Source of the DNA: a virus
Length of the DNA stretch: 24,508 nt
Reading direction: 5' to 3' (one strand)
UHGV virus genome: UHGV-0135138
Shown here: positions 1 through 24,508 of the stretch, one piece after another
Layout: the number at the start of each line of letters is the position of its first letter
Numbering within the stretch: the first letter of the stretch is position 1
The notes under the pieces: generated by a model
Told to the model about the DNA's origin: nothing
Databases searched by the model: none
Seen by the model: only the letters and a program-made list of their open reading frames with translations
Position numbers and translations under genes: made by a program

Positions 1-18
1 TGTGTTTTAGAGGGATCT

Positions 19-651
19 ATGACTGTCGAAAAAGACGAGGTGAAAACTCGCCTGACACCAGCGGAGTGGGCCGAAGCTGAAGCCAAATGGACGTCAGGCG
101 AATATACACTCTCAAAGCTGGAGGAAGAGTACGGCATTCGTCGTGAAACACTCTCCAGACATTTCAAAAAGCGAGGATTAGAGAAAGGCGCGGACTCTGT
201 TGGGAAGATGGTTCGTGAGTCTCTTAAATCTGACGCAGAGCTTCGCGCTAAAGCCCGTGCGGAAAAGATAGAAGAACGTCGTACACGTTATGACGGCTGG
301 GCGTATGCGTTGGGGCAGATGGTGATGGTCGAAGTCACTACGGCCAAGCGTGAGGGTAAGCCTTTAGGGGCGATTGAGGATTCTCTCAAGAGCTTACAGA
401 GAGCAAGTAATACCCTTGCAAAATGCTTTGAAGTTTCGTCCAAAGCATTGGGTATGGATCATGCGGAAAATGACGAGGAAGAAATTCCGAACCTGGTATT
501 TGGTGAGCTTACGCCTTCCCAGGTGGCGAAATTACGTCAGGAAGACGACGAGCCTGAAATCATCGATGACGAATTGCTTGAGACGTTGGAAGAAGAAGCT
601 CTAAGCGAATTTGATGCGACAGATGATGGAAGTGAAGGGGAGGACGAATAA
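19..651 (+). CDS. terminase small subunit (putative)
   Basis: 210-aa ORF immediately upstream of the large terminase gene, stop overlapping its start (TAATG). N-terminal basic HTH-like segment (YGIRRETLSRHFKKRGLEKG) and very acidic C-terminal tail (DDEPEIIDDELLETLEEEALSEFDATDDGSEGEDE). AGAGGGA RBS upstream of the ATG. Confidence 0.6.
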   Translation: MTVEKDEVKTRLTPAEWAEAEAKWTSGEYTLSKLEEEYGIRRETLSRHFKKRGLEKGADSVGKMVRESLKSDAELRAKARAEKIEERRTRYDGWAYALGQMVMVEVTTAKREGKPLGAIEDSLKSLQRASNTLAKCFEVSSKALGMDHAENDEEEIPNLVFGELTPSQVAKLRQEDDEPEIIDDELLETLEEEALSEFDATDDGSEGEDE

Positions 652-1907
652 TGGCAATCCCGTCCTCGCTCAGTCTTGTGCAACTGCATTCTGGACAGAT
701 GAAAGTCTTCCAGTCTCCGCATCGATTTAAAGTTGTTTGTGCTGGTCGACGCTGGGGAAAATCCCGGTTGTCGATCTCCACTATTATTCGTGCGGCGGCA
801 AAGGAAAAAAAGCAAAGGGTCTGGTATGTCGCTCCTACTTACCAGATGGCTCGCCAGATTTTGTGGGACGATCTACAGGAAATTCTGCCCCGTAAGTGGG
901 TTAGGAAAAAGAACGACACCACGATGACAATCGTGTTGAAGAACGGTTCGGAGATCGCCCTCAAAGGTGCTGATAAGCCTGACACTCTGCGCGGCGTAGC
1001 GTTGCATTTTGTAGTGCTTGATGAATTTCAGGATATGAAGGCTGACACCTGGTACAAGGTGTTACGACCTACTCTTTCATCGACACGCGGCGGTGCACTG
1101 ATTATTGGTACGCCAAAAGGCTTCTCGGAATTTCACAAACTGTGGACTATAGGCCAGAACGTAGAGCTGCAAAGAAAGGGACAGTGGAAGAGCTGGCAGT
1201 TTGTAACTGCTGATTCTCCGTTTGTGCCTACGGCGGAAATTGAAGCTGCTAAGAACGATATGGACCCTAAATCGTTCGCTCAGGAGTACCTGGCCAGCTT
1301 TGAAAATATGTCCGGGCGCGTTTACTACCCGTTCGATCGAAACGTGCATGTTAAACCGCTTCAGTTCAACCCTCGGTTGCCTATATGGGTAGGACAGGAC
1401 TTTAACATTGACCCGATGTCTTCCGTAATTTTGCAACCTCAGCCAAATGGTGAGCTATGGGCAATTGATGAATTGGTGCTCTTTTCTTCTAACACGGCAG
1501 AAGTTTGTGATGAGCTTGAGAGGCGCTTCTGGCGCTGGAAATCACAGGTAACGGTATTTCCAGATCCGGCAGGTGCTTATCGCCAACATGCTCGCGGGGA
1601 GTCTGACGTAGACATATTCAAAGAGAAGGGATTCTTACGTGTCGATTATTCGAAAAAGCACCCGCCAATTGCGGATCGTGTTAATGCTGTTAACCGAATG
1701 CTGATGACCGCATCTGGAGATATCCGGCTGTATATCGATCCGAAGTGCAAGCATTTGATTGATTCACTGGAAAAGGTCATCTACAAGCCTGGAACACGAG
1801 ATATGGATAAGACAGGTGGCATTGAGCATAGTGCAGACGCATTGGGCTATCCAGTACATCGTAGGTATCCAGTCAAAAACCGTGTTATTCTTGGTGGTTC
1901 TCGATAG
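651..1907 (+). CDS. terminase large subunit
   Basis: 418-aa ORF with Walker A-like motif (VVCAGRRWGKSRLS) near the N-terminus, Walker B-like hydrophobic stretch ending in acidic residues (HFVVLDEFQDM), and a C-terminal half with conserved acidic residues consistent with the nuclease domain. Sits between the small terminase and portal candidates. Confidence 0.85.
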   Translation: MAIPSSLSLVQLHSGQMKVFQSPHRFKVVCAGRRWGKSRLSISTIIRAAAKEKKQRVWYVAPTYQMARQILWDDLQEILPRKWVRKKNDTTMTIVLKNGSEIALKGADKPDTLRGVALHFVVLDEFQDMKADTWYKVLRPTLSSTRGGALIIGTPKGFSEFHKLWTIGQNVELQRKGQWKSWQFVTADSPFVPTAEIEAAKNDMDPKSFAQEYLASFENMSGRVYYPFDRNVHVKPLQFNPRLPIWVGQDFNIDPMSSVILQPQPNGELWAIDELVLFSSNTAEVCDELERRFWRWKSQVTVFPDPAGAYRQHARGESDVDIFKEKGFLRVDYSKKHPPIADRVNAVNRMLMTASGDIRLYIDPKCKHLIDSLEKVIYKPGTRDMDKTGGIEHSADALGYPVHRRYPVKNRVILGGSR

Positions 1908-1922
1908 GTAAGTAATTATCTA
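1905..1922 (+). promoter_or_regulatory. gene-junction element TAGGTAAGTAATTATCTA (TAAGTAA family); includes the terminase stop codon
   Basis: 18-mer that is 17/18 identical to 5334-5351. TAG/TAA/TAA fall in all three frames. Lies 12 nt upstream of the portal start. Confidence 0.35.
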
Positions 1923-1933
1923 GGGTTATTCAA

Positions 1934-3508
1934 ATGGAATTGAACGACAAACAAATTAAGGATCTGGTGGCGCGACGCCACCCGGAATACGAAAAGAAAA
2001 AAGAACATTGGGACTTCCTCGCCAGCACTTACGCTGGCGGGCGTGGTTGGTTTACAGACAATATCTTTCGTTACTTTAAAGAGGGAGATCAGGAGTTTAA
2101 GGAGAGAGTTGAGCGTGCTTATCGCTTCAACCACACTCGTGAGGTGGTAAACCTCATCAACAAATATCTCTTTAAAGAAGACATTCATAGAAATATCGAA
2201 GAGGCACCAGAGCAGATCCGCAATTTCTGGAAACGTGCGACTCGCCAGAATGCCTCTATTGACTCATTTATGGCCGCTATTGATTTGCAGTCGTCTATTT
2301 ACGGTCGCATATGGGTTGTTGTCGATAGCACGATGAGTGGTGATGTTGAGTCAGTAGCTGACGAGAAAAAGAAAGATGCTCGCGCCTACGCCTACTGGAT
2401 TTCACCTCAGCAAATGCTGGATGTGGCATGGGACGACGACGGGAATATGTTGTGGGCGTTAATTGTGGAAGTCGCTCGTGATGACGCAGATCCTTTTACT
2501 TCTACAGGTCAGGAATACCAACGTTATCGTCTGTGGACACAAAATACGTGGTATCTGTTCCGTGAGGAAGTGAAGAAGGGCGCTGGTGGAGCAGGTCGTC
2601 GTCAGGCAAAAGTTATTTTAGAGGATAGCGGTGCGCATAATCTCGGCGTAGTTCCGGTGTTTCCTGTTGATTGTATTGGAGAAAGTGAATCACCGTATTT
2701 CAGCCCATCGTTGATCGATGATATCGCTTATCTTGATCGTGCGGTTGCAAACTATCTGTCAAACCTTGATGCCATTATTCAGGATCAGACATTTAGCCAG
2801 TTGGCTATACCGGTACAGTCGCTTTTACCTGGTGATGAAAACCACACTAAAGTGCTTGAAATGGGCACAAAGCGAGTCTTCACCTACGATTCTGAAGGTG
2901 GAAACCAGCCGTTTTATCTGTCACCAGACCCGAAACAAGCTCAGATGATCATCACTACGATTAAGACGGTGATTAACGAAATCTACCATTCAGTTGGTGT
3001 AGCTGGTGAGCGAACGAAGCAGGACAACGCACAGGGAATAGATAATTCATCTGGTGCCGCAAAAATGTATGACTTCCAGCGTGTAAATAGCTTACTCGTC
3101 ACAAAAGCAGAACGTCTGGAAAGGGCTGAGCGTCAAATCATGCAACTGGTTGCGAAATGGATGGGGGTAGATCTGGACGAAGATCACTCATTAATTGCGT
3201 ATCCAGAAAGTTTCGATATTCGTGGCCTTACTGATGAATTTTCTGTTGCCGAGAAACTGTCGTTACTTCAGGCACCGGACTCTGTACGTCGTCACCAGAT
3301 GGAAATGCTGATTGAGAAGATTTTCCCGAACATCACTGAGGCGATGAAGAAGGAATTTGATAAAGATCTCTTGAATTTTCCGCCAAAAAATGATCTAAAT
3401 ACCCTTGAAAATAAGTCAGCACTTACTTATGATCAAGGCGCAGCCCAAGAAAGCGGGCAAGATCAACCCCGAGGGAATGGGGACTCATCTACTCAAGAGA
3501 ACGAGTGA
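1934..3508 (+). CDS. portal protein (putative)
   Basis: 524-aa ORF immediately downstream of the large terminase, the canonical portal position. Size and acidic C-terminal tail fit portal proteins. No motif-level confirmation is possible without a search. Confidence 0.65.
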   Translation: MELNDKQIKDLVARRHPEYEKKKEHWDFLASTYAGGRGWFTDNIFRYFKEGDQEFKERVERAYRFNHTREVVNLINKYLFKEDIHRNIEEAPEQIRNFWKRATRQNASIDSFMAAIDLQSSIYGRIWVVVDSTMSGDVESVADEKKKDARAYAYWISPQQMLDVAWDDDGNMLWALIVEVARDDADPFTSTGQEYQRYRLWTQNTWYLFREEVKKGAGGAGRRQAKVILEDSGAHNLGVVPVFPVDCIGESESPYFSPSLIDDIAYLDRAVANYLSNLDAIIQDQTFSQLAIPVQSLLPGDENHTKVLEMGTKRVFTYDSEGGNQPFYLSPDPKQAQMIITTIKTVINEIYHSVGVAGERTKQDNAQGIDNSSGAAKMYDFQRVNSLLVTKAERLERAERQIMQLVAKWMGVDLDEDHSLIAYPESFDIRGLTDEFSVAEKLSLLQAPDSVRRHQMEMLIEKIFPNITEAMKKEFDKDLLNFPPKNDLNTLENKSALTYDQGAAQESGQDQPRGNGDSSTQENE

Positions 3509-3529
3509 TAAGTAACAAAGGGAATTTTT

Positions 3530-4417
3530 ATGAAACTGTGGCAAATGCTTTTGGCCCGTCGTGGTCTGATGGATGTTGCTGAAGCGCATGAGCGTGGAGG
3601 CGCTGGCGGTGTAGCTGCTGATAATGAGCAGAGTACACAAGATCCTGACAAACAGGGTGAACAAAAAGAGCAGCCGAAGGGTGATGACGAATACGCTGGC
3701 ATGACTCATGAAGAGTTACTGGCCGAACTTCGTAAAACCAAGAAAGCTGGTGCTGAACTGCTGAAAGAGAACATGAAGCGCAAAGAGAAAGAGCGCACAT
3801 TGGCCGATCAGCTTGCTCAGTACGGTGATATCGACCCGACGCGTGCTCGCCAGCTTTTAGAAGCTGAACAGGCCGCAGAAAATGCACGTCGTGAGGCGGA
3901 GCAAGCTGAACTGGAGCGTCGTGGTGAGTTCGATGCTGTAAAAAAACAGATGGTCGAAGCACACCAGGCAGAGCTGGCACAGCGTGACGAACGTTATGTT
4001 GCTCTGGAAAGTGAAAACGCATCACTGAAATCTCAATTAGTCGAGATGACTGTGGGCGCTTCCTTCAGTAACTCTCTCTTCCTACGTGACAAAGTTCTGA
4101 TGACTCCGGCAAAAGCCCGCGTGATCTACGGCTCTCATTTTGAAGTGGGTGAAGACGGTAGCGTAGTGGGTTATGACAAACCGGCAGGTCATAAAGAACG
4201 AGCTGTTCTGGTTGACGGTGAAGGTAAGCCGTTGCCGTTTGAATCCGCGATTGAACGCATTGTGCGGGCAGATCCGGAAGCTGACGCATTGATGCGTAGC
4301 GAAGCCAAGCAGGGTGTAGGCTCACATTCCAAATCGACCTACACAATATCCCGACCGAAGAACAAGTCGACTATGGATAAGTTGGCCTCCGGTCTGGGGA
4401 AAATTGGACTTAAGTAA
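3530..4417 (+). CDS. scaffolding protein (putative)
   Basis: 295-aa ORF between portal and capsid genes. Central region is highly charged and helical/coiled-coil-like (ELLAELRKTKKAGAELLKENMKRKEKERTLADQLAQ...EAEQAAENARREAEQAELERRGE). AAGGGA RBS 7 nt upstream of the ATG. No protease motif recognised. Confidence 0.55.
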   Translation: MKLWQMLLARRGLMDVAEAHERGGAGGVAADNEQSTQDPDKQGEQKEQPKGDDEYAGMTHEELLAELRKTKKAGAELLKENMKRKEKERTLADQLAQYGDIDPTRARQLLEAEQAAENARREAEQAELERRGEFDAVKKQMVEAHQAELAQRDERYVALESENASLKSQLVEMTVGASFSNSLFLRDKVLMTPAKARVIYGSHFEVGEDGSVVGYDKPAGHKERAVLVDGEGKPLPFESAIERIVRADPEADALMRSEAKQGVGSHSKSTYTISRPKNKSTMDKLASGLGKIGLK

Positions 4418-4442
4418 CATCTAAATCAAAGGGAATTGGTAG

Positions 4443-5324
4443 ATGCCATTACTGCGTGAAGAAGCTGAAAAGCTGTCTAACAACGAACTCGAACAGGGTG
4501 TGATCGAAACTATCATCGATCGCGATGACCTGTTTGCCATCCTGCCGTTCATGAAGATTAACTCTAAGGCGTATCTGTACAATCGCGAGGCTACCCTGAG
4601 TGAAGCAGAGTTTATTGACGTGAACGATACCATCACGGAAGGCGCAGCAACCTTCACAGAACATGTAGCGAAGCTGCGTATTCTGGCTGGTGACGTAGAC
4701 GTTGATAAATTCCTGGCAACCACGATGGCCGACACTAACAACCAGTTGGCCATTCAGGTTCGTCAGAAAGTTAAAGGTCTGGCTCGTGCATTCCGCCGTA
4801 ATCTGATTTTGGGGGATTCCAGCACCAATGCTAAGGCTTTTGATGGTATTCCACGTCTGATGCATAACGACCAGAAGATCGATATCGCTAAAGCCTCTAT
4901 GACTTTCTCTATGTTTGATGAGTTGGTGGATGCAGTGAAAGATCTGGGCGCGGACTGCATTATGATGCGTTCAGAACATCTTCGTGCTTACCGTGCGCTG
5001 CTGCGTACCGTCAACATCGGACCGTCAGAAATTATGATAGAGAATTTTGGGCGTCCTATGCTGTGTCACAACGGAATTCCGTTTATTGTTAATGACTTTA
5101 TTCCGTTGACAACCGAAAAGGATGCAGCGGATATTTACTGTTTGCATTTATCGGAAGAGAACGGTTTGACTGGCCTGTATGGCGGCGACAATGCTGGTAT
5201 TGTCGTTGAAAACATTGGTACGGTTCAGAATAAAGATGCAACCCGTACTCGTGTAAAATGGTACTGCTCTCTAGCGAATAAGCACGATAAGGCTATCGCT
5301 GCACTGACTAATGTAAAAATTTAA
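4443..5324 (+). CDS. major capsid protein (putative)
   Basis: 293-aa ORF directly after the scaffold candidate, with the same CAAAGGGAATT RBS context (4427-4437 and 3516-3526), followed by a strong intrinsic terminator. Position and size fit a major capsid protein. Confidence 0.6.
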   Translation: MPLLREEAEKLSNNELEQGVIETIIDRDDLFAILPFMKINSKAYLYNREATLSEAEFIDVNDTITEGAATFTEHVAKLRILAGDVDVDKFLATTMADTNNQLAIQVRQKVKGLARAFRRNLILGDSSTNAKAFDGIPRLMHNDQKIDIAKASMTFSMFDELVDAVKDLGADCIMMRSEHLRAYRALLRTVNIGPSEIMIENFGRPMLCHNGIPFIVNDFIPLTTEKDAADIYCLHLSEENGLTGLYGGDNAGIVVENIGTVQNKDATRTRVKWYCSLANKHDKAIAALTNVKI

Positions 5325-5333
5325 TCAATGTGG

Positions 5334-5351
5334 TAGGTAAGTAATTACCTA
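5334..5351 (+). promoter_or_regulatory. gene-junction element TAGGTAAGTAATTACCTA (imperfect inverted repeat TAGGTAA-n4-TTACCTA)
   Basis: 17/18 identical to 1905-1922. Lies 10 nt after the capsid stop and just upstream of the terminator hairpin. Confidence 0.35.
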
Positions 5352-5355
5352 TGTT

Positions 5356-5384
5356 AAAGGGTGGGCTATACGCCCACCCTTTTT
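5356..5384 (+). terminator. intrinsic (rho-independent) terminator after the capsid gene
   Basis: AAAGGGTGGGC-TATAC-GCCCACCCTTTTT: GC-rich stem of 8 bp (extendable to 11 with flanking A/T) followed by a T5 run. Confidence 0.8.
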
Positions 5385-5397
5385 GTAGGAATGAGAA

Positions 5398-6057
5398 ATG
5401 CCAGAACAAAAGATGATGATTACCGAAGAGGCCTTTTCGGATTTCACGGGGCATATGTGCCGTGTCGGATTTACCAATTCTATCTCCGATGAACCTTTAA
5501 CCGAGCGACAACAAAGTCAGCTATCAGCTTGTTTGCAGGCGACTTCCTTCACCCAATCCGTAAACATAACCCCTGCTTCAGCGTCAGTTTTGGTGGGGAA
5601 AAGCGTTCAACTAAGTGCAGGTATCAGTATGGGTAAGAGTGCCGGTTTATTCACCTGGAATTCAGCCAATGATCAAACTGCAACCGTTAACAGCAATGGG
5701 TTAGTAACTGGCGTAGCCCCTGGCAAAGTAAAAATTACTGCAACTGATCAGGAAACCCAGCTTTCCGCGTCAGCTGAAGTGACTGTAAATCCGGTAGCTG
5801 TTCAATCTGTAACTATAACGCCAGACTCAACCTCTGTTGAGAAAGGGAAATCAGTCAATCTGAAAGCGAATATCCAGCCGTCAAATGCGACGAATAAAGC
5901 AGTTACCTGGTCTTCCAAAAATGAAGATAAGGCAACGGTAAACCAGAGCGGTAACGTTACTGGTGTTGCTGCTGGTACTGCCACGATTGAGGTAACTACT
6001 CATGATGGTAGCCACAAAGCAACAGCGATCGTAGAGGTTACTGGCGCACAGGAATAA
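5398..6057 (+). CDS. Ig-like (Big_2-type) domain protein, candidate head decoration protein
   Basis: 219 aa. Two tandem ~80-aa segments with the bacterial Ig-like group 2 pattern (ITP.S.SV..GKSV.L.A...P.NATNK.VTWSS.N...ATVN.SG.VTGVA.G.A.I..T). Preceded by an AGGA RBS and located right after the capsid gene. Confidence 0.7.
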   Translation: MPEQKMMITEEAFSDFTGHMCRVGFTNSISDEPLTERQQSQLSACLQATSFTQSVNITPASASVLVGKSVQLSAGISMGKSAGLFTWNSANDQTATVNSNGLVTGVAPGKVKITATDQETQLSASAEVTVNPVAVQSVTITPDSTSVEKGKSVNLKANIQPSNATNKAVTWSSKNEDKATVNQSGNVTGVAAGTATIEVTTHDGSHKATAIVEVTGAQE

Positions 6058-6101
6058 TCAGTATTGGGCGGCGAAAGCTGCCCATGTAGAGAGAAAGCGT
6101 A

Positions 6102-6536
6102 ATGAAACCTGCAAAAATTGTTCTATTAGAACCACAATTTTCCAGTTATTCGGGAATGCTGTGCGGTGTTCAGTTCGAGAATGGTGTGTCCATCGCAGAG
6201 TTGCCTTTTGTCGATCAGCAGAGAATTTGTGCCTCAATGCGAGCTTCAACAGTAGAGGGCAAAAATGTTTCTCCATCTGCCGCATACAGTGATCGTGGTG
6301 AATTGACCGCAGACCTGATTACAGAGCCAGTAGCGCCTGACATTGTACCAATGAAACGTGGGATGCCAGATGGACCGACCAAACAGATCCAGACTTTCAC
6401 ACGAGAAGAGCTGGAGTCAATTGCAGACAATGAAGGCATTGCCGGTCTACGTGTAATTGGGAATCAGATGGGTGTTAAAGCGAAAGGAATTGTCGAGATG
6501 ATTGAAGGTATCCTGAAAGCACAAGGCGGTGAGTAA
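6102..6536 (+). CDS. hypothetical head-associated protein sharing its N-terminal module with the upstream Ig-like protein
   Basis: 144 aa. N-terminal ~45 aa (EPQFSSYSGMLCGVQFENGVSIAELPFVDQQRICASMRA) aligns with the N-terminus of the 5398-6057 product (EEAFSDFTGHMCRVGFTNSISDEPLTERQQSQLSACLQA); the C-terminal part is unrelated. Stop overlaps the next start (TAATG). Confidence 0.6.
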   Translation: MKPAKIVLLEPQFSSYSGMLCGVQFENGVSIAELPFVDQQRICASMRASTVEGKNVSPSAAYSDRGELTADLITEPVAPDIVPMKRGMPDGPTKQIQTFTREELESIADNEGIAGLRVIGNQMGVKAKGIVEMIEGILKAQGGE

Positions 6537-7369
6537 TGGCGCAGATCGACTCGTATCGTAGCGGTGAAGCTGTTTCCCTTTCATTTGCCTTCAACGTGCT
6601 GGATATCGAATCTGCTACCTACACAGTAAAGGACAGCACCGGGGGTATTCTCGTTGATGGCGAACTGCTAGAAATTGCCAGCGGGCAAATGTCGATTCCG
6701 GTTGTTGTTCCGGCTGAATACAACCAGCTTTCTGAGAAAGAACGAGATCTGCGGTACGTCATTGTGAAAGCTGTTGCATCGGGTCTGACGCATGAAGAGC
6801 GGCAAATGTATGTTCTGCTGAATAGTTTTGAATTGTCGATACCGGAACAGTCGTTTGCAACTGTCGCTGATGCTCAAATGCAGGCGATCGATATGCTGAA
6901 TGGGGACACTTTGCTGTCGGATGGTGAAGGCTTAATGCGCAAGCGTCTCATTGAGGCTACCAGACGAATTAAAACTTTACCGTTCTCAATCCGCAAAATT
7001 CTACGTATCGACTTTGACCGATACGATCGCCCTCAAAATATGCTGAATGTGTATGACATTCCGTGGGGGGCAGATGGAGCGTACCGGCATGATTTAGTCG
7101 ATTGGGAAAAGATGACGCAGGAGAAGTTTGAAGAGTTCCCTGACTATTTCAAAGAAGCGTTGATGCTTGCCGTTGTCAACGAAGCGTGTGAGATCGCAAA
7201 TGGCAATGATGTAGCCGCAGCACGAGAGGATGGCATTTTGTCAGAGTCCATCGGTGAAACAACCAACATGTACCGTACCGGTAAAGCTGCAAACGTGCAT
7301 GTGGCTCGCAGTACCTGGCGCTTGCTGGTCAGTTACATCAACAACCGTATGATTGTTCGCCGTGCGTAA
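6536..7369 (+). CDS. hypothetical structural protein (neck / head completion region)
   Basis: 277-aa ORF, translationally coupled to neighbours, in the block between head and tail genes. No recognisable motif. Confidence 0.5.
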   Translation: MAQIDSYRSGEAVSLSFAFNVLDIESATYTVKDSTGGILVDGELLEIASGQMSIPVVVPAEYNQLSEKERDLRYVIVKAVASGLTHEERQMYVLLNSFELSIPEQSFATVADAQMQAIDMLNGDTLLSDGEGLMRKRLIEATRRIKTLPFSIRKILRIDFDRYDRPQNMLNVYDIPWGADGAYRHDLVDWEKMTQEKFEEFPDYFKEALMLAVVNEACEIANGNDVAAAREDGILSESIGETTNMYRTGKAANVHVARSTWRLLVSYINNRMIVRRA

Positions 7370-7448
7370 CGCCAGTCGCATTATTTACTTTTGGTCGAAA
7401 GGGTTTTTGGCCAGTAATGAGAGCGACCGACAACAACAGGGAGAGTGC

Positions 7449-7793
7449 ATGAATATTTCATGGCAAACAGAAATTGCGATCTACCGCTTTGGCGTAAAGA
7501 ACGTTTACGGCGAGGCGCAATTGCAATTCGTCAGGAAGACGAATGTCGGCGTGGTTAAGTTCGAACAGAGTAATGAGAAATCGTCAGTTCGTGCTGATAG
7601 CTCTGGTAGTCGTGGTAAGGCGAGTCTGGAGCTGTTTGATGCTGTGTTAATTGTCCCTTTGGAAGCGGCTGTACAACTTGATGATGTGCTGATCCTTGAA
7701 GGTCAAAAATTAAAGGTGTCCAGTGTTCATCGCCGCTGGGGGCTACGAGGAAGACCAGGGCATCTTGAAGTGGGGGCGAATATATGGGTCTGA
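7449..7793 (+). CDS. hypothetical head-tail joining protein
   Basis: ORF is open from a TTG at 7353, but the ATG at 7449 has a GGGAGAG RBS 3-5 nt upstream and does not overlap the previous gene, giving a ~114-aa product. Position fits a head-tail adaptor or head closure protein. Confidence 0.5.
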   Translation: MNISWQTEIAIYRFGVKNVYGEAQLQFVRKTNVGVVKFEQSNEKSSVRADSSGSRGKASLELFDAVLIVPLEAAVQLDDVLILEGQKLKVSSVHRRWGLRGRPGHLEVGANIWV

Positions 7794-8257
7794 AATACGA
7801 TGCGCATCAGTTCAAACGTGCGGGGAATAGACTCAACAACAGCCAGAAAGCATTTAAGCGATATCTTATTCGGGACATGGAAAAGCTGGCGCGTTTGGTT
7901 GAGCGTCTCAGCCGTGCAATGGATCCGCTGGAAACCGGATCTCTGGAGACAGCTATCTTTGCCAGGGTGATTAAAGAAGGTTATTCAGGGCTGCGCATTG
8001 AGCTTTCTGTGTCTGGAGCAAAACCACGTCAGGGGCATCCGGGCGTAGAAGTAGGTGACTATGCTAAGTACATGGAGCTGGGTAAATATCGACTCGGTTA
8101 TCTTTCTCGAATGAAGAACGTGACAAACCCACCAATTGCCGGTGTTAAACCTCGTGTTGGGCCACACTTTCTGGAAAGAGCGGTGGAAATTAGCGAGAAG
8201 CAGTTCTCAGAAGCGATTCTTGAGGCTGCCAGAAAAGCCGGTTTTACGAGAGGTTAA
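7784..8257 (+). CDS. hypothetical head-tail joining / tail completion protein
   Basis: 157-aa ORF overlapping the previous gene by 10 nt and ending in TAATGTG, which overlaps the next start. Basic protein in the neck-gene position. Confidence 0.55.
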   Translation: MGLKYDAHQFKRAGNRLNNSQKAFKRYLIRDMEKLARLVERLSRAMDPLETGSLETAIFARVIKEGYSGLRIELSVSGAKPRQGHPGVEVGDYAKYMELGKYRLGYLSRMKNVTNPPIAGVKPRVGPHFLERAVEISEKQFSEAILEAARKAGFTRG

Positions 8258-8258
8258 T

Positions 8259-8642
8259 GTGTTTATCGAAGCGTTTGCAAGTTTGATGCAGAAGGCAAAG
8301 ATTGGCACGGTCGGGACTGACATTTTCTGTCACTACTTGCCTGCCAATGTGAAATCTGGCGTCCTGCTTATTAACCCAAATACCGGCATCAGCATCGATC
8401 ATGAGCTACAGGGCTTTTATCACGAATCATTCACAATCATTGTGCGTGGTTCATCAGTAACCACGACGGTTGATAAGGCCAATAAAATCATTGAGATGTT
8501 TCCAGTAGAGGAAACGGAATCTGGTGGTGTTTATTTTCGACTTGTACGACCGATGGCGATGCCAATCATTTATCCCAAAAATGATGGGGCATTAATAGAA
8601 GCAGGCATTCCTGTTGAATTTGCTGGCTATTTATTGAATTAA
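8259..8642 (+). CDS. hypothetical tail terminator / tail completion protein
   Basis: Frame is open from 8136, but a GTG at 8259 immediately follows the upstream stop (coupled start), giving ~127 aa. It is the last gene before the major tail protein gene. Confidence 0.5.
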   Translation: MFIEAFASLMQKAKIGTVGTDIFCHYLPANVKSGVLLINPNTGISIDHELQGFYHESFTIIVRGSSVTTTVDKANKIIEMFPVEETESGGVYFRLVRPMAMPIIYPKNDGALIEAGIPVEFAGYLLN

Positions 8643-8650
8643 GTCAATTG

Positions 8651-8666
8651 GTAAGTATATACTTAC
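8651..8666 (+). promoter_or_regulatory. perfect 16-bp palindrome GTAAGTATATACTTAC (TAAGTA family) upstream of the major tail protein gene
   Basis: Exact reverse-complement symmetry, in a 74-bp AT-rich intergenic region, 8 nt after the upstream stop and 50 nt before the ATG at 8717. Confidence 0.4.
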
Positions 8667-8716
8667 TGTTAGCGCAATAAATGCGTAGAATTAAAGGAAA
8701 AAGGAGTTTTCCATCA

Positions 8717-9463
8717 ATGTCTAATACCCATGTAAAAAACATCAAACTTGGTGCCTGTAAGGTGTCGTTTGGTGGTGTGGATTTGGGGTACACCAAAGGT
8801 GGTGTTCAGGTTGAAGTTGCCACTGAAACGCTGAAAGTCACCGTCGACCAGCACGGTCAGACAATTATGTCCGAGCTGGTGCAGGGTCGTAACATTACCA
8901 TTACTGCGCCGCTGGCCGAGTCTGTATTGAAAAATATGGTCGATCTGATGCCGGGGTCTACTCTGAGCGAAGACGACAACGCTGTGACCATTACTTCCGC
9001 ACAGGGCGTCAATCTGATCGATGTGGCGAAGGAGCTGGTTCTGACTCCGCAGGACACCACCGACTATGTGTTGACCATCCCAAAAGCGGCAACCGCGGGC
9101 AACTTCACGATGACCTACCAGTCTGATGATATCCGTGTGTTCTCTGTTCAATTCAGCGCATACCCAGATGACGCGGGTGTGTTGGGGAAAATGGGAATGC
9201 ACAAGCCTGTTGAGAGTATCGCGATTAATTCAGCTACCCAAACAGTCAAAGTGGGGGCAAAACTCCAGTTAAGTGCGGCTTTCACTCCAGCGGATGCAAG
9301 TAATAAATCTGGGGTATGGGAGTCTAATGCCCCAGATAAGGCTGTTGTAGATCAAAATGGGGTTGTTTCGGGCAAGGCGGTTGGCTCAGTCGAGATTACT
9401 TTCACCGCCGATGACAGCGGAAAAAAAGCAACTAAATCAATTTCGGTAACAGCAGCAGGCTAA
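8717..9463 (+). CDS. major tail (tube) protein with C-terminal Ig-like (Big_2-type) domain
   Basis: ORF is open from 8681, but the ATG at 8717 follows the strong RBS AAAGGAAAAAGGAG, giving ~248 aa. The C-terminal ~85 aa (IAINSATQTVKVGAKLQLSAAFTPADASNKSGVWESNAPDKAVVDQNGVVSGKAVGSVEITFTADDSGKKATKSISVTAAG) has the same Ig-like pattern as the 5398-6057 product. Followed by a hairpin and the chaperone-tape measure pair. Confidence 0.8.
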   Translation: MSNTHVKNIKLGACKVSFGGVDLGYTKGGVQVEVATETLKVTVDQHGQTIMSELVQGRNITITAPLAESVLKNMVDLMPGSTLSEDDNAVTITSAQGVNLIDVAKELVLTPQDTTDYVLTIPKAATAGNFTMTYQSDDIRVFSVQFSAYPDDAGVLGKMGMHKPVESIAINSATQTVKVGAKLQLSAAFTPADASNKSGVWESNAPDKAVVDQNGVVSGKAVGSVEITFTADDSGKKATKSISVTAAG

Positions 9464-9468
9464 ACGTC

Positions 9469-9494
9469 ATACGAGGCTTAATTAGGCCTCGTAT
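9469..9494 (+). terminator. stem-loop (possible partial terminator / attenuator) after the major tail protein gene
   Basis: ATACGAGGC-ttaattag-GCCTCGTAT, a 9-bp stem followed by CTTGTAT (only a partial U tract). Confidence 0.45.
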
Positions 9495-9517
9495 CTTGTA
9501 TAAAAGGATTTTAACAA

Positions 9518-9835
9518 ATGACCAAATTACTCGATCTCGATTCCATTCTGCCTCCGAAGAAAAGTATCAAATTTGGCGGTCAGGAATATCCCATCGTTGA
9601 AATGACGGTAGGTCTGTTCGTTTCCATCAAGCAGATGGAAGGTAAAGATCTCATGAACATGTCTCCTGTTGAGCAGGTGACAGCTTATGCAGATCTGGTT
9701 CGTAAGGTTATCCCTTCTGTACCTGACGAAGTTCTTGAAAAACTGACTGTTCCGCAACTCCAGCAGATCTTCAACTTCGCTATGGAAGTGATTGATGAAG
9801 AAAACGAAAAAGCGGCTGGCGAAGGGGCAAAGTAA
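9518..9835 (+). CDS. tail assembly chaperone (lambda G-like position)
   Basis: 105-aa acidic protein between the major tail protein and tape measure genes. Its 3' end overlaps an open downstream frame in the -1 register, the conserved chaperone arrangement. Confidence 0.7.
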   Translation: MTKLLDLDSILPPKKSIKFGGQEYPIVEMTVGLFVSIKQMEGKDLMNMSPVEQVTAYADLVRKVIPSVPDEVLEKLTVPQLQQIFNFAMEVIDEENEKAAGEGAK

Positions 9836-10185
9836 TTTCCCGCGATGAATCCGGGACAAGGACCGTCTCAATAGATCTCGGATTCTATTTCAGTCGTGTA
9901 GTTGCTCACTACGCCGTGTCGCCATTAGAGCTATTGAACATCCCTCTCACGATGTTCTGGATGCTCAGCCGTAATATAGACCGTCTGCGTGCGGAAGAAG
10001 ATGTCCGCAACTTACAAGTCGCTCGTGTATCCCAGGCGAATGGCGAGGCTGTAAAGGCGTTCATGGAGGGGTTGCAACTCAGGATTGGAAGACCAGTCGT
10101 TACAGATAAAGTCTACGATCCAAGCCAGGATAAGGCAGACCCTGACGCCAAAGAGCAACTGATGCAAATATTTGGCAGAGGATGA
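9799..10185 (+). CDS. -1 frame extension of the tail assembly chaperone (lambda GT-like frameshift product, putative)
   Basis: The -1 frame is open from 9799 (after TGATGA at 9793-9798) to the stop at 10183-10185 and overlaps the last 12 codons of the chaperone ORF. Candidate slip site is the A5G run at 9807-9812 (GAA AAA G). The only internal start is a GTG at 9916 with no RBS, so independent initiation is unlikely. Confidence 0.5.
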   Translation, partial: RKRKSGWRRGKVISRDESGTRTVSIDLGFYFSRVVAHYAVSPLELLNIPLTMFWMLSRNIDRLRAEEDVRNLQVARVSQANGEAVKAFMEGLQLRIGRPVVTDKVYDPSQDKADPDAKEQLMQIFGRG

Positions 10186-10192
10186 CAAGGGA

Positions 10193-13100
10193 ATGTCACA
10201 AAACGTAGAGTTTATCCTGTCGCTGGAAGACAAACAGTTTACAGCGACAATCGATCGTGCGGGGAAACTGCTTACTCGATTTGGTGAGCAGGTAACAAAG
10301 CCTGCTCAAAAAATCCAAACCTTTGAACGCTCTTTGGGTTCGGTCGCCCGTATCATTGGCGTTCTGGAAAGCAAGCTCGATTCTACGGCAGACAAACTAC
10401 AGGATGTAGCTGCCGGTTTTGAGCTTGCTTCAGATGCTACGCGTAAAATGCGTGGCAACATCACCAGCCTCAATTCTGGTCTTAAAGCCCTGATTGAGCG
10501 CGTCGATACGACAACTTCTTCAGTAGATAAACTCACCGCGTCATTACGTAAAGTGCAATCAGAGCTAAATGATTTCTCTGATTGGGCGACCTATGCAAGC
10601 AAAAGCGCAAGCCGCTTTGGTACGGAGGTAAAAGAAGCCTCTGCGTCCGTGAGTGGTATGAATACGCGCCTTAATACCACGACGAAGCGACTCAGTAATT
10701 GGGGCGTCACAACGAGCCAGGCTGCCGAGGGGCTGAAAAAGGTTCGTGAGCAGATGGACGAAGTTATCGGACGTCAGCAACTGATTAGCAAGCCGGTACG
10801 CGTTCGTACATCTGGAAATGGCGATGGTGGTAGCGGTAGCGGTAGCGGGCAGCGTAGCGGCGCTTCTGGCCATAGAGGTAAAAGTAACGAAGGAGGTATG
10901 TTCTCTGGTCTTCGTGGCAACATTTTCCTGCTTGGCGAGATCGGAGATGCAGCCAGAACGGTTACTGACATCATGTTTGGGTGGCAGAAACCTATTGTTG
11001 AAGCTGCGGCCGAAATGGAACGTATGCGGGTGATGCTTCGAGGGTTGAATAAGGAGAAGTCCAACCCTGGCCAGGCTGCTGCTGATGATATGAAGTACAT
11101 CGTAGACATGGCTCAAAATGCGCCGTTCGCGATGCAGGCGTTAACAGACTCCTTCGTGAAGTTTCGTTCTGCTGGCTTAGATCCAACCGATGGTTCTCTA
11201 AAGGCGCTGGTGGACTCCGTTGCTCGTTTTGGTGGGGATAGCGAACTTCTGAAGCGTGCATCCATTGCTATTCAGCAAATGTCCGGTAAGGGCGTCGTGT
11301 CAATGGAAGAGCTACGTCAGCAATTAGGTGAGGCGATTCCGACAGCAATGAACGCAATGGCCAAGGCTGCTGGTCTGACAATGGGCGAGTTAACTAAAGC
11401 TGTAGCATCTGGAACGGTAGAAGCCAAAAACGCACTGGCACTTATGTTCAAAGAGTTGAAGATGCAGAACGAGGGAGCTGCGTCCGAAATGATGAACACA
11501 TTTACCGGTACGTTGGCGCAAATGAAGACAGCCTTTACGCTGTTCGCGGACAAAGTAGGCCAGACTGGTTATTTGTCTTCTTTAAGAGAGGGAATGAAAG
11601 AACTCACCTCCCTGATGAATAGCGCAGGGGGTACATCTTTTGCTCACTCGTTGGGAAGTGGATTGACAACGGCTGTGGATGGCTTGCGTGACCTGGCGAA
11701 ATGGCTGATTAAAAACCAGGAGCTTGTTGTCACTTTCGGCAAAGCCGTCGCTGTAACGATGGCCTTCAGACTCCTCAAATCGGGGATTTCTGGTGTCATC
11801 GGCACTGCTAATAGCATGATCAGCACCTTTGCTACGGTATCCACCACAATACAGGGGACATTTGATCTTGCGACGACAGCCGTTAAACGCTTCAATCGAG
11901 CCTCGCGCATGGGACTATCTACCATCCCAGCATTGATTTTTGCTATTCGCAATGCATTTGCTGGCTTGACTGCGTTCATGGCTGCAAACCCTATAGGATT
12001 CTTCTTTACTGCTGCGGTAACGGCGGTTTCGACGCTGATCTGGCACATGAGCAGTCTGAGGAAGAAAGTCGAAGACGTTGTAAACAAAGTCAGAGAAATC
12101 CCTGAAGCGATGACGCAGGCAGATCGCGCGATACTGGAAAGCGAACTGAGCAAGAAAGATCGAGAGATCGCCAGACTGGAAAAAGAAGTCGAGACTGGCA
12201 AAACCTTGCATTTTTCAGCATACACGGGACCGTACGAAGTTGGTGTCGATGTTGACGACAGCAAAAAGAAACTGGAAAAAACGCGAAAAGAAAGAGAGGA
12301 AGTCGCCAAAGCTCTTGATGGCGGCATAGCCGAAACCACCAAACAAAGCATTACTAAGAAATATAGAGAGGATATTGATGCGGTCAACCAGAAAGGGAAT
12401 GCATTAATAGCCTCACTCGCCAAAGAGATAGAAAGACTCACCAAAAGCAATGAGAAAATTGCCGCGCGGTCGGACTTGTCCGACCACGAAAAAAGCAAAT
12501 TAAGGGCAGAAAACAACGCAGAACTTGGACGTTTGTACGCCCAGGCCGACGAGCAAAAACTCAAAGGGTATAAAGCTCGTTATGAGAAGGGGCTTGGTGA
12601 ACTCGCCACATACTCAGAGGCGCTCAAAAAGGCCCAAGAGTCGAACGATATGCAGGGGCAAAAAGAAGCCCAGACAAAGATAGACTCCACCACCGAGGCT
12701 TTGAAGATTGTAAAAGAGGGGATGGAGAACCTTGAAATCAGTCTTAGCGTGAAAGCTGGGGACGGCTTGGTTTCTATTAATGGCGGTAAAATTGGTGAGT
12801 TTTCAAGCACACCAGTTGATGCTAATTCCAAAACTATGACTGGTTTTTGGAAACAGCAGATGGACTCTAAAAGGTATCAAAGAGTCAATCTCGATGGTTC
12901 CGCATTATACGACTTACAAGGTCAACCTGTTGTTGGGCCTCGACAACTCAAGGAGCAATTAAGACAGAAGAAAATTTACGGTGATGTGAAATTAGAGCAG
13001 TTGTCAGAAAATGACCGCATCGCAGTAATTAAGACTCTGACAAAAGCTCGTGAACTTGATGCTGAAGCAGCGGATAAGGCAGCAAACCGTACCGCAAAAG

Positions 13101-14767
13101 CAGCCGAGAGAGCAGCCAAGAAAGAACAGGCAGCGCAACAGAAACTGGCAGCCGGATACCAGAAGGCTCTGGACAAAGCCGATCAGCTTATGGGGCAAAT
13201 GGGGGAAAGCTCTAAGGCTACGGTATCGTTTGATCAGTCTCTTCGCGATACAACGAAATCGCTGACAGATTTGGCTAATGCGGTTCCTAACGAGTTCATC
13301 ACTCAAGAGATGATCGACAAGGCGAAAAAACGTCTTGAAGACCTCAAAAATGCGACACCTGAATATCGCGAGATGTTTAATCGCCGCAATGTTGAGCAGA
13401 TGATCTCCACTTGGGCACCGGAGGCGGATTCCATTATTAGTGCTGGCTATACGCCGTCTCGTGAAGAGAAAGTTGCTGATTTCGAAGACACCTACAACCG
13501 TAATCTTAAAGCATTGATTGATTTACGGAAAGCTGCGATTGAGTCAGGCACAGCATCACAAAGCCAGATTGAGTTGTTCGGTAAAAAGATCAATCAACTT
13601 ATTGCTGCTGGCAATACCGCGCTTATTAAAGAGACGGGGACTGCGACGCAGAAGTTGGCACTGGAATACGAAAACCTGGCAGAGCAGATCGAAAGCACCT
13701 GGACGGATTTGTTTAGTGGCTTAACTGATGTCCTGACTGATTTCGTTATTAACGGGAAGATGAGCTTCTCCAGCCTGTCTCAGTCCATTTTGAAAGATAT
13801 CACCAATATGGTCGTGAAGTCGCAGATCACGCTACCTCTGATGAACATGTTGGGGATGGGAACCACCGCAGCTGGTAGTTCGCAGAGTGGTAATTTGCTG
13901 ACCGGGGTTGCTTCCGCCGTTGCCAATCAAGGGGTACGAATGGGCAACACTGTTAATGGTGACAAGTCGGTAGGAGAAGCCACGAAGGAGACGTCCAGTT
14001 CGGTAACTGGATTGGGGCAAACGACACAGCAGACCACCAGCGCAATTGGTACTGCAACAAATGCGATTGGTAGCTGGGTATCAGGGCTATTTGATAGCAC
14101 TGAAGCCAAAGATACCGAGACAAAAGCCGTGAAGGACTCCATCTTCTCGATGCAGAACCTCAGCTCTGTTACCGGAGCGCTATCTGCCGCTTTTGCAATG
14201 CTTGGGGCTAACGCTTCCGGCTCTGGTAATAAGTGGTTGAATTTTGGAGCAACGGTTGCAACTGGCCTTGTTTCCGTCTGGGCTGGTGGTGGTTTTGATA
14301 AACTACTGTCAAGCTCTTCGAGAACAACTTCCGGCTTTAATAATCTGACCGGCCCAGCTGCTGACGGCACGAATGGCATCCCTGCAATTCCGAAGTTCGC
14401 AAATGGTGGCATATTCGGAAAAGACGGTGTGATTCCGCTTCGAGCGTATCAGAAAGGTGGTATTGCCAACTCTCCCCAATTGGCGTTGTTTGGAGAAGGT
14501 TCTATGAATGAGGCGTATGTTCCATTGCCTGATGGTCGAACGATCCCCGTAACGCTCAGTACCGATGGTATGAGTGGAAACGGAAACGTTCTTTCTCCGG
14601 TATCAATTGAGATCAACGTCCATAGTGACGGCAGCACAACTGAATCCGGTGATAAAGAAAGCATATGGAACAATGCCGCTCAACGGGTGAAAGCTGTCGT
14701 GCTTGAGACTATCGCTCAAGAGAAACGCCCTGGCGGATCACTCAATCCAAACACTCAACGTAACTAA
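10193..14767 (+). CDS. tail tape measure protein
   Basis: Very long ORF (open from TTG 10172; first ATG at 10193, ~1525 aa) directly after the chaperone pair. Extended helical/coiled-coil segments, internal hydrophobic stretches (GLSTIPALIFAIRNAFAGLTAFMAANPIGFFFTAAVTAVSTLIW), a Gly/Ser-rich tract, and a Gly-rich C-terminal region of the kind seen in lambda H (recalled). Confidence 0.9.
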   Translation: MSQNVEFILSLEDKQFTATIDRAGKLLTRFGEQVTKPAQKIQTFERSLGSVARIIGVLESKLDSTADKLQDVAAGFELASDATRKMRGNITSLNSGLKALIERVDTTTSSVDKLTASLRKVQSELNDFSDWATYASKSASRFGTEVKEASASVSGMNTRLNTTTKRLSNWGVTTSQAAEGLKKVREQMDEVIGRQQLISKPVRVRTSGNGDGGSGSGSGQRSGASGHRGKSNEGGMFSGLRGNIFLLGEIGDAARTVTDIMFGWQKPIVEAAAEMERMRVMLRGLNKEKSNPGQAAADDMKYIVDMAQNAPFAMQALTDSFVKFRSAGLDPTDGSLKALVDSVARFGGDSELLKRASIAIQQMSGKGVVSMEELRQQLGEAIPTAMNAMAKAAGLTMGELTKAVASGTVEAKNALALMFKELKMQNEGAASEMMNTFTGTLAQMKTAFTLFADKVGQTGYLSSLREGMKELTSLMNSAGGTSFAHSLGSGLTTAVDGLRDLAKWLIKNQELVVTFGKAVAVTMAFRLLKSGISGVIGTANSMISTFATVSTTIQGTFDLATTAVKRFNRASRMGLSTIPALIFAIRNAFAGLTAFMAANPIGFFFTAAVTAVSTLIWHMSSLRKKVEDVVNKVREIPEAMTQADRAILESELSKKDREIARLEKEVETGKTLHFSAYTGPYEVGVDVDDSKKKLEKTRKEREEVAKALDGGIAETTKQSITKKYREDIDAVNQKGNALIASLAKEIERLTKSNEKIAARSDLSDHEKSKLRAENNAELGRLYAQADEQKLKGYKARYEKGLGELATYSEALKKAQESNDMQGQKEAQTKIDSTTEALKIVKEGMENLEISLSVKAGDGLVSINGGKIGEFSSTPVDANSKTMTGFWKQQMDSKRYQRVNLDGSALYDLQGQPVVGPRQLKEQLRQKKIYGDVKLEQLSENDRIAVIKTLTKARELDAEAADKAANRTAKAAERAAKKEQAAQQKLAAGYQKALDKADQLMGQMGESSKATVSFDQSLRDTTKSLTDLANAVPNEFITQEMIDKAKKRLEDLKNATPEYREMFNRRNVEQMISTWAPEADSIISAGYTPSREEKVADFEDTYNRNLKALIDLRKAAIESGTASQSQIELFGKKINQLIAAGNTALIKETGTATQKLALEYENLAEQIESTWTDLFSGLTDVLTDFVINGKMSFSSLSQSILKDITNMVVKSQITLPLMNMLGMGTTAAGSSQSGNLLTGVASAVANQGVRMGNTVNGDKSVGEATKETSSSVTGLGQTTQQTTSAIGTATNAIGSWVSGLFDSTEAKDTETKAVKDSIFSMQNLSSVTGALSAAFAMLGANASGSGNKWLNFGATVATGLVSVWAGGGFDKLLSSSSRTTSGFNNLTGPAADGTNGIPAIPKFANGGIFGKDGVIPLRAYQKGGIANSPQLALFGEGSMNEAYVPLPDGRTIPVTLSTDGMSGNGNVLSPVSIEINVHSDGSTTESGDKESIWNNAAQRVKAVVLETIAQEKRPGGSLNPNTQRN

Positions 14768-14772
14768 CTATC

Positions 14773-14794
14773 GACTGCCCCAGACGGGGCAGTC
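14773..14794 (+). other. GC-rich stem-loop with no U tract at the tape measure / M junction
   Basis: GACTGCCCC-agac-GGGGCAGTC, a 9-bp perfect stem. It is followed by a second small hairpin, TCACA-agga-TGTGA, that places the AGGA Shine-Dalgarno of the next gene in its loop. Confidence 0.5.
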
Positions 14795-14809
14795 TCACAA
14801 GGATGTGAG

Positions 14810-15145
14810 ATGGAAAGACAAACGTTTAATTGGTATCCAGATTACGAATCTGAAAAAAGCGTAAAACCGAATGTAACGGTACTTAATTTTGGTGATGACT
14901 ACGAGCAGCGACAGGCTCAAGGTCTTAATCGTATTAAAGAAGAATGGTCGTTAACCTTTTCCAGACTATACAACGAAATTAATGCAATCGATGACTTCCT
15001 GACAGAGCGAGCAGGCGTTGAGTCGTTCTATTGGGTTAATCCAAGAGGCAAGCAGATTGTAGTTGCATGTGACAGTCATACGATCAAGCGATATCGAGGG
15101 TACGCTGTATTAACAGCATCATTCAGACAAGTATTTGAGACTTAA
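14810..15145 (+). CDS. M: minor tail protein, lambda M homologue
   Basis: 111 aa. Motif FGDDYEQRQAQGLN matches the lambda gpM motif FGDGYSQRAPAGLN as I recall it; size and position (first gene after the tape measure) also match. Confidence 0.8.
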   Translation: MERQTFNWYPDYESEKSVKPNVTVLNFGDDYEQRQAQGLNRIKEEWSLTFSRLYNEINAIDDFLTERAGVESFYWVNPRGKQIVVACDSHTIKRYRGYAVLTASFRQVFET

Positions 15146-15151
15146 CTATCT

Positions 15152-15174
15152 GGATAAGTAAGTTCTAATTTACT
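15152..15174 (+). promoter_or_regulatory. TAAGTAAGT-containing AT-rich element (GGATAAGTAAGTTCTAATTTACT) upstream of L
   Basis: Member of the TAAGTA junction-motif family, 7 nt after the M stop. Followed by a 6-bp stem hairpin, GGCGCT-n11-AGCGCC (15183-15205). Confidence 0.3.
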
Positions 15175-15227
15175 ATTATTATGGCGCTGACAGGATGTTA
15201 GCGCCTACTTATTTCAAGGATGAAACA

Positions 15228-15926
15228 ATGGGAATTAAAGCTGATATTCAGAGCTTATCTCCCTCAGCACTCATTGAGTTGTTCGTACTGGATATGTCGA
15301 ATACAACTTCAGGGGGGGAACTATTCTTCCACGCCGGAACAAACGAACTAATGCAACCGGTCGTCTGGCAAGGAGTGACATATGAGCCGTGGCCAATCAA
15401 AGCATCAGGCTTTGACAAAACGGGCCAGGGAACGTTGCCACGTCCAAAAATTCAGGTATCGAACTTTGCCGGAACCGTCTCTGCGGAAGTTCAGGCAAAC
15501 GACGATCTTGTTGGCTGCCGCGTTATTCGTAAGATGACGCTGGCTCGCTTCCTCGATGCCGTTAATTTTAAAGACGGCAACCCAACAGCAGATCCAAACC
15601 AACATTTCCCGGATGAAATGTGGTTTATCGAACAGAAAACTCTCGAAACTCATCAGGTTGTCGAGTTTGAATTGTCCAGTGTGTTCGATTTGATGGGAGT
15701 GCAACTGCCGTATCGTCAGATCATTAAAAATACCTGCCCGTGGAAATACCGAGGAGCAGAATGCGGCTATACCGGTCCATATTTCGACAAAAATAACCAG
15801 CAGACGTCTATGGCTGGTGCGGATTACTGCACAAAACGTTATGACGCTTGTAATGCACGTCGGAATTATTTTGCCGACGGTGTGATCCATTTTGGCGGAT
15901 TTATTGGAGCTACGCGGTATGGGTAA
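15228..15926 (+). CDS. L: minor tail protein, lambda L homologue
   Basis: ORF is open from 15195, but the ATG at 15228 has an AAGGA RBS 7 nt upstream. Strong similarity to lambda gpL as recalled: VVWQGVTYEPWPIKASGFDKTGQGTLPRPKIQVSN vs VTWQGRQYQPYPIQGSGFELNGKGTSTRPTLTVSN, and ARFLDAVNFKDGN vs ARFLDAVNFVNGN. Conserved Cys cluster (CPWKYRGAECGYTG). Confidence 0.9.
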   Translation: MGIKADIQSLSPSALIELFVLDMSNTTSGGELFFHAGTNELMQPVVWQGVTYEPWPIKASGFDKTGQGTLPRPKIQVSNFAGTVSAEVQANDDLVGCRVIRKMTLARFLDAVNFKDGNPTADPNQHFPDEMWFIEQKTLETHQVVEFELSSVFDLMGVQLPYRQIIKNTCPWKYRGAECGYTGPYFDKNNQQTSMAGADYCTKRYDACNARRNYFADGVIHFGGFIGATRYG

Positions 15927-16716
15927 TAAAGCAATCCCTGAGCTTGGCTCTGACGTTATGCAGCAAATCTATCTCTGTGCCATAAATCACTACCCTAATG
16001 AAGCGTGTGGCTTTCTGGTAAGAACTAATGGCGATAAATATCGCTTTATGGAAGCGCGAAATGTTTCGGAGAACCCGCAGAACACTTTTGTAATGCACGT
16101 TGACGACATTATGGCGGCAGAGGATGCAGGTGATGTTATCGCAATCTGGCATTCACATACTGATGAATCAGCAGAAGCATCTGATGCCGATCGTGCAGGC
16201 TGCGAAGCAACGGAAGTTCCGTGGATGATTCTGGCTATTCGCAAGAATGTTGAGGGAGATGCGCCTTTCCATTTTAGCGAGATGAATGTGATCACACCTG
16301 ATGGTTTCGAAATGCCATACCTGGGCAGACCTTATGTCTTTGGTGTGTTCGATTGCTGGATGTTGTGTCGGGACTATTTGAAGCGTGAGTTTGATATTGG
16401 GGTTAACTCCAATCCACATCTGCATATTCCATCGTGGTACACAGGCGATAACGATATTCTAGGCCAGAACTACCACAATGAGAGATTGGTGCGTCTGAAA
16501 CCTGGAACGGAACCTCAGCGTGGAGACATTTTTCTCATTCAATACGGGAAAATGCCCGATCACTGTGTGGTTTATATTGGCGATGGGATGATTTTACATC
16601 ACCAAATTGATCGCCTTAGTTGTCGTGCTTATTACGGCGGGATGTATCAGAAACATACGACGCATCACTTGCGTCACAGAGACTTGCTCAAGGGAGATGA
16701 GACGTGTCTGAGTTAG
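15919..16716 (+). CDS. K: tail tip assembly protein, lambda K homologue (MPN/JAMM plus NlpC/P60 domains)
   Basis: ORF is open from 15892; the ATG at 15919 has a GGAG RBS 9 nt upstream and overlaps the L stop. N-terminal JAMM signature (EACGF ... HSHTDESAEASDAD, i.e. H-x-H-x7-S-x2-D). C-terminal NlpC/P60-like Cys/His motifs (FDCWMLCRDY ... HCVVYIGDGMILHH) parallel lambda gpK (DCYTLFRDAY ... HAAIYCGDGELLHH, recalled). Confidence 0.9.
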   Translation: MGNKAIPELGSDVMQQIYLCAINHYPNEACGFLVRTNGDKYRFMEARNVSENPQNTFVMHVDDIMAAEDAGDVIAIWHSHTDESAEASDADRAGCEATEVPWMILAIRKNVEGDAPFHFSEMNVITPDGFEMPYLGRPYVFGVFDCWMLCRDYLKREFDIGVNSNPHLHIPSWYTGDNDILGQNYHNERLVRLKPGTEPQRGDIFLIQYGKMPDHCVVYIGDGMILHHQIDRLSCRAYYGGMYQKHTTHHLRHRDLLKGDETCLS

Positions 16717-17297
16717 TTCATGTGCAGCTTGGCGGCCCTATGGCCAAACATTTTGGCCGCCACTGGCATCTAAAGGTACGCAATACAAAACAGGCTCTGG
16801 ATTTAATTGAGGCCAACAAGCCTGGGTTTAAGGCATGGATGAAGCGCAATATCAAAACCTATGACAGATACCACATCCAGATCACCAATAAACAGGGCCA
16901 CAAGTGGTCTGTGGACGAGAGTGAATATCAGATGATGGGGCAGTCTGACAACATTGCCAAAATCCGCATTACCCCTGTTCCGCGAGGAAGTGGTGGATCT
17001 GCCTTTGGGTGGTTTCAGACGATTGTGGGGGCCACTTTATTGGTGGCATCTTTTTTTGGCTTGCCCGCTCTTGCGCCTCTCGGTTTGTCACTGATGATGG
17101 GCGGTATAGCGCAAATCATATCTCCGCAAGCCACTAACGAAAGTGTGAGGCAGGCGGATAACTCGAACTCTTATTACTTCGATGGGCCTCAAAACACAAC
17201 AAACCAGGGGAACCCTGTACAGCTTATCTATGGCGAGGAAATTTTAGTTGGCTCACAGGTCGTGAGTTCTTCTATCACCATCGACCAGCTAATGTAA
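16704..17297 (+). CDS. I: tail assembly protein, lambda I homologue
   Basis: GTG start with GGGAG RBS 7 nt upstream, overlapping the end of K. Hydrophobic/Gly-rich centre (LMMGGIAQIISPQA vs lambda LGGVAQMLAPKA) and C-terminal PVQLIYGEEILVGSQVVSSSITI vs lambda LPVLYGEMRVGSRVVSQEIST (recalled). Confidence 0.85.
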   Translation: MSELVHVQLGGPMAKHFGRHWHLKVRNTKQALDLIEANKPGFKAWMKRNIKTYDRYHIQITNKQGHKWSVDESEYQMMGQSDNIAKIRITPVPRGSGGSAFGWFQTIVGATLLVASFFGLPALAPLGLSLMMGGIAQIISPQATNESVRQADNSNSYYFDGPQNTTNQGNPVQLIYGEEILVGSQVVSSSITIDQLM

Positions 17298-17314
17298 TCA
17301 AGGATTTTTTGGAC

Positions 17315-20300
17315 ATGGAACAGTTCAAGCAAAAAAAATTACCGCTTCTTATTGGCGGCGCTGGTGGTAAAAAAAGTAGCAAAAGCTCCAGCCGTACTCC
17401 GGTTGAAGCTGACGATACCGTGAATTCTCGTGCAATGGCCGCTATCCTCGATCTTCTTGGGGAAGGGGTAATTGGCGGCTTAGTAAATGGCGCAAGATCT
17501 ATTTTTGTCGACGATTTACCGATTGTAAATGAAGACGGCTCCTCCAATTTTAGCGGAATTACTTGGGATTTTCGCGACGGTTCACAAGACCAGACTCCAA
17601 TGTCCGGCTTTGATTTCGTTGAAACACCCAAATCCGTCAATATTCAATTAAAAAAAACACATTATGTAACGGTTTCAATCGATAACGATGAAGCTGATCG
17701 TGTTCGTGTCATCATGAAGTTTCCTTCTTTGCGAAGCGTAGATAAAAAAACTGGTGACACGAACGGCACGACTGTTGAGTACAAGTTCCAGATAGCGAAT
17801 GGCGACTCAACATTTGTAGATGTGGTTGCAGAAGGTGAAAAAAGCGTTGGCATTAAGCTAACTGCAAAGAAGACAGGTGTTTATTACCGTAGTTATGAAC
17901 TGAAGTTACCTAAGCCTGGGCGCGCGTATAAGGTGCGTGTTGTCCGTATTACCGATGACAACAACAGTCAGTATCTCTATAACGACACATGGGTAGACTC
18001 AATAGGTGAGATTGTTGATACACCGATGAACTACCCAAACTCTGTGCTGGTGGGGTTGAAGGTTAATTCTGAGCAGTTTGGCAACTCTATGCCATCTCGT
18101 TCGTATTTGGTGCGAGGATTAAAAATTCGTGTGCCGTCAAACTACAACGAATCCAGCAACACTTATGTGGGCGTATGGGATGGCACTTTTAAGCTGCTGT
18201 CTTCTTCGAACCCTGCGTGGATTCTCTTTGATTTGCTTACCAATGCTCGATATGGTCTTGGGCAATTCGTGTCGGAATCCATGATTGACCTTGGCCAACT
18301 GTACCAGATTGGTCGATATTGTGACGAAGAGGTCGATGATGGCTTTGGGGGTAAAGAGAAACGCTTTGCAATCAATACGCAGATCACCAGTCGACAGGAC
18401 GCATACCGATTAATTCAGGATATTGCCGGTGCATTCCGCGGCATGGTGTTTTGGGCTGGTGGCATGGTTAACATCATGCAGGATAGCCCATCAGATCCGG
18501 TAATGATGTTTACTAACTCCAACGTCAAAGATGGATTGTTTTCCTATAAAGGTTCTGCACGTAAAGATCGTCCATCAGTTGCGCTCGTGACTTATAACAA
18601 CAAGGAGGACGGTTATAAGCAAAATATCGAGTACGTCGAAGATCAGGAAGCAATGCGCCGTTATGGTGAGCGCAAAACAGAAGTCGTAGCATTTGGCTGT
18701 ACAAGTCGAGGACAGGCTCACCGAGTTGGTTTGTGGCTTTTGTATACCGCCAGAATGGAGTCGGATGTAATTACATTTACTGCCGGTTTAGACGCCTCAT
18801 TTCTGATGCCTGGTGAAACCGTTCTGATTCAGAATAAATATCGCGCGGACAAACGTAACTCCGGTCGAATTATGGAGTTTACCAAAAACAGCATCACTCT
18901 CGATGCGCCTGTGTCGTTAACTAAAAGCGGCAGCTTTATTCGGATACTGAATCAGGAAGGCAAAATCGTTGAACGCGATGTTCTTGAAACTGGCGAAAAC
19001 ATAACAAAGGTTACGTTTTCAAAAGCCCTGACGTCAGCGGAAACGCCTGTTTTGAGCGGTGTCTGGACAATTACAGAACCAGATCTCGAACCTATGCGCG
19101 TTCGCATCGTTAACATCGCGCAGGGGGAAACGCCGGGTAGCTTTGACATCACCGCTGTTGAGAACAATCCGACTAAATATGAGGCGATCGACAATGGTGC
19201 AACGCTTATCCCGCAGAATACGACGGTATTGGACCCGACTTACTCGAAGCCGTCTAATTTGCAAATCACTGAAGGGACTTATCTCTCAAGTCCGGGCAAC
19301 CTGTCAGTAAAATTGACTGCAACATGGGAAGGAAAATCTCCAGAATATTGGATCAGCTGGCGACGTTCAGATGAAAGCAATGTATCGAACTGGCAATCGG
19401 CGCGTGTAACCGAAGAGCAATACGAAATCGTTAATGTTGCGGAGAATGGACGCTACGACTTCCAGCTGTATGCGGTTTCATTCAACGGTAAAAAAACAGA
19501 GATCATCAGCACCGTTTATCAGGTGCAGGGCACAATGACTCCACCTGATTCGCCAACGTCATTAACGGCAGTTGGGGACTATCGAAATGTGATACTGAAT
19601 TGGATTAATCCAGATTCGGTGGACCTTGATCATATTAATGTTTACGCATCCAAGGTTAACAATCTGGATACAGCGAAACTGATCGCAGAGTCTGCAAGCA
19701 CCACCTTTACACATGCTGGTCTTGGGGATAACGAAACGTGGTATTACTGGGTGCGAGCATCGAACAAGCGCGGCATGTTAAGCCCTCCGAACTCAAACTT
19801 GGGTACAGAGGCGACAACTCGCGATGTATTGTCGTTCCTGACTGGCAAAATTACATCTTCCGAGCTTGGTCAGGCCTTGACTGAGGAAATTAGCTCAAAA
19901 GCCTCTCAGGAGGCGGTGAACTCCATCTATGAACAGATTGATGAAAGCCTGAAGAACCTTGATGGCAAGTTTTCAGAGACAGATCGGCGGCTTGAAGAAG
20001 CTCAAAACGATCTTAAAACGGAGGTTTCCAGCACCGTCAGCAAGGTAGAAGACGCTCTTAAAGAGGTTGAAGACTCTAACGCTGCTTTAATTCAGCTACA
20101 GGAGACTGTCTCCGAGCAGGGCAAGGCTGTGGCTGGTGCAGTCGAAGCGGCCCATGCTGCGTTCGAAAATGCTTCTGCATTGATTGCCGAAGAACGTGAG
20201 GCTCGAGTAGAAGGAGATATGGCTAACGCTAAACAGATTGAGACAATGAAATCTTCTGTTGACGATAGTGTTGCGGCAGTTGAAGAGATGAAGAAAACTG

Positions 20301-21475
20301 TGGCCGAAGTCGGGCGAGTCAGTGCTGAAACGACCACTAATATTGAAGCGTTGGCAAAAACTAATATTGATCTCGCATTACGCCAGGATGAAGAACAACA
20401 CAAGCAGTTAATGAATAACGCTAAGATAGCTACCACTCAGAAGACATTTGCTGATGATTTGTCAGCGATGGCGTCGAAAGTGGAAGAGATCCGTGCTGAA
20501 ATTGGTGAAGATATTCGCGCCTCTATCACGGAGGAAACGACAGCTCGGGTTGAGGCTGATAAGGCTATTGCAACCCAAATTGACAAGCTTGAAGCTCAGA
20601 TTAACGACGATATTGCTGCGGCGATTGTGCTTGAACAAGAGGCTCGCGTCACAGCCGACGAATCATTGTCAAAACAAATTACTACATTACAAGCCAAGGT
20701 TGAAGGCGACATCAGTGCGGCGTTGACCGAAGAGCAAATTGCCAGAGCGAGCGCTGATGAATCGTTGGCGCAACAAATCACAACACTAAAGACCCAAACA
20801 GGTGTTGATATCAAGGCGGCTGTTGCGGAAGAAACGAAAGCCAGAACTGATGTTGACTCTGCGCTGGCTGGGCAGATCACTAATTTGCAGGCTCAGACAG
20901 AAAAAGATATCAGCGCCGCAATTACGTCTGAATCTACCGCACGCGCAGAAGCTGATAAAGCACTAAGTGGTCGTATTGATACGATAAGGACTGAAGTAGA
21001 AGGCAACTCAGCAACTATCCAGCAGCAATCCCAAGCCATTGCCGACACCAACAAAAAAATCTCAACGGCGTGGACGTTGAAAATGGAGACTTCAACGAGT
21101 GGGGGGCAGAAGTATATTGCCGGTATTGCGCTTGGTATCGACACAACTGGTCTTTCTCAGTTTTTGGTGCAAGCGGACAGGTTTGGTTTGGTCAACTCTG
21201 TGAACGGGAAGATCACCACACCATTTGTTATCGAAAACAGCGTCGCCTATATGAATGGTGCGTATATCAAGGATGGCACAATCACCAATGCAAAAGTTGG
21301 TGATCTGCAATCTACCGATTTTGTCTCCGGTAGATCTGGATGGCGATTCGGTAAAAATGGAACGCTTGAGATCAACGGTAATAGCGGCGGCAATGGGCGA
21401 TTGGTCATAAATGGTCAGCGGATTGATGTTTATGACGATAACAACGTCCTACGAGTAAGAATTGGCCTTCTGTGA
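17315..21475 (+). CDS. J: central tail fibre / tip attachment protein, lambda J homologue
   Basis: ORF is open from TTG 17309; the ATG at 17315 is preceded by AAGGA. Long colinear similarity to lambda J as recalled (NSVLVGLKVNSEQFG, VPSNYN, IWDGTFK, GQYCD, DGFGG, AFGCTSRGQAHRVGLWL, GKIT.S.LG, KYIAGI.LG, LSQFLV). Followed by three in-frame stops (TGATAGTAG). Confidence 0.9.
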   Translation: MEQFKQKKLPLLIGGAGGKKSSKSSSRTPVEADDTVNSRAMAAILDLLGEGVIGGLVNGARSIFVDDLPIVNEDGSSNFSGITWDFRDGSQDQTPMSGFDFVETPKSVNIQLKKTHYVTVSIDNDEADRVRVIMKFPSLRSVDKKTGDTNGTTVEYKFQIANGDSTFVDVVAEGEKSVGIKLTAKKTGVYYRSYELKLPKPGRAYKVRVVRITDDNNSQYLYNDTWVDSIGEIVDTPMNYPNSVLVGLKVNSEQFGNSMPSRSYLVRGLKIRVPSNYNESSNTYVGVWDGTFKLLSSSNPAWILFDLLTNARYGLGQFVSESMIDLGQLYQIGRYCDEEVDDGFGGKEKRFAINTQITSRQDAYRLIQDIAGAFRGMVFWAGGMVNIMQDSPSDPVMMFTNSNVKDGLFSYKGSARKDRPSVALVTYNNKEDGYKQNIEYVEDQEAMRRYGERKTEVVAFGCTSRGQAHRVGLWLLYTARMESDVITFTAGLDASFLMPGETVLIQNKYRADKRNSGRIMEFTKNSITLDAPVSLTKSGSFIRILNQEGKIVERDVLETGENITKVTFSKALTSAETPVLSGVWTITEPDLEPMRVRIVNIAQGETPGSFDITAVENNPTKYEAIDNGATLIPQNTTVLDPTYSKPSNLQITEGTYLSSPGNLSVKLTATWEGKSPEYWISWRRSDESNVSNWQSARVTEEQYEIVNVAENGRYDFQLYAVSFNGKKTEIISTVYQVQGTMTPPDSPTSLTAVGDYRNVILNWINPDSVDLDHINVYASKVNNLDTAKLIAESASTTFTHAGLGDNETWYYWVRASNKRGMLSPPNSNLGTEATTRDVLSFLTGKITSSELGQALTEEISSKASQEAVNSIYEQIDESLKNLDGKFSETDRRLEEAQNDLKTEVSSTVSKVEDALKEVEDSNAALIQLQETVSEQGKAVAGAVEAAHAAFENASALIAEEREARVEGDMANAKQIETMKSSVDDSVAAVEEMKKTVAEVGRVSAETTTNIEALAKTNIDLALRQDEEQHKQLMNNAKIATTQKTFADDLSAMASKVEEIRAEIGEDIRASITEETTARVEADKAIATQIDKLEAQINDDIAAAIVLEQEARVTADESLSKQITTLQAKVEGDISAALTEEQIARASADESLAQQITTLKTQTGVDIKAAVAEETKARTDVDSALAGQITNLQAQTEKDISAAITSESTARAEADKALSGRIDTIRTEVEGNSATIQQQSQAIADTNKKISTAWTLKMETSTSGGQKYIAGIALGIDTTGLSQFLVQADRFGLVNSVNGKITTPFVIENSVAYMNGAYIKDGTITNAKVGDLQSTDFVSGRSGWRFGKNGTLEINGNSGGNGRLVINGQRIDVYDDNNVLRVRIGLL
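20508..21002 (+). repeat. five tandem 99-bp (33-aa) coding repeats inside J
   Basis: Protein repeats EDIRASITEETTARVEADKAIATQIDKLEAQIN / DDIAAAIVLEQEARVTADESLSKQITTLQAKVE / GDISAALTEEQIARASADESLAQQITTLKTQTG / VDIKAAVAEETKARTDVDSALAGQITNLQAQTE / KDISAAITSESTARAEADKALSGRIDTIRTEVE. More degenerate copies extend upstream to about 20170. Confidence 0.75.
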
Positions 21476-21505
21476 TAGTAGAAAAAAAAATTTATATCGG
21501 TAAAA

Positions 21506-21548
21506 ATAAGTAGGTATTTACTTTGTGGTGGGCAAGAATAGCCCACCA
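21506..21548 (+). promoter_or_regulatory. J / tail fibre intergenic element: TAAGTA-family inverted repeat plus GC-stem hairpin
   Basis: ATAAGTAGGTATTTACTT (AAGTA-n6-TACTT inverted repeat) then TGGTGGGC-aagaata-GCCCACCA, an 8-bp stem with no U tract. The stem shares GTGGGC/GCCCAC with the terminator at 5356-5384. An A9 run lies at 21482-21490. Confidence 0.35.
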
Positions 21549-21568
21549 AAACAAGGAGCATATTCAAC

Positions 21569-24103
21569 ATGTGGTACAGGGAAGGTACTATCACATTTAC
21601 ACAGGGTAGCAATACTCTGGTTGGGGCAGGGACAGCCTGGAACGTAACCGCTAATGGTGTGTTGCCGGGTATGATCGTCGTTGGCCCCGATAATAAACTG
21701 TATGAGATCAAGCGCGTAACCAGTGACACGAATATTGTTCTCTCAGAACCTTATACCGGTGAAACTCAGTCTGAAGTTCCGTGCCGAATCATTACGACCT
21801 ATGAGGGCGACTTAACGCAGTTTAGCGCACGCTTTACTGCACTAATGTCGCGTATGTCGGCTGATTCCAAGTCCATGCGTAGTTGGCTGACTGCCGTGGA
21901 TGAAATCACAATTGAACGTGAAGATGGTACGGAATTAACCATAAAATCCCTTACTCAGATCGTTAATGAGCACAACAAAAACGTAGAGTGGTATAAAAAT
22001 AACACTGATGAAATTGATTCCGCTGGCACCTATGCGCGTGAGGCCGCGAGTAGCGCGACAACTGCTGCGCAAAACGCTGAGCGCGTTGAACAGATCGCGC
22101 AAAATATTGCTAACAGTATAAGTACGGCCCAGCAGGCTGCCACAGATGCTGCAAATAGTGCCGGTGCCGCGAAAACGTCAGAAACGAATGCGGCAGCGTC
22201 ACAACAATCAGCAGCCACTTCTGCATCCACCGCGACCACGAAAGCGTCAGAAGCAGCCTCCTTAGCCAGGGATGCGTCGGCTTCAAAAGAGGCGGCAAAA
22301 TCATCAGAAGCGAACGCGAAAGCGTCGGAAACCAGTGCCGAATCCTCAAAAACGGCAGCCGCATCGTCAGCCAGTTCGGCAGCGTCATCGGCATCGTCTG
22401 CGTCGGCTTCAAAAGATGAAGCGACTAAACAGGCGTCAGCCGCAAAAGATAGTGCTATGACTGCATCCTCGAAAGCAACAGAGGCGACAGGCAGTGCAAC
22501 GGCTGCCTCTCAGAGCAAAACTGCTGCTGAATCCGCTGCGACCCGTGCGGAAGCTGCTGCTGCTCGTGCTGAAGAGATTGCCGGTGCAGTTGCGATGGAA
22601 GACGCAAGCCTTACAACTAAAGGTGTTGTGAAACTTAGCAGTGCGACCAACAGCACTTCAGAGTCACTGGCTGCAACCCCAAAAGCGGTAAAAGCTGCAT
22701 ATGACCTGGCTGACGGGAAATACACTGCGCAGGATGCAACGACAACCCAGAAAGGGATAATCCAGCTAAGTAGCGCCATCAATGACGAATCTGAAACGCT
22801 TGCTGCAACGCCAAAAGCGGTAAAAGTCGCCTATGACAATGCCGAAAACCGCCTGCAGAAAGATCAGAATGGCGCTGATATCCCTGACAAGAACGCATTC
22901 AGGGAAAGTCTTGGGCTGGGGGATGCCGCCACCAAAAATATCGGTACTACAGCCGGCACCGTAGCGGCAGGAAACGACTCCAGACTGGTTAACGCACTGC
23001 AAAAATCCACTTCAGCCCTGGCCGTGGACCTGAATACACTGGGGAGTCTGGAAGTCCAGGGAACTTATTATCAGCCAGCGGATAAAGGGGCAACAGCTGC
23101 GCATCATTACCCGGTGCTCCGGTCCGGGACATTGCAGGTTCTGCCTGGTGTCTGGGGAGGCTGCCAACAGGAATATACGAGCTGGAATCCACCGAGAAAA
23201 TTTGTGAGAACACTGACAGGCTATTTCAAAGGTAATGGCCCGTGGTCGCCGTGGGTGGAGGTGGCGTTTACCGACAGTACAGTGGCTGTTGCGACCGCAG
23301 CGACAAAATTGCAGACGACCAGAAGAGTTGGTGGTGTGGATTTTGACGGGACATCAGATATCAGCCTCCCCGGAGTGGATGCGCCAGGCGATCAGGATAC
23401 GACAGGTAATGCGGCTACTGCGACCAAATTGCAGACGCCAGTGAATATTAACGGTACAGCGTTTGATGGTAGCCACGATATCACGATCCGGGATGAAGGT
23501 GCATTTCAGAAGCCTGCGCTCTTTATACATTCCTCTGTAGATTTGAACACGCTAGGTGGTCCAGGTAGCGAAGGTTTTTATTTTCAGAAATACGGGAGTG
23601 TGGCGACAGTTGATCATCATTACCCAACCAACAGACCAGGCACGCTGACTGTACTGCGTGGTGGATTTGACGGATGCCAGCAGGAATATTTTAGTGTTAA
23701 TCCTCCAAGGAAATTTTTCAGGGCATTAACAGGAGCCTGGAACGGACAGGATGGCCCATGGTCAGACTGGTTTGAGATTCAGACTCTGGGAGGTGGAAGT
23801 GGAGGTACGCAGGTTTTTGGAACCGAATATCAAAATAAATCATCAGAACGCGGTCCGGGTGTTACATACACTAATAGTCGATCGTATCCGATTATGGTGA
23901 TCATTGATGGATACTACGGAGGTGGTGACGGTTTTCATCTTTTTATAAACGATGAAATATTGATATCCCCATCTACATCTTCAGGACAAAATGACGACCA
24001 ATTTCAGTTTACTTTCATCGTTCCGGCAGGCGCAACGTACATGATCTTTGAAAAAACTTTCGGTACGAATTTCCGTATTCACACCTGGTTGGAGTTTTGT
24101 TAA
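21569..24103 (+). CDS. stf: side tail fibre protein (Stf-like), mosaic
   Basis: 844 aa with GGAG RBS. Long Ala/Ser/Thr-rich shaft (AAKTSETNAAASQQSAATSASTATTKASEAA...) that I recall as nearly identical to lambda Stf. Conserved tail-fibre motifs TKGVVKLSSATNSTSESLAATPKAVKAAYDLADGKYTAQDATTTQKGIIQLSSAINDESETLAATPKAVKVAYDNAEN. Distinct N-terminus and a C-terminal region with internal duplications. Confidence 0.9.
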   Translation: MWYREGTITFTQGSNTLVGAGTAWNVTANGVLPGMIVVGPDNKLYEIKRVTSDTNIVLSEPYTGETQSEVPCRIITTYEGDLTQFSARFTALMSRMSADSKSMRSWLTAVDEITIEREDGTELTIKSLTQIVNEHNKNVEWYKNNTDEIDSAGTYAREAASSATTAAQNAERVEQIAQNIANSISTAQQAATDAANSAGAAKTSETNAAASQQSAATSASTATTKASEAASLARDASASKEAAKSSEANAKASETSAESSKTAAASSASSAASSASSASASKDEATKQASAAKDSAMTASSKATEATGSATAASQSKTAAESAATRAEAAAARAEEIAGAVAMEDASLTTKGVVKLSSATNSTSESLAATPKAVKAAYDLADGKYTAQDATTTQKGIIQLSSAINDESETLAATPKAVKVAYDNAENRLQKDQNGADIPDKNAFRESLGLGDAATKNIGTTAGTVAAGNDSRLVNALQKSTSALAVDLNTLGSLEVQGTYYQPADKGATAAHHYPVLRSGTLQVLPGVWGGCQQEYTSWNPPRKFVRTLTGYFKGNGPWSPWVEVAFTDSTVAVATAATKLQTTRRVGGVDFDGTSDISLPGVDAPGDQDTTGNAATATKLQTPVNINGTAFDGSHDITIRDEGAFQKPALFIHSSVDLNTLGGPGSEGFYFQKYGSVATVDHHYPTNRPGTLTVLRGGFDGCQQEYFSVNPPRKFFRALTGAWNGQDGPWSDWFEIQTLGGGSGGTQVFGTEYQNKSSERGPGVTYTNSRSYPIMVIIDGYYGGGDGFHLFINDEILISPSTSSGQNDDQFQFTFIVPAGATYMIFEKTFGTNFRIHTWLEFC

Positions 24104-24105
24104 GA

Positions 24106-24471
24106 ATGAAATATTTTGTCGATGCGAAAGGTACTATTTATGCCTACGAGTCTGACGGTTCGCAGGATGAGTTCATTAAAGAGGGACTGACGCCAGTAAC
24201 GGAAGCGGAGGTGAAAGAACGCCTGAAACCATCAGCAGAATGCTGGCAACGACGAGCGGAGAGCAAGAGAGAGTCGTTGATATCTGAAGCTGGTCGCAAT
24301 TTGTCCGTCAATCAGGTTCGATTGCTTTCGGGGCGTGTGTTATCAGAACGTGAGAGTCAGTCGCTGAATGCCTGGCTGGATTACGTAGACGCACTGGAGG
24401 CGATGACGTTTGCTGCTGTTGTTGATGAGGAAAGCTATCTCAGCATCAAGTGGCCGGAAAAACCCGCGTGA
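24106..24471 (+). CDS. tfa: tail fibre assembly protein (Tfa-like chaperone)
   Basis: ORF is open from TTG 24097; the ATG at 24106 (MKYFVDAKG...) is more plausible, with GGAG 11 nt upstream. Immediately follows the fibre gene. C-terminus LNAWLDYVDALEAMTFAAVVDEESYLSIKWPEKPA resembles the lambda Tfa C-terminus (EAWKKYRVLLNRVD...APDIEWPAVP, recalled). Confidence 0.8.
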   Translation: MKYFVDAKGTIYAYESDGSQDEFIKEGLTPVTEAEVKERLKPSAECWQRRAESKRESLISEAGRNLSVNQVRLLSGRVLSERESQSLNAWLDYVDALEAMTFAAVVDEESYLSIKWPEKPA

Positions 24472-24478
24472 TAAAAAG

Positions 24479-24499
24479 GCCCGCACACAAGGTGCGGGC
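24479..24499 (-). terminator. intrinsic terminator hairpin oriented for minus-strand transcription (possibly bidirectional)
   Basis: GCCCGCAC-acaag-GTGCGGGC, an 8-bp GC stem. The T run (AAAAA on the + strand, 24473-24477) lies on the side that follows the stem for a minus-strand transcript; on the + strand the stem is followed by AAATGATCG. Confidence 0.55.
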
Positions 24500-24508
24500 A
24501 AATGATCG

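What the first reader, a model, noticed from the sequence alone, without database searches (positions are those of the whole stretch)
21569..24103. Side tail fibre is a three-part mosaic with a lambda-like shaft
The Ala/Ser/Thr-rich shaft (about 22020-22600) and the SSATNSTSE(S/T)LAATPKAVK motifs look almost identical to lambda Stf and P2 H as I recall them. The N-terminal ~150 residues (MWYREGTITFTQGSNTLVGAG...) and the C-terminal ~330 residues do not. This is the pattern expected from modular exchange at conserved linker sequences and marks the C-terminus as the host-range determinant.
Basis: partly seen in the sequence, partly recalled or inferred. Interest (0 to 1): 0.5.

Follow-up and report, generated by a model that had tools for sequence, protein, structure and literature searches.

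The report
Mosaic phage-plasmid side tail fibre
This is an ordinary but well-resolved patchwork tail-fibre gene of an SSU5-like E. coli phage-plasmid: its own anchor, a lambda-type shaft, P2/Mu-type joints, and a rare receptor-binding end that travels with its own chaperone gene.

Summary
The ORF is real: 21569-24103, 844 aa, directly after the J gene and followed by a tail-fibre assembly gene (24106-24471). The window is a whole metagenome contig holding the structural module of an SSU5-like E. coli phage-plasmid.

Neither the N-terminal 150 aa nor the distal ~390 aa has any counterpart in lambda Stf or P2 H. The SSATNSTSE(S/T)LAATPKAVK motif is present (two Phage_fiber_2 repeats). "Almost identical to lambda" holds only for a 49-aa patch (88% nt to lambda, 95% to mEp460-type Stf) and for the motif. 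The shared stretch overall is 65% aa. P2 H shares only the repeats (69% aa), not the shaft.

The mosaic has at least seven pieces, not three. Breakpoints are statistically supported, and one falls inside the conserved PKAVK motif.

The distal half reads knob, gp34/37-type repeats, knob, Gly linker, beta-sandwich tip, which is R-pyocin/P2-like in logic. Tip plus Tfa form a cassette that also sits on a lambdoid phage contig from the same metagenome (tip 63% aa, Tfa 90% aa). It was found nowhere else.

Verdict: a new member of a known kind. Modular exchange is supported. The claim that the C-terminus is the host-range determinant is plausible but inferred. Low to moderate interest.

The parts
21553..21558 (+). 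Ribosome-binding site AAGGAG, 10 nt upstream of the fibre ATG
   Evidence: Read directly from the sequence
21569..24103 (+). Side tail fibre gene, 844 aa, including the stop codon
   Evidence: ORF list. The same gene was called in the public assembly. Pfam finds Phage_fiber_2.
21569..22018 (+). Lineage-specific N-terminal anchor, aa 1-150. The core block 21060-21899 is shared with the J C-terminus.
   Evidence: 94% aa to Cyrano, 93% to pYPE3-114k, 81% to SSU5, and nothing in lambda or P2. It matches no Pfam family. It matches phrog_3299/6129/22609 at E = 1e-92 to 1e-98. Nucleotide identity to Cyrano is 94.9% in 21569-21899 and falls to 58% in 22020-22156 (p = 9e-21).
22019..22597 (+). Ala/Ser/Thr-rich shaft, aa 151-343. 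Presumed alpha-helical coiled coil. About 93 aa shorter than in relatives.
   Evidence: Composition is A 36%, S 20%, T 10%. Lambda orf-401 is 65% identical over aa 202-384 and mEp460_ev081 Stf 84% over aa 244-449. Relatives carry an extra 279-320 nt.
22157..22317 (+). Lambdoid Stf patch inside the shaft (aa 197-250)
   Evidence: 95.7% nt to mEp460_ev081 stf and 94% to phi458. 88% to lambda and 87% to Cyrano. Twenty-three lambdoid phages match at 90-96%.
22613..22738 (+). Phage_fiber_2 repeat 1 (aa 349-390). Contains the breakpoint at nt 22705 in PKAVKAAYD.
   Evidence: Pfam PF03406. Coordinates. Homology to Cyrano, pYPE3 and phi458 ends at 22694-22705.
22742..22867 (+). Phage_fiber_2 repeat 2 (aa 392-433)
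   Evidence: Pfam reports two stretches. 69% aa to P2 H and 76% to mEp460 Stf over aa 344-463. Matches Mu S structures 5yvq and 8ju3 at E = 1e-16 to 1e-18.
22868..22945 (+). NGADIPDKNAF... linker (aa 434-459). The last stretch shared with P2 H, Mu S and lambdoid Stf.
   Evidence: PDB alignment to Mu S. Nucleotide homology to P2 and mEp460 ends at 22907-22914.
23024..23263 (+). Knob domain 1 (aa 486-565), preceded by the GTVAAGNDSRLVNAL lead-in at aa 460-485
23300..23488 (+). Two T4 gp34/gp37-type repeats (ATKLQT-R-I-G-FDGS-DI), aa 578-640
   Evidence: This is the most widely shared stretch of the distal half: more than 150 of the hits cover it, at 57-75% identity. 64-67% aa to the SSU5 and pYPE3 fibres. 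69-74% nt to Cyrano and phi458.
23537..23779 (+). Knob domain 2 (aa 657-737)
   Evidence: 53% identical (51/97) to the knob 1 region. 47-54% identical to the knobs of P2-type fibres P0065, P0066 and P0020. The AF2 model is not confident here.
23789..23806 (+). Gly-rich linker GGGSGG (aa 741-746)
   Evidence: Read from the sequence. Homology to the lambdoid contig starts immediately after it at 23810.
23810..24100 (+). C-terminal beta-sandwich tip domain (aa 748-844). Candidate receptor-binding domain.
24106..24471 (+). Tail fibre assembly protein (Tfa), 121 aa. Short variable N-terminal part plus the conserved Caudo_TAP C-terminal part.
   Evidence: Pfam PF02413 at 40 bits (cut-off 22.1), residues 45-124 numbered from the TTG at 24097. 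phrog_188 at E = 6e-16. 90% aa (70/78) to the gene after the lambdoid stf on NODE_4025.
24479..24499 (.). GC-rich hairpin GCCCGCAC-N5-GTGCGGGC just after tfa. Terminator-like on the minus strand. The contig ends at 24508.
   Evidence: Consensus scan

Best explanation
The gene encodes the side tail fibre of an SSU5-like siphovirus phage-plasmid of E. coli. It is presumably a homotrimer, and it was built by repeated recombination among unrelated phage lineages.

Reading from N to C:
1. A lineage-specific anchor (aa 1 to ~150). It is co-inherited with the C-terminus of J and fixes the fibre to this phage's tail tip.
2. An Ala/Ser/Thr-rich shaft shared with lambdoid Stf proteins. Its length varies.
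3. Two Phage_fiber_2 repeats and an NGADIP linker, conserved in lambda Stf, P2 H, Mu S and P1 S. They serve as patches of DNA homology where new distal ends are recombined on.
4. A distal receptor-binding half: knob, two gp34/37-type repeats, knob, Gly linker, beta-sandwich tip.

The next gene encodes a short Tfa chaperone. By analogy with Mu and lambda Tfa, it binds the tip through its variable N-terminal part and drives trimerisation from the C-terminal end. It may stay on the virion. Tip and Tfa move together as a cassette.

Shown: the domain map, the breakpoints, the knob and beta-sandwich folds (as predicted models) and the shared tip-Tfa cassette. Inferred: trimer state, coiled-coil shaft, chaperone mechanism, receptor binding and the effect on host range.
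For: Context:
- The window is 92-95% identical in DNA to about 250 E. coli SSU5-like plasmids up to nt 22006, 22317 or 22705. After that, similarity is lost.
- Gene order is TMP, M, L, K, I, J, fibre, Tfa.

Segment map:
- Anchor: 94% aa to Cyrano and 81% to SSU5.
- 22157-22317: 95.7% nt to the lambdoid mEp460 stf.
- 22318-22619: 88-92% nt to Cyrano and phi458.
- 22620-22914: 77-81% nt to P2 H and mEp460.
- From 22915 onward nothing exceeds 75% nt in phages, plasmids or 5,426 complete E. coli genomes.

Breakpoint statistics: p = 3e-7 for the switch at 22317, p = 9e-21 for anchor versus 22020-22156, and p = 9e-19 for a breakpoint within J.

Distal half:
- The two knob regions are 53% identical to each other.
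- Tip: AF2 pLDDT 88, matching the C-termini of phage tail fibres.

Cassette:
- Window 23810-24341 is 82% nt identical to lambdoid contig NODE_4025 of the same metagenome. There the same tip follows a collagen-repeat Stf with a lambda-type N-terminus.
- Tfa is 90% aa identical and the tip 63%.
- Codon differences are 35 non-synonymous to 19 synonymous in the tip, against 8 to 13 in tfa.

Other lines:
- Sister elements carry quite different distal systems at the same locus: Gp34_trimer, gp37_trimer or Peptidase_S74, with or without a Gp38 adhesin.
- P2-type fibres carry repeats followed by a knob contiguously (P0052, 55% over aa 345-570).
- A lambda Stf(1-393)-P2 H(251-end) fusion made a few residues after this motif is functional (PMC11338833).
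- The R2 pyocin fibre is rod, Knob1, Knob2, shaft, lectin-like beta-sandwich plus a downstream chaperone. Its specificity maps to Knob2 and the C-terminal domain (PMC6116203).
- Tfa proteins have a variable fibre-binding N-domain and a conserved trimerising C-domain (PMC9608196, citing North 2019).
- SSU5 binds LPS core through its fibre-tip protein gp22 (PMC12312913, citing Kim 2014).
Against: - There is no experimental or structural evidence for this protein. The trimer, the coiled coil and receptor binding all rest on analogy.
- The AF2 model of aa 464-750 is confident only for knob 1 (mean pLDDT 59). Knob 2 rests on sequence similarity to knob 1.
- The Tfa is unusually short (121 aa, against 175-194 in P2 and lambda). 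Its fibre-binding part is therefore small.
- The sequence comes from a 3.6x-coverage metagenome contig. The second assembly that carries it is base-for-base identical over 5,820 nt and may derive from the same reads.
Confidence: 0.8

Rival explanations
1. Assembly chimera. The contig joins the proximal fibre of a phage-plasmid to the distal fibre and tfa of another co-resident phage, across sequences that several phages in the sample share (the shaft patch or the Phage_fiber_2 repeats).
For: - Coverage is only 3.6x (contig name).
- The same metagenome holds a lambdoid phage with a related tip-Tfa cassette.
- The shared segments are 90-96% identical across many lambdoid, P2-like and phage-plasmid fibres.
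- Both contigs that carry the gene end in or just after tfa.
Against: - A second assembly with different scaffold naming (ERZ28620746 scaffold_163, 44,447 nt) carries the identical 844-aa protein, with 0 mismatches in 5,820 nt.
- The reading frame is intact through every junction.
- The domain order is canonical, and each junction type has precedents in intact isolates (P0052, P0129).
- The distal part is only 82% nt identical to the co-resident lambdoid contig, so it is not a mis-join with that contig.
Confidence: 0.08
2. A simple three-part mosaic: own N-terminus, a shaft taken from lambda or P2, and one foreign C-terminal block that is the host-range determinant.
For: - Neither the N-terminus nor the C-terminus resembles lambda or P2. 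The middle does.
- The motif is essentially identical to lambda's SSATNSTSETLAATPKAVK.
Against: - Lambda is only 63% nt identical over 22318-22619, and 22020-22156 has no lambda match.
- P2 H does not share the shaft.
- The middle alone has three different nearest relatives.
- The distal block splits into knob and repeat modules of P2-type ancestry and a tip-Tfa cassette with a separate history.
Confidence: 0.1
3. The fibre is an accessory adsorption aid. Host range is set mainly by the central fibre J, as in laboratory lambda, where Stf is dispensable. The variable C-terminus would then tune adsorption rate rather than decide which hosts are infected.
For: - Lambda PaPa lacks a functional Stf and still infects. 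Stf only speeds adsorption (PMC2762979; the frameshifted orf-401/orf-314 seen).
- The receptors of Gifsy-1's Stf and J are individually dispensable (PMC12312913).
- J in this window is large (1388 aa) and itself mosaic.
Against: - In the type phage SSU5, infection of rough Salmonella depends on binding LPS core through the fibre-tip protein (PMC12312913, citing Kim 2014).
- The locus shows at least four alternative distal cassettes among close relatives.
- Non-synonymous changes are in excess in the tip.
- Both are the signature of selection on host recognition.
Confidence: 0.3

Closest known systems
Lambdoid side tail fibre Stf with Tfa (lambda orf-401/orf-314/orf-194; mEp460-type Stf)
   Same: - The gene lies downstream of J.
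- It has an Ala/Ser/Thr-rich shaft: 65% aa to lambda over aa 202-384 and 84% to mEp460_ev081 over aa 244-449.
- A 161-nt patch is 88% (lambda) to 96% (mEp460) identical.
- It has Phage_fiber_2 repeats and a Caudo_TAP chaperone gene immediately downstream.
   Different: - No phage_tail_N (PF08400) N-terminal domain.
- No lom gene between J and the fibre.
- No similarity to the lambda Stf C-terminal half (orf-314).
- Tfa is 121 aa rather than 194 aa.
SSU5 tail fibre gp21 with adhesin gp22, and fibres of E. coli SSU5-like phage-plasmids (Cyrano, pYPE3-114k)
   Same: - Same genome backbone and locus.
- The N-terminal 150 aa are 81-94% identical.
- The shaft piece 22318-22705 is 88-90% nt identical.
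- The gp34/37-type repeats are 57-67% aa identical.
   Different: - Those fibres are 1260-1725 aa.
- They end in T-even-like Gp34_trimer, gp37_trimer or Peptidase_S74 modules, with a Gp38-type adhesin or no separate chaperone.
- This one is 844 aa and ends in knob, knob, beta-sandwich with a Caudo_TAP chaperone.
P2 tail fibre H with chaperone G (and related Peduoviridae prophage fibres)
   Same: - The Phage_fiber_2 repeats and NGADIP linker are 69% aa and 77-80% nt identical.
- P2-type prophage fibres (P0052, P0009) are collinear from the repeats through knob 1 at 42-55%.
- The chaperone is of the same Pfam family.
   Different: - No PF12571 tail-collar N-terminus.
- P2 H has no Ala/Ser/Thr shaft match and no significant match to aa 464-844.
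- P2 G matches this Tfa only at E = 0.3.
R-type pyocin fibre PA0620 with chaperone PA0621 (PDB 6cl6, 6cu2)
   Different: - Sequence identity is ~15%.
- Here the two knobs are separated by gp34/37-type repeats instead of being in tandem.
- No iron-binding shaft was identified.
Mu tail fibre S with U (PDB 5yvq, 8ju3)
   Same: Repeat 2 and the NGADIP linker align at E = 1e-16 to 1e-18. A Tfa-type chaperone binds the tip (PMC9608196).
   Different: The rest of S is unrelated. No invertible segment or gix-like site is present here.

Membership tests
Lambda-type side tail fibre (Stf) | N-terminal phage_tail_N domain (PF08400) that docks on the lambda tail tip | tested here: not met
   The Pfam scan finds only Phage_fiber_2. 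Residues 1-150 have no match to lambda orf-401. mEp460 Stf and P0012 do carry PF08400.
Lambda-type side tail fibre (Stf) | Gene downstream of the central fibre gene J in a lambda-like tail-tip module | tested here: met
   M, L, K, I and J homologues lie upstream, and the fibre starts 93 nt after J.
Lambda-type side tail fibre (Stf) | Ala/Ser/Thr-rich shaft homologous to Stf residues ~205-389 | tested here: met
   65% aa to lambda (121/185) and 84% to mEp460_ev081 Stf. 88-96% nt in 22157-22317.
Lambda-type side tail fibre (Stf) | C-terminal receptor-binding half homologous to lambda Stf (orf-314 region) | tested here: not met
   No BLASTP hit to lambda orf-314 at E <= 1e-3.
P2 H-type tail fibre | N-terminal tail-collar fibre domain (PF12571) | tested here: not met
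   Absent from the Pfam scan. Present in the P2-type hits P0009, P0052 and P0063.
P2 H-type tail fibre | Phage_fiber_2 repeats (PF03406) followed by the NGADIP linker | tested here: met
   116 bits against a cut-off of 22, two copies. 69% aa to P2 H residues 255-374.
SSU5-like phage-plasmid tail fibre | Conserved N-terminal ~150-aa anchor and the position after J on the SSU5-like backbone | tested here: met
   81-94% aa. The backbone is 92-95% nt identical to ~250 plasmids.
SSU5-like phage-plasmid tail fibre | T-even-like distal end (Gp34_trimer, gp37_trimer or Peptidase_S74), with or without a Gp38 adhesin | tested here: not met
   These domains are present in five of the six sister fibres scanned (absent in p204A1) and absent here.
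Knob-domain fibres (R-type pyocin, phi11 gp45, T4 gp34 type) | Knob fold: a small antiparallel beta-sheet domain on the trimer axis | tested here: met
Knob-domain fibres (R-type pyocin, phi11 gp45, T4 gp34 type) | Homotrimer with knob sheets buried in the trimer interface | not testable with these tools
   Only monomer prediction was available.
Caudo_TAP tail fibre assembly proteins (downstream gene) | Conserved C-terminal Tfa domain (PF02413), encoded immediately after the fibre gene | tested here: met
   40 bits against a cut-off of 22.1. The ATG lies 2 nt after the fibre's stop codon.
Invertible (Mu G / P1 C type) fibre segments | gix/cix crossover site and a neighbouring Gin/Cin/Pin invertase | tested here: not met
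   No AAACC-NN-GGTTT-type site at up to 2 mismatches. No invertase in the window, but the contig ends 37 nt after tfa.

The most novel reading that the evidence does not exclude
The ~97-aa tip domain and its unusually short 121-aa Tfa may form a previously uncharacterised receptor-binding cassette.
- It matches no Pfam family.
- At more than 50% identity it was found only twice among the ~15 billion public proteins searched.
- Both copies come from one metagenome: one on a lambdoid integrative-type phage and one on an SSU5-like phage-plasmid.

That would be a snapshot of receptor-binding module exchange between a phage-plasmid and a lambdoid phage within one community, directed at an unknown receptor.
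Probability: 0.35. Interest if true: 0.4.

Novelty: new member of a known kind. Interest (0 to 1): 0.22.

Why it matters
Tail-fibre mosaicism across lambda, P2, Mu, P1 and T-even phages has been known since the early 1990s, so the principle is not new. This case adds three things:

1. A breakpoint map showing that SSU5-like phage-plasmids, which are important carriers of resistance genes in Enterobacteriaceae, draw on the same pool of fibre modules as lambdoid and P2-like prophages.
2. A natural junction in the same conserved motif next to which engineers have fused chimeric Stf proteins.
3. A compact knob-knob-tip plus short-Tfa distal cassette that could be grafted onto lambda or pyocin chassis to probe a new specificity.

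It also means that host range for these phage-plasmids cannot be inferred from the backbone.

Tried and rejected
- **Invertible segment.** A search for a gix/cix-like crossover site found none in the window.
- **Close relatives of knob 2 plus tip.** None in IMG/VR or in 185,579 species genomes. JGI/ENA metagenome records returned only the already known NODE_4025 contig.
- **Close nucleotide relatives of 22700-24508.** Phages, plasmids and complete E. coli genomes match only at the repeats or weakly at the gp37-type repeats.
- **Tfa relatives in IMG/VR.** Only 35-38% identical, and next to unrelated fibres.
- **PDB by sequence for the knob and tip regions.** Nothing significant.
- **Pfam at E up to 10 for the three distal segments.** Nothing.
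- **NCBIfam.** Only a spurious weak SMC coiled-coil match.
- **AF2 of aa 464-750.** Only knob 1 was confident, so I make no claim from the rest of that model.
- **Internal DNA repeats and tandem repeats in the gene.** Only short Ala-codon repeats. The two knobs are too diverged to register at DNA level.
Full report
**What the window is.** The 24,508-nt window is an entire metagenome contig, ENA ERZ1749178 NODE_636, at 3.6x coverage. It holds the structural module of an SSU5-like phage-plasmid of E. coli: terminase, portal, capsid, tape measure, M, L, K, I, J, fibre and Tfa. About 250 E. coli plasmids of 105-125 kb match more than 80% of it at 92-95% nucleotide identity. In all listed cases the match stops inside the fibre gene, at nt 22006, 22317 or 22704/22705. 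Phages Cyrano, CMS-2020a and SSU5 are the nearest phage records.

**Checking the observation.**
- The ORF is exactly as stated: 21569-24103, 844 aa. It has an AAGGAG ribosome-binding site 10 nt upstream.
- Pfam recognises only two Phage_fiber_2 repeats (E = 4e-34).
- The next gene is a Caudo_TAP tail fibre assembly protein of 121 aa from the ATG at 24106.
- Residues 151-343 are 36% Ala, 20% Ser and 10% Thr.
- The quoted motif occurs as LSSATNSTSESLAATPKAVK in repeat 1 and as LSSAINDESETLAATPKAVK in repeat 2.
- Against lambda itself (NC_001416 orf-401), protein identity is 65% over aa 202-384. The first ~49 residues and the motif are nearly identical.
- At DNA level lambda is 88% identical in 22157-22317, 63% in 22318-22619 and unalignable in 22020-22156.
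- P2 H matches only the repeats and the following linker: 69% aa over aa 344-463 and 77-80% nt over 22619-22907. It does not match the shaft.
- Residues 1-150 have no counterpart in lambda or P2. The same holds for residues after ~450.

The pattern is right, but "almost identical" applies only to short patches.

**Segment map.** Sliding-window and per-segment identities resolve at least seven pieces.

| Piece | Window coordinates | Content | Nearest relatives |
|---|---|---|---|
| A | 21060-21899 | J C-terminal Phage_Tail_Tip domain, intergenic region, fibre aa 1-110 | 92-95% nt to E. coli phage-plasmids; 78% to SSU5 |
| B | 21900-22156 | aa 111-196 | Diverged from everything: 58-79% to Cyrano, no lambdoid match |
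| C | 22157-22317 | aa 197-250 | 95.7% to lambdoid mEp460-type stf, 94% to phi458, 88% to lambda, 87% to Cyrano. Twenty-three lambdoid phages match at 90-96%. |
| D | 22318-22705 | aa 250-379 | 88-92% to Cyrano and phi458, 76% to mEp460, 63% to lambda. All relatives carry an extra 279-320 nt here, so this shaft is ~93 aa shorter. |
| E | 22620-22914 | Repeats and linker | 77-81% to P2 H and mEp460. Also matches the Mu S structures 5yvq and 8ju3. |
| F | 22915-23806 | aa 450-746 | No nucleotide relative above ~74% in phages, plasmids or 5,426 complete E. coli genomes |
| G | 23810-24341 and beyond | Tip aa 748-844 plus tfa | 82% nt to a lambdoid contig of the same metagenome |

The switches in nearest relative are significant (all):
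- Between pieces C and D, sites matching only mEp460 versus only Cyrano go from 14:1 to 13:49 (Fisher p = 3e-7).
- Identity to Cyrano falls from 314/331 in the anchor to 80/137 in 22020-22156 (p = 9e-21).

Two junctions sit on conserved peptide motifs. Homology to Cyrano, pYPE3 and phi458 ends at nt 22705, which is aa 379 in ...PKAVKAAYD. Homology to P2, Mu and mEp460 ends just after NGADIPDKNAF.

**The distal half.**
- No protein among 5.8 billion cluster representatives covers more than 44% of aa 464-844. The hits are tail fibres, and some are named "pyocin knob domain-containing".
- The region contains an internal duplication. aa ~472-565 and aa ~641-737 are 53% identical (51/97). They are separated by two T4 gp34/gp37-type ATKLQT...FDGS repeats.
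- An AF2 model built on homologues is confident for knob 1 only, with pLDDT ~90.
- Several of these (phi11 gp45, phage K gp144, T4 gp34) are the proteins reported as knob-domain relatives of the pyocin fibre (PMC6116203).
- P2-type prophage fibres with a PF12571 N-terminus are collinear with this protein from the repeats through knob 1. P0052 is 55% identical over aa 345-570. Pieces E and F therefore have a P2-type ancestry.

**The tip and its chaperone.**
- An exhaustive HMMER search with residues 744-844 against 1.84 billion representatives found 104 weak relatives, with E from 1e-12 to 1e-3. Most are the C-termini of proteins of 100-700 aa.
- The family consensus is GQTWQNVT-SR--G-TYTN-TGKPI ... 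F-FIVP-G-TY ... W-EL. No Pfam model matches it.
- AF2 gives an all-beta domain with pLDDT 88.
- Foldseek against viral models matches the C-termini of annotated tail fibres of Edwardsiella, Achromobacter, Acinetobacter and Agrobacterium phages at TM ~0.7-0.78.
- The one close relative is P0012, 63% identical over the last 98 aa. It lies on NODE_4025 of the same metagenome.
- That contig is lambdoid in order: J, lom, stf, tfa. Its Stf has a lambda-type phage_tail_N domain and collagen repeats, fused directly to this tip.
- The gene after it is 90% identical (70/78 aa) to the window's Tfa. DNA identity climbs from ~70% in the tip to 98% in tfa.
- Codon differences are 35 non-synonymous to 19 synonymous in the tip, against 8 to 13 in tfa. 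This is what fast-evolving receptor contacts beside a conserved chaperone would produce.
- Tip plus Tfa therefore behave as a mobile cassette joined to quite different shafts.

**Sister elements.** The same locus in close relatives carries other distal systems:
- Gp34_trimer, gp37_trimer or Peptidase_S74 plus a Gp38 adhesin in pYPE3-114k, pCP53-113k and SSU5.
- Gp34_trimer with no separate chaperone gene in Cyrano and the CP090273 plasmid.
- An unrelated 793-aa fibre plus an S74-containing protein in p204A1-109K.

**Mechanism.** The shown parts are the domain order, the breakpoints, the predicted folds and the cassette sharing. The rest is inferred from established knowledge.
- The N-terminal anchor is co-inherited with the J C-terminus and docks the fibre on this phage's tail tip.
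- The Ala/Ser/Thr shaft is a spacer of variable length.
- The Phage_fiber_2 and NGADIP stretch is a universal joint. Its DNA conservation across lambda, P2, Mu and P1-type phages lets homologous recombination attach new distal ends. A lambda Stf(1-393)-P2 H(251-end) fusion made a few residues after this motif is functional (PMC11338833).
- The knobs and the tip contact the cell surface. In R-pyocins, specificity maps to Knob2 and the C-terminal beta-sandwich (PMC6116203).
- The Tfa binds the tip with its variable N-terminal part, nucleates trimerisation through its conserved C-terminal helices, and may remain on the virion (PMC9608196, summarising North et al. 2019).
- In SSU5 the fibre-tip protein gp22 binds LPS core and restricts the phage to rough strains (PMC12312913, citing Kim et al. 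2014). This supports a host-range role for this locus in the lineage.

**Rivals.**
- *Assembly chimera.* This is the main technical risk, given low coverage, shared repeats and a related phage in the same sample. A second assembly with different scaffold naming (ERZ28620746 scaffold_163, 44,447 nt) has the identical sequence over 5,820 nt. The frame is intact, and the distal end is only 82% identical to the co-resident lambdoid contig. I put this rival at ~0.08. It is not excluded if both assemblies used the same reads.
- *The literal three-part, lambda-derived model.* The segment map contradicts it.
- *An accessory role.* Whether the fibre decides host range or only speeds adsorption, as Stf does in lambda (PMC2762979), cannot be settled from sequence.

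**Novelty and interest.** Horizontal exchange of tail-fibre segments among lambda, P2, Mu, P1 and T-even phages is textbook knowledge, so the phenomenon is already known. This protein is a new combination with a rare tip-Tfa cassette, and I rate it a new member of a known kind. Interest is low to moderate (0.22). The mildly interesting points are that a phage-plasmid and a lambdoid phage in one community carry the same cassette, that the tip family has no curated model, and that a natural breakpoint lies in the motif beside which engineered Stf chimeras were fused.

Noticed in passing
window 17309-21475 (J), especially 20807-21050 versus 21060-21568: The central fibre gene J is itself mosaic. 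20807-21050 is 88% nt identical to Salmonella phage SSU5 but 66% to E. coli relatives (Cyrano). 21060-21568 is 92% to Cyrano and 78% to SSU5 (p = 9e-19). The J C-terminal Phage_Tail_Tip domain and the fibre anchor (to ~21899) form one conserved block, which suggests they interact. J also has a long Ala/Glu-rich coiled-coil-like stretch at aa ~830-1230.
   Followed up: partly
window 22302-22317: The shaft is about 93 aa shorter than in Cyrano, pYPE3-114k, phi458 and mEp460_ev081. All four carry an extra 279-320 nt at this point, and the two BLAST pieces overlap by 16 nt. This fits unequal crossing-over between the Ala/Ser-rich repeats.
   Followed up: partly
L009 / L015 (ERZ1749178 NODE_4025 = OLHG01004025.1), 5001-6474: A lambdoid contig from the same metagenome (J, lom, stf, tfa) has an Stf made of phage_tail_N, a shaft and collagen GXY repeats, fused directly to the same tip family. 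It is followed by a 90%-identical Tfa. The contig ends inside tfa.
   Followed up: yes
window 24472-24508 and L014: Both public assemblies that carry this fibre stop within or just after tfa: 24508 here and 120 nt earlier in ERZ28620746 scaffold_163. A GC-rich hairpin lies at 24479-24499. The downstream sequence may be repeated or variable in the sample.
   Followed up: no
L003, L004, L005, L010, L011, L012 (fibre loci of sister phage-plasmids): Close relatives carry at least three other distal systems at this locus: T-even-like Gp34_trimer, gp37_trimer or Peptidase_S74 with a Gp38 adhesin; Gp34_trimer with no chaperone gene; and an unrelated 793-aa fibre followed by an S74-domain protein.
   Followed up: partly
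window 22110-22412 (-) and 22510-22782 (-): Long antisense ORFs of 100 and 90 aa run across the shaft. They are analogous to the annotated lambda orf206b, which lies opposite stf. They are most likely a by-product of the GCN-rich Ala codon run, not genes.
   Followed up: no
window 9518-9835 and 9916-10185: Two small ORFs lie just upstream of the tape measure gene, in the position of the tail assembly chaperone pair G/GT. A programmed frameshift was not examined.
   Followed up: no
window 23804-24100: The tip-coding segment has 40% G+C. The shaft has 57% and the whole window 48%. This compositional step fits a separate origin for the tip.
   Followed up: no

Follow-up and report, generated by a model that had tools for sequence, protein, structure and literature searches.

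Knob domains are known from the tail fibers of phages and pyocins, and the closest described system to the locus analyzed here is the R1/R2 pyocin fiber PA0620, which has a Knob1-Knob2 arrangement (PDB 6CL5, 6CL6, 6CU2, and 6CT8; PMC6116203). The two tandem knobs of R-pyocin fibers have been attributed to gene duplication, phi11 gp45 likewise carries two knobs in tandem, and pyocin Knob2 has been proposed as a second binding site (PMC6116203). Among the relatives of P. syringae tailocins, whole knobs are gained or lost, and sugar contacts have also been proposed for the distal tailocin knobs (PMC12208367).

Here, we examined a window of 24,508 nt from the UHGV virus genome UHGV-0135138, in which a module of ~85 residues occurs twice in the distal part of a tail fiber. 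This duplicated module is the Knob domain already described from the tail fibers of phages and pyocins, and an ordinary feature of such proteins. We are highly confident of the domain identity and the architecture, with knobs that are primarily structural and that may have an accessory role in binding.

RESULTS

The knobs lie in a mosaic side tail fiber gene

The 24.5-kb window carries a phage structural module; its features around the fiber are collected in Table 1. Several PHROG families with a tail fiber protein annotation are among the best matches of the 844-aa ORF. As in lambda Stf-like side fibers, the fiber gene is directly downstream of gpJ and is followed by a PF02413 chaperone gene, which starts 3 nt past the fiber stop codon. 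The gpJ-fiber-Tfa gene order was confirmed on two metagenome contigs: ENA ERZ1749178 NODE_636, which is the window itself, and a contig of ERZ28620746, where the same fiber recurs.

Table 1. Features of the side tail fiber and its neighbors (nucleotide positions in the window)
Feature	Position (nt)	Strand	Residues (aa)	Basis and remarks
gpJ-like ORF	17309-21475		1388 in total	Tip protein upstream of the fiber; PF24801, PF13550, PF09327
Side tail fiber gene	21569..24103	+	844 plus stop codon	ORF; PF03406 repeats; PHROG; gene context
Proximal fiber part	21569..22705	+	1-379	N-terminal attachment region and Ala/Ser-rich rod; common to SSU5-like phage-plasmids
Two PF03406 'phage tail fiber repeat' units	22607..22861	+	347-431	Pfam E = 4e-34, two stretches
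Knob domain copy 1	23012..23272	+	482-568	Profile boundaries
Fibrous shaft repeat 1 (ATKLQT...FDGTSDI)	23276..23404	+	570-612	Repeat pair E = 9e-8
Fibrous shaft repeat 2 (GNAATATKLQT...FDGSHDI)	23405..23509	+	613-647	Repeat pair, profile
Knob domain copy 2	23528..23785	+	654-739	Profile match 112.8 bits; 57% identical to copy 1
Gly-rich linker LGGGSGG	23786..23806	+	740-746	Read from sequence; low pLDDT where the C-terminal model begins
C-terminal beta-sandwich domain	23801..24100	+	745-844	Likely receptor-binding tip
Tfa (tail fiber assembly chaperone) gene	24106..24471	+		PF02413 Caudo_TAP E = 5e-10; PHROG tail fiber assembly families

In DNA sequence, gpJ and fiber codons 1 to 379 are 79 to 91% identical to SSU5-like phages and phage-plasmids; these relatives comprise SSU5, Cyrano, CMS-2020a, and many 100- to 120-kb plasmids of Escherichia, Enterobacter, and Yersinia. 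Within the fiber gene, the identity in megablast was 86 to 91% to SSU5-like phages and plasmids and ended at nt ~22705, so that only the proximal 1,137 nt was matched in the plasmid and phage collections. Apart from its first ~190 nt (the PF03406 region), the only part that megablast matched in complete E. coli genomes, the distal half matched nothing at the DNA level in the collections of phages, plasmids, and complete E. coli genomes. Since the SSU5-like similarity stops at this point and the distal half has no match, the fiber is a mosaic that joins a conserved proximal part to an exchanged distal one. The position at ~22705 (fiber aa ~380) marks a recombination breakpoint inside or just before the PF03406 repeats, whose ATPKAVK motifs are located at aa 369 and 413. 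These repeats, which are shared at 95% with lambdoid side tail fibers (mEp460, 2H10, and PhiR29), probably act as a recombination linker.

Further upstream, a low-complexity segment rich in Ala, Ser, Thr, Glu, and Lys (SAESSKTAAASSASSAASSASSASAS...) spans 22020-22600 (fiber aa ~150 to 345), amounts to about a quarter of the fiber, and presumably forms an alpha-helical coiled-coil rod; weak tandem repeats of 12 and 21 nt lie in it. The gpJ-like protein has a long Ala/Glu-rich helical insertion of its own (aa ~830 to 1240). It contains approximately five 33-residue repeats (E-x-x-x-A-R-x-x-A-D-x-x-L-x-x-Q-I...; window 20531-21030; aa ~1075 to 1240), which immediately precede the PF09327 tip domain; this pattern suggests that the central fiber is extended by a coiled coil.

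The duplication is genuine

The initial annotation reported an internal duplication in the distal tail fiber, and both peptides that it quoted were found in frame in the 844-aa ORF, at aa 487 to 565 (nt 23027-23263) and aa 658 to 737 (nt 23540-23779). The positions that it gave for them were off by 1 to 7 nt, with 23026 lying one base out of frame. In BLASTP, copies 1 and 2 are identical at 47 of 82 residues (57%) with one gap (E = 1e-30). The local score of the self-alignment, 235, is far above that of 1,000 shuffled controls (28 ± 5; maximum, 62; z = 39). The doubled ATKLQT...FDG[TS]xDI motif noted between the copies is likewise real, starting at aa 578 and 618 with 13 of 26 residues identical. 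We also considered whether the C-terminal 100 aa contain another knob, diverged from these two, and rejected the idea, as the knob HMM run with --max gave only two copies.

Sequence profile and predicted fold place the module in the Knob family

Neither copy of the module had a Pfam match (E up to 10) or an NCBIfam match (E up to 1). A homologue search with aa 477 to 754 returned 212 proteins from Escherichia, Enterobacter, Serratia, Citrobacter, Hafnia, Morganella, and others, many of them named "pyocin knob domain-containing protein" or tail fiber; the former name in NCBI records presumably stems from CDD. All 120 homologues listed of the 212 are shorter than 490 aa, though the query came from an 844-aa protein. 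The word-indexed search thus seems to undersample long fibers, and counts of knobs per protein are biased to single-knob proteins.

We then compared a profile of 34 module sequences, including diverged copies of the Stf/T-even type (alignment A1), with PDB sequences. It matched 6CT8/6CU2 (E = 9.7e-5), 6CL6 (E = 1.6e-4), and 6CL5 (E = 7e-3); above noise, the R2 and R1 pyocin fibers were its only PDB matches, and the alignment covers Knob2 (approximately residues 460 to 525). Under the inferred numbering, R2 has His and R1 has Ile at chain index 172, in agreement with the His491/Ile491 difference that lines the axial cavity of Knob2 (Buth et al., PMC6116203), which validates the alignment register. 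A single-sequence phmmer search of aa 447 to 844 against the PDB returned nothing meaningful.

From A1, AlphaFold2 modeled copy 1 with six beta-strands at a mean pLDDT of 89.4; the proteins listed with this model are the phi812 receptor-binding proteins, Pa193 gp47, phage K gp144, and the Mu fiber. The predicted fold is that of a knob: a 5- to 6-stranded antiparallel beta-sheet of ~85 residues whose strands are joined by long loops, with a short helix in one of the loops. The context is also that of a knob, as the ORF carries PF03406 repeats and is flanked by gpJ-like and Tfa genes. By analogy with homologues and from the tail fiber context, we infer that the knobs, predicted here as monomers, would form trimers.

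Knobs and fibrous repeats are widespread

Two knobs in one fiber are not unusual, and several precedents exist. P0109, an E. coli prophage protein of the lambdoid Stf type, has two adjacent knobs, and the metagenomic P0084 has exactly the order repeat-knob-repeat-knob, followed by a C-terminal domain of the window's kind. Most shorter relatives have a single knob, 50 to 67% identical to the window copies, and the single-knob relatives are fibers with other N- or C-terminal domains (PF12571, PF07484, PF21882, PF21446, and PF13884). Using tblastn, we found the module in Goslar (five places), T1-like phages, and many T-even phages. A pattern search of genome contigs with aa 477 to 844 gave 31 pattern matches, 0 of them confirmed. 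Its spread across unlike fibers and phages identifies the knob as a portable shaft module that is exchanged among very different phages.

The ATKLQT...FDGSxxI repeat that separates the two knobs is widespread too, and it precedes knobs in T-even gp37 (RB14), P0014, and P0084. Its consensus in alignment A3 is NAAxATKLxTARxINGVxFDGSxNI, for which Pfam and NCBIfam lack a model. The A3 profile matched the C-terminal trimeric stalk of phage L Dec (6E3C; Dec residues 96 to 133; E = 1.4e-3); its match to the Pseudomonas phage fiber gp47 (8VBX; E = 0.08) is not significant alone. Single-sequence phmmer of the inter-knob linker against the PDB gave only chance dehydrogenase matches.

The two copies are old

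A codon alignment of the two copies revealed 61% nucleotide identity, with the same codon at 20 of 46 identical residues; given this identity and the mostly different codons, the copies are old. Moreover, copy 1 is 64 to 67% identical to the knobs of a common group of E. coli P2-type fibers (P0008-P0010), and copy 2 resembles copy 1 no more than it resembles these knobs. Together with the nucleotide identity, this greater closeness of copy 1 to other proteins favors, as judged from these sequence comparisons, an old duplication or a pair assembled through recombination between fibers over a recent in-place event.

A recent tandem duplication in place, lengthening the window fiber by one knob-plus-repeat unit, would account for the presence of two repeats and two knobs, and repeat-plus-knob units are doubled almost exactly in P0084. 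We consider it improbable, however. Copy 1 resembles the knobs of other proteins (67%) more than it resembles copy 2 (57%), identical residues are mostly encoded by different codons, the order is knob-repeat-repeat-knob rather than repeat-knob twice, and Tandem Repeats Finder was silent at the module, whose DNA is too diverged for detection.

Conserved residues are best read as fold-determining positions

Across A1, D487, L488, G498, A508, G520, L522, Q534, R547, and W559 are invariant, and Y514, P515, Y536, and W562 are nearly so. Most of the conserved residues are matched in pyocin Knob2 (N-Y-P, A-G-L-L, Q-x-Y, R, and W..W). Because these deeply conserved residues are common to the module and to pyocin Knob2, they are best read, on the alignment, as positions that determine the fold rather than as a ligand site. 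Conservation is higher in the strands than in the loops (mean entropy, 1.22 versus 1.49 bits), and the most variable positions lie in loops at aa 493 to 496, 503 to 504, 517 to 518, 540 to 541, 552, and 560 to 561. NPPRKF, one of the motifs shared by the two copies, is limited to a small clade, and most members have xxGRKF.

The conserved His and Cys had been taken as a possible metal-binding unit. Such a site could, for example, consist of three Cys or His residues on the threefold axis, like the iron sites of T4 gp37 and the pyocin shaft. Axial metal ions are indeed frequent in fibers (PMC6116203), and Cys532, like its equivalent in copy 2, is kept in 31 of 34 sequences and the second His (H513) in 28. 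Nevertheless, the remaining six sequences have Asn at the second His, the first (H512) is variable (N12/H10/K5 plus others; n = 34), and Cys532 gives way to G, R, or S in the diverged copies of the Stf/T-even type and to a hydrophobic residue (Ile/Tyr type) in pyocin Knob2. The module motif is HH-Y-P, the HxH metal motif of the T4 gp37/pyocin shaft type being absent; in the alignment, HHYP falls on an outer loop of R2 Knob2 (S471-R486, 16 residues), away from the threefold axis; and the iron of pyocins sits in the Shaft, not in the knobs (PMC6116203). A metal site is therefore very improbable.

The C-terminal domain is the likely receptor-binding tip

The C-terminal domain has no curated model, and scans of the linker and this domain against Pfam and NCBIfam gave no significant matches; nor did its profile have a significant sequence match in the PDB. 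A Pfam hint of BclA_C in one remote relative was below threshold. Relatives of the domain are remote: among 1.84 billion sequences, 113 representatives were found, the best foreign match having E = 7e-12 and identities reaching at most 52%. Among the matching segments, 100 of 121 are at the protein C terminus. The family consensus reads GxGQxWQNVTxSRxxGVTYTNxTGxPIxV...FIVPxGxTY...WxELx. The domain is almost always at the end of fiber-like proteins, and P0122, P0123, P0185, and P0198 carry 3 to 7 tandem copies.

The predicted model is an all-beta sandwich (pLDDT, 84.6), and in Foldseek it resembles predicted tail fiber C termini in BFVD (E down to 9e-8; TM 0.75) from Edwardsiella, Achromobacter, and Acinetobacter phages. 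Given the adjoining Tfa gene, the C-terminal domain, not the knobs, is most likely the primary receptor-binding tip. It had earlier been suggested that the module could be a unit of the receptor-binding tip itself; however, the 100-aa beta-sandwich comes after knob 2, and the module in RB14 gp37 is ~680 residues from the tip. The initial annotation was right about a duplication in the distal fiber, while its metal idea is not supported and the module is not the tip.

The knobs might nonetheless be receptor sites, providing two sets of three sugar pockets, spaced along the fiber, that would, together with the tip, bind LPS or capsule and orient the fiber. [quoted passage not shown] In P. syringae tailocins, low identity is concentrated in the distal knobs (PMC12208367). 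Consistent with such a role, the module's loops vary from one family member to another, and knob 2 directly precedes the tip. On the other hand, a module that is common, at 50 to 67% identity, to fibers with unrelated tips is unexpected for a specificity determinant; the knobs of RB14 gp37 are near the gp36 joint and far from the gp38-binding tip; and the motifs stressed earlier are conserved rather than variable. Two-site glycan binding is thus weakly supported, by analogy, and receptor sites in the knobs are, in our assessment, unlikely, though less so than a metal site or a recent duplication.

DISCUSSION

We propose that the fiber is the homotrimeric side fiber of an SSU5-like siphophage or phage-plasmid and that two pyocin-type Knobs lie in its distal shaft. 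By homology with the R1/R2 pyocin fiber structures, each chain would contribute a 5- to 6-stranded antiparallel beta-sheet; the three sheets would pack round the fiber axis with the loops wrapped outside, giving a globular node with inter-chain and intra-chain hydrophobic cores. DLNTLG, Y.Q, HYP, GTL.V, CQQEY, RKF.R, and GPW..W would be mainly strands and core-packing residues. Between the knobs, the two short ATKLQT...FDG repeats would form a thin shaft, and knob 2 would lead through the Gly linker to a small beta-sandwich tip whose folding probably needs Tfa. We infer that the knobs serve mainly as nodes that register the trimer, probably aiding the folding of its three chains, and stiffen a modular, recombining fiber. 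Their variable outer loops may add accessory, low-affinity sugar contacts, while primary receptor binding would fall to the C-terminal domain.

More speculatively, the near-invariant Cys-Gln-Gln-Glu-Tyr strand and the His-Tyr-Pro loop of the enterobacterial knob subfamily could form a ligand or ion site specific to this subfamily, the two knobs, ~85 shaft residues apart, and the tip together acting as a three-point reader of LPS or capsule. We think this improbable, about as much so as a recent duplication of the knobs. If true, such a reader would set the fiber angle on the cell surface and would extend the R-pyocin two-site orientation model to a siphovirus side fiber.

For annotation, a 260-residue unannotated stretch can now be described as Knob, two fibrous repeats, and Knob, followed by the tip and the chaperone gene. 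Pfam and NCBIfam have no model for the widespread subfamily to which the knobs belong or for the ATKLQT repeat; alignments such as A1 and A3 could serve to make a new one. Efforts to predict or engineer host range should consider aa 745 to 844 and Tfa first and the knob loops second. The locus reveals no new mechanism; it is a further example of the shuffling of knobs and shafts among siphovirus, myovirus, T-even, and jumbo-phage fibers.

Several known systems share parts of this design. The likeness to the phage L Dec stalk is limited to a short trimeric fibrous repeat, Dec being a capsid decoration protein, unlike the tail fiber described here. The N-terminal region of T-even gp37 (RB14/T6 type) and P0109 have, as here, a GNAATATKLQT...FDGS repeat and then tandem knobs, and in tblastn repeat 2 plus knob 2 were 37 to 39% identical to the T-even gp37 N-terminal knob region. 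RB14 gp37 (982 aa) has one such repeat, knobs at aa 122 to 208 and 213 to 301, and a weak third. Unlike the window knobs, those of RB14/T6-type gp37 are directly adjacent and at the proximal end of the 982-aa fiber, and the T-even and P0109 copies are without the Cys and have (E/A/R)(K/R/N)(N/K)(F/Y)P in place of HHYP. By description, the fiber can also be likened to P. syringae tailocin type 1 fibers, in which homologous shaft and knob repeats occur within one fiber; those fibers, however, have three shaft-knob-knob repeats and belong to a myovirus-type tailocin (PMC12208367).

The R-pyocin fiber comes nearest in overall plan, with a knob, shaft, knob, beta-sandwich foot, and chaperone gene here, although sequence identity to the window module is only ~20%. 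In the pyocin, a single helix-plus-turn connects neighboring knobs that share only 20% identity, whereas the window knobs are a 57% identical pair, ~85 residues apart, with two fibrous repeats between them. A 70-residue iron-containing shaft leads from Knob2 to the foot in the pyocin, where the window fiber has the Gly linker only. Thus, the shaft lies between the knobs in the window fiber and after them in R-pyocins.
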